DNA from: Lama guanicoe | Taxonomy: Eukaryota | Assembly: GCA_013239625.1 (NCBI GenBank) | Contig: MU057343.1 | Span: 19,264,195 to 19,328,194 of the forward strand | Direction of reading: 5' to 3' | DNA: 64,000 bases | In this document: positions 1-64,000 of the stretch, piece after piece | Numbering within the stretch: the first letter of the stretch is position 1 | Layout of the letters: each line of letters opens with the position of its first letter | Made by a program: the position numbers and the translations under genes | The notes under the pieces: generated by a model | Told to the model about the DNA's origin: nothing | What the model saw: only the letters and a program-made list of their open reading frames with translations | Database searches by the model: none

Positions 1-558
1 AGGTTCTCAGCATGACGCAGCCCAGGGTGGGAAGGAGGTACCTTGTGTCCGCTGTGGTGATCTACGTTTTCTACAGGTGAAGCGACCAGAAAGTATACCA
101 TCCAAACTGGGACACTCTTGGGGTGGGGGTCGGGGGGCACCATTCGTAACGATGCTAGGCGACAGGTGGAACACACACACTGTCCCAGTCAGAGCGGCAT
201 CTCTGGCTCCTGTCCCGGGAGCGTGTGCGTTTCCCAGTCCTGCGCTGGGATCAGAGGCTCTAACTATGCTCCTGGATGCTGAGCTCACAACCACGTGCTT
301 TCCCCCTAAACATGAAGAAAAATGCATTTCTTTGACCTTCGTTGGTCAATCTCGTTTTAGGAAAAATTGTCTAAGATCCAGTAAGCAGCGTGTGTGGTTA
401 GAAGTGAGCAAATGCTCCTGCCTTTTGAGGGCTGTGCTATCTTTACGACCAGGGGACTGTAACAGTGAGGAGTTACCCTAAGTAAACAACATTGACGTTT
501 GTGTTCTGTTTTTGCTGTGGAAAGAGTGATGCTTACGAATACTGCCTTTGCCTCTCAG

Positions 559-723
559 TCCTTGCTCCGAACTCCAGTGTATGAAATGCTACACGGTGGA
601 CTGTGCTGTTTCCTACCAGCGATGGGATAATGGGAAGCTGAGTTCATGCTCAGAGACTTGCAATTGCCAACCAATTACCAAGGAATCAGACGTAATGGAA
701 GCGCAGACACATCATGAAAACAG
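559..723 (+). other. Candidate internal exon A (165 nt) of an unrecognised spliced transcript
   Basis: Acceptor tgcctttgcctctcag| and donor CAG|gtaacc. One frame (phase 2/2) is fully open: PCSELQCMKCYTVDCAVSYQRWDNGKLSSCSETCNCQPITKESDVMEAQTHHEN. Another frame has an ATG at 714 with A at -3. Confidence 0.4.
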
Positions 724-2714
724 GTAACCTGGAAAGGGAATAGGAAGTTTGGGACGATCGTTTCTGGCTCCAGTGACTAACATCTTGCAACTGGTGAGAA
801 GTAGGTTAATCGTGTAAACTCAGGGAGGCTCGGTTTCATAATGTCAAGGGTAATATTGCTACCTTTCTACCAGTTGAGATTTTTAAATGAGGTAAGTACA
901 TAAAGGAGTTGGTAGACAGGAAGCCCTTAGCAAATCTTGGTTCTCTCCTTTTTCACTTAAAATAGCAAAGCTACACCCCAAGTTCTGCAACAAAACCAGA
1001 TAAGTGTGTTTTTCACATCAGTCACATAAAAAGTCACTTTCTTCTCTCTTCCTTTCCTCCGTTTTTCCTTGTGTCCTTTTTCTTATTCCACCTTCCTCCC
1101 TCTTTTCTACTCTTCCCTACTCGTTCCCCTTATTCAAAGACTTAAGGTGGCCAAAGTATTAAAAAATGTTAACATCCTGCACACAAAAGATAATTTGACA
1201 GAATTAGAAACTTCACCTTTTAAAAATTAATCACCATTGTCACGACGATTAGTCATCTGATGAAGCATAAGTCAGATTTGTTAGGCAGACCTTTGGGGAA
1301 GGATTGCGGTGACCACACCTAAAGTGACTCTTTAAAGAACGTGCAAACGGGGAACAACAGTTCTCTCGGGAGGATAAAATTCTCTGTAGCAAACTGACGC
1401 GTGGATTTTAACTTTAGATAAAATGCTCTTCAAAGTTAGATTCCTTAAAGTGAAATCAAAGTGTTAGAATATGTACATATTCTAAGTCCTTTACTGTCCT
1501 TAGATGGGAATGTCTGTGTTAGTATTCAGGTTTGTTTTTGTTTTTCTCTTTGATCCTCTCTGCGTGGCTTTCACTAGTATGTCCTGGAATGGAACTGCAG
1601 TCACACAATGATTGACTTATAAAAAGGGACTGAAGGTGTGTAGGCACAATGAGGAATCAAGCTCCTTTGTCTTGGTTGAGGAGATGGTGAGGGCATCTGA
1701 GGATTTTTTTATATGAATTTAATTTTCTAGTACTTTTTAGCATCAGCAGCTGGGTTCCGGTAATTGAACTCTGATTACTGCATAAAGATGTGAAAAATAG
1801 ATGTTAATTAGATAAAATTGTCTGAAGGGAACAGCAACATTTGAGAAACCTGAGACCCAAGGAAGACTCTCTGCAAGTTTGTTTTAACAGGGAAAGCTTC
1901 CTTTCCTCGCCCCAATCCTCCTTTCTCCATCCTCTCCAAAGTCCTCCTACGAATCCTCTAACCCCCTGTCTGCCATGGTCCTGGCCGTGCGCCACAGTAC
2001 CAGGGCTGTTGGGATTGGATGCAGCTCACCGCCACCACCATCCCGAGGTCTCTGAACAATGAGACCAATGTTAAGAATATAGAAAGGTTTTACTGTTTCT
2101 CATGCAAGTAGAAATGTGGGGCTGTTCCAGATGAGAGAGTTGACTTTGTACTCTCTGGACCAGTGAGGGTGAAGGTCCCAGGCTGCCCTGGTGGGGCCTC
2201 AGGACAGAGGCTGCTCTGAGCTGCAGTCCCCAGCGACACCCCCACCTGGGTCCCTCTCCCCTCGTCCTGGGATTGAGGATAACAGCTCCTACTGAAGACC
2301 TTTTATTTCTCTGCACTCTCTTCTTAGGAGTCATCACAGGTCTTTGGAGAGAGCTTTTGGGTGGGTTTTGAGTGCTGGGGGCGGCGCAGTGCTGTGTAGT
2401 TTTGTAGACAGACAGGAAGGGGTGGAAACGTAAAGCGGAGTTAGTTTCCTACTAAGTTAGCAAAAGCCCACAGGTCCTGTTACTCACTAGGATGCTGTGA
2501 AAGTCCTTGACAAACCTGCAACACCTGCCACCTGACTGTTTGTTGTCACGTGGCATCGTGCACTTTTATTCCAGAGTTACCAGAGCACTAACAGTTCCCA
2601 GGGGAGAAGCACTGTTCTTCCTGTTCACTGAATAGAAATTCTCCACATTCAGTAGTTGGGTTTTACAAACAGGGTAGGTAATTAAAAATCATTAGATGCA
2701 TTTTATTTACTCAG

Positions 2715-2740
2715 AAGTTGAGACTGCAGCTCTCACTAAG
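2715..2740 (+). other. Candidate 26-nt micro-exon B
   Basis: Acceptor ttttatttactcag| and consensus donor AAG|gtgagt. Confidence 0.3.
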
Positions 2741-3334
2741 GTGAGTAAAGAGAAAGTTAATTTCTTGCTTTTTACTTTATTATTCAGACATTTGCCCTCT
2801 TGACCTTTTTTCCCTCATCAACCTCACTGGGGAATTCCAAGCCTCTTTAATGCTAGAAAATCCCCAAATGCTACTTGATTTTAGAAATCATTTGCGACAG
2901 TAGTCAAAGATGGGAGATTTAGAAGCGCTGTGCTAATTTATTTAGCAAACCTACCCCAGACCCTCCACATGCGTCATTTTGTTGCCAGAGAAGTTCTTAA
3001 AAATCCAGACTTCGGATTTGCATTCTAGGACTGTCAGAACAAGGACCTGGGGGCACTTGGTCCTCATCCTGTGTTTAGCTTTGGGGACTTTGCTGTGAAG
3101 TATCTAAATAATTATTTCTGTGGTCAGAGGCATGAGAGGGAAGTTCTGGGTGTCTAATCCACATTTCTAGTTACTGGCAAGAATTCAGTGATTCAGGTTA
3201 AGAAGTCAATACTGTGGTTAACGTTGTATTTAATGTGCCAGTCTTAGAATGTACTGTTTAAAGTCTCTCTCTTTTTCAAAGTGCCTGTTAGGCAAAATGT
3301 ATTTATTTGGTTTGGGATACCTGATCTACTGGAA

Positions 3335-3530
3335 GAGTGGTGTGCTGGTAAATGTTTAATGACCAGTTTTCCAAAGGGGAAGAAAAAAACCATTCTCTGG
3401 CCTTTGCTGATTTCTGTAATAAATACTTCCACCCAACCCCATATCTGACATTGTATTATCAGCACATTTATAAAATCTGTGAAAATTAACAGTTGACTCT
3501 TGCAAAGCTCGCATACTTTAGATCCAACAG
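3335..3530 (+). mobile_element. hAT-superfamily DNA transposon relic (MER63-like)
   Basis: Begins agtggtgtgctggtaaatgtttaa, resembling the MER63 terminus as recalled. Confidence 0.55.
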
Positions 3531-3914
3531 ACGTAGTAACTGAATCCTACTGCTTTGAATTAAATAGCTTCATATATATTAACTAGGGCAGTATTTTATG
3601 TATCGTATATAATGTTGTACGTAAACTTTGTGATCAAATGTAACATCCGCTTGTATTGTAAAAAAATTTGTTACTGAGTACAAAATACTGGTATGCCTCA
3701 TTTTACAAAACTGATTTTTTCGGAAGAGCTGCAAGTGAACTGAAAACTTCTCAAATTCTTTACCTAAGAAACTAACAAAATAGTTTTATTTGCCTGTCTT
3801 AAAATGAAAATTCCCTCACTTACAAATGTACATATTTCGGGAGCTATACAGTGGACTTAATCACGTGGCACTGATATTTGATAGGGCCTGTTAAGCTCCA
3901 TCTTAAGAACTGGA

Positions 3915-4140
3915 AGGCAGCACAGGCTAATATTAGGCCTGTGGGTTCTCGAGTCAGACTGGTTCTACTACCTACCTACTAAAATGAATGAAGTTGGAAA
4001 GTTACTTGTCTGCCTCAATTTTCCTTCTGTAAAATGGGATAACAGTATCTGTCTACTAGAATTGTCCCAGGCTCTGACAGGTTTAATACACGTAAAGTGC
4101 TTATAACAGTGCCTGTTACCTGTACTGACCACATGCTACT
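3915..4140 (+). mobile_element. MIR SINE
   Basis: Core tgcctcaattttccttctgtaaaatgggataacagta and 3' part taatacacgtaaagtgcttataacagtgcctg. Confidence 0.85.
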
Positions 4141-4224
4141 GGTTTTATGGCCACTGATGATGTATTCTGGGAAGACAAATGACCAGAGTTAGGAGTGTAG
4201 AACTGAATAAATGTTGCCTTAGAT

Positions 4225-4700
4225 GAGCTGTTCTCCAGGTAGGCAGCCCAGCAATCCTTGTTTTAACACGCCCTGCAGGTAAGTTGGCTGCACACTCAAG
4301 TTTGAGAATCACTGGTTGAGCTTACCACCAGGAGTTCCTTGAATTTGCATTCTTTCCAGAGGAGTTGACTGATCATCTGAGAGAGCTTGTTTAAAATGAT
4401 CCATATTTGTGCATAATATGAGAAAATACTTAAATGTCTTTGCCTGTATAAATAGCTTTGGAAGAATGCAAAGATGATAATGGTTACTTCCAGGGGAGGG
4501 AACTGAGTAGGTGGGAAGCCAAGGTGGGAGAGGAAAATCTTATATCTACTCTTGTCCCTCTTGAGTTCTGAATATAAAACTTAAAAATGTTAAATATTAA
4601 AATAAACATCTATAACAAATATTATATACACTATATTTAAAATACAGATTTGTGGGTTTTACCCCAAGTATATTAAATCAAAATCTAGCCTAGAACCTGC
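4225..4700. mobile_element. MER5-like hAT-Charlie fragments surrounding an old L1ME-type 3' end (~4400-4635)
   Basis: MER5-like cacactcaagtttgagaatcactg, gagcttgtttaaaat and aaaatacagatttgtgggttttacccc. The intervening aatggttacttccaggggaggg...ggtgggagagg resembles an L1ME 3'UTR. Confidence 0.5.
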
Positions 4701-4939
4701 CCAGAGTATCTATGCAGCTGCCTTGGTTATGATAAAGGCCCAAAGGCAGATACGTATCCACTGCTGATTCCCATAGTGTAAGTATTCCCACCGTGGCCAA
4801 CGTGCAGCTGTGCTGGTGGTTTGATGGTAGGGGAATGCTCTCTACAGGAAAAAAGGGACGTCTCTGTACGTGGAGAGGTGGAAGGCGTTATTAATGCCTT
4901 TATCACTTGGGAAGCCTTTGTGTCGGGTAGGATATTATT

Positions 4940-5110
4940 GGGACTCTGAAGTAGGAGAGTTGGGGTCTATCTGATCCTGCCACTCACTGGGTAAGAGTCT
5001 CATCTTTTCCATCTCTCAGTTTCCTTATCTATCAAATGGGGACATTAATAACTGTCGTACTTAATCACTGGGTCAAGTGGGATTAGATTCAACAGCATTT
5101 CTAAAGCGAG
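4940..5110 (+). mobile_element. MIR SINE
   Basis: Core tctcagtttccttatctatcaaatggggacattaata. Confidence 0.75.
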
Positions 5111-5174
5111 ATGTTAATTCCATCGGGCTTTGATGGACTGATCGCACATTCATGACATTTTAGTAGCATTTCAG

Positions 5175-5214
5175 ATTGAGTTGGGACAGAAATCTCTTCT
5201 ACGTCAAGAGGGAG
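5175..5214 (+). other. Candidate 40-nt exon C
   Basis: Consensus donor GAG|gtaagt. The acceptor catttcag| is weak and has competing upstream AGs. Confidence 0.35.
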
Positions 5215-6593
5215 GTAAGTTTCTAAATAATTCTAAAGTTGTACAAAACTATGTCTAAAAATCTACTTCTACCAGTAAGAAAATGCAGAGGCGATTAATT
5301 GCCCGTCTTTAATCCCATTCAGGCTGGACAAAGTATGTGGATTTCACAGTATCTCTAATATTATTGAGTTTATTATTCCAACAGGACTGGACACAGTTGA
5401 CTAAAATTGATCTACAGTGCCCTTGCCAACAGAAAAGGCTTTATCTGAATTATTAATTAGCTGCCCACACGGGCTGTAAAATTGCCACATGGGACCCTGC
5501 CCAAACAGAAGAGGGATGTGAACGGAGTGATGACTTGAGAAATGAAACAGAACGCTCCCGGAAGGGGCTTCCCTGCCGGGCACACGACCTGCCTCACAGC
5601 GCTTTGGTTGCGGCAGGTGAAGCTGGCCTCCGAGTTTGACTACCACATGGAGAGCTGCAGCCTCCCCACCGAGGGCGCTGCCTGGTGTCAGCCTTGTGGG
5701 AAGGAGAGTGGACTCATTCTCACAAGACGTTCAGTCCTTCTCCAGTTGTGAACCAGAGTCCCTTCTTTGCAACAGAACTGTTACATCATGGCTAAAATTA
5801 CCCCTTCATACTTAGGCACATCCAGAGTTTTTGTTCCCATAGAGTAATTTTTGAGATCAAATGATCTAAATTTATAAAACCCTTAAAAAATAATAGCTGT
5901 CATCTATTATATAGATACCGTGCTGGGTTCCTTGTATCATCTCGCTCACTCCTCAACTCTGTGAAGGAGGTACGGCTGTCATCCCTGTTTGGCAGATCAA
6001 ACGCTTGGTTCTCAGAGCCCTTAAGAATGTACATGATGCCACAGGCTCAAAGCAGGTCTGGTTCTGTCTGCTGTACTTTTATCCCCCACACAGTATGGCC
6101 CCCAATTTCTAAAAAAAGACTATTCGAACATCTTATTTACACTTTTTTTTTTTAAGATTTAAGTTGTAGGAAGTAGATTCATTAAGTTGTAGGAAGGTAC
6201 AAACCTAAATGTTGTAGCCTTTATACAGTTCTCAAGAGAACAGATGCCAGGCCAGGAGGCAGCCTAGCTGGAAAGGAATTCTTTGTGTGACAGGAATACA
6301 CTATATCCTGGACCACTCCCATGATATTTTGCAGGACTTCCAGTCTAGTTTTTGATCGAAGTTTGGTTTCGAGCACAGAAATCTGTGAGAAATCCCATGA
6401 GAAGATTCCATGAAGGCAGCAACAAAGACTCCTGTTTCAATTGACTTTTTATGTAAATGGAAAAAAATGAATTGGAAGCTCACACCTGAAAATTTGTGAG
6501 AGGCGCTCTCTCAATAATTAAGCAATATTCAGAGACACAGACTCTAGGAGCCATGCTAACATCTGGATTTTGTCTACCTGTTTTCTCTTGCAG

Positions 6594-6678
6594 AAAAGCA
6601 GATGACCAGAAGCGAGAAGTTCGGCTCACAGTCACACCATAGACACAGACACAAAGGTGGGAGGCGTCACTCCTAACG
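6594..6678 (+). other. Candidate 85-nt exon D
   Basis: Branch point tgctaac (6554-6560), long pyrimidine tract ending ttttctcttgcag|, donor ACG|gtaagt. Confidence 0.6.
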
Positions 6679-6870
6679 GTAAGTATGTACTGAGGGTTAA
6701 ACCTCCCGGACAACTGGGGAAGCGTCACCTGCTGGGAACATTCGTGCCCTTGCCGTAACTAATTCATGACTTCAGGAGATAGAGAACTTGGAGAGCTCCC
6801 GACAGTTTTTTCTGTGGCTTCTCCTTATCTCCTCAGTAGAAAATTCTGTCTTGCTTTTGCCCTTCCCCAG

Positions 6871-6946
6871 GTTACCATGACTCACCGACTACCAGTATAA
6901 ACACAAACTCTTCAGGAGCATCTATTACCAACCATAATATTCGAAG
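6871..6946 (+). other. Candidate 76-nt exon E
   Basis: Acceptor ttctgtcttgcttttgcccttccccag|G and donor AAG|gtgagt. It lies 192 nt after exon D. Confidence 0.6.
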
Positions 6947-7789
6947 GTGAGTCTTGACATAGCCCCGGAAGACATTTTGTTAGAAATAAAAAAAGCAGTG
7001 TGAGTGTGATAAACAGCAGCACTGTCACTGTATACTTTTAAAATATTTACTACTGTGTTACTGAAATATTTAAAGTGATTATCTGAACCGCTCCACATCA
7101 CACAGGAGCCTGAACATGTCAACATCCAGCACAACTCTCTGACAGTCTCACTTCGACACCGTGCTTTCCAGAAAACAATTCATGCCAAAGAGTGACTGGA
7201 ACAGGTTTTCATAGGAAAGAAATAGATCTCCAATTAAAAAGTGCTGAAAGTCAGCATTAAGAGATGCGGCAAGCTGTTTGCCCCAGATCCCGGCTCCGCA
7301 AATAAGCGCCAGTGGGCATCGGTGAAAAAGCGTCACCTTTGGTTCAGTCAAGTGTGTGTGTGACTGCTGTTAGCGCCCTCTTCCTGGTCCGTGTCTCCGG
7401 AAAGGACATGCAATCAAAGAGCCTTTCTGACCTGGCCACCCTGTACGTGTTCTTTGTCTCTTGCACCCTTTGCTTCTAGACAGGATCTAAGAGCACTTCA
7501 TCTCCAGATTCAGCTTTGACATTGATTCTGTCCTGAATTCTAAAACCTTTTCAGGCTCCTTTAGCCCATAAATGAGCCGTCTTTAGCTGAACTGTAGTTC
7601 AGTGCAGCAGGTACTTTGGAGGGACATTGGGGACGTGGCTGAAGACGGACCGAGTCGGTCCTGTCGGCTAGATTTTATTTGTAACAGAGTCTCTCCTGGG
7701 CTGATTTCCTGTTTTTAATATCAAGTCTAGCAAAGAGGCTTAAGACACCGATGAAAAGTCCCCTAAAACTCTCCTCACACATTTTGCTA

Positions 7790-7975
7790 AAACTAATGCT
7801 TCAGCCCTTTACACAACATCTAACAGGCAAGGAGAACATACCTTCCGTTTTACAGGGGAACCCAAGGGCTTAGAGAAGTCACTTGCTCCAGGTCGAGCAG
7901 CTGCCGAGTGGTGGACTTGGAATCTGAACATTGGTCAGTCCAGCTCAAAACACCATGCGCTTAACTGCTGAACCA
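7790..7975 (-). mobile_element. MIR SINE
   Basis: Reverse-orientation core ccgttttacaggggaacccaagggcttagagaagtcacttgctccaggtc. Confidence 0.65.
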
Positions 7976-8428
7976 GAGACAGGAAGTACACTTCACACTG
8001 TGTGACACCTCTAAGCCGCGGGAGTGGCTGCCTGCTGAAGCGCGGGGCTGAGGCGGCCTCCCAGGCTGTGCGTGTGGGCTCACGGGGAAAGGGGGTCAGA
8101 TCCGTTAGTGCAAGGGCAGCGGCAGCCCTTGCGCCACTTCCATTTTACTGTCCCCCAAGTCACTAATCTTTATGTCCTATTTCAGTTTCTGACGGGTCTA
8201 ACGTGTGGGAAGACTTAGGGTGCTCCTGGGTCACCCTTTCCCTCGGTGACCCTGGGGTAGTCACTTAGTCTGTTTTTCATACACGACCTGAAGGAATTAA
8301 TTGGATGGTCTTTAGCATTAAAAGGTTTGTGTGTAAATATGTGTCTTAAAATTATTGTACCAACAAAGTAGTTTTAGAATTATCCTGTGAATTTTGTTTT
8401 ATGTCATTTTATATTCCCTTTCTACCAG

Positions 8429-9020
8429 TCATCTGCCAAAACGGAGAAAGAAAAGAGAGGCCCGACAAACCGGCCCTGCCTGCTCCTCCCGCGCACCTCT
8501 GCCGCGCCGCAGCGCTGTGGGAGGACGTTCCGCCGTGATCCTTGGATATTAAGGACAATAAGAAAATGAAAGAGACCCCGTCATAACAGGCAGAAAACTT
8601 GTTACCACATATCAAAGGACAAAGGTTCACAAAGGATAAACTAAAACCAATTCTTTCTCAGAATTAAGCCAGCCGAACCCTTCATAGAAGTGAGAACCAA
8701 CTGAAAACCAGTGTTGTATTACGTCCATAAGTGTGGTTCCTGAGAGGAAGAACCTCACGAGGGAGTTACCCTCTCTCACTCATTAGAGAAGCTGGATTCC
8801 AGCTGCATCCAGTGTTGCCATGTGACGGGGACAGGCCCTGAGGAGGTACGTAGTGCCTATTTCCAGCCCTACTTATTGAGAGTGCTTTAGCTTCTGTTTC
8901 ACTTGGTGGCAAAAATTTTGTTTCATAACTAAGAGACAAAGATGCAAAGGAAGGACTGCTGTTTAGTCAGGAGGAATTAAAGTATGTATAGTAATAAAGC
9001 CAGCACGCAGCAGAGGTAGA
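8429..9020 (+). other. Candidate terminal exon F with polyadenylation signal
   Basis: Acceptor ttttatattccctttctaccag|, CpG-rich start, AATAAA at 8993-8998. The 3' end is approximate. Confidence 0.3.
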
Positions 9021-10009
9021 GAAAGGCCCAGCTCTGGCTTTACTGTCCTCAGACTTGCAGAATGCCCAGGACCTTTCTGTGTCATTCATTCCTTCACTTC
9101 CCTGGCAATGAATTAGCAAAAAAATCCTTAATTAATTCATTTTGCAGGTTAGGTCTCAGGCACTCAGAGTTCCAGAAAGACACAGCAAGACAGAGCCATT
9201 GGCGGTGCATCACCCGGGCATCTGGGCATCCAGGACCGCACTGTTACTATTTTCATTTCTAAGTCCACAGGACAGTGCACTGCCATCGTCCCGAAAGCGA
9301 ACATGTTGCATGTTTTGCCCACATGAACATGATGGTCAGCATGCCTCTCGCCACCTTTATGAAACAGCAGATGCTGGCCCTGGCGGTTCTCCAGCCCTCC
9401 TTGTGCCGTCAGGCCTAACAGCCCCCTTGGCTAGTTGGAGCGCTGTTCATCTCTGGTCCTGAGTGAAAGGGCTGCGCCCGGGCCCTGCTGTGCAGTTGCT
9501 TTGGTCTCAGGGGTAAGAGGCTGGCCTGCAGGGGTGGGCAAGGATTCTCCCCTGGCTCCCACACAGGTCAGCTGAGGGGAGGCTCACGCAGCTCGGGGGT
9601 GAGAAGGCAGTAGGAGCCGTGCTCCTTGAGTGGTGCTGCTTCCTGATGGGGGACCCTGTGTTCACATTAGCCTCTAATGTGACATAATGAATTATGAACT
9701 AAAGGTTATTGGAAGATGTGTGCCTTCTGCAGAACACAAGTGTAATGCATGAAAGCAAACCACAGGTCCACTTAGGAGAGTGGATCAATATGTATATTGC
9801 TCTTTAATGAAAGGAAATAGCCCTGATAGATCTTCCTTGGGATTGAGGACGAGTATGTATTTGTAGTCAGCACATGAGGTGTTTCATTGATCTCAGTCAA
9901 ATTAAAATTTTATTACCAAGTAACACACTCGTCTGTATTTTGCCAGAAATTCTTTCTCTCTAAAAGCCAGAACTGCTGCCTTCTGTTTCTCTCTCCTGAC
10001 TGACTTATA

Positions 10010-10190
10010 AGTACCTTATATGGACCTGCATTTTCCTATGTACGATCTCATTTAATCCTCCTGACAGTATTGTAAATTGCTACTTTCATCTCCATTTACA
10101 GACAAAGATACTGAAGCAGAGAAGTCATTTGTCCTCTGTCACATACCTAATAAAAAGCAAACCATGGACTCAGACAGACCTGGTTTGCTC
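10010..10190 (-). mobile_element. MIR SINE
   Basis: atctcatttaatcctc...ccatttacagacaaagatactgaagcagagaag. Confidence 0.7.
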
Positions 10191-11164
10191 TGACCCTGAA
10201 ATTCATGTGATTCTGCAAGTCCATACGGCCTCCCAGAGGCAGAGTGAGGGTGGTTTAACAGCATGGTCAGATGTGAGTGAAGACGATGAGAAAGAGAAAT
10301 GATGAGGCTGACAAAGAAATGCACCCAGCCAGGCAGCGAGGGGCTGTCTTCACCCGCCCAGGAGGGCCCTGGGGCTGCTGCTCCTGCCCGGCTCAGAGAG
10401 CAGAGCTTCCGTCCTTCTAGGTTTGTGGAGGGCAGCAGGGCAGATGTGGCACCTCAAAGTTAAGCGAAAGCATTTAGCACGTGTGACCCTAACCTTTGGA
10501 GTCTCAGTTTTGGTCCCTGAGTTTTTCGTGGCTCTACGGCAAATCCTCAACAGTATTTGAACAGTATTTCTACTCCCTGTGTGGATTGAGTCTCCTCACT
10601 TTGTTCAAAGGCTGGTTTTAGAAGTCCAGGCACCACGAGCCATGTTAGACAGTGTGAGGTTTAATCAATAAAACTGATTAGGAAACAACTCGAAGCCACG
10701 CCGCCTGCTTCCATGCTTGATACACTGGGCAGCCACTTAGCTCTCGCCTTGTATTTGATCCACAGACTCCGTGAAACCTGTACCTTTCCCTTCCTGCATG
10801 AAATTTTAAATTGCAGCCTGCATTACGTTCTGTGGGCTGCAGGGTTACATGGCAGTCAGCTCCCGCGGCCTCGGGGTGTTGCCTGAGAAACGCCTTAGTG
10901 ACGGTTACCTGAGAGGTCAGAGTCCAGTCTCTGTTCCTCTTCTACACAGTGGGACCCTGTTCCTACATGGATGGTCTGATGCAGACTCACCATCTTCTCA
11001 TAAATGCACTACTCCATCATTCATAATGAGGCTGCCGCCTGGAATCAGCTCTTTTGTATAAAGGAAAGGGAATGCACTTCAGGAAGCTAATGTGAGAGAT
11101 TTCCAGAAACACGATAAACAGTTCTGTCTAGTGGAAACACGCACAGGCATGCAAATGAAAATGC

Positions 11165-11192
11165 ACACACACACACACACACACTCTCTCTC
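11165..11192. repeat. (CA)n(CT)n compound microsatellite
   Basis: Read directly from the sequence. Confidence 0.95.
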
Positions 11193-11249
11193 TGTTTCCT
11201 AACATGCTGGTTGTAGTCTTAAGAAAATTACACGCATTAAAAGTTCCCC

Positions 11250-11400
11250 TAAAAAACCAATGTGGCAGGTAGGCTCTATTTTCTTACCATTTTGACAATG
11301 GTAAACTGAGGCACAGAAAGCTTAAATTACTTGCCTTATTTAGCTCATATAGCTAACAAGTAGCAAAACTGGGATGCTGATACTGACCAATCTGGGTAAG
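11250..11400 (-). mobile_element. MIR SINE
   Basis: ccattttgacaatggtaaactgaggcacagaaagcttaaattacttgcc. Confidence 0.8.
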
Positions 11401-11776
11401 GACAGCATACCCTTAATTATTCTACTGTCCTGGCTCAAAATTTGTTCTGAGAGCAGAGAACCTAGGTGTGACTCTCAGAGCCCATTGGGTGATACTGAAC
11501 AAGCCACTTATACGATGCTCAGCCTCAGGTTCCCATTTGTAAACTAGTTCACAACAAGACCGATCCCTCATGATAGTTGAGAGGAGGTAATTAATCAGGT
11601 AATAAGCATGTCTGGCAAACTGTAGGGTGCTATATAATGTCATCCACCAGTTGTGGATGCAACACACAATGTACAGCGTCTTTCCTACTTTGTTTTCCTC
11701 CATTGCCCCGACTCTGTCCCTCAACGCACCAGACACGTAAAAATACCTAACACTTAAAAAAATTACGTCTGTAACA

Positions 11777-12162
11777 CTATTTGCAGCAACATGGATGGAC
11801 CTAGAGATTATCATACTAAGTGAACTAAGTCAGACAGAGAAGGACAAATACCGTATGATATCGCTGATCTGTGGAATCTAAAAAAAGATACAAATAAACT
11901 TTACAAAACAGTAGACTCACAAACAGGAAACAAACTTATGATTACCGGGGTGGGAAGGCATAAATTGGTAATTTGGGATTAGCAGATACAGACTACTATA
12001 TATAAAATAGATAAACAAGGATCTACTGTATAGCACAGGGAACTCTATTAAGTTGTAATAACCTATAATGAAAAAGAATGTATGTATGTGTATAGCTGAA
12101 TCACTGCTGTACACCAGAAACTAACACAATACTATAAATTAACTATACCTCAATAAAAAAAT
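11777..12162 (+). mobile_element. 5'-truncated cetartiodactyl-type L1 (ORF2 end, 3'UTR and A tail)
   Basis: atttgcagcaacatggatggacctagagattatcatactaagtgaa ... ctactgtatagcacagggaact ... actatacctcaataaaaaa. Confidence 0.95.
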
Positions 12163-13762
12163 TCTGAATACATCCAAGCAGTTCTTGAAGTTACCTACAT
12201 AAATCATGATGCTAACAGTAAGTGGATAAATACATAATTTTACATTTTAGAGAAAATGGGGAAATAATTTCAGAGCAACAGGAGAAAAATTTGCCACCTA
12301 GTTCCAAAAAACATGCAACTTGGAGGCTCTGAAGAGCTAAATGTTAACTCAAAAAATACTAGTTAATAATGGAGATATTATCATCAAAAGAATGAAATGG
12401 GTCAGGACTGGTATTTGATACTGTACATGCATAGACTAGAAGTGCTTGTGAATCATCTGAGGAGGGTGGGACCTTAAAAGAAAAGAGGTGCAGGGAGGAA
12501 GGAAGATGCCAAGTGGGCCAGGCCAGAGGACCCTGGCTCTGGATTCAGAGAGCCCAGGTACAGGTCCTGCGTCCATCTAAGGCACTGAGTGCTTACACGT
12601 ACGTACCAGGGATAAAAAAAGCACATAAAGACGTGGTTCCTGCCTTCCTGGAGCTTTCCTGTTCACCCCTGACCTGTGTGACCTTAAGTCAGTCTTTCCC
12701 TCTTCTTAAGAAAAGCCTTGGTTTCCTTATCAATAAAAGGAAACAAGTGAATAAAGAGGTAAAGGCACCTTTTCAAGTTCATACAACTTACTGGGGCACA
12801 AGGATTGGACTGCAACTTCAGACTCCCAATTCAGTGCTTCCGCTGACGAGATCTCATTATTCCTTTGTAATTTGCAGCACTATTTGTTGCATTTACTTCA
12901 GGTTGGATACAATACGCCAAGATAAACAATTTTTTTTACATTCTTCAGGGTTTACATTTTATTGCTGTATCACTTTTTCCCCCTAAGATTAAAAATTACT
13001 GCTCTTTGAAAGAAGCAGTTAAAAAAGCTAAGCCACAGATGGGATTTTTTTTTTTTTGCAAATATGTAGCTGACAAAAGGCTTTTATCCAGTTTATAATG
13101 AACTGATTAATTTTTGAGTTTTCCTGGATTTTTTGTTTATCCACTAGAGATTTCTGGCAAGGACTGTATCAGAGCCTGCCTTTCTCTTCCCCTCCAAGAT
13201 GTAGTCTTGCACAGCTCCTGGGCTGGACGGTGGAGAAATGATACAAGAGTGGGCAGGGAAGAGAGCAACAAGGAGGAAGCAAAAACAGGCTGTAGGAGTT
13301 CTCCCTGGTTTGAGAAGCAGAGCTGTACGTCCGGGGCAGTGGATTAGGAAGAACCTAAAAAGGATTTTAAAATTTATTGCTGGGAGGTTTCCTGTCCCCT
13401 TCGTAATACTGAGTAATGCTAGTTTCAGTTACTTTAAAATTATTCCTGGTTGCTGGGACCGTGTTCATTTAAGCACAGCAGTGCTCTGAAATTGATCTAT
13501 GAAGGTCACAGGTTTATGAGCCTTAAAACAGCCACTGCCGTCATCTGATCAGGAGTGGAAGGCTGCGCGTGGACCTTCCCGATGCATCTCGAACGTGAGA
13601 CCCAGCCGGGCTCTAACAGGTGAGCGATGAGCTGTAGCACCGAGGGAAATGGTGTCAGAAAATGGAATCTAGTCTCCTGAACATTTGTCTTGTTAAGTAC
13701 AAACACCTACTTCAGAATCTCCTTCAAAGCTGTTAGAAGGGAAGCACGCCAATTCATTATCA

Positions 13763-13790
13763 TGCCACCTGGTGGCTGAAACTAACAGTA
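13763..13790 (-). promoter_or_regulatory. Predicted CTCF binding site
   Basis: Minus strand tactgttagtttcaGCCACCAGGTGGCA matches the CTCF core CCACCAGGGGGC(A/G) and has a plausible upstream module. Confidence 0.6.
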
Positions 13791-13851
13791 GGTCTGAGCT
13801 TTAGGCGCTGGATTAAGGTCTGGGAGGAGCATAGAAGGAGCACTGTTGATT

Positions 13852-14092
13852 TTACACACAGTCGTTTTTACCTCTTAATCCCCGACCCCTATCACGCCCC
13901 TCCTTTCCCCGCTGGTAACCACTAGTTTGTTCTCTGTATGAGCTATGACGATCCATTGTAGAACACAGGGAATATAGCCACTAATTTATAGTAACTATAA
14001 ATGGAGTATAAAAATTTTTAATTGGGATTCAATATGTTGTACACCTGTAACATGTAATACTGCACATCAACTATACGTCAGTCTAAAAAAAG
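13852..14092 (+). mobile_element. 5'-inverted L1 3'-end insertion (L1MA9-like)
   Basis: 13860-13942 is antisense L1 3'UTR (ctggtaaccactagtttgttctctgtatgag). ~13950-14091 is the sense 3' end with A tail. Degenerate TSD gaaggagcactgtt / aaaagagtagtgtt. Confidence 0.8.
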
Positions 14093-14809
14093 AGTAGTGT
14101 TCTTTTCTGGGATAAAGAGATGGAAATCCACTTTAGGACACTGACAAAATCGGCATCATGGTTAATCCATTTGCTCTGTTTACAGCTCTGAAGCAGACGT
14201 CATAGCTAGCTCTGGCCCTAAAAGTTGACGCTGGAGAAGCAGAGTGTGGTGAGGAGACTGGTGCTTACTGAGACCTACTAGTTTATATCCATACTCTTGT
14301 TACTTTTGAAAAATCCTTACCACACCCTATGTGGTGATATTAAAAGTATTTCCATTTTACAAATGTGGAAAGACCTAGAGTTTTAATGATAAGGTCAAGT
14401 TGTAATTATCACAGTAGATTTTGGGGAGGAGAAGAGAATGGGGGTATTTATAAGAGAAAAGCTTTATAAACAATGGTGTTTTAGGGGGAAAGGCTAAACT
14501 AAAGCAAGCATTTCTGTTTAAAATAGAAATTAGGCACATGTGTCTCTTGATCCTCTGAATTATTTTAGTTTGACAGTGTAGGTGAGATATAAATACATGG
14601 AAATGAGACAACAGAACTGCTATATTACATTCTTTTCAAATGAGAAAAGAGGGTGTGTCTGTCAGTAGATTTTCATCCCCCAAGTTGGGTGTCATAGCAC
14701 ATCAGCTATGTGCGTCCTGTATACACAACGTGTGTTTTTTTCTCCCACCTCTTTTTGGTTCTGAATCTGCTTTGATGTGAAAGTGTGGTAATTTTCATTA
14801 GTTACAATA

Positions 14810-15125
14810 GAATTTCAGAATTTACAGTCACGCAGGATGAGTGAGTTCCAGAGATGTGCCACACAAGGTCGTGCCCACAGTCGACAATACGTTACTATGT
14901 ACTTAAAATATATTAAGAGGGTAGAGCTCAAGTTAGGTGTTTCTAACCACAAAACAAGTAAGCCAAGAACAAAAGGACAGAAGACAGCTTTTGCAGGTGA
15001 TGGAAATGTTCACTACCTGGGTTGTAGTGAGAGTAACCCAAGTGTACACGTCCTAGATCACCAAACTGTATAGGCTAATTGTGTGAATAACTCACTAAAG
15101 CTGGGTAAATGAATGAATGAATAAA
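14810..15125 (+). mobile_element. Old L1 3'UTR fragment (L1MA/L1MB-type)
   Basis: acttaaaatatattaagagggtagagctcaagttaggtgtttctaaccac ... ggtgatggaaatgttcactacctgggttgtagtga. Confidence 0.85.
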
Positions 15126-15279
15126 TAAATCCTATTTCCTCTTTAAAAGCTTTAGCAGATTCACAGCAAGGCATCAGGCGTACGATTCATACTATGTATC
15201 TAACACAGAAAATTAGGGTACCCCTAGTTTTCCCCTCTTGTTCTCATACATAGCCAAGCCACTGCAGCTGGATTCTGGA

Positions 15280-15510
15280 AGTCCTTGACTTGAACCCTGG
15301 CCTGGACAGTTAGTGGTGCATCTTTCAGAACATTAAAGATACGAACTTCCTGAGTTTTCATTTCCTCAACTGTAAATTGAGAATGACGATATTTAACTCT
15401 CAGGAGCATTATTGGTATTAATTCACGAAACATGAGACAAAGTTGAGCACAACGTAAGGCACGTGGTAGGTGGTAAATATGGTTCTCAATTAGTGTTTAT
15501 TATTATTGTT
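15280..15510 (+). mobile_element. MIR SINE
   Basis: gagttttcatttcctcaactgtaaattgagaatga ... ggcacgtggtaggtggtaaata. Confidence 0.75.
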
Positions 15511-17409
15511 ACTATCACTTCTCATGATTTTTATTATCTTACTATTATTCCATTGGCTGAGAGGAAGCAGTCTGAATATGCAAAATACCCCTGCAATTTT
15601 CTAGCACCTCCCTGCATATTCCAGTAAACGGGGTGAAAGAAATGTAGACAATGTACCAAGTGTAGACAGACTAGTGAGTTAAAATTGCCATGGTGAGAGG
15701 CAGATGGTAAAAGGAACTGAACGTGTTCCTTTGTCATCCTGACTGTCACTGAGACTGAGCTTGAGAAGCTGCTTCCCACTGGAAAACTTTCACAACCATA
15801 TTTAGAACTGTGGAGGTATGATTTTATTCTCAGGAATTCCTCTTAGAAAGGGACTTGTATTTGAGGGGAAGGGATTTTGCTAGGTGAGATACTGAGGTAC
15901 CTGATTTGGCAGAGTGATTATGTACAAGCCTTGGGGTAAGCCTTCTGGAGACAGAAGAAACAAAGGGGACAGAGGGACAAGACAGTAGAAGATAGCCTGC
16001 TTCCTGGTGTGACATTTCCTAGTGACAGTCTCCCTCCCATGCACACACTGAAGTACATCCTCCAAAAAAACAAAACAAAACAAAGAAACAACCCATCAAC
16101 AACCAAGAAGTGACTGTCTGGGACAAAGGGGAAGAATACTTTTGAAGTCAGCATCTAACACTCATGGGGCAGGTGGAGAGGCAGTAGGAAGCCAGCCATT
16201 TGTAGCCACTGAAGGAGTGAGTTTAATACTTTCAGGCTACCTATTGGCTGTTTAGGCACATCTGAACCAGAGTGTCTAGGAGTGAGGGCTTCCCGGTTGC
16301 ATTCATTTCAACAGTATTTACCAGGGGCCTGTAACAGGCAGAAAGGGGGAGGTCCTCTGTGCCTCCAGAATGGTGAGGAAAGAAAGGGGGTGCAGCCCTG
16401 ACTTGGGGGGGAGAGGTGGGAGGCGCGAGCAGACCACGGCTGGGGCAGCCAGGAGACCTTCCTCCTTGGGCGCTTTCTCCCTAAAGGCTCTAAAACCATT
16501 CTCTAGATGACACAGAACCATATACTCTAAAAGCATCATTTTAAAGGCAATATGACATGATGGTTTTTAAGACTGTGGCAAAAGGAGCTAACGGATGGTG
16601 AGAGATGGGCAAAGACAGAACATGTGCGCAGCGTTCTTCCCCCGTCCAAGGGCATGGCGGGTGTGGAACAGGCCTCCCTGCAGCTCTCGGCTCAGACTCA
16701 TGAAGACCTGCTCTCGGAGCTGTTTTCCACAGGGCCTGGGTGGCAAGTGTGCTCATTCCCACCTTTTCACTCCATCTCACTTATGATCAACTTGTTTTGT
16801 GAACCTGGGGTCATTATTAACTTTTCTACATCTTCGTCTCCTATTCAATAAAACAGAGTCCAAAACCCCACCTGAAAGCCTATTTATGAGGATAAAATGA
16901 GATGATTTTTACAATGAGCCTAATTTCTGTCATATCAGACCTTCTTCACAAGTAGTTTCTAGTTTTGAATCTGAATGATCAACATTTTCAAGGTGGTGGA
17001 GTATGTCTAGCCAGGGAACAGTTTCTTGTAAAACTAATTGGTTTACGTACGGGTAAGATTTTCAATGCCAGCTTTGTAAGTACCATGTCCTGAACGACTG
17101 AGGTAATAGGTTTAGATTGCTGTTACAGTAAATAGACAAGATATTTGCTTTGAAATTACTTACTTCGAATGCCAAGAACAATCATTTGGGAGAAGCCGGC
17201 TTGTATGGGTAGCAACCCCCTGGCTTTACACATAAATGATGCTATCTGTTGCTCAGACCCTTGCCTTGGAAAAATTCCCTAAAATCATGTGGGGCTTTAA
17301 AGTTCCACTTAGGGACCAAGGTGCCCAGCTTGATTTATGATTCTTTGAATATTAACTGCAAACCGTCCTCCAAAAAACCCCAGCTGACCTCCCTGGACAC
17401 CTGTTTTTC

Positions 17410-18195
17410 CCTCCTCCCATCTCATCTCCGTAAGTGTTACCACTGAGCATGCAATTGCTTGAGGCAAAAATCAAGAGCTGTCCTTTATTCCTCTCTCACA
17501 CATGCCCTCAGCCAGTTCCTCAGCAACAGGACTGATTACTCTTTCTTCAAAAAATAAAAATAGTGACACTGTTTCTCACTATTCCCACCACTGCCACCCG
17601 CGTTTGCACCATAATGACCTCTTGTCTGGATGACTGCAGCAGCCTCTCCATCTCCTTCCTCTTTGCTCACCCACTGGCCCTTGTAATCTGCACCCAATGT
17701 CCAATCACCCTCCCCACATTTTTCACCCTCACTGTTGCCAAGTACATGTAACAAACATTTTTTTTTTTTTTTGGCCGGGTTTACAAGGCTTACGTTGTCA
17801 TTTTTTCAGCCACCTTCCTCTATTCCTCCTTCTATAGCTACACTAACTTTATTGATGTTTTTGAAACTTGCCAGATCTTTCCCACTTGGAGACTCTCTTC
17901 CTTCTGCCTGGAAAGCTCTTTCCTGGATCTTTGCCTGACTTGCTCCTTCACTAAGCTCAGGACTCCCATCAAGGCTCCATTGATCATCCTGTCATCCTTT
18001 CCTCTCACCCTGATTTGTTGTTATTTAAAGCCTCTCTTACTCCCTGGAACTGTATTTTGTGATCATTTGTTCATTTTTGATTGCCTAGTTTTCCAATGGA
18101 ATGTAAGCTCCATTCAGGTGTGGACCTAATCATTTCTGTTGCCTCATCCTCAAAGTATACAGTGAGTTTTCAGTAAGTACTTACTAAATAAACGA
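17410..18195 (+). mobile_element. L2 LINE 3' region
   Basis: tcttgtctggatgactgcagcagcctc ... ccttctgcctggaaagctctt ... gaatgtaagctcc ... tcagtaagtacttactaaataaa. Confidence 0.85.
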
Positions 18196-18399
18196 CAGGC
18201 TGAGAGTGTGTGCGCGCGCGTGCGTGCAGGAACTATAGAAGACACTACACTATGAATGGAAGGTTCTGGCAGGTACTGGGGGATCAAATGCTTTGAGCAT
18301 AAATGAGGCCATCTCAGAGGCCAGCAGCATCACCATTTATGTGACAACTGCATCATCTGTGCAAAAACCAAAGATCCACAAGCAGAACAAAAGGAAACA

Positions 18400-18610
18400 G
18401 GTAACTGTGGGTCAAATGCTGTACTTCACTCTTTCACATACATTGTCTCATGTAGTTCTCACCCCAACAAGGCTGATATTTCTCTCATTTAGGCCAGATG
18501 AGGAAAGAAAGACCTTTAGAAATGCTAAAATCACTTGACAAAGTCATACAGGAATGTGGTAGAGCCAGGATTTGAACTCAAGTTTTATGACTTCAGATCA
18601 ACTATTTTCC
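18400..18610 (-). mobile_element. MIR SINE
   Basis: cagatgaggaaa ... cacttgacaaaagtcatac ... gtggtagagccaggatttgaactcaag. Confidence 0.8.
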
Positions 18611-18629
18611 CTCTATTGCTGCTGCTTCC

Positions 18630-18752
18630 TTTTATTGAAGTACAGTGGACTCACAATATTGTATTTTCAGGAGTACAACATAGTGATTCAATATCATTGT
18701 ACATTATATACTATATAAAGTTACTATGACATTACTGACTATATTCTCCTGT
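18630..18752 (-). mobile_element. L1 extreme 3' end fragment
   Basis: ttttattgaagtacagtggactcacaatattg...tttcaggagtacaacatagtgattca is an antisense L1 tail. Confidence 0.85.
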
Positions 18753-19690
18753 GGCTTCTGTGTTGCTACCAATGCTAGGAAAGCTCATTAGGACCTAAGA
18801 GGAGAGGAGAGGACAGGAGAGAGGAAGGATGAAAAGGAGTCCCCCCAGCTTTAGAGACGTCAGTCAAGCCCCATTTCTACATAAAGCCAGCCCTACTGCT
18901 CCAGCGTGTGTTAAGCAGTCATTCCTTTGAACTGCCAGTAACCTTCATTTAGCAAATAGCACATGCTTCCTTCCATTTTTACTGATCACATACACTGTCT
19001 AGTTAGTAGGATGAATCTTACAAAACTGCAAATATCCTACCATTCTTAGCTTACAAACAGCAATTCAACAGTTAAAACTCAACCCTGTCTGACGGAGTCC
19101 ATGTGCGTAACCACTCTGATGGACTGTATCATCTCCAACGAAGAGGCATCAGGTGCTTTGCTCCCTGTACGAGTCAGACAGTTGGGGTGTCATGGAAATA
19201 AACATCAGGCACTAACCCGGCTACCTGGCATCCGTTCTCCTCACTGTGCCTTAAAGCAGAGAACTGATTTTGCTCTGCTGAAAAAGCCAAGGAGTTCAGG
19301 GCCACTGGTAGAAAGAGCCAGTTTCCAAGAAGCAAGCATCCTTTTCAGCCTACTTCCAACTAAATTCATTTGAGTAGATCAGGACCATCACAGGTAAACC
19401 TCACACTACACAAAGCAGCCATCGATGCGTCAGAAGTCAAGGGGAAATGATACCAACCCTAATGATTCCTTTAGGCTCTGTTCTTTCACAAAGTACTTAC
19501 TGTCAGGTACTCACGCCACTCCCTGAACAGTTTGGTTAAGCAAAACAAACCAGTGGAAGACTTTCTCTGCACTGAGTTGTCAATGGAGTCTACCGCTTGG
19601 TCTAAGGAGCTATGAGAAAGGATAATTTTATCCCTCTTGGACGATTCACTTGTGGATTTGATCTTTTTTTCTTTTTTTTTTTTACCTCAG

Positions 19691-19816
19691 AACAAAAAAG
19701 TGGATTGGGTAATGTTGCAGGTTACCCCAGAAGCCTTCAAGATTCGTGCTCATGTGACAGATCAAAACAGATACAGTTCAGAGCTTTACTTGCCGTCTTC
19801 TTCACCAGCCACCAGA
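19691..19816 (+). other. Candidate isolated exon (126 nt)
   Basis: Very long U tract followed by acctcag|, and donor AGA|gtgagt. Length is divisible by 3 and two frames are open. Confidence 0.3.
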
Positions 19817-20699
19817 GTGAGTGATGCTCTCTCAAGGCTGGGCAGGCGCTGGGTGTCAAACCTTTCTTATTTTTAGAACATCGGAGCTGGTTGCCCAGGA
19901 AAAGGATGCAGACATGAAGCGAGGAGTAGAGGACGCAAAGGACGACTTTGAACACATAGGGACACAACTAAAGTACTGATGCAAACACAGTGACGATGTG
20001 ACTTCACATTTCACAGACACTGACACTAGCTGCCTCTCCCACCTCACAGCACTCCTATGGACAGTAGGGCATTTTTGAAGGCAGAAATTGAGGAAGACTA
20101 TTTTCTTCAAGTCAAAGCAAGTCCTGACAGGTATTTGTAGTATTCTGTGGGGAGTGGGCCGTCGTATTTAAGTATTATGTGTTTCCATGCCTGCCATTAG
20201 CAGCTGAGCTGTCTTCCATTTCAATAATGTGTCTTTGTTCCCCATTTTCTTTCACCTGCCTCTCAAGATCCTCCAGATTCCAGTTGTTATCCAAACTACA
20301 CACTCATTTTCACTGCTTTCTCCAGCTAAATCCATGTCCTGAATATGGGAAATTCCCACCCTGGGGATTCAGATTGAGCTCTATGACTTTCCTACTTCTT
20401 CCAAGTTACTTGCAAAGGTGGAGATGATGATGTGTTGACTGTGGCCCAAACAACGCACCATCAGTTTGATGAATTTTGACTGGACACAGCCTTCCAGTCT
20501 TTCGCCCTAGCCTGCTACTGACAACGCTCTCCCTTTTACACACTGCCTCAGATCCATACATTTTCTAAACATTTGAGTACTGATCCCAAGAGGGGCTATA
20601 TATAGGCGGAAAACAAATAAGAAAGCATTTAAATCTCAGCCATAGAAACGGGCTACATAAATTATGACATACTGGCTCAAAGTAACGTACACACTGTCA

Positions 20700-21170
20700 T
20701 GAACATATTCGACAATTACTTATTGAATCTCTGTGCCATACCCTGTGCAGACCGCTAGAGCAGAGGCAAAAGAAATTGTCTCTTGGTGGAAATAGTCTAG
20801 TAAACAGGGAAAAGAGGCAAAAAAAAAAAAAACCAAACAGGTATACAACACGGGAAATGTTACAGTAGAGGTAAGAATAGCATGCTTCAGAAGAATAGAG
20901 GAGGAAGCCATCAGTGCAGCCAGAAAACTGGTAATGAGAGAAGCTTGTGGAGCAAGTAGAGGAGAGTTTAAGGATACAATGTAAAGTGAAAAAGAAAAAA
21001 TAAAGTTGGATTAATAGTATGGACCCATTGTAAGTGCATATAGATGAACATTAGAAGGCGACGAGGGAAGATGAAGTAAATTGGTTAATGTGGTAAATTT
21101 CCGGTTGGCTTTTGTTTTTCTTTAAGCTGTGTTATCAGTGGAAATTGGGCGAGGGAGTGTTACCTGAGTA
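20700..21170 (-). mobile_element. L2 LINE fragments
   Basis: attcgacaattacttattgaatctctgtgcca is an antisense L2 tail. tggtaaatttccggttggcttttgtttttc is also L2-like. Confidence 0.6.
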
Positions 21171-22688
21171 AGTGGAGCCTTGTGTGAAGCATCACTTTCT
21201 AAAGTGGATCTTGTCTAAATAAGACGTGGCACAAAAGCAAACGGACAGACTTTGTGGAAGAGGCGCGTGAAGGCAACGTGTGGATCCATCTGAGCGTCAC
21301 TGAAAAGGCCACCTGTGGGAACTATTTTCTCCTTATATGAACTGGAGTGTGTTGTCATTAGACAGGAAGTCAACCGTAGCATCGATAATTTTCTGTATAA
21401 GAGGCATTAATTGCTTGACCATGGTTAATGCAAACGATTTACTGACTGATGTGCTAAATTTACAGATGATGCTAACATCTGTCCAGTTTTCTGGCTGTAA
21501 GGTTAACATTTGAAATGCAGCTTAATTGAGGGTCCATTCAATACCATACATTATATTTGGTGATTTATTCCTTTTTCAATATTAACTTTGACTTCTTCCT
21601 GTTCAAATACGATTTAGCATTCAAAGTCCTTATCAAGCTGTACTCCCGTGAAATCTTTTCTGTTGCTAACAAATCCTAAATGGATGCTCTTTTTCTTAAT
21701 TTCTTTCTTTTTCTTAATATCTAAATATTTAGTGCTTTAGTCTTCACTACTAAATTATAAATTCCTTAAAGGGAGATAATTTTATCTTTTACCATTTACC
21801 CCTAGTACCTAGCTTAGAGCTAAAACCATATAAATAGCTTAATTTTTTTTAAAGATTGATTTATACTTTCACAACACATGCGTACATATCTATTACTTTC
21901 AGCTTTAGCGGACACAGGTTTCAAAGAACCTCTTGAACAGGAGTATGTCAAATTGAACGTTTTATCCACCAAAGAGGAATTTAATATTCACATACACACA
22001 TTCAGCAAGACTCCTTGCAAGTCCATTAGCTACTTCTGACACATAATGGTTCTTGCTGGTTTTATACCAAATTTAATCAATGCCCAGGACAACTTGCTGC
22101 AACATCTGTAACAGGGTGAGCCACACAGGCTACTCAAGGTCAGGACTAATTACCAGCATCTGCATCCACCTGACAGATGTGAGAGACTTAAGACATGCCT
22201 TTGCTCGTTAATTCAGGGTCAAACTGTTCTCTGCGGAATTCAGTGCAACTCCAGCTCAAGTACAATGGCATTCATTTTGACATAAAATTCCCAGGTCATT
22301 AGGCACTTGGAGATGTGATACTTTCTAGAGGAAGAGAGGACTGGAGTCCAGATGGGCTCCAAACTGTCTCTGCACCTAAAAGCTGCATGACCTTGGGCAG
22401 CGCCCTTCCCCTCCCAGAGCCTTAGACTCCTGCCTGTAACGTAAAGTTGATCTACTGATGGATTGCTGAGTATGCTTTGGCTCGATGATTTGCTATTATT
22501 TAACTGAATACTTAGACCTGATTTTTATTGTGCACTTTCTATGTGCCAGGCAATATGCTTTTATGGGTTTGTACTGTGGACCAGGTTGAAATTGGGTTTA
22601 ACCACAATGAAGATACATTTGCTAAAATATATCTGTCTGAAAGCTACTGATAAGCCAGCAGTATGTTCTCTAAGATCTAATGGTTCTA

Positions 22689-23137
22689 TTTGCAGCAACA
22701 TGGATGGACCTAGAGATCATCATACTAAGTGAAGTAAGCCAGAAAGAGAAAGAAAAATACCATATGTTATTACTTACATGTAAAATCTAAAAAAAAAAAA
22801 AAAGACACAAATGAACTTATTTACAAAACAGATATAGACCCGCAGACAAAGAAAACAAACTTATGGTTACCGGGAGGGGAGGAAAGGGGGTAGGCTAGGA
22901 TAAATTAGGAGTTCGAGATTTGCAGATACTAACTACCATATATAAAAAGGATAAGCACTAAGGTCCTACTGTGTAGCACAGGGAACTATATTCAACACCT
23001 TGTAAAGGACTACAGCAAAAAAGAATATGAGTAGGAAAATATATATACACACACATATATATATTACTGAATCACTATGCTGTACGCCAGAAGTTAATAC
23101 AACATTGTAAACTGACCAAACTTCAATTAAAAAAAAA
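22689..23137 (+). mobile_element. 5'-truncated cetartiodactyl-type L1 with TSD
   Basis: Same family as 11777-12162. TSD ctaatggttcta (22677-22688) / ctaatgggttcta (23138-23150). Confidence 0.95.
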
Positions 23138-23401
23138 CTAATGGGTTCTAAAACAAGTTGGGTACTACTTTAATGCAGTCATTTTCCAGCCAGTAAACAA
23201 GTCATTTATTCCTAAATTGTGTTTCATGGAGCAGCTGATACCCCTTTCAAAGTGTAGGTTAAGGTATTTTTTTCTAAGTGGATTTCAAGAAATGAGTTTC
23301 CACGAGCCTTTTTTCTGAAGCAGACATCAGTCTATGATTTAGTTGCTGTTTTAAAAATGATAATGTGCTAGTTTTCTATAATACACTTTATTTGATATCC
23401 A

Positions 23402-24170
23402 CTGTGGCAGCCTGTCTCCAAGATGACAGCCTGCCTTTTCTCCCTGTACATACTTGCCTTGAAGGGGATGGTCTGTTTCTCCTCCCACCTGAATCTGGGC
23501 TGGTCTGTAACTACTTCAATCAGCAGGGCACAGAGAAAGGGGTACTGTGTGACTTCTGAGGCTAGGACACACACAGCTTTTTAACTTCTACTTGAACCTT
23601 TTGGAATGCCCACTTTGGGGAGGCCAGATGCCACGTGAGAAGCCCAAATGCACTTAGATGGCCATGCTGTGGGGAAGCCCCAGCCGGCCGTGTGAAGAAG
23701 CTTCACGGAGAGATGCTGGACCAGGCCTCAGCTGTTCCTGCCATTCCAGGCCAAGCACCACTGCCCGAGTCTTTAGATGACTCCAGTCTCATCCAGCATC
23801 TGACCGCAGGTGTACAAGGGGGACCCAAGTAAGTACTGCCCAGCTGAGGCCTGTAACTACTAGTGCTTGAGAGAGAAGAATAAATTATTATTTGGGATTA
23901 AAAGATACAAGCTACTATATATCAAATACATAAACAAGGACCTACTGTATAGCACAGGGAACTATGTTCAATTTCTTGTAATAACATAAAATGGGAAAGT
24001 ATCTGCAAAGAAAAATATACATATATATGTATAACTGAATCGCTTTGCTCTATACCTGAAACTAACGTTATAAATCAATTATACTTCAATAAAAAATAAA
24101 AAAATAAAAATGATTACTTTAAGCCACTACATTTTGGGGTGGTTTGTTATGTCACACTAGATAAACAGAA
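23402..24170 (+). mobile_element. ERVL-MaLR solo LTR (MLT1 family) interrupted by an L1 tail
   Basis: Start tgtggcagcctgtctccaagatg, internal tgtgacttctgaggctagg and gccacgtgagaagccca, end tttaagccactacattttggggtggtttgttatg...tagataa. Confidence 0.9.
23890..24108 (+). mobile_element. L1 3'UTR tail nested in the MLT1 LTR
   Basis: tttgggattaaaagatacaagctactatatat...acctactgtatagcacagggaacta...tacttcaataaaaaa. Flanks aataaattatta / aataaaaatgatta look like a TSD. Confidence 0.9.
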
Positions 24171-26499
24171 AATAAACACTAACCCCAGAAGACCACAGCG
24201 TAGATAGAAATTGCTTCCTCATGTGCCTTAAGTCCCTCAGATTCTATTAGAGGGTACAGATTAGAGAATTTGCTTAGAGTTTCCTCTTATTTGTTTGCGC
24301 TGGTTAACATACCGGCAGAATAGAGAATTCAGGAACACTTAGGACTGCAGAATCAAGAGTCACAAAGTCCACAGAGCTCAAACTCAAATAGACCTAGAGG
24401 AAGAAAAACACCCGGCCTTGGACCTCAGGTTCAGACCAGTGTAACTGGCTGAAAATTAAACAAATAAAACAAAACAAAACAAAAAACCAAGACAGAGAAA
24501 AAGGCTTCGGAAGGCCATAAGCAGAAAGCATAAACCATGTAAGCGATCATGGAGGAGTGCCTGGATGAAAGGCTGGAGGACAAGAGACAGCGGTCATGCT
24601 TCATGTGCAGGTGACCATCTGTCAGATGACTGACAGTCTGACTTCACAAACCCCTTCAACTTAATCACAGTGTCTGACTGACAGTGTACAGACGTATGTC
24701 CGTGCGCTCGCACACACAGGTGCATGGATTCCTGCATGTGGGTGAGAGACCCGATGTGACTGATGTTCACTGGGCTTCCTGCCCCAGAGGCAACAGATCT
24801 TTGGGTGGGTGGCTTGTTTCCTCTGGTGTCTCTTGGGCACACTGCCACCCAGGTTTCTGGGATGCCCTGCCAGACGCCTTCCTCTGAAATATTAGAGAAG
24901 TCGGTGTAGAATAACTGGTGGATTCCCCTAAGTCCAGTCAAAGAGAGGCTGTCCTAAGGAATGTCACAGCTTCAGAGCTGGGAGGCGGGGGAGATGCTGA
25001 CTTCGAGGACTTGGGAACTCTCCCGCACATGTTATTTAACATGGACATAATGGAAATTGTCCATAAACAGAGGGCAGAATGGATTTTAAATGACCAAATT
25101 CTCCTCTCAATATCAGAGCCTCTGTTGGTGATGTCAAATAATTGTTGTTACGGTACTTGAAATGAGCTTTTGAGGGGATCGGACTGTTTTCTAAAACCTC
25201 TTTCTCAGCTATGTAACAATGATGGGATATTGATTTTAGATACCTAGCAGGATACGCTCAATGAAAAGACCAGGCGCGAGTGACAGAAAGTCTCAACACT
25301 CCCCTTCACTGGGGAGGCGCTGTGGGGGGGAGGTGGGAGCAGTGCTCACGTTACAGACGGCAGTATTCCAGAACCAACGTGTACGTCGTTTTTTACTAAC
25401 TTGCAATAGGTTTCTAACTGAAACAACGTTATAAAAGACGGTTAACTTTATTGGGCAGCCTTTGGTAAACAGACTCTGCGTATCATGGAACCAAGTAGTG
25501 GCAATAATAGGCCTAATAGAAGGAGGAAAAAAAGAGGAAGAAAAAGAGAAGGAAGGTTGGGTGTTAGCTTCCTTTTGGCTCTGTCATTATAAATTCCAAA
25601 AATCTGAGTCAATGGCGTTTGACTGAATTCTTTAATATATATGTTGTGGAAAATCCATTCTTGAGAGATGGGACATGTGGATAGTTCTGGGCTTATCAAA
25701 CGTATGACTTGACTTGCGAGCATACAGCTCTGCCTTCTTGACGCCCTATTCAATCAGACAAGCATTTACTGAGCACCATCTCAAAGCCTAGTGCTGTGCT
25801 AAGTGACATACAGCAATAGTTGTGACATTTGTGGACTTTGCAGACTTGTAGAATTTTTAAAAGTGAGGCAACTATCATAAAGGTGACGAGTCTTTATTTG
25901 CCAAGAAAGCACATATAAAAGAAAACAACTGCTACCTATTTGCATAATTACTCTTCACTATTAGCCTGATAGAAACTACCCAGACTCAGTTGGAAGTCAC
26001 TGCATTCTGCAGAACCTACAATTCCTATAAAATTTATTCCCACCTGCCCAGTCTTCTTCTCCTGATGTGTCAGCTTATTTCTTATTTGATCAACGACTGA
26101 AGCTGAAATTCCTTTCAAGAGAATTCCAGATTACTTCCATAAAATATTTCAGATTGATTGTTACAGAGAATTCAATCTTTCTCAACTCTAAACATCATTT
26201 ATGTAGGATCCATCATCAACGTATTTTTACACAATTTGAAAAGAAGTTTCTTAATCTACTATGAAAGATTTTCAAAATTTCTTAAAAAAAAAAAAACCAA
26301 CCCATAGAATCTTTTCTTCAACTGAAATCTGATTGAGGAAGACCCATCTCTAAACTAGATCAAAGCGGGCTGTTCTGATGGAAGCAGTCTGCTGGGTTCC
26401 CCTTTCTGCTTTCCCCACGCCCCAGCAGCACCCAACCTACCTCCACACGACTCTCAGGGCTGCACAGAGCAGCCTTGAACAGCTACCAATCTAACAGCG

Positions 26500-26720
26500 C
26501 CACAGGCTCGTAGAATTCCTAGGTCAGAAGATACTTTAGAGGTGATCACAACTGACACAACAGTAGTGCAGGAGGAAATCACGGAGCTCAACCAATTTAC
26601 CCCTCTCAATCCACAGAGAAGAAAACTGAGCCCCAGAAAGGCAGCCAAATCCACCTTCCCTGCCCAGGGTCACATACATTGCTGCTGAGTGGCAGATATG
26701 TGGCTGAAAATTAGGACTTC
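26500..26720 (-). mobile_element. MIR3/MIR SINE
   Basis: cacagagaagaaaactgagccccagaaagg...tgcccagggtcacata. Confidence 0.7.
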
Positions 26721-29700
26721 TCTGAGCCAGTCGAATGTTTTTCTTATCTTATTTGCAACTCTTTTGGAGGCATTACGAACAGGGAAAATGGCAGGAGCAT
26801 TGCAAAAGAATTCTTTAAAGCAGAGACAGTATCTAGCAGAGAAGAGGAAGCACGAGACAGGCAGAGAAAAAGAGCGGATAAGTGGATGCTCTCCGTTACT
26901 GGTTCCTCTTAGTTGAAACCGAATCATTATCTACAAGAAGCTTCCAGTCCAGTTAGGGAAAAAAATAAAAAAGAGCAAAAAAAAAATGTTTATGACTTCC
27001 GTGATATTTTAAGAAGACCAACTCCAAGTGATAAGAAGCTACAGAAATCTTCATAATTAATAAACGATGCTACACGGGTATCTGATGAAAACCTGCTACC
27101 CCATAATCACAGTAGTTAAAAATGAAAGTTAGACCATCATCTGACAGTCAAGTCTACAAAAGCTTGGCTATTTCCCTCTAGTAAAACTTTCATACCCTTT
27201 GAGAGGGGGCACTTTTTGCTTTGCAAGATACAGAGCTGAATTGAGGCAGAGCTCACACATCAATTAGACTGAACATTACAACATGAGTGCTACCGACGTG
27301 AACAAGCCATGAATGTACATAAATGAGTCCTGGGAGCATGTGGTGTAGCCAGCTTGATGTTCCACTATTGTTTTTGTCCACCTTGAACTCACAGTCACTG
27401 CTCAATATATAAATTCTCTTTCCTTTCTCTATTCCTTTTTTCCTTTCATATTTCAACTTATTTTAACATACGAGAAATATACGTATGTGTGTGTTTAGAA
27501 TCACTAACTAGACAGAAACTCATGGCTTTTTTTCAAATCTTTAATAGCAATTTGGATTCAAATTTCTACTCACATATAGGAAAATGGCATACCCATGCCT
27601 CTAAAATTCATCTGTTGGCAAGGGGTCCTCAATTAGAAAACACTCCAAGTGAAAAAGCAGAAACAGACTTTCTAGTTGTGCCAATTCATTTATGTGTGTC
27701 CTGTTAAAAACCACGTAAAAACATTAAAGGAAATTTTTGAAAGAGAAAAAAAATTCATTCTCATCTTTGTATTGTAACTCTCTCCATTTGTCCATGTTTC
27801 CATTCAGTGTGTGTTTATATGCTTATGACATTTTTAAAATAGTTGAAATCATGATGTGTCATGCAATTTTTCTTTCTATTTCGGTTATTTTGCATATTAT
27901 AGGCATTTGTCATGCTGCTACGGAGTCTCTGTCAGGGTAAACAAAGCCAGGGTCCACATGGAGAGATGTAAGTACATGGAAACTTGGCTGGAACCAAGTT
28001 TGTCTCTTTTGAACATCAGTACATCAAAACATTGCGGAAATGCGAATGCAGTTGGTTTCACAGTCATTTTTAAAATTACCCATCTGATAAAAGGGTGAAT
28101 TTGAACCGACTGAATGGATAATTTAATTCAACGGTAACATGTTTTCTTTTTAAGGACAATGAAATAACGGAATTAGCCTTCAGTGTGAGAAATACAATTT
28201 GTATGACGTTCGTCTTGGAACTTTGGAATCTCTAAGTTTTTATTAACCTAGCTTTTTGATACAGTGCATTTTTTTTAAGATGAAGTATTAATCTAATCCT
28301 GTTTAATAGGAATTAGTCACTTCCTATGATTGGTTCTTGGATCCTTTGTTTTTTAAAGACACTTTAATTGAAAATAGCAGACAGAATTAAAGTGTATTAT
28401 ATTTAAATTTAGTGTGTTGGTGACTAGACAACAGACAATTAGTTCCTTAAAGGTAGGGATTTTTGCCTGATTCATTTTTCTTGTCTTCCCAGCTCACAGC
28501 ACATTGTTATACGAATAGTATGTGATTCATAAAAGTTCAATGAACTAAATTGATCTTAGCTTTAAAATAGTCAGTTACCCGGGGACATATCATCCGATAA
28601 ATCCAAGCCTGTTTGTCACCTCAGTTCTGACACTAGATGAGTGATCCAGGGCATTTACCACTCAGTGTTGCTGGTGGAACATATACACTGGAATCTGAAG
28701 AGCCATTACTTTGAGTCCTTTTGCCATTTCAGTCCCACATTAAATCAATTAACTGATTTGACTCCGGGAGGATTCAGACCACGTGGCATTTTATATATTC
28801 ATTTTGCTTAAAGTCACTTTGAGTTTGTGCATGTTCATTTACCATATAAAGAGTGTATATGTTATGCATTACTCAAGTCAGAAAAGAATTCCAAATTAAA
28901 CCTGCGCCCTGCCGCGCGCTCTCAGAGGACGGCTCCCTCGTCACGCCTGTCTCAGCCTGTAGTCCTGTGTCCGTGTGGTTCTCTGGTTACGGCGTCTCCC
29001 CCAGAGCCTGTAGTGACCGTAAGAGCAGGGCATCTGCTTCTGCATTATTTTATCCCTAGAGTTTGGCACAGTCTCCGGTCCACGGCGCACATTCAAAAAA
29101 GGCAGCTGAACAAATTACTGAAATCCAAGGGCAAACAGAACTTGAGCTGAGTTTTGAGGACAGGTGAAAGAACTGATCTAGGAGCAGGGTGAGAAAAGGA
29201 CATCCAGGAGGGGGACGGCTTGAAATGGGGGTGTGGGTCGGGGCAGGAAGACTGAGGGAGATCCCTGAAGAATTACTCGTAATACAGCAGGGGCCCCTGT
29301 GTCTTAGCAGCAGGCGTGTACATAACAGGAGTTCCTTCCAGAAACGGGTTTGCGTTTTTCTCTGACATGATTTCTAAAACCATCAGAAGCTCAGTGGCAC
29401 TGAACAGGCACGGACACGCGAGGCTTGCTTCGTCGGACACGCGCAGCCAGGCTGCCTCTGCTGTGCGAGAGGAGGACACGTCCGCCTGCACCACGTAGGC
29501 CGTGTTGCTGGAGGTGGCTGGTTGCTGTTTCCCGCGCTGGAAAAAAAGGACCACCTTCCCCACGGCGCTTGACTCTCACCTGCATAAACCTTTTACCGCC
29601 CGCAGGGTCTGATCAGCTGAGATCACACAAACTCAGGGGTCCTCGGTCAGACGTTTTCTACTCTCCTACCGTGTTCTGTGTCCACTGTGGACATTTCAGA

Positions 29701-32700
29701 AGTTTGGAATGTGTGTAACCATTTTAATCTTAGGTAATTTGATTACCATACTTCTTATCCTGGTCTGGTGAGGGAGTAAATAATTATTTGCTAACTCCCC
29801 TGAGATGACATCAGAACAAAGTGAAGATTCCGCAGTTTTCCTCACGTCTCATTTTTCCTCTTCTCCCTCGCTTTTTCTTGACAGTTCTGTTTCCCATCCT
29901 CCATCTTCCCCTAAGTTTATATTTATTTCTCCACACATTCCCTGGACATTAGGTGTCCAACGTCCCAAACTGATGTACTTATTTTGTATGTGGAAAGTTT
30001 AATATTTACTTCTTCCCTAAGTTTTATTCAAGGAACGTGGCGGCCCCACTGGGCTACGGGCCTGTAGGCCGGTATATTTTGAGTGCGTTGTGTTTGGGTG
30101 ATTTCTGTCTGAGATGCCTCTCAGTTGCTGGGGGAAGTAAAATGGCAGTGAGTTTGGATATATCTTGGCTATATTTTCAATACATCATCCTTTATTTTGA
30201 TCGTAGCTTTGACTGAAATGCATTCTGCAAATCCCCACCTCTCCAGGGCAACCAAGTGAAAGCAGAAGAAAAAGTTTCCTGAGAAAGCATCCAAAATGCA
30301 TAGATGGCCTTAGCATTTTGAGATAGTCAACCTGGCCCAGGATTCCTTCTTTGTCTGATTTCTATTAAAGCTATTAAGAATGGATTCAGTGGACTGCACT
30401 TCCTGTCTATCTTCCTAGAGATGTGAACCCTGGGGCATCAGAATCATATGAATAGGCCTGTATGTACTGATAAGCAATTATCACTGGGGTAAGAAGAATG
30501 ATAAAGTCTAGGACTATCGCAGGGCAAAGACATTAAGATTTATTTCCAGTGTTATCAGGAGAGCTTTGCTAGCCATGCAAAGCTCCTTCTGGGAGAAAAA
30601 AGAAAGAGAAAAGCATAAGGGTAGATTATATTCCTTGCAAAAATTTATCAATCAAAACAAGAAACTCTGAATGCAAAATTGAAACACAATCACAAAGTCA
30701 ATTTTAAAAGTGGGGAAAATCCACAGAAAACATGGGCCTTCTGAAGATTAAAAGGAAAAGATCCTCACCTAGGAGTTAAAAAAAAATCCTTACCAGAGAT
30801 TAAAACAGAGAGGGGCTATGATAGGGAGGAAATGTGAAGAGACTGCTTTTATAAATGATCTGGGGCTGAAATAATTTATATGGCTTATATTCTGCCATTG
30901 AGTGCAAGATGGAAAATTTATAAAACTGTATAAAATGCCTTGCATTAGATCAGAACTATAAAAAATGGAACACAAGCTCAACTCCAGGGACTCAGTGAGG
31001 TTTTTTTAAATTAGGAAATCCAAGTTGTCCATGAAATGTAATTTTAATCATAAACTTGTATACAAATTCCAACTAACATATTAAACTACAGTATCTTTTG
31101 CCCTAGTCAGTCTTCAATGATTTCTCAAGGAAAGATGAAAACTCTATTAGGGAGCACTCCCTACTATATGTTCTTTCTTAAAGGCATCCTGTCTGAAATG
31201 AGAATTTCAAGTCATCAGCCAGTTCAGGAGCTAACTAGCAGATTAAGGAAAGCTAAAGTGCTTTATCACAGTCAACCTCCATGGTTCACTGTCTCAAATG
31301 CCTTCCACTGAAACGCAACAGCAGGGTCCAACAGATATTTTTGACTGAACAAACTTTGATCTGATGATCCACATGTACTGAGTTAGTCTCATTCATTTCA
31401 TTCCTTCACTCATTCATTCATGCAATAATTATTTACTGGACACCTGCTATGCGTTAGGCACTGGAAAAAGTGCTAGGGATGCTCAAGTGAGTAGACAGAT
31501 AACACACCTGCCCTCTGGTGACTTGTCATATTGCAAACCTGAATTTCACTAGTCTGCTAGTTTGCAGTTAAATTCTTTTCCAAAGCTGGGAACTCCTTTT
31601 TCCAAACAAAATCACTCATAAAGCACAGAATAACAGACTCTTATAGACAGAAAGGATCTTAGATAGATAGAAAAATAGCTCAGGAGCGGGTCATGTAGCT
31701 CTACTCCTTAACCTAAAAAAGATGTGAAATCTAGAGTCCCAGGTCTTATAGTCTGCGTCACGACGACCCTAAAAGCGGGGAAATGATGACACGCACGATG
31801 ACAATGGAAACCTAAGAAAATGCTCCACAGAAGAATTGAAAATAATTGCACTGGTAGGAGAGATAGGCAGGAGAGGCAAAAAGACAGAGCCATGCTGACA
31901 AGAGCAAAGAAACTGTCCAGGACCAAAGAGAGGCTGCAGACTCCTACTCCAGAAATGAGTTGCCAACCTGACTGCAAAGATGTTCTTTTCATTGTTATCT
32001 CTCCAAAAAAACAAAAACAAAAACAAAACAAAAACAAAAACCTAAACAAAACCCCACTCATCTTTATTTCTGGAGGCACTACTGAGAGTGAAAAATCAAG
32101 TGTCCCTCGTGGACCCTCTCTCAGTCACTATGTGCCCTTATGACTAGGACAAAATGTTGGGGAAAAAAAATAGAAAGGAACTGATTTCTATCTATTTTAC
32201 AGCTAACTTCCAACAAATTTACTCATACCTATTAAAAATCTGTACAACTAAAACCGCCATTTCCTAAATGTAAAAATCATCACATTTTGTTTCCATAACA
32301 ACCCTCTGATGGCTGGACGGACAATGACACCAATTTCTATTCTACTGGTGAGAGCAACACTTGAATCAAGAGTCAAAAGATAGCAAGATTATAGACCAGG
32401 TTTTCTGGCTCCTGGTTTGGTCTTCCTTCTGTCGTATCACAGAGCCACTCACCAACAGCGCAGCAGGTGGGCTCTTTGTCTGTGATAACATTCATGCAGC
32501 ATCTCCCGAGGAGCCCGAGCAGTGAGGATGCTCAGTGCATGTTTACTGAATAGCAATTTCTATCTGGCAGACAGGGCCTTTTATTACATATTTTAATCCT
32601 GCTCCCAGTTTTTAGTATTTGTCAGCAAAATTACTCCACCCCACTTTCAAGAGAGGCCTCCAAAGCTGGGTAGGTTTTCTGTGAAACCTGTGAAAAGGGA

Positions 32701-32974
32701 CAAAGTAGGGAGAAGCTTCAAGATTATTCTGAGTTGCAAACTGATGGAAAATAGTAAAATTTCACCTAATTTCCTTATGGTACTTCTCAGCATTCTGGCG
32801 TTTATCCACCCTGTAACCATAACTTGTCTGCTCTTACAAAATACACACCTATCTCTCTTATACATATAATATATACAAATAATGCATATAATATACAATG
32901 TGACCTATGCAAATATAATCAGGAAGGCACAGTCTACCCCTCCCAAATCACAGTAAACCTATCAAAGTTAAGTA

Positions 32975-34845
32975 TAATTTCTACTCTTATTCCTTCTATT
33001 CAAATTGTACTGGAGTTTCTCTACCCAGGGCAATTAGGCAAGAAAAAGAAATAAAAGGCATACAGATTGCAAAAGAAGAAGTAAACTTCTTTGCTGGAGA
33101 TACGATCCTGCATACAGAAAATCCACTAAAAACTATTAGAACTAATAAATGAGTTCAGCAAGGATTCAGGGTACACAATCAGTATAAATATATAAGTATC
33201 AGTTGTATATATATGCATTAGCAATGAAAATCTAGAAATGAATTTAGGAAAACAATTCCATTTACAAAATCATCAAGAAGAATATAATACTTGAGATTAC
33301 ATGTAACAAAAGAAATGCAAACTGTAAAACATTGTGGAAAGAAATTACAGAAGACCTAAATAAATGGAAAGACAGGCCATCTTCATGGACTGGAAGATTT
33401 AATATTGTTAAGATGGAAGTACTTTCCAAAGTGAATTACAGATTCAGTGCAACCTCTATCAAAACCCCAATTGCCTGTTTTGTGTAAGTGGAAAAGCTGA
33501 TCTTAAAATTCATATGGAGTTACGAGAAGCACAAGTAGCCAAAATAAAGTTAGAAGACTTTCACTTTCCAATTTCAAAACTTACTGCAAAGTAACAGCAA
33601 TCAAAAACACTGTGGTACTAATGTAAGGATAGACATATAGGCCAATAGAATAGAATTGAGAGTCCAAAACTAAATTCTTATATTTGTAGCCATCCATTTT
33701 TGATAAGGTGCCAAGACAATTCAAAGGGGAAATAGTTTTTTCAACAAACAATTNNNNNNNNNNNNNNNNNNNNNNNNNNNNNNNNNNNNNNNNNNNNNNN
33801 NNNNNNNNNNNNNNNNNNNNNNNNNNNNNNNNNNNNNNNNNNNNNNNNNNNNNNNNNNNNNNNNNNNNNNNNNNNNNNNNNNNNNNNNNNNNNAAATCTT
33901 AACTATCTTGGGTTAAGTAAAGCCTTCTTAGATACAACACTAAAAAAGTACAAGTGATGCAAATAAAAGATAAACTCCTCCATAACAATGAAAACATTTT
34001 GTGCCACAAGTAACACCATGAAGAAAGTGAATAGGCAACCCAAGGAATGGGTACAATCATTTGTAAATCAGACATATCTAATTAGGGATTATAATCTAGA
34101 CTACACAGAGAACTCTCATAACTCATTAATAAAAGATAAATAACCCAATTAAAAAATGGGCAAATAATTTGAATAGATACTTCTACAAAGAAGATGTAAA
34201 TAAATGTAAATAATGACCATTAAGTATATGAAAAGATGCTCAATATCTTTAGCCACCAAGAAAGGCAAATCAAAACCAGAATGAAATACCATTTTCACAC
34301 CCTATAGGATGGCTTTAATAAAACAGGACAGACAATAAACGTTGGCCATGATGTGTAGACATTGGAACCCTCACACATGGTTGGCTGAAATATAAAACAG
34401 TGCGGATTCTTTGGAAAACAGTTCAGCAGTTCCTCAAAGAGTTACGGTGGTTACACAGATTTACCATATGAGCTAGAAATTCCATTCCTAGGTATATACT
34501 CAAGAGAAAGACAATATATAGCCACACAAAAGCCTGTACGTGAATATTCAAAGTACTGTTATTCACATTAGCCAAAAAGCAGAAACTACCCAAATGCCCA
34601 TCAACTGATGAATGAATAAATAAAATGTGATACAGCTATACAAAAGATTATTTTTTGGCAGTAAAAAGAGATAAAGTAATGATGCATGTTACAACAGGGA
34701 TAAACCTTGCAAACGTTATGCCAAGTGAAAGAAATTGGTCACAAAAGATCACATATTGCATGACTGCATTTATATAAAACGTCTACCAGTGGCAGAAAGT
34801 AGATTTGTGGCTGAAAGGGGCTGAGGCATTGGGGTGGGGGAAGCT
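32975..34845 (+). mobile_element. Old L1 (L1MB-type): degraded ORF2 3' half plus 3'UTR, spanning gap 33754-33893
   Basis: caattaggcaagaaaaagaaataaaaggcatacagatt, gaagacctaaataaatggaaagaca, aaatgcccatcaactgatgaatgaataaataaaatgtg. Many stops and indels. Confidence 0.95.
33754..33893. other. Assembly gap (140 N)
   Basis: N run inside an L1. Confidence 1.
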
Positions 34846-35441
34846 GAGTGAAGATCAGGGATATTAAAACAGTCACCTGGTCTGGGGAGTGGCGCTGTGA
34901 ATAGGGAAAGGTACAAGAGAATAAGGAGTAAAGGCAAAAGCAAGGAACAAGATCAAATCAATTTTCAGATCAGCAATAAGGAGCAAAGGCTGGATTTTTG
35001 TGTCATTAAAAAAAAAAAATCAGCTGCTAGCACCAGAATTCTTCTGAAGGAGGGAAGCACATTTGTTTAGGAAAATTCTCTTACAGGTCCTTTGTGGGTA
35101 GAAGATGAGGCCCTAAAGGCGTGAATATTTGGAGGAAAGGAATGAAGTACTGTTCTACGCTGGAGAGGAGCAGGGATTCTGGAGAATGGGAGTTGAGGGA
35201 TCTAAGAAAAAGAGTAAGAATCCCTGACTTGGGACCATGGATGCATAATTGAAAAGCATTTAACAACAGGAAGAAGTCTGCATTTTTGTCATGTAAATCC
35301 TCCTTTAGTCCCCCCAAACCTCACCTTAACACTTGCTGTACACACACATGCCTAGCGATTTAGCAGTACAAGGTCAGATAGATGGGTTGAGGTTATACAG
35401 GCCATTTCTCCATTCTTTTGCATTAGAAGTGATGGAATCTT

Positions 35442-36136
35442 TCCTCAAAAAACTAAAAATAGACTTACCATATGACCCAACAATCCCACTCCTGGGCATA
35501 TATCTAGAGAGAACCTTAATTCAAAANNNNNNNNNNNNNNNNNNNNNNNNNNNNNNNNNNNNNNNNNNNNNNNNNNNNNNNNNNNNNNNNNNNNNNNNNN
35601 NNNNNNNNNNNNNNNNNNNNNNNNNNNNNNNNNNNNNNNNNNNNNNNNNNNNNNNNNNNNNNNNNNNNNNNNNNNNNNNNNNNNNNNNNNNNNNNNNNNN
35701 NNNNNNNNNNNNNNNNNNNNNNNNNNNNNNNNNNNNNNNNNNNNNNNNNNNNNNNNNNNNNNNNNNNNNNNNNNNNNNNNNNNNNNNNNNNNNNNNNNNN
35801 NNNACTTATTTACAAAATAAAAATTGACTCACAGACACAGAAAACAAACTTATGGTTACCAGGGTGGAATGGGGGTGGGGATGGATAAATTGGGAGTTCT
35901 AGATTTGCAGATACTGACTAATATACATAAAATAGATAAACAACAAGTTTATACTGTATAGCACAAGGAACTATATTCAGTATCTTCCAGTAACCCATGG
36001 TGAAAAAGAATACGAAAATGCATATATGCATGTTCCTATGTGACTGAAGTACTGTGCTGTACACCAGAAACTGACACCTTGTAAACTGACTATACTTTGA
36101 TTAAAAAATATATATATATTTAATAATAATAAAAAA
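35442..36136 (+). mobile_element. Young 5'-truncated L1 with a perfect 17-bp TSD
   Basis: Encodes the ORF2p C-terminal motif LKIDLPYDPTIPLLGIY. TSD agaagtgatggaatctt at 35425-35441 and 36137-36153. Confidence 0.97.
35527..35803. other. Assembly gap (277 N)
   Basis: N run inside an L1. Confidence 1.
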
Positions 36137-37172
36137 AGAAGTGATGGAATCTTATTCCACATATCTGTGGCTTAGAAGCTTCATGACCATAGGGATTGCT
36201 GAGGTCTGTGCAACATCATCTTGCTGGAGAGCTGAAGTTCTCTCCCTGCAGTAATGAACTATGAGGAAGCCTCAGGCAAGCATTTCTGATGCTATTCCCA
36301 GCAAGAGAAGTGGCCTATGCGGGGGATGCCACCTGTGGTGGACAGCCAAAAAGATGGACTGAGCAGGAACTTGGATCCCAGGAAGCTTGTGTGCACCGAC
36401 ACTGCCCTGCACACATGGGGGAATGTGGGTCTCACCTGGCAACCCCATGCCTTTTAAGGACAGTCACATTGTCACTCAAGATTAGAGGATCATGAAATAT
36501 ATTTCTTCTCCTAGGGCCCAGTGGACCTTGGTAATTACTTTCATTTGAAAAATGAAATGTCAATACAACCTCACCGTCCCTATTCCCCATGTAAGTTGAG
36601 TCAGAACCTCACTAAAAGGCAACTGGACTCCTATCATCACTGTGCAAAATAAAGCACCTTTCTTTCTCTGTCTTTTGGGTAGTGGTGGGGGCAGAAGTGG
36701 TGCGGTAAGGCAGTTCTGAGATGCACATGTGAGAGTTCACCTAAGTGTGAGTTCACTCATGGAGAGGGTATGAGGGTGGGTAAGAGTGGATCTCATGTTG
36801 ATATTATGCCCTTCCTACTTCTGAGAGGTTGCAGAGTTTAAAAAATGCTGGCTTACTGTGCATTTTAGGTCTGACCAAAAAGGTTGTAGGTTTCTCATAG
36901 CTTACTATTCAAGGGTTAAAGAAAAAAAATAATGGAGGTCTGTTAATCAAAAGTAGGGTTTTCTAGTTTCTAGCCTTCTCTAACTGCTTTTATCAAGGTT
37001 CATTCAAGGGCAATGAATGGAGTGTGATGCTCATTGTATAATCGTACATGACTTGGTCAGCCTGCTCCTTTGCTCATGAAAGAATCCGTCCAAGGCAACA
37101 GCCCCTCCTTGCTGTCACCCAGTTAATCTCTTGCCAACCCCTCTAGACTGCCTGTCTAAGCTGCTTTCCTGC

Positions 37173-37232
37173 NNNNNNNNNNNNNNNNNNNNNNNNNNNN
37201 NNNNNNNNNNNNNNNNNNNNNNNNNNNNNNNN
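37173..37232. other. Assembly gap (60 N) abutting a poly-T run
   Basis: N run. Confidence 1.
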
Positions 37233-38624
37233 TTTTTTTTTTTTTTTGACTTTTCACTTTATTCTTCCTTTCCTCCTGCCCCAAACTGGAGTCAGGAGAA
37301 GGCTCCCCACATTCCCAACGACTGGAGTTTGTAATAGAAGTGGTGTGAGAAAGAAGCACTGAGGCAAAGCTAATCTGCTCATCCGTTATAGTCAGGAAAA
37401 GCTCATTGTTAAACCTTCCTATAGCCTCATCATTCAGGAATCAATCCATCAACCAATCAGTCAATTCATCAATCATTCCAATGTCCTGTAAACAGTTAGC
37501 CTGACCCTTTTATCGATATTTTAAAATCAGTACTTTTATCAGTATTTTCAACAACTATCAAATACTCCTGATCAGAAGAATGTGAAAAGATGGGGAGAGG
37601 GTGAGCAGAGGCTGTCAGCAGCTCTACGATGAGTTTCTTAATGTCTACATCAGTGTTCCATTTTGAAGGCTGTGCCTTGGTTCTAGTTTGTGAACAGGAA
37701 GTCGAGGCTTCCCACAAAGAAGGGATTTAGGATTCTTCTTTTTGGTAGTTTTCACCTTGGAGTTGGAGATCAGTAAGTGCAAGATCATTTACTACCTTCA
37801 TCCTCTTAGCACTAAAAGTTGGTCCATCATAGGGTTTTAACTAGTCTTCTGATTGTCAGATGTAAGGATATTTCTAGCTAAAGAATCGGGAATCCGTTGC
37901 CCTTATTTTCAATTCTTTTATTCAGTTCCTAGAAAGCAGTAAAACTAGTCACATGGCTCATGTGAAGAGGTACCTGCTCTGGCATTTCTGCAGTAAAGGT
38001 TTTCATGCCTTGACTTTGACATCTCACAAGCTCACCTGTCAATCATCTTTTCTGGTATGTACAGCTTTCTTACTGCCACTGTGTAGGATGTGGTTGTCAC
38101 CCAGAAATTAGAGCAAGTTATCTGCAGGCTTTATTAAATTATTCTTAAAACATATGAACACAGTCAGTGTTCTTGAGCATTTGGAAAATTAAATTATTCT
38201 TTAGAATGAGCCTACTGAGCTAGAAGAAAATAATGAACACTCACCAAAGAGGGAAAAAGTGACAAGAATTCCAGTGACTAATGGTTTTAAATTATAATTG
38301 CATAATAGTCTCTTGATACAAGTGCTACTTAGTGTTTTGATAATTCCTGCCACTGATCCATTAGGCCTGTTCATACATGTACAGGCATCCAGAGTGGAGC
38401 ACAGAAGAATTTCAGAATATTATCTAACTGCACTCAAGTGACTTGAATTAGATCAACTGAATGGTACTCCTGTCTTACTATTAGCAAATTCTGGGAGAAT
38501 GAGAAATGATAAACTGCTTCTGACTAATATTCTACTGAATAGTTTATGCAGGAATGGAAAAGAAATAGAATTTAACAAAGGTAACATTTAGTTTAAGGTA
38601 ATATTTTGTTTTTTAAGTTCCTCA

Positions 38625-38740
38625 TGATTATGAATAATACTGCTACAAACATTCACGTGCTAGTTTTTATGTAAACGTGAGTTTTCATTTCTCTAGAATA
38701 AATTTCTAGAAGTTGGATTGTTGGATCCTGTGGTCGTTAT
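38625..38740 (-). mobile_element. Old L1 fragment
   Basis: attatgaataatactgctacaaacattcacgtgctagtttttatgtaaacgtgagttttcatttctctagaataaat. Confidence 0.8.
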
Positions 38741-40574
38741 ATGTGCTGAGAAGGTCTGACTTCTAAGAATTCCTGTGAGATAATCCTGTGATGCTGGGTA
38801 TGAGAATCTAGGTGTTTGTTGTATGTGTTCATACAGTTGTGTGTGGACTTGAAGTCCACAATTTTTTAAATGGAGAATTACTTAAAATTTTAATTATAAA
38901 GATGCACGGAAGCCCATAGTGAGAAAATAATATACTGAAAATTTTAAACTAAATCAGAATTTTTTTTACCACCAGGTCCATAAATAGCAAATCACTGATG
39001 AAAGAAATCTGAGGTATGATGTTTAAATAAGGAGAGCGGACCACTGTCTTTCCTCTGTCTCTGAAATTCTAAGTGTTGAAGATTGTTTGGCAAATTTACA
39101 TCAATAAATATTACCTGTGATGTTGGTGGTTTTCAAAGCCCTTATTAAATTAGAAAAACAGGTCTTAGAACCAGAGATCACTTGATGAGAGGGTAGAGGT
39201 ATCAAAGAGAGTAGTTCTGCTTTTACTAAACAAAGTAAGTCAGAATATGCCTTCCAAGAACCAGCAAGAATCACAGAACTGGGGATGTCTTTGTCTCTCT
39301 TCTACTCTCAGGAGGAGCCATCACTCAGATAATGACCCCAACTTGCCTGAGACTCATGAGAGGCAGCAGGTGAAAAAATTTTGAGCCCTTAGTTTTCATT
39401 CATTGATTTGTCCACTTAACAAATACGTATTCGACACAATGATGCACCACGAACCGTGAATGTTTGAAATTCAACAGTGAGTGAATTGACTGTGACTTTA
39501 CAAAGGAAGAGGAGAAATCTTCACACAAATATTTAAATAGAAACTGTGGTAACCATTTTCAAGAAAAAGTAAAAGGAGCCCCCTAAAAGATACATCAGGG
39601 AAATTTTAGCAGAATATATCTTTTCTCAAGTTCAAAGAAGGCTTCCTTGGGGAAGTCACATTTGAACTTGATTTTGTGATCAATGACCCACATTTACTTA
39701 TTGCAATTTCCTTTTTCCTCGGCATTCTGGATAATATCTCTGATTAATAATCTCTGGGTATTTGCTTTAGATTCCAAAGGAGACTTAAAATTATATTAGA
39801 GCTTGGAGGCAGAGCCAATGGTAGGGGCTTAGGTGGCACTATGGGCAGAGGCCTGGCGTCACCCACAAGGTTTCTGGCGAAGTTCCCACCACTGCGCAGT
39901 ATCGACACCAGCCTATCTGAGGTACAGCTTGAGCTGCACACACTCATGCCCTAGGCTACTCTGACATTCTGAAAGAAGGGTTTGATTCTTAGATGTGTTC
40001 CCTGGGAACAGGAAACAGAACATGATCTGTATCTGACAAACAGGACGCTTCCAGTCAGAGGCAGAAGCTCTTATACTGAGAAATACCAGTTTCCGACTTA
40101 AACCTAGGAAATTGTTTTACCCATTGGCAATGGATTAGCAAACAAAAGCGCACTATGGCTGGGGGGTAAAGAACTACAGAAGGAAACAAAGGAAAGATGG
40201 GACCTTGATCTGGTCCAACACGTTGCTCTCTTTGGTGAAACACAAAACTGACCTATGAAACAAACTGAAGACAAGGACAAAGCATATCAGAAGTGATAGA
40301 TCATATAATCAGATGTACTCAATCTGAGGGCAAAGAAATATCAAAAGACAAAGTGGTCAGATACATACAAATTTAACAGGGTTTATCTTGAAGTGGTGGA
40401 GTTACATGACAGATTCCTAATTTACTCTTTTTGTTTGTACTCTCTAAATTTTCTTCCATACACTATTTTCTCTAAAAATAAAAAAACAATAAAAGTTTTG
40501 TAAACAATTCTTTTATCATGGACTCAGGTCTTCAACTTCATTATTTCTGTGCCCTGTGTCCAGCCCCCTAAGAA

Positions 40575-41770
40575 GCCCATCCAAGGCATTCTTCATTTTT
40601 TTCAATTGATTTATAGCATTTTCTTTTGATTCTTTCCCAGAGTTTCCATTTCTCTGATTATATGACTTATTTTTGCAGGTTTCCTACATTTTCCATTAGT
40701 GCCTTTAGCATATTTAGTTTAAATTTCCTGTCTAATCCCCCAAACTAAATCATATCTGAATCTGATTCTGATGTGTGCTTTGCTTCTTTAAGATTGTTTT
40801 TTCCACAGTTTTAGCATGCTTTGTAACTTTTTTTTGAAAGACAGACATGATTTATCAGGTAATAGGAACTGAGATAAAAATTAAACAACACGTTAAAAGT
40901 TTATTTATCTGGTTAGAGGTTGGATGGTTTTTAGTGTTTACTGTATTTGTAGATACCAGAGGCTTCAAATTCCTCTAGTATCCTTGTTTTTGCCTCCTCC
41001 TTAAAGAGAATGTATACCTTGCATATTTTTGTTAAGCTATAATCACTGTAATTATTCTGGAATGCCGTTAGTGTAGTGGTAGAGTATAGAGAGGGGAAAT
41101 GTTCTATCATCTTATGAATCTCACTCTTTTAGTGAGATTTATTGGCCATGACCTTCATATGTATTTCTTAGCTTTCCTGCCTATCAGGTGAAAGAAGCAA
41201 GCCAGAAGGTACCAGAGTCAGAGAAATGTCCCTTTTCCCCTGGAGGGATGAGGCTCTGGTACAGTCTTCTCGGAAGTACTGACATTTGTTAGAGAGGCTT
41301 ATTTCGCGATAGCTACTCCTCCTGCGAGAGCCCAGAGGAAATCTTCCTTGGCTCTTCACTATGATAACTTGGTAAGGTTTCTGGAGGTAAAACCCACAAA
41401 AGTATAGAGGTGTCCCTAAGAATGTGACCCCCTCCTCCAGAATGTCTCACTCTTTAGCTAGTCTACACTATGGCTCTAGAACCATCATCAGAATTATCAC
41501 TTAAATTTTCCTACAAGTTTATGTCTTTAGAAGCTTCTGTCCAGGTAAGCAAGTATCAGCAGGGACTCTTTGGATTCACCTGTTTTAAGGACTGAATATC
41601 TGTGCCCCTCTAAAGTTTATATGGAAACTCTAACCCTCAAGGCTCGGCGTCCTTCTTTCTCTGATGGGTCCATGAAAAGTCGCTGATTTTGCTTGTTGAT
41701 CTTTTTCTACTTACAAGAACAGAAGTGACCACTGCCAAGCTCTTTAAATGTTGGAATGGAAACCAGAAGT
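40575..41770 (-). mobile_element. Old L1 5'/ORF1-region relic (L1M/L1MC-type) containing a short MLT1/MST LTR 5' piece at ~41581-41640
   Basis: T-rich antisense L1 text such as ttctttcccagagtttccatttctctg and gtaataggaactgagataaa. tgttttaaggactgaatatctgtgcccctctaaagtttatatggaaactctaacc resembles a MaLR LTR start. Confidence 0.7.
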
Positions 41771-43489
41771 GGCCCCTTTTTATAATTATGTATCTATCTA
41801 ATAATACCTTTAAGCAAAACTATAGAATTTTAAATAATGAAGTGTTTTAAGGGCTGCTGCCCTTAAGGACAGTTGTGAAATCTGTGCTCTACACAAGGGG
41901 ACCCAGCCTAGGAGGGGAGGGGGGATGGCATTTAACTTGTACAAAGGTACCCTGTGGGCTAAAAGCTTTGCAGGCTGGAATGAGGGCGATCCAAGCCTGA
42001 ACTCATCAATTACAGTCATCCTACGAAGCCATCCAGTGGCTCTTCCCAGCATACTGTGTGGGCACTTTCAGACCTACCCTTAGAATTTCTCCACCCTGAT
42101 GAGGACTTGATGGAATGGGACTGCCAGCACAAAGTCCTTTCAGATCCTTCACTAATTTCCAGCCCTACTTTCTGGGAAGGCAAGAGCTTCCCCTGAAAAT
42201 TCCTTCACCTTTCTCGTGTCTCCTGCTGCCTCTTGCCTGTCTGGAGCCTGGTTGATGAACTAACATTTGAAATCAACAAGTGTGTCCCATCTTCCACAGT
42301 CACAGCCCCTTAATGACTCCCTCATTGTTCTGGGGAGCCAAGTGGTGAATGTAAACCTGAGTGGAGGAGAGAAGGCTTGCACAAGGCAGCCAGCTTCCCC
42401 AGTGTGGAGCCAAAGGCTGCGTCTAAGAGGGGGATTTGAACCGCATTTTCCCAGCCCTGATCATTAACTCAGGCCCTTTCAGCGAGAGGGGAGGGGAGGG
42501 GTGGGTGGTGCAGAACCCGGTAAGGATGCTGGCGCTGCACCAGCAGTGGGCAGCCCCCGTCTGTCCTGCTGCCTTGCGCTAGGGCAAGATCATTGTTTAT
42601 TATGGCTGAAAAGCAGCAATCATTTCACATAATGTGAAGATTTTTTTCACTCAATTTACTCTCGTGCTTTGGGCTGATGAGAATAATAATGATGTGTTGA
42701 CTACTGGTCCCTTGACAGATGATGCTCAGAAATGCAGGTCACCACTCATTTCTACTCCTTTTCCCCTCAGATATCCTGAGGTTCTGACTGGGAATCTCAT
42801 TCAGTCACCACTTTCACATCCCACGGCTTCTGATGCCGAAAAGACCAAGACAAAGTATTTCTTTTCGGGCCCCCCAATTCCTGCAGTCTGCCCTATGGGA
42901 TAATTAATGCTGATTTGTTTTAAAGAGACAGGCATACATAATTCATGTCCTGTGCATTGCAGCTTTTGGCCACTGAAAATACTATCTTTCTTTCTGGCAG
43001 AGCTTGCAGGAACTAGCTACAGCAAACATTTCATACCTCAGTGGACACTCTTTTCTCAGCTAATAGGAGCCTGACTTAAATGGAGACTCGATCATGAGAG
43101 GCACTGTGTATTTAATGGTGAATTCAGCTGAGCATTTTTTCCCTTCCGAATCACAAAATGAGTTTATTATCAGTATCAGTAGTTGGTTTTTCTCCAAAGA
43201 AGTAAAGGTGTGAGTGGGCATGAAAGAGAAATTAAATTGAAACTCTTGGTGGTTTCATGGTTGGAGGCCAGTTTAAAACTGGAACTTAATAGCTACTTTG
43301 GGACTAGCCAGGAGCATCTGAGGGTCAGAAAGCACACAAGTTGGGAGGGAAGCACCAAGGCGAGGTTCCCCACCCAGAAGGCAGAGGACGGGACGAACTA
43401 GATTCCTCTGGGTGTTGGGGGCACCACTAAGGATGGCTGAATGTATACCTGTGAAGACGACACTGTCATTAAGTATTATCTACACAAGT

Positions 43490-43972
43490 AGAACCCAAGT
43501 GGTCTTTTAAAAGTGTAAATCTCTTCAAGCTGCTTCTCCCCTCCAAACCCTTCAGTGGCTTTTCTGTATCACAAGGCTTCACCCCCAGCCCAGCCTGGCT
43601 GTGCGATCTGGTCTTAGGCTGCACCCTCAGCATCCTCCCTCCCGTCATCCTTCCTAAGTGTGCTCCAGCTACAGACATCCTCTGACTTCTTCACAACTGC
43701 CTGCTTTCTACCAGAAAAGCTCTTGCACTCACTGCAACATTCACCCTAAGTGCCACTTCCTCAGGAAACACTTCCTATTTATTCTGGGATGTTTTAAGTC
43801 TTCCTATTCACTGTGCCTGTGCACATTTTTGCTCCTGCCTTTTTTGATGTTTTGTGTCTTTCCACTAGATGGTAGTACGCTCCTTAAGGGCACCTGGACT
43901 CTGATCCACAGGTATAGCCTCCTAGGGCATAATCTGCCCTCTATAAATAGCTGCTACATGAAGGAATGAATC
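43490..43972 (+). mobile_element. L2 LINE 3' region
   Basis: gtggtcttttaaaagtgtaaatct ... ccactagatggtagtacgctccttaagggca ... gaaggaatgaat tail. Confidence 0.8.
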
Positions 43973-43974
43973 AG

Positions 43975-44140
43975 GGCAGTGTTTTCCAGGTTTGGGGGCA
44001 TCAGGATGACCTGGGCAGCTGGTGAAAGCACAGACTGCCGGGCCCCTAGCTGTTCTGATTCATGGGGGTGGCACCCAAGAATCTGCATTTCTAGTGAGTT
44101 CCCAGGTGGTGCTGGAATGACACTTTGAGAACCACACAAT
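43975..44140 (+). mobile_element. MER5A hAT-Charlie MITE
   Basis: cagtgttttccagg...gcatcaggatgacctggg...ccaagaatctgcatttcta...ttcccaggtggtgctg...cactttgagaaccac. Confidence 0.9.
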
Positions 44141-44269
44141 ATTGGGAAGCCCTTCCACAACGATATTCTTACCAGCGGGACCCTAATTCAGAAGTGTGCA
44201 TTCTGCCACCATCTCCGCAACTAACCACCTGGATATCCTTAGGAAATCCCTTATATTTTCTTCCTACTC

Positions 44270-44720
44270 AGTCAGTAAATCCTTTGGCTTCTTCTTTTGT
44301 GGTATCCCCTCTACCTCTCTGTTCCTTCCTTTCTCCTCTGCTTCTAGATGGGGGCATTAAAACCTTCCATTTGAATGATTATAACCACAACCTCATCATT
44401 TCCTTGGCCCCCACTGTCTGTCCCTTGAATCCCTCATTTATTTTATTGTCAGTTTTAAGTGCTTCAGACACTAGTATGATCATGCCCTACCCTTCTCTCA
44501 AATCTTGCTGGAAATATCATCGTTCAAAGCTTTTCACGACCTGGACCTCCTGCCCACCTACCGCAATCCAACATGAGACTCCCCATAGCTTACTACACTT
44601 ACTTAATTGCCTATCCTTCCTGAAAGGCTATCAGCTGCACAGAAGCGAGCACCATGCTAGTCTTGTCTAACTGATATGAACTGGACCTATAGTGGTTGCC
44701 CCATAAAACATTACTGAACA
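44270..44720 (+). mobile_element. L2 LINE fragment
   Basis: Pyrimidine-rich L2-like text, e.g. tgaatgattataaccacaacctcatcatttccttgg and aaaacattactgaa. Confidence 0.55.
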
Positions 44721-44759
44721 GAAAAAGTCACCAAATGCTAGATTTCCCTTCTGCACAAT

Positions 44760-44985
44760 AACAATAATCCTAGAAAGCACTCAGCTGGGGTCACTCTAAG
44801 CCAGGTATCCTCTGATCACTTCCTACACATCAATTTATTTAATCCTTACAATAAGCATTCCCATTTCACAGATAAAGTTGAAGCACAGAGAAGTAATGTG
44901 CCCAAGGTCTTACAAGTGGTGACAAGGATTCAAATCCAGGGATTTGGCTGTAGAAGTTCATGATCTTACCTACCATGCTATACTG
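44760..44985 (-). mobile_element. MIR SINE
   Basis: atttaatccttacaataa...cccatttcacagataaagttgaagcacagagaagtaatgtgcccaaggtc. Confidence 0.85.
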
Positions 44986-45136
44986 ACAGAGGAGTAGCCC
45001 AAATGAGGCCTAAAATTAGAGAGAATACCAAGAATGTCTGTGCTAGTTTACTGACTACATATAATCACAAGAAATAATTTATTACGTGCAGGGAACTAAG
45101 ACAGATACTGGGGAATCAATGAATGAATGAGACTGA

Positions 45137-45285
45137 GGGGAGGGTATAGCTCAGTAGTGGAGTGCATGCCTAGCATGCATGAGGTCCTGGGTTCAGTACC
45201 TCCATCAAAAATAAACTTAATTACTTCCCCCCAAAAACAAATAAAAAACACCAAAATAAACAAATGAAAGAAAATATTTTTTTAA
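45137..45285 (+). mobile_element. Camelid-type tRNA-derived SINE (vic-1-like)
   Basis: ggggagggtatagctcagtagtggagtgcatgcctagcatgcatgaggtcctgggttc has Pol III A/B-box-like elements and is followed by an A-rich tail. Confidence 0.85.
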
Positions 45286-45309
45286 ACAAGGAATGAATGC
45301 GATACAGCG

Positions 45310-45530
45310 AAAAAGGTGGGAGGCAGCTGGTATTACAGATGGAGTCAGACCACCCATGTTCCAACACTTTCTGAGCTACGGGACCTTGGGGGAGTTACTC
45401 AACCTTTCTGTGTCTGTTATCTTTCAAGTAGAGAAAGTCAATTCCATTTCACAAAGTTTCTGCCAGGGTTACATGCAAAGAGTGTACATAAAACCCTTAG
45501 CATCATCACAAACACATCATGCCTCTTAAG
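45310..45530 (+). mobile_element. MIR SINE
   Basis: ggagtcagacc...gaccttgggggagttactcaacctttctgtgtctgttatctt. Confidence 0.75.
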
Positions 45531-46699
45531 TAGGTGAGAGCTACCATCTTGTCCCTGCCCTTGAGGCGTTTTCTATAGTCAGGAGACAGGGATTCGTAGT
45601 GGTCCTCGTGGATTGAGAAATTAACTGCTATAAATAGTGGCTTCAACATAGCCCAGACAGAACACCATTTATGTCCAGCCTGGGTCACAAAAGGGTGGGA
45701 AACATCCAACTAGCGAGGGAATCAAACTTAAGTCATAAAACTATTCACAAATGAAGTTTTTAAAAAGTCATTCTACCTGTTCAATAGTTATTTATCGAGA
45801 ACCTAGGTGTTAGAAACTGTGCTAAGTACCAAGAATTCAGAAAAAAAAAAAGAAACTAGTGTTTATCTTTTTCTCTGCAAACCCTTTCCATCACCCATCT
45901 ATAAGTTCATCTTCTGATATTGATCCCCTTGACCACGGTGTTAAGAATGATTCTTTTGCTGAGTTTTGGCTCAGATGGAAAATATACCAAAAAACTTACA
46001 TTTGAATGAAACTACAAGGCTTGGGTGGAGGGGTTCTTAACACAGCCTTTCAACAACTAGGCAGGTGCAACACAGCCGTGTAAACTCTAGACTTCATCTA
46101 TTCTCAACTCTGCTGTCTCAGCTTTCCAAGCCTGCCGTAGCAACAGAGTTACATCGTGATGTGTTAATAGGATATTACGGACATTTAAAATATAAAAGGT
46201 AGAAGGAGAGGTTGGATTACTACACATATTTACTCAGATACAAATGTATATCCGTAACACCCACGGAAGACTGTATCCTACACAGAGTATCAGTAAAAGT
46301 AACAGCTGTACGTGAACATTTATATGCATGTGTGTGATACAGACACACAGACTCAGCACATATTTGCAATAATCCAAAAGTTACCTCTTCTGCGCCTATG
46401 GGATCAATTTCATCTTGGTGCAGCGGGCCCCAAGGCAACTGTCAAACACTGCACAGACAAGTACTTATTAGATGCTTACTAGAAAGGCTCACAAAAGCTT
46501 TCAGAAATAGGACTGGCAGGCTTAGATGAGAGCGAGTATATAAAAGGCCTTCTATGTAGAGAAACTTCACCATTGTTTCTTTCTCCCTATGAAATTTATT
46601 TAATTCTTATTTCGCTTCATGATGTTAAAATGTCTAAAAAATTAGTCTCCATTAAGAATCAAAGGGTAAAACAAAATTTTAAATCTAGAATAGTGATGT

Positions 46700-46870
46700 T
46701 TCCAGTTTTATAGTGTATTACTATCACTAGACAACTGTCAACATGCAAGGTCAGCCCCACCAAATAAATCATCATTTCTTGAGGTTGGGATCCAGGAATC
46801 TGAATTTGAACAAGCATCCCAGCCGTTCTGCTGCCTTTGATCCGTGGCCAACACACTGAGAATCACTCAG
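46700..46870 (+). mobile_element. MER5-type hAT MITE
   Basis: gggatccaggaatctgaatttgaacaagcatcccag...ccgtggccaacacactgagaatcact. Confidence 0.75.
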
Positions 46871-47148
46871 GTGTAAATTAAAAACAGGCAGGGCATTCCT
46901 CAGAGCTATTCAAAAGACAGAGAGGAGAAAGAAGATGCAAGATTTGTTGCTCTGTTTGGCAGAAGAGGTGGTTAAGCCACTTTGAAATTAAGAGGCAGGT
47001 GGAGAAATTTAGCACTCAGAGTGCCAGCACCAGGTGGAGCCAGGAAGGAACCACGTTTCTGATATGAAGAACAGCCAAAAAGATGATGAAGGAGATGGTG
47101 TTAAGAAATAGAAATGACCTGAGATAGGCAGGATAAAAGATAAATTTT

Positions 47149-47212
47149 AAAAGCATCTTCAAAGTTTAACTCAATTAAAAAAATATAAAAAGAAAAGCAT
47201 CTTCAAAGTTTA
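47149..47212 (+). mobile_element. Ultra-truncated L1 tail (24 nt) between 20-bp TSDs
   Basis: aaaagcatcttcaaagttta occurs at 47149-47168 and 47193-47212, flanking actcaattaaaaaaatataaaaag. Confidence 0.8.
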
Positions 47213-48804
47213 TACTAATTAGGAAAGAGGTAGTGGATTATTTGAATTTTTCTTTAAAACTTCTCTGGATGGTTATTTTCCTACTTAAAATAAAAACATT
47301 TTTTTCCTGTTGTCTAAATAAGCCCCCTTTTCCCCCCACCCATACACATACACATACTCACATGAATGCCTATATAGGTTTTGCATCAATTTCATCACTG
47401 GCTAATGGGAATTGTTAGCTATTTTAGAGATTAAAGACACACTTCATGGGGGTGCTGTGAAGATTAAATACAATAAGGTGTGGGGAGATTTCAGAACAGT
47501 TCCTGGAAAGCAGACCTTATTCAAAAAATCGTACTTATGATTAATTATTAATGTGCGATTATATGGCTTAGAGAACATTTTCTGTTGGTTGAATCAGGTT
47601 GTAAGCCAGAGAACAAAGCTTAAAGGCACAATAGTTCCACAGCCCCTCGAGAAGCAACAAGGTTCCTATTGAAGGAAAGTATAAATTTCCAGTGATGAGC
47701 ATAAGAAAATGAGCTTGGAATCCAAGAAATCAGAGAGGATGATGCCAGACCACAGATCAGAAGACAAGGAAACATACAATCTCTAAGGAGAAGGTATTCT
47801 GACCTCTAAAATCTTCTTTATACTTCAGGCCACAACTGGCTGTCACTGAAGTTGCCAGTAAGGCCAACAGTTACGGGGAAGGAGTAATAGTGATAGGTGC
47901 GAACTTGGCCATGAATGAATCATGTTCAGCACCAACTGGGATATGAGAAGACACTTTCCTTGGGTGAGGCCATTCCTGCAATTTTGACATAGGAAGTGCA
48001 TATTTACTTTTATTTTAATTTTGTTTCAAATCATGTGGAATTTTAATTAATAGATACAGTCGATACTTACATATTGACTAGTAAGCAGAACACCCTAAAT
48101 TAACAGACTCACTGTTATTTAAGGAATTAATTTAGAAAATGCCTTACAAAACTCCTGAGAAATACAAAAAGTTTATAATGGCACCCACTATAGAAAAACA
48201 AAAGGGCCCAGAGAAACTTCCCTCATTTATGAGCCAAATACCTGGCAATCACAAATAAGTAAAATGGCTTGGAAATGCAAAATAAGAAAGCATTGCGCAG
48301 CCAATGTGCATCGAGTATCTAATAGCAGACATTGAGCGTGCAGGGTCCCGGGATCACAGCCACCCTGCAGTCACTTCAGTTCGAGGGAAAAAGTCACTCA
48401 CAGATTTTTCTCTGAAGCTAATTAGTATTAATTGAGACATCATTCTAGCATGTTCTGACTCTACCATACATTATAAACAAGAGACCAGAATGTAGTTTGA
48501 GAAGGTGGTGCTGGTAAGAGCAGAAAGTGACAGGGACGAGTCCATTACCGATGGAGGAATGGAAAATCTGTAAAAGGCAGACGTGGATTCAAAATAACAG
48601 TGTGAAGTTGTTTAGTTCCATTTCCAAAACATTATAAAATCACATCTTTCTTCCACAAATGTGGAAACAAATCAGAATAATGGACCATAGCATTACTTTG
48701 CAAACTAGTCATGCTTCCTTCTCACCTCAGACACTCGGATTTACACCTTGAGGTGCAGGTAGGGCCTCAGGTAAGGGTTGGTAATGATGCCTCTCAATTC
48801 ATAG

Positions 48805-49620
48805 ATTAATCACTTACACAGGCTGCTAATAAAGGCCTGCGATGTGCCAGGCACTCTTCTAGCAGCTGGGGAGACTGCAGTGAACAGAAAAGAAAAATCC
48901 CTGCCCTCACTGGGTTTACATTCTGGTATGTGTCTGGGTAATCAAAATAATTAAGACATGTAGACAGTTTGTCAGTGATAAGTACCATGGAAAAAATCAA
49001 GCGGTGAAGGAAGAAAGAGAGTGCCTGGTTGGGAGGCAGGCAATTTTAAATGGGAGGCTGACGAGGGCCTCCTGTGCAATGACATTTGAGCAAAGACTTG
49101 ATGGGGAGTGAGGCAGCAGCTATGGTGGTATCTGGAGGAAGAGCACTCCTGGCAAGAGGAAGAGCACTCCTGGCAAGAGAAACAGCAGATGGAAAGGCCC
49201 CAATCTGGAGGCATGCCTGCCTGGCCTGTTTGAAAAGCAGCAGGAGGCAGTGAGAACAAGAGAGAGAGCAGGTGGTGGGCGGAGACAGGTCAGCGAGATG
49301 AGCCAAATTGTGAATGTCCCTGTAGGCTTTGTGACTGGGCGTTAGAGGCAAAACCATCACAGGGTGTCTTATAACTTTAAAGGATCCCAAAGACATGTGA
49401 AGGAGGCAAGGGCAGAAATAGAGAGCTTTAGAAGGCTACTGGAGTAATTTCTGACGATGGATGATGTGCATGGCGCCAGCATGTGGAGGCGAAGGTATAA
49501 GAAGCGGTTGGATTCCAGGTACATAAGGAGGCAGACCTGACAGGCAGCAGGAGAAGAAAGGACCCAAGACTGATGTCCAGGCTTTTGGCCTGAACAACAA
49601 AAAGACAGAAATCGTTAACA
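48805..49620 (-). mobile_element. L2a LINE 3' region
   Basis: tgtgccaggcactcttctagcagctggggagactgcagtgaaca...ccctgccctcac...gacatttgagcaaagacttga...aggcttttggcctgaacaac. Confidence 0.92.
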
Positions 49621-51069
49621 TATGCTGTTCAACAGCGTGTGCAAGTCTATGTCCTCTGCTGAGAAAGATTCCAATTCAGAATGGATACCATAAAACTAAG
49701 TTTGGTGCTTTAAAGGCTGTAGATTCAGATGGTTGGAAAACTCTGTCCCAGGATCCTTCAGACTCCAAAGATGTTGACAAGAAGAGACACTGCTGTCTTT
49801 CAAAATCAGGCCTTACTCTGTTAAAAGCTCCTGGGTCTTTCTACTTCTTATTACATTGTAATACCAATAACGGAAATTAAAATTCAATTTCTTAATGTGT
49901 GATAATACAGACACTTATATGGCAGTTTACAAACCTATTTGTTCTACACAGTATAGATGAATCGGTAATCATGTTATTCAGAGGAAATTAGGTATCAGGT
50001 GATTCCTTAATCCTCTCTCCCCACCCAGAGCTGGCCACGTGGTCTTAAACATTCATGAATAGAACACTTGTGACCTCTTGAGAAGAATCAACAAAATTAA
50101 ATTTACAAGGACCTTTTCTAAACAGGAATCAGATCTTACCGACCTCTAACTGCCAATGCCTAACACAGTGCCTGGTGTGTAGGATGCACTTAATACATGT
50201 TTCTTGGTGAAATATTTAATCTAGTTTTTGGGTAGGAGGTCCAGTTTTCTATCTGAATCAATGAAAAATCTGAATTAAGCTAGTTTGTTTTCTTAAGGTA
50301 GAGATGCTGTTCCGTATATTCAGGAGTGGTGAACTCAATAAAGTTGTTCCTAGTAGAGGTCCTCAGGGAGCAGACTTCAGCGAAAAGATAAGAATGATTT
50401 ATAATTAGTCTATCAATCATTTGCCTGTGAATGCATGCCTGGAAGCAATTTATTCTCCTAACTAGCTTAAACAATCCATTGGAAGTGTGTTTACCCAACT
50501 CATTTGTTTAGCAAATGTTACCTTCTAGCAGGTACAATGCTCAACTTTAGCCCACCCTCCTGTCCTGATACAGAGAATCTCTGAATCCTGTGTTTACTTG
50601 TACATCTTCAGCAAGCTGCTAAACTTCCCAGGGCCGTAGTATGCTTGAGACAGAGGAAGGGAAGAGAGAGAGGTGTTTTTTCATTTTGTTTTGTTTTGTT
50701 TTTTTTTGGGAACAAGGATTTAAACCGTACAATCATTTCCATACTTTAGTGATTCTGATGTTCGATTCTTACAATAATAATTAATGGAGTCTAGTTTAAT
50801 GAAACTTTATAGTGTTGGGTCAAACTCTCCCCATATTTAAGTTTCTTCTTGGCTAATAAATGGGTCTTTAAAATGGAAAAAGCAGTAATTTTCTAGAGAC
50901 TAAGACCATACAGAGGATGTGATTTCTCTGACATATTCAAAGTAACAGTGGTGGGCTTGTGTTAGGATTTGGGGACACCCACTAAATAAAATGGGCCCAT
51001 CCCACCATGTTTTGCATGAATTGGGAAGTCTGTCTGTGCTCCTGCCCACTTCAGTACAAGTAGACAGAT

Positions 51070-51270
51070 TCTGATGCAGTCACAGTGCTTTCCTTGGAAC
51101 CTGGGGTCTGCCGTGTGCTTGTGGTGTGATCTTAGTTACTTAACCACTCAGAGACTCAGTCTTCTCATCTATGACACCGGGGACAATGAGCTATCTGCTA
51201 CACAGCGCTCTTGTTGGGGTGGATTCGTTGAGGTGCTTATGACCTCCCCTGTGGCTGTCAGCTATAATTA
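51070..51270 (+). mobile_element. MIR SINE
   Basis: gtgtgatcttagttacttaaccactcagagactcagtcttctcatctatga. Confidence 0.75.
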
Positions 51271-53569
51271 CCGTTTCTTTAGGGTGCTTGCGTCCACCTG
51301 GAAGAAACCTGCTGGCTCCCTTTCAGTTCTGTATTGCAGCAAACAGTCCAAAACACACACCCATCTATCAAATGAAAAATCATTACCAGGTGATATTAGC
51401 GATTCTATTCCTCAGCGATTGGGCAAAACTACACTTCACCATAATCCTCAGAATCCTACTGAAAGTACCTGCAGTCTGGTGTGTTATTGTAGCAGCCAAC
51501 AGCGTGGAAGGCAGGCAATATCTATTAAAAGTTGTTTGGAGATTAGGACTCGGAGAACAGCTGGGTACCTCTGTTACCGGCAGGCTGCTGACTCAAAAGG
51601 ATGGGGAGAAAAAAAAGCCTCACTGGGATGGAGAGAGGAGAGAAAAACGGCTGAGCTGAGGGTGAAAAAATAAAAGGCCAGCTTTGGCTTTTGAAAACAG
51701 ATTGCTCTGCTGTCCTGTCATGAAGGAGGTGCACAGGCATTCACAATCCCAGGGCCCAATCCAATTCTTTGAAACAAAACAAAACAAAACAAAACCCCAA
51801 AAAACAACATAATATAAACTCTGGGCCAGGTGCAGGCGGGTTTCTCTTGGTGCTCCGCCCGAGGAGGCATTGGTTGTTCTATTTGTATTATGAAAGTGCA
51901 CACACGGCCCTCGCTCTCCCTGCCTGGCCCCACAGGGATGCTGACCACAGAAAGGGTCATGCAGCCGGGAAGCAGATGGCGATGCCGCCCCTGTCAATAA
52001 TTAAATATTATTTACTTAACTCAATGCTCCCGCCTCCTGATCCCAGGCATTCAACTCCTTGTGGATTCAGTTCTAACTCAGAGTCAGGTAACAGAAATGG
52101 CCTCCAACTCTCAGGGCTTCTAGGCACTCGCAACGGGTTCAGAAAGTACAGGCATTCACAGAATGAGTTTTCCAGCCTCTTCTACAGATGTAAACACTGA
52201 GACCCAGACAGGTCAAGCAGTCCACGCAAGGTCACAGGACCAGGTGGTGACCAACCTGGAACCTGGAAAGAGAGCCTGTAACCCTCTACCGAACACACAC
52301 TGACATAGGTAGGTCCTGCCGGAAGCACCCTCTGGGTTCCTATGATGTAACAACAAATACCATACCATCCAACAGTCCTACTTTGGTTTGTCTAAGCCAT
52401 TCAGTCAGTGGTCCCAGTGACATCAGGGAAAAAGGGCAGCAAACAGGATACAATTTTAAAACGAGACCTTCCACCAAGCTTCGCCTTCTCTTGCATGAGA
52501 AAGCGATTTGAGCCTGAATGTTTTAGGACAGAGCATCCTTGGTAGCCTCGTCCTTTCTCTGATTATTTGTCCAAATGGAATTTCTGCAACTCTAAACCGA
52601 GATGAGTGATGTGCCAGAAAACTAGACAACGTGGCATAAACAGAAGCCAGTATGTCTCCAACTGGTAATACAAAGCCTGTACGCTTTTGCATTCGCTTCC
52701 ATAGTCCCTTTAGGTATTTATGTGGCCTCAGTTGTGTACAGGAGGAAAGGTATGTCTTTACTCCTTTGCGCATGTCCACTGAGCCCAGTGCTACACTTAA
52801 CAGGTGTTCATGGATTCTTTAAAAAAAAAAATGCTCCCTGAATTTCTAATGTGTTTTTAGGACTACATTGACTAGATTCTTGTAATTGAAAGAATCTCAG
52901 GGATGATGGAAAGTTGGGGATGGGGCGAGAAGGAATCGTGCCCTCTCCAAATGGGGGAGCTTTGGAGACACGGTGGCAATTCTAGGAGGGAGGGTCTTGT
53001 ATTATGAGGCATCCAAGGCTCCTGCCCACCTGCACTAGCTCCCTGGTCCACATACTTCTGTGAGCAGTAACGGGAGGCATAGCAGGAGGGGTGTAAGTTG
53101 TCATGCTATAATTTAAAATGCCTCCTAGAAAGTAAATACATCAGGATATCAATTATACAGCTTCATCGTGGACTGATTTTTTTTCTCCTAGTTTGTAATA
53201 TTTTGAGAATGGATTTACTCTCATATTGGCAAAATCCTAAGAATGACATGAAAATTTTTTGAAGTGTTTCCATTCCACCAAGGATTAATCCCCTTCTTAA
53301 TGAGCTCTTGTCCTCTGTACAATAAAGTGCTGAGAAGTAACTAGGATCATCTGCTAAATTTATTAGGGAGAGGGCAGAAGACTTTGCTGAGTTCAGTTGG
53401 TTGGAACTCAGTGTGACGCTGGCCCGAGTCACGTGTTTAGCCTCCTTGAAGGACATTTGTTTAGCACACCAGGATTTCACCCTCCCCATCACCACTCTGT
53501 CCAGCCCTTTCCTCTGGGCCCCTGTGGATTCTATTCTTGTAAACAGCACTTTCAATATCTGTTTCTCTC

Positions 53570-53960
53570 AAAAGGGGCGCTCATCTTTACGAACTTCTAG
53601 GAGACGCCTTAGCGAGGCTTTATTTGCCCTGGAGGTCTTGGACGCCCCCACCCTGCCCTCCGTGGGCTAGGAGGCTCTGCCGAGGTGAATCAGCTCCGCC
53701 CCCCTCCTTGCTGCTCTACCTGAGGCCCGGGAGGCGTCCGTTCCCTGGGACCAGGGCTGGCCAGGGCGTTCCGCTGCCTGCACACCAGCTGCTCCTCCGC
53801 TCCCCAGTGCGCACCTGCCAACAACGCGGCTCCTCTGCCAGTTGTTCAATAGGGAGAGGGGCAGCTGTGAAGAGGAGAAGGAGGCGGGCTGTTCATTTTC
53901 TTTCTTTTGGAAATTCTGCGTTGGGAGCCTGTGCCTACTTAGAATGTTTCCCCAGCAGCT
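53570..53960. promoter_or_regulatory. Small GC/CpG-rich promoter- or enhancer-like element
   Basis: Local CpG enrichment, GC boxes (ctccgccccc ~53693, aggcggg ~53882), E-boxes cagctg/cacctg, and a minus-strand donor CAG|gtagag at 53720/53719. Confidence 0.5.
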
Positions 53961-54703
53961 CAACCCGTTTAGTTCTCTTGCTGGGGAGCATTTTCTGTCA
54001 ATTTTCCAAAACGTATATATTCCAGGCAGTTTGCTGGAGGTTTTGCATAGATCCTCATTAAGAAAGCTCAGCCTGGCTTTTCTCTGTATTCCAGAAGCGT
54101 AGAATTTTAGCACCACGAACTCCAGCACCCTTCTATATGGCATTTGAAGGATTGGGCTTCACAAATCAGCCTAGTGTCTCTTGGCTGTAGAACAAACTGA
54201 AAATTCATCCTATACTGGCTGGGAGAACAAAGATTCATCTGCGGGAACAAGTTCTCAGGGATGATAGCCAGTGACCTGTCATTTTTCTCTTAGGAGTTCA
54301 AAAACACTATTTAGGCTAATAATTGCTACCTTCTCTCCTTCAGAGACTCATTTTTTTTTCCCTCCTCTTCCCTGCTCCAGCTCCAGTCTTTAGAAGCAGA
54401 TCCAAACTACCATTTCAGGTGGATCAGGTAGGAATTGCTAATAAGTGCCAGTTACAGATGGAAAGTGCGAGGTGACCATGGCTCGCTGTGGGCACTGGGC
54501 AGGTAAAGTCTATCGCCAGAGTCCCACCCCATCCCTCAGCTACGGCAAACCACAGACCTAATGACATCGATGCAACTCCAGTGCCTGTTTGGATAGCCAA
54601 ATAATTTCTAAAGAAGCTCAAATTATATATTAGCTTGCAGTACCTGCACTCCAGAAAACTCAACCCTCAAGGTCTTTGGGTACCACGGTCTGAACATGCT
54701 TTT

Positions 54704-54745
54704 ATTCTCCTAGTTCTTTTTTTTTTTTTAATTCTCCTAGTTCTT
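54704..54745 (-). mobile_element. Poly(A)-only retro-insertion between 15-bp TSDs
   Basis: attctcctagttctt occurs at 54704-54718 and 54731-54745, flanking T11A. Confidence 0.75.
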
Positions 54746-56879
54746 GTCGGCACACCGCTACTCAGCTGATACATGCTCTTTCTGTGTTTTACGATTTATG
54801 CTTCAGAGAAAGCTGTATAGGCAAAGTGGATAAAGCCATAAATTTTCTAATAGGACATATTTTAAATGACATTACTTTGACTCAGAACCTGTGTTCTCAC
54901 TGTGGATATCAATGTGTTTCTCAAAACAATTCAATAAACAATTTCAAGGGCAGTGTTTCATTTATGAAGGCCTTTCACTGTTAACAAGACTCCCTCAGAT
55001 AATTATAAGAGCATTTCTGGTATGCTGCAGTATATAATAGAATCCAGCATTAGTAACTGAACTACTATAGCGGAATTTCTGCTAAATTCACCATAATTAG
55101 ATAATTAGCTACACATGCTCTGATCCATTATCTATTTGCATAATTAATAAATGTTATCCAGGTCTGTCTTCAGTTGAAGCATTTAAATATCTTACTGACT
55201 TTCCTCTTGCTAACTGCATGCATTTCAGGGGCAACATTATTATTAAAATTCTAAGACTATATTAAGACATTAAAATCGAAGTGAAATCAATCTTTTGAAC
55301 ATAATAGAGCTGACATCACAGTAGGGGTACGTATATGGAAAACATACTGTTATTCGTTAAGAGTTAGAAATGTCTGTATGAGTGTCAAAGCTTATCATTA
55401 TTAGCTTTTATACATCCTCTTGCTTTGAATTCCTTATTATTTAAATGAAGAAATGGAAACCGCAGAAACTCCCTGATTCATGTGTATACAATGCTAATTT
55501 AATACAGACTTATCAGGTATTTGATCTGATGGGGTTGCTCAATTCCTAACCTTCAATTTTGATAACTGATTATTGTTGGAACAATGCCAAGGATAGTGAC
55601 TATACCTTATTTAGTGAAGTGCTTTGAGACTTAGGAAACTGCTCTGCTGAATGTCGGGAAAGAGTTAAAGAATTCAAATGAGCCCCAAAGGGATTTTCTA
55701 CTGGCGAGGCAGCAATTATAAGAGAAGCCAAAGCATCACACGTTAAACAGGACTATTTTGTTTTGTAGGCAAAAAGAGAAACTTTTGAAAGAGGAAACAA
55801 AGACCACGCAGAAATGAAATGCTGTTCTTAGGCCAACCATCTTCTTACCAGCAATGAACTAATTAGGTATTCCTTTTTACCAAAAGCAAAAGGACACAGG
55901 AATGCCCCAGATCATGGGAAAGAAGGGGAGGTATTAGAACAGGATGGACCCATGTGACATCCAGGGTAGAAGTAGCTTTAGCTGGGTAGCCAGATTCTTT
56001 ACTGGGGCTCCTGGTTAGCCAAACCATGGTTGTTAGAAGATCAGAAAGACTGAAGTTATCAATTTAGTTCTTGTAGACCTATGTCTAGAGGACAGAGTTT
56101 GTAACTGATGAAGGCAATAATCGTTTGATGAAAAATGGTTTTCATTAGCAAAGTGTCCAAAGAAAAAGTGCTGCTTTGGGAAAGCTATGAAGAAACACAA
56201 GTGAAGGGAGACTACGTTAGCCCAAAGGCTGCTGTGATAAACACAATCAAGATAACTCCTAAGTACTTAATTCGATGGAGGAAAGTCGTTCCCTTGCAGC
56301 ACAGTACTGAAATAGCATGAATGGAAAACTGCAAACAGACACATGTATAAGATGGAAGACAAGTTAGGCGACAGGCTCTTTAGCAACTTTGTTCCAAAGA
56401 ATTCAGAAGAAGAGTGAGAAGCCAGAATGTTCCTGGAAATAGGAGAGGACAATTAGCTTAGCTTGGACAAGAAGTTCTAAAGAAAACTTGGACCCGAAAG
56501 TTAGAAAAGTATCAATCTCTGCAAAGAAGAAACTGGTGTTTAAATGAGAAAGGTGTAAAGCTCATTGCAAACAGTTATATCAGGGGCCTCTGCACACATC
56601 TTGATAAACGTCTGTGTGTATTTTGTTCATGTCACCGTTTTGCTTATTCTGGAAGAATAATAAATTCCTATTTCCAAGGTGCCAAGTACAAACACTCCAT
56701 TCGCTCAAATGGTGCTCATGGAGGAAAACGCTGACTATGGGTAGAAGCAAGTAACTACCCAGTCATAACTGCTATCTGTGCAGGGAACAGAAGCAACTCT
56801 GACTTGGGGCCTTTGCTACGTAAACACTAGATATGCAACAAACAGCAATCTTCTCTGACTTAGACCTATGTTCTTAACA

Positions 56880-57310
56880 GGGCTGGCAGGTCTTCATGGC
56901 TTCTGCCCACCATCTCTTCCCATGTGACTCAATCATTATAGTCCAGAAAGACTAAACTTCTTGCTATGTCATAATTCTGTACCGCATTGACTTTGCCTGG
57001 AATAGATTTCTTCCGCTCGTTTGCCTGGTGGGTGCCTATTCACCCTTCGGCAACTCAGCTAATCTTTCCTCTCCTTTAGGACAATCTTAATTAGTTCTCC
57101 TTTTGCATGAATTTTGTAACTTGTAGGTTATTTTAAAAATTCTGGCACTTTCCCGCTACATTTTGTTTATGTTTACTCCTTCCATAGTCTGTCAACCCTT
57201 TGAGGGAAACACCTGTGTCTTCTGCATCTTTGTACCATGATTGCTGGCATAATGTCATAACTGCCGTGGCCGGGGCTCAGCGAATCCCTACTGAGTGAGT
57301 GGATGGATGT
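56880..57310 (+). mobile_element. L2 LINE 3' region
   Basis: tttgcctggaatagattt...gtcaaccctttgagggaaacacctgtgtcttctgcatctttgta...actgagtgagtggatggatg tail. Confidence 0.75.
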
Positions 57311-57419
57311 ATCAAAACCCTGGAACTCAAATACGTATCACCAAATATGATCTCCTTCAATTCTGCCAACTTTTCAAATGACATCTGCAGAACAACTTAA
57401 ATTACCTTCCTGGGGGGGG

Positions 57420-57650
57420 GCAGTTACTATGTCAGGTGCCAGCTCCCCTGAGTTCTGTCCATGAGCTGACTCATTTACAGCCTCACCACAACCCCTGGAG
57501 GTTAGCACTGTCAATATTCTCTTTTCAGGGGAGGAAACTGAGGCATAACATGGTCAAGTAGCTTTCCCAAGATCACACAGACAACAGCAGCTGGACTTGG
57601 ACTGAACCATGAGGACAAGTTTCCGAGCTGAGCCCTTAAGCACCAGGCAG
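57420..57650 (-). mobile_element. MIR SINE
   Basis: ctcatttacagcctcaccacaaccctg...gaggaaactgaggcata...ttcccaagatcacacag. Confidence 0.85.
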
Positions 57651-60087
57651 CATGAGCTTGAGAACGAGAGGATTCGTGAGTGCAGGCTTTCCTCGGCTAC
57701 TCCTAGAAAATGAGCCTGTGATTTCATTTTCTGGGATGATAAGAGGCATTTTAGCCTAAGCAACCCAACATGTATGATGAATTTAACTTGAGACCATGCC
57801 AGGACAGACATTTATCATGGTTCATTTAAGTAACTGTTCATTAAGTAGCTGGGGCAAAGGAAATCACTGTGAGACCAGAAAGGGTCTCTAATGAGAAAAA
57901 GAGAGGGATGTGGCAAACCAAGAATCTGAAGTACTGGGAACATGTATTATAGAAAATTGTAGAGATGTGTACATGATCACATTCATAAATTTTAAAGCAC
58001 AGCTTATAAAATTAATAATAGACGTAGTAGTCCAGAGCAGTGTTGAAATCACAGAAAAACACTCCCACAAACAATATATATACTTTCAAAAAAACACAGG
58101 CTTTTTACATGTATTTTTCAAACACGATGCAGGATAGTCTCAAACCACAGCAATCCATGAAAATTCCTATTTGTTTTCTGTATTCACTTTTCTTAGACAC
58201 CATGGTTACTTGCTTCCTAGTATTTTTCTTCAAATCTCTTCTGAATGAACTTTTTGATTTTCCTTTTCCTGTACTACGATTCTCCATGACTCTGTACCAA
58301 AAAGAGCGTGGCATCAAGAGAAGGCAAGGCAGGGGGGAAGTTTAGGGCAAAGCCAGAACCCTTTTAATAGCAATGGGAAGAGGATTTCGATACATGAACG
58401 ACTATTCCTCCCCTTCTCAGAATCAGAAAAGTGGTAGAGGCTGCCTGCCCGCGGGGCCTGGCCAACCGGGCATTCATAAAGTCTAACTGTCCATACATGT
58501 TCCTCAGTGGAATAAGGCTGTGCCATTGGTTTTGAGAAATTAGGCTAACGACAACAAAAAAGATCAATAGATTTGACTGTCATTAAAAAAGTTTTTAAAG
58601 CTCTTCATAAAAAATTTAAATGTAAAGAGAACCTCAGATTTTTATTTGGGCAAAATGCAAGAAAAACAACTTACTGCATACACATTCTAACTTACAACGG
58701 AGGCACCATGAAAGGTGGGGTCAGGGAGGGGAAGTAATGGAACGTTTCCCAGGGGAAGTGTCTCCTAGGCTATCTTGAAGCATAAGAGATGTGCATATGT
58801 ATGTACGTGCATGTGTGTGGGGGGGTTATACAGTATGAGTAGGACACAATAAAAGGGGTCTATTCTGATTGCCCTGAGTACATTAAAGTCTTTAGAGCCC
58901 TGAGTGTTAACAGCCCCACCTCTGGATGCTACTCAGAGGAGGAGGGGATGAGAATTTTCGTGAGTTCCTGGCATATTCTCTCTGAGTAAGTGAGGGCTAG
59001 TTCAGTCATGGTAAGTTTCAGTTCCTGATGTCATCTGGTTAGACACAACAATTTAGTCCTTCAATAGACTACTAATTCAAATTTGGTTCCTTAATAGACA
59101 CAAATGCTAGTGCCCCTCTTAGCTGGTCCTGGGGCCTATGAAGAGGTCCATTTCTGCTGTCTTTTCTCTCAGGAAGTGCTCCTCTCTGACCCACTCACTG
59201 CCTCGTGCCTTCTGCTGAAACATCAGCTCCACGGGGTTGCAGACTGGCTCCTCTCTACATGTTTGCCACACTCCCTGAAAATGGAAACTTTCTTAGAACA
59301 TATGCCAAGCCTGAGCCCCTGTGCTAATCAGCACACGATAAGGTAAGCTATTTTATTTTGGTCCTGGGAGATTTTTCAAAACCAATTTGCTACATTCCTT
59401 GCATTTACAGTGTATATCAAATGCTGAATTATTATCACTCCATTCCTTACAAACTTTAAATTTTGCCTTCTTTCCTGTTACTTTTTGTTGATGTTTGCAA
59501 AACAGATTGATTCATTAAAAGTTAGTTGTGGTGTTTTCAATTCCTCTCTTAAGAATTTATGAGATTGCAGCAAAAGCAAACTACTAATAATTTGCCTTGA
59601 ATAATATGGCATGGGGTTTGACTGGGAAGACTTTGCTACTAAAAATGAACCCAGATTTCAAAAACTGCTGAATTGGAAGTTTCCTAGCAATAGCCCAGGA
59701 TAACTTTCTTTCCAGCTTTAACTGGTTGTTTAAAGACTGCTTGAAATCTTTTTTTTTTTTTTCCTTTTGGCAGGCATCTCACTACCTCACAAGACAGTTC
59801 ACTCTGAATTGTTAAGACACTTTTTCTTTGTACCTTTAATGAAAAAAATTCCTTCTTCTTGATAGGTTCATGGCAGTTTCTTTCTCTATGTTGACAAAGT
59901 GGTTTATTACGCAGCTCTTTATGATAATTCTATTGTTCTAATATTTATTTAATGCTGCCAACCTCAGATATTGCTGCTGCTGGCTACCGCCCAGTGAGTG
60001 CCCACAGTTCAATAGCGGGTTTGCCTATAGTGTCTCTAAACCTTAAGCAATATTCCTAGGAAAATTAATGAATTAATTAATGAATTT

Positions 60088-60230
60088 ATGTTTTGTTTTT
60101 CAGGGGGGAGGTAATTAGGTTTATTATTTATTTATTTATTTAATTTATTAATGGAGGTACTGGGGATTGAATCCAGGACCTCGTGCATGCTAAGCATGTG
60201 CTCTACCTCTAAGGTATATCACCTCCCCCC
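60088..60230 (-). mobile_element. Camelid-type tRNA-derived SINE (vic-1-like), second copy
   Basis: The reverse complement ggtagagcacatgcttagcatgcacgaggtcctggattcaatccccagtacctcc...(taaa)n aligns with the 45137 copy. Confidence 0.85.
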
Positions 60231-61029
60231 ACCAAGAAAGTTTGATTAATCCCACTTTACTGGTATGAAAACCAAAGGTCAGAGAATAGATGTGACTTTT
60301 CCCCAAATGCACAGAATAATTAGCAGAACCAGAACTTTGAGCACAGGGATGCCTAGCTCCAAAATTCATGTTTCCCCCCTCCCCCACCACAAAATACATG
60401 CTGCTGTTTTCTTGATGTACTGCCACGATGTATCAGGCACTGAGCTGGGTGCTGTAGCAATAAAGGGCTATCTACAGTACACAGTCTGCCCTTGAGAAGT
60501 TATCAATTTGGCAGGAAAGACAGTCACACACTGACAGTGTCTGTGGCAGGAAGGCTTCATCAAGCTAAGAATCTCATTCTCTCACTAGGTGAACTCACGC
60601 CACAGCACTGCTGGTATCATTTCCTCCACAGCACCCAAAGCCTAAGACAGTGACACACCACAAAGTTACCATCATGGACAGCTGACAAAATGTCCTCTCA
60701 TAAGATATCCAAGACCCACTGTGTGTGAATTTAACATCTATCTCTTTATCCTGCACCTCACTGGCTGTTTTCTTGGAGTTTGGAGGTAGAGGAGGCCAAC
60801 ATAGGCTCATACCAACGCAGCCAGAATTCTGGACTTAAGTCTAGAGCAACAGCCCTCTGTGAGTTCACAAGGGCTGGTGGAGGACAGTGGGATGAAGAGA
60901 ACGGGCTGTTGTCTTAATTGTTCAAATTGTCCTGAATAACTAAACTGAGCTGCCTGGAACCGCTCCTTGTCTATGTGCTCTGTGTGTGAAACCTAATCTG
61001 AACTGTCCTTCCTTGAGTAAAAATAATAC

Positions 61030-61577
61030 TTATATCCACAGGAAACTCTAACTTGAAATGATACATGANNNNNNNNNNNNNNNNNNNNNNNNNNNNNNNN
61101 NNNNNNNNNNNNNNNNNNNNNNNNNNNNNNNNNNNNNNNNNNNNNNNNNNNNNNNNNNNNNNNNNNNNNNNNNNNNNNNNNNNNNNNNNNNNNNNNNNNN
61201 NNNNNNNNNNNNNNNNNNNNNNNNNNNNNNNNNNNNNNNNNNNNNNNNNNNNNNNNNAATATCACTTATATATGGAATTTTAAGAAAAATGATACAAATG
61301 AACTTATTCACAAAACAGAAACAGACCTACAGACATAGAAAACAAACTTTTAGTCACCAGAGGGGAAAGGAGAGTATGGAGGGATAAAGTGGTAGTTTGG
61401 GATTTGCAGATACTAACTACTATACATAAAATAGATAAACAACAAGGTCCTACTGTATAGCACAGGGAACTATATTCAATACCTTGCAATGGCCTATAAT
61501 GAAAGAGAAGATGAAACACTGTTCTGTACACCAGAAATTAACATTGTAAATCAACTATACTTCAATTAAAAAAAAAT
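61030..61577 (+). mobile_element. 5'-truncated cetartiodactyl-type L1 spanning gap 61069-61257
   Basis: atatcacttatatatggaat...acagacatagaaaacaaact...cctactgtatagcacagggaactatattcaatacc...tacttcaattaaaaaaaa. Confidence 0.95.
61069..61257. other. Assembly gap (189 N)
   Basis: N run inside an L1. Confidence 1.
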
Positions 61578-62139
61578 GCTAGTTGTGTAAGTTGTGCCAG
61601 GTGTCTGTGTGTGCACATATGCAGTGTGTATGAGTGTTTGTGTCAGAGAGCAAGAAAAACTGGCTGAAAGGTCACAAAGAAGATTTTAAAAATCCAACCA
61701 TACTGAGCATTCCTATTTGAAAAAAAATCTCAGTTTTGATTTACTAAGACTTACATCCAACAACCAGGAAGAGAGGATCACAGAAGAAAAAAAAGATAAT
61801 TTAGACCCGACCTAATCAAATTACTTAATATTTGGCGGTAGTGATTTGGGCCCAGAGAATTTAGACATTTGCTCAAGGCCACAAATAGTGAAGGGTTATA
61901 ATTTATGTACTTCTTCTCCATGGCACTTCCACCTACAACATACAAGTTTACAGCTATAATTACTACAATTTGGAAATGTTTACAAGTCCCTAATGCCTGG
62001 AGTAAGGGACTAAGGGTCGTCTACACAGGCGACAACCACATGTAAAAAGAATATTTTGGAACATCCTTCCCAAATCGCAAACTCTTTTAGCACCAGCTCC
62101 TCTGCAGTAACAGACTCAACGAAGTGCAGTAGAAAGGAA

Positions 62140-62340
62140 ACAGGTGTTACGTCTGGACAGAGCTGGTTCAGGACTTCCTAGCTGTCTGATTTTGGGTAAG
62201 CTAGTGAACTTCCTGAAGTTTTGTTTCCTCATCTGCAAAGTGGGGGAAAGAAAAGTTCTCTCTCTACATGCTTCTGAAGGTTTAATTAGGGAAAGTATGT
62301 GAATTACTAAGCCTAGTACTGGTACAAGTGTTAGAACCTG
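62140..62340 (+). mobile_element. MIR SINE
   Basis: ctagctgtctgattttgggtaagctagtgaacttcctgaagttttgtttcctcatctgcaaagtgggg. Confidence 0.8.
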
Positions 62341-63834
62341 CCCGGGACTGGTAGAAATGGTGGATACAAAGGAGCCAGGATCTGCATATTTCATACTTCC
62401 TTTTCTACCATTTGATTTCAATTCAAAACTGTTGCATTTCTTGACAATGGCTGTTCTTCAAAGAATGAGACTAGAAAATTCACTCGTTCATAGCTCTTAA
62501 TCTCCACCACAGTCACCACCTACAACTGGCCCCTTTTGCTCTACTCGGCAGAAATCATTGTGCCCCTTGCGGAACTGTCAAATGCTGTGAGTGTTGAGGC
62601 CAAAGATAGACTTTTGGGAGAAAAAGATATGAGAAAGTCACGGTATACACTAGGAGTAAGATGATGAGATATCTTTTTAATGACATGTGAATCTTCTAAA
62701 TTTCTTTGAATTTTGTAGAGATGTTATGACAAAGTGACAGGACAAAAGGCCACCGTCTTTTACCCTTGAATCCTGGCATGAGTTTATCCAGGGTATGAAA
62801 GGAAGCTCTAAAATTCAAGGTATTCTTTTCCTACACATTAAATTTGATTGTGTTCTATATAGAAAAATTCACACCTTTAATCTATTTTCAGTATTTTGTC
62901 TCCATTTCAGAATCCCACCAGAATCTTAAGATGACAATGAACTTGCTTCATTCATAACTGCAGTGAACAATATCTTACATTCTTTACTGCCCCTTGCTGT
63001 CTCCCCCACATATGTTATCTTTGCCTCTCTTCCTCCTTCCATTTAACAAATATTAAGAATTATATGAATGACAATCAGGAATAATATTGAGAAGGGAAGA
63101 GCGATGAATGAAATGTTGTCTCTTCTCATGTCAGTGGAGCTAGAATTGCCAAGTACCTCCCCTCAGTAGCATGAGGAGCTTGGGGAGGGGTGAGGAGAGG
63201 AAATAGTGTAAACATTTCTCCAGAAAGCCAGTACACTTCGGGGGTCTAATGCAATGTGACTTTAGTACATTTCATACATCGAATACAAACTGTGCCCAGA
63301 TAGCACGCATGCTCAAATTGGGGCCCCCTGCCTGGCCAAGCCCCTGGTGTTAATGAGATGCTCTGCAGGACATCCTGGCTTCACCAACCAGACAAGATGT
63401 CAGTGTGTGCCCCCCAGGCACTTGAAGCTGGCACGTATTTTCAAATTTCCTTCCCGCCTGGCAGGGGAAACACTTTCTCAGACACATGATAAAACTGCAG
63501 CGTGAAGCAGGATAACGAGGCTCTGGCAAGGGCTATTTCAGAGGACCACTGTGCTCACCAGCTGCACTGACCGTGTACCCTCCACACCCACCCCCACTCA
63601 AGAGCATTGACTACCTCTCTTTACTCCACACTGAAGAAGACTTTTCATCTGATAAGTCTCATCCAAGAGGAATTTGTCAAGTGATATATGGTATATAAAA
63701 GGAATATGGTTGACGGTCGGGGATTGAGGGATTGGAGACTACAACCAAAATCTTGCAGATGCATATTTGCCTAACCATAGCAGAAAAAGAACTCTTCTTG
63801 CTCAAAACTCAGAAAGCCTAGGGAATCCTATTCC

Positions 63835-64000
63835 ATTTTTAAAAAGTTTCTTTATGAAAATTTCAAACATACACACAAAAAAATGAGATAACGAACCTCC
63901 ACTACTCATCACCCAGCTTCAACAGTGATCAAATTATGGCCAATTTAGTTCCCTCTACCCTCCCCACCTGCACCCCTGTCTAGACTGAAGCGATCTTGAC
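63835..64000 (-). mobile_element. Old L1 (L1MC4/5-type) 3' end
   Basis: tttatgaaaatttcaaacatacac...catcacccagcttcaacagtgatcaaattatggccaatt. Confidence 0.8.

Follow-up and report, generated by a model that had tools for sequence, protein, structure and literature searches.

C9orf72 is an ALS gene and LINGO2 a neuronal gene. Both human and mouse are known to make divergent RNA at the C9orf72 promoter, and the source for this calls the function of antisense transcription there unknown (PMC6260478). The human antisense RNAs C9orf72-AS1, AS2 and AS3 are reported, in excerpts of two papers, to be unspliced, ∼1 kb in length and present mainly in myeloid cells (PMC4832459, PMC6614138). A further study reports LINGO2 as the only close neighbour whose linkage to C9orf72 was kept in every species examined (PMC5822839). 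Our literature search found no LINGO2 antisense RNA in print; database annotation may already list an uncharacterised locus. Here we describe spliced exons that lie opposite LINGO2 within the window, by which we mean the whole 64,000-nucleotide stretch of DNA that was analysed.

Splicing observed in a close relative

The RNA evidence consists of assembled contigs from a close relative (∼94% identical) and not from the window's own species; the counts cover four RNA runs, runs with small shares having been left out. In three of the four (X1, X5, and X12, from three studies), exon A was joined to exon D and exon D to exon F, with GT-AG ends on the + strand, and these ends had been predicted beforehand from the sequence. 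Loose contig ends ahead of exon D matched 694-721 at 26 of 28 letters in all three runs, and those behind 6678 matched from the first letter of exon F at 28 of 29 letters (X1) or 29 of 30 (X5 and X12). The overlap on the A side was 28-30 letters, against a mark of 31 letters for calling a bridge, and the contigs on the F side extend for ∼430 letters, the first 30 of which carry the matching. Neither join was present in the contigs of run X7. Since assembled contigs drop rare forms, this blank run, like the missing spliced cover of exon E, is no proof of absence.

As the preliminary description of this DNA had proposed, a real spliced transcript enters from upstream on the + strand, and exons A, D, and F form its 3′ part; the three together measure 837 bases, which makes the spliced RNA, seen in the relative, longer than 200 bases. 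The remaining members of the proposed six-exon chain, B, C, and E, are skipped in the observed joins: the joins 5214>6594, 6678>6871, and 6946>8429 were absent from the contigs, and exon D joins A and F directly. The predicted acceptor of exon A (9.6 bits) implies more exons upstream of it, although no read connected A with any upstream sequence. The minor alternative form (Table 1) was found in one low-depth contig of X12, at 29 of 30 letters.

Contig cover on exon D ran from 6597 or 6599 to 6678, and in the RNA of the relative this exon starts with the counterpart of letter 6599. Here the acceptor scores 13.0 bits at 6594 versus −0.1 at 6599, and because 6594 outscores 6599 here, the relative probably has five bases fewer at the exon D acceptor. 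The intron after exon D is present in the relative, since an unspliced X5 contig crosses 6649-7010. The unspliced contigs of X5 (depth 2.7) and X12 (depth 5.5) carry T6948A, whereby the exon E donor of the relative reads GA, not GT; spliced pieces have depths of 130-230 in X1 and X5 and of 18-23 in X12, contig depth not being an expression measure. Exon E may go unused or serve as a lineage-specific cassette exon.

Table 1. Features of the transcript and candidate exons in the window
Feature	Position	Strand	Remarks
Exon A, internal	559..723	+	Donor 723 used; single copy
Exon B candidate, unsupported	2715..2740	+	Weak acceptor, 5.1 bits; bypassed by the A>D join
Exon C candidate, unsupported	5175..5214	+	Weak acceptor, 3.4 bits; no contig joining it to D
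Minor alternative exon end	6466..6495	+	Weak donor 6495 (3.0 bits) joined to exon D
Branch-point-like motif TGCTAAC	6554..6560	+	Ahead of exon D; sequence only
Exon D	6594..6678	+	Covered by the relative's RNA contigs in 3 of 4 runs, each side flanked by loose ends
Exon E candidate	6871..6946	+	Highest-scoring sites of the set; the relative's D>F join bypasses it
Exon F, likely terminal	8429..9020	+	Loose ends behind 6678; single copy; 3′ end approximate
Poly(A) signal AATAAA, predicted transcript end	8993..8998	+	Sequence; step in base skew between +9 and +23 kb

Splice sites were scored with an approximate, untrained weight matrix. Acceptor and donor reached 9.6 and 7.8 bits for A, 5.1 and 12.2 for B, 3.4 and 11.6 for C, 13.0 and 10.3 for D, and 15.3 and 12.2 for E; the acceptor of F scored 8.8. 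All six blocks with their AG/GT ends, the TGCTAAC motif and the AATAAA signal were indeed found where the preliminary description had placed them, and a genome search (skipping common words) returned one match for each block; none was among the regional self-repeats. The acceptors of B and C are weak, at 5.1 and 3.4 bits. A second poly(A) signal, ATTAAA, is located at 8976. An origin as exonised repeat or retrocopy was rejected, the exons not being multi-copy; very old repeats could escape the search.

The density of paired splice signals had also been called unmatched, and the 8.5-kb tile with the exons does hold the maximum among 122 tiles (both strands, 524 kb), namely three pairs of at least 22 bits, one of which uses acceptor 5020 instead of 5175; 98 other tiles contained no such pair, 22 contained one, and 1 contained two. 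This tile, however, was picked beforehand for its signals, and six strong donors in some 8.5-kb stretch correspond to chance expectation (P = 0.61). A loose threshold gave 444 + strand candidates in 124 kb. We rejected signal density as proof, strong donors alone not being significant after allowing for the place chosen.

Position opposite LINGO2 and strand footprints

The LINGO2 coding exon, the part of that gene that was mapped, encodes a protein of 606 amino acids and lies 14-16 kb upstream of the exons on the minus strand, and its splice acceptor, 35 bases ahead of the ATG, faces the window. The GT-AG ends place the spliced RNA on the + strand and LINGO2 is on the −; given the strand and upstream location of that coding exon, the RNA is antisense to LINGO2 and probably intronic to it. 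The preliminary description missed both this position and the lack of coding signs. Large genes often harbour spliced antisense RNAs, and by themselves these exons are nothing unusual; the A>D>F RNA is a common kind of gene, notable for its address.

The exons and CpG island of C9orf72 are located at −310 to −323 kb. Base skew (TA+GC) was analysed after repeat masking by self-BLAST, which covered only 10% of bases, with a bootstrap that treats blocks as independent. The masked skew was −0.066 to the left of the C9orf72 island, +0.054 and +0.078 over −309 to −27 kb, +0.049 ± 0.016 over −13.7 to +9.1 kb, and −0.050 beyond +64 kb; it stays mostly negative for ∼1 Mb rightward. The best-fitting steps fell at −305 kb, at the C9orf72 promoter, and at +17 kb (bootstrap, 9-23 kb), the latter range adjoining the poly(A) signal at 8993. 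Near the left step, + strand donors are found at −308.9 to −307.6 kb. A linear, replication-type skew fitted worse than a step by 46 AIC units; moving the step from near the poly(A) site to the 3′ end of LINGO2 lowered the fit by 12-14 log-likelihood units. A-rich repeats favoured the minus strand by 13 to 4 inside the unit versus 9 to 14 to the right of it (Fisher P = 0.027), and AATAAA was rarer on the + than on the − strand inside the unit, a bias that is partly the T skew signal itself.

Such strand footprints mark germline transcription, according to part of an earlier study (PMC1391917), and those seen here suggest one germline-transcribed unit of ∼320 kb that crosses the LINGO2 coding exon and whose start we infer. 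Skew cannot separate one long unit from several tandem units. Part of the left skew step could stem from replication, if an origin is located at the C9orf72 island.

Our leading reading, to which we give roughly an even chance, is that the exons are the spliced 3′ exons of a likely non-coding RNA opposite LINGO2 that probably starts ∼320 kb upstream, at a two-way CpG-island promoter of C9orf72. RNA polymerase II would fire outward from the island, traverse the gene desert in the germline or in reproductive tissue, and pass the LINGO2 coding exon in antisense; a few short exons would be spliced within the LINGO2 intron, with termination predicted at the AATAAA signal of position 8993. If the unit has an effect, it would most likely act in cis, through transcription that meets that of LINGO2 head-on or through a promoter shared with C9orf72, and not via a protein. 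A scan for testis transcription-factor motifs found no CRE or RFX sites upstream and MYB-like sites at a background-looking rate, and was uninformative. In its fullest form the proposal seems rather unlikely: here one spliced germline RNA of ∼320 kb, driven by the C9orf72 promoter, would cross the whole LINGO2 coding exon and end in the LINGO2 intron, coupling two conserved neighbours, and other mammals, including humans, would share this unit.

The same spliced non-coding antisense RNA could instead arise from a nearer promoter, without any need to involve C9orf72, and this we regard as a tentative but real possibility. One candidate start is a second CpG island at −157 kb, which has + strand donors directly behind it and adjoins a multi-copy repeat; positive skew, however, sets in at −305 kb and has a value of +0.054 ahead of that island. 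Another is a site in the LINGO2 intron within ∼14 kb upstream, where 13 strong + strand donors cluster at −12.7 to +7.3 kb (P = 0.004, for an interval chosen after looking), among them those of a good exon candidate at −4255..−4209, but the 60 kb upstream contain no CpG island. If the start at C9orf72 is true, a long divergent unit overlapping LINGO2 would provide a concrete, testable link between C9orf72 and LINGO2, with a defined 3′ end.

Coding potential

The A>D>F RNA is likely non-coding, judging from its reading frames. The longest ATG frame, a cysteine-rich frame of 49 amino acids in exon A that is open toward the 5′ side, equals the background median and is reached by 50.5% of 2,000 random pieces; none of the three frames stays open through exon D. 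Searches with the exon A frame against 1.84 billion proteins, a collection that includes mammalian RefSeq proteins, returned two chance matches to repeat proteins, with no homologue that was longer or of similar length, and there was no atlas match. Four exon frames gave no Pfam match, the frames of exon F having been compared with Pfam only, and 559-9020 gave no Rfam match at gathering score. A metagenome scan for host DNA yielded two short chance matches (10-13 residues) among 46 candidates, which were set aside. A conserved protein-coding gene was rejected, with no open frame across the joined exons and no real homologue of the exon A frame.

A small or lineage-specific protein gene that uses the open frame of exon A appears improbable. 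A direct A>F join would stay open for 95 codons and A>C>F for 114, and an A>F join would not be visible in the stretch compared with RNA. Still, 18% of 1,050 random 165-base pieces carry an open frame, the isoform actually seen stops two codons past the A>D join, where the frames of the two species would differ by five bases, and the database matches are those given above. Transcription only in the relative, with a silent copy in the window, or joins that are assembly artefacts would be compatible with RNA that comes entirely from a ∼94% identical species, with the short overlaps and with one blank run in four, yet we consider this very improbable, given that both joins, with their GT-AG ends, recur in three studies, that all splice sites used by the relative are intact in this genome, including the strong D acceptor, and that the skew footprint was measured in this genome itself.

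Comparison with described transcription units

On our preferred reading of a start at C9orf72, the A>D>F RNA would share its promoter with human C9orf72-AS1, AS2, and AS3 and mouse Gm12367, which lie on the same strand, as far as described in part of PMC6260478. The human RNAs are short and unspliced in the account excerpted from PMC4832459, whereas the RNA described here is spliced and ends ∼320 kb away in LINGO2. It resembles the mammalian multi-exon natural antisense lncRNAs, as portrayed in sections of PMC6614138, in being GT-AG spliced, in lying opposite a protein gene without coding evidence and in an exon use that differs between relatives. With large non-coding units of the LOC401237 type, as presented in part of PMC1391917, it shares long introns and few short exons, and in both cases the evidence came from skewed base composition, the orientation of repeats and a bias in poly(A) signals. 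What differs is that the unit proposed here ends head-on within another large gene, whose only coding exon it would span.

RNA joins and splice signals

The spliced antisense RNA is real, and three of the six exons proposed for it in the preliminary description are supported by joins in RNA. A run search returned RNA matches recorded mostly as "reproductive system metagenome" (11 to 29% of words) and, at 87 to 96% of words, six runs for which no kind is recorded. We compared four runs from four studies (X1, X5, X7, and X12) over window positions 6545 to 7010, for which X7 yielded no contig. In X1, X5, and X12, contigs span exon D and continue past both of its ends. The sequence preceding D matches the end of exon A (694 to 721) in 26 of 28 letters, and that past 6678 matches the beginning of exon F in 28 of 29 letters for X1 and in 29 of 30 for X5 and X12. 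Both matches were made by eye. The partner exons lie outside the compared interval, which leaves the joints table empty, and the A-side overlap (28 to 30 letters) is under the tool's 31-letter mark. Both skipped segments start with GT and finish with AG on the plus strand, which is thus the strand of the transcript. An unspliced X5 contig across 6649 to 7010 demonstrates the intron after D in that organism; since it differs from the window in 20 of 361 letters, plus three gaps, the RNA comes from a relative rather than from Lama guanicoe.

The six-exon chain originally proposed thus holds for A, D, and F, joined in three of the four runs, whereas B, C, and E are absent from the joins seen in X1, X5, and X12. 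Because the donor of E reads GA in the relative (T6948A; X5 and X12, low depth), E could serve, if used at all, only as a cassette exon of the window's lineage. In the relative's RNA, D begins at the counterpart of 6599, five bases past the acceptor first assigned; given scores of −0.1 bits for 6599 versus 13.0 bits for 6594 in the window, the simplest reading is a shared acceptor, offset by a 5-base difference between species. A weak donor at 6495 was joined to D in one low-depth X12 contig. Six exon D bases within a short repeat (6641 to 6646) are missing from the relative's RNA in X1, X5, and X12, and the X5 and X12 contigs both end ∼430 letters into exon F (window ∼8860), with a donor-like site nearby at 8845.

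In the window, all six blocks have the AG and GT ends described, with a branch-like motif at 6554 to 6560 and AATAAA at 8993, and each is single copy in a genome search. By an approximate weight matrix, the sites of D and E, previously called near perfect, rate excellent, those of A and F score well, and B and C have weak acceptors (5.1 and 3.4 bits, respectively). The density of splice pairs had been considered unmatched: the plus-strand 8.5-kb tile does top 122 tiles (three high-scoring pairs; next, two), but it was a selected tile, and the chance of six strong donors in some 8.5 kb is high (P = 0.61). Such density would not alone settle the transcript's reality. Strong isolated plus-strand acceptor-donor pairs also occur 3′ of the poly(A) signal.

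Features in and around the window (negative values, upstream of the window)
Feature	Position	Strand	Remarks
Exon A	559–723	+	
Proposed exon B	2715–2740	+	
Proposed exon C	5175–5214	+	
Exon D	6594–6678	+	
Proposed exon E	6871–6946	+	
Exon F	8429–∼9020	+	
Isolated acceptor-donor pairs	29606–29767, 48731–48770, 59173–59342	+	
Weak Rfam tRNA match	45140–45204	+	32 bits
Weak Rfam tRNA match	60152–60223	−	37 bits
GC-rich segment	53500–54100		strong minus-strand exon candidate, 53864–53815
Exon candidate, 47 bases	−4255 to −4209 (L001:5745–5791)	+	strong; in frame with exon A
LINGO2 coding exon	13.7–15.6 kb upstream (L002:4429–6246)	−	intact, single, 606 aa; open frame, 615 codons
Second CpG island	−157 kb (L018:2550–3200)		
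C9orf72 exons	∼315 kb upstream (G000:C12519:18.94–18.955 Mb)	−	CpG-island promoter at −310 kb

Genomic setting and start of the transcript

The LINGO2 frame contains LRR and Ig domains, with LINGO1 as the closest solved structure, and its product clusters with proteins named LINGO2. A splice acceptor lying 35 bases 5′ of the ATG places the upstream LINGO2 exons towards and beyond the window, and exons A to F would be intronic to LINGO2. The GC-rich segment may represent a 5′ exon of LINGO2 or an alternative promoter; the weak tRNA matches are probably heads of tRNA-derived SINEs. The C9orf72-LINGO2 order agrees with that reported in PMC5822839.

Strand footprints mark germline transcription, according to PMC1391917 and PMC2927911. 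TA+GC skew was calculated over 724 kb in 349 masked blocks of 2 kb (only 10% of bases masked; blocks assumed independent). It is negative to the left of the C9orf72 island (−0.066), positive between −309 and −27 kb (+0.054 to +0.078) and still so between −13.7 and +9.1 kb (+0.049 ± 0.016), and negative again past +64 kb (−0.050), with 17 of 20 samples negative farther right. Of the two best-fitting steps, one (−305 kb) coincides with the C9orf72 promoter and the other (+17 kb; bootstrap, 9 to 23 kb) falls just 3′ of the poly(A) signal. Steps outperformed a linear trend by 46 AIC units, and placing the step at the LINGO2 3′ end instead cost 12 to 14 log-likelihood units. Clear A or T bias was found in 43 of 51 long repeats; the ratio of minus- to plus-strand A-rich elements was 13 to 4 within the proposed ∼320-kb unit and 9 to 14 right of it (P = 0.027), three repeats left of the island being omitted from this test. 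Part of the left step could come from a replication origin at the island, and skew does not distinguish a single unit from several.

These footprints suggest a start at the C9orf72 promoter, exon A itself having no linking reads upstream. Most likely, polymerase II would fire outward from the island; transcription would cross the gene desert and then the LINGO2 coding exon in antisense, A, D, and F would be spliced, and the transcript would terminate at 8993. Splicing, strand, neighboring genes, and skew are observed, and we infer the tissue, as we do the start, continuity, and function; any role would be in cis, and a by-product is equally possible. A start at the second CpG island competes with that at C9orf72: this island, a possible second promoter, consists of a multicopy repeat (40 scored matches) and, after it, unique CpG-rich sequence bearing plus-strand donors. 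Thirteen strong plus-strand donors, including that of the 47-base candidate, cluster in 20 kb (−12.7 to +7.3 kb), and candidate and donors likely represent further exons of the A-D-F RNA.

Coding potential and related RNAs

The A-D-F isoform comprises 837 bases. A small protein, possible via a hypothetical direct A-F isoform (open for 95 codons) or via exons upstream of A, is disfavored by a longest ATG frame of 49 aa, matched or exceeded by 50.5% of 2,000 random window pieces, and by the exon A frame, which had no real relative in protein searches of a collection including mammalian RefSeq proteins. That frame meets a stop two codons past the A-D join, and none of the three frames is open through D. 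No Rfam family matches the transcript.

No LINGO2 antisense RNA was found among the papers listed in literature searches. The A-D-F RNA belongs to a common class, spliced antisense RNAs, and its interest rests mostly on the possible link between LINGO2 and the ALS gene C9orf72. Divergent RNAs from the C9orf72 promoter are described as short and unspliced in human (AS1-3; PMC4832459, PMC6614138) and as Gm12367 in mouse (PMC6260478). The A-D-F RNA does not fit the short, unspliced description given there for AS1-3 and may be a long form arising from the promoter of these divergent RNAs.
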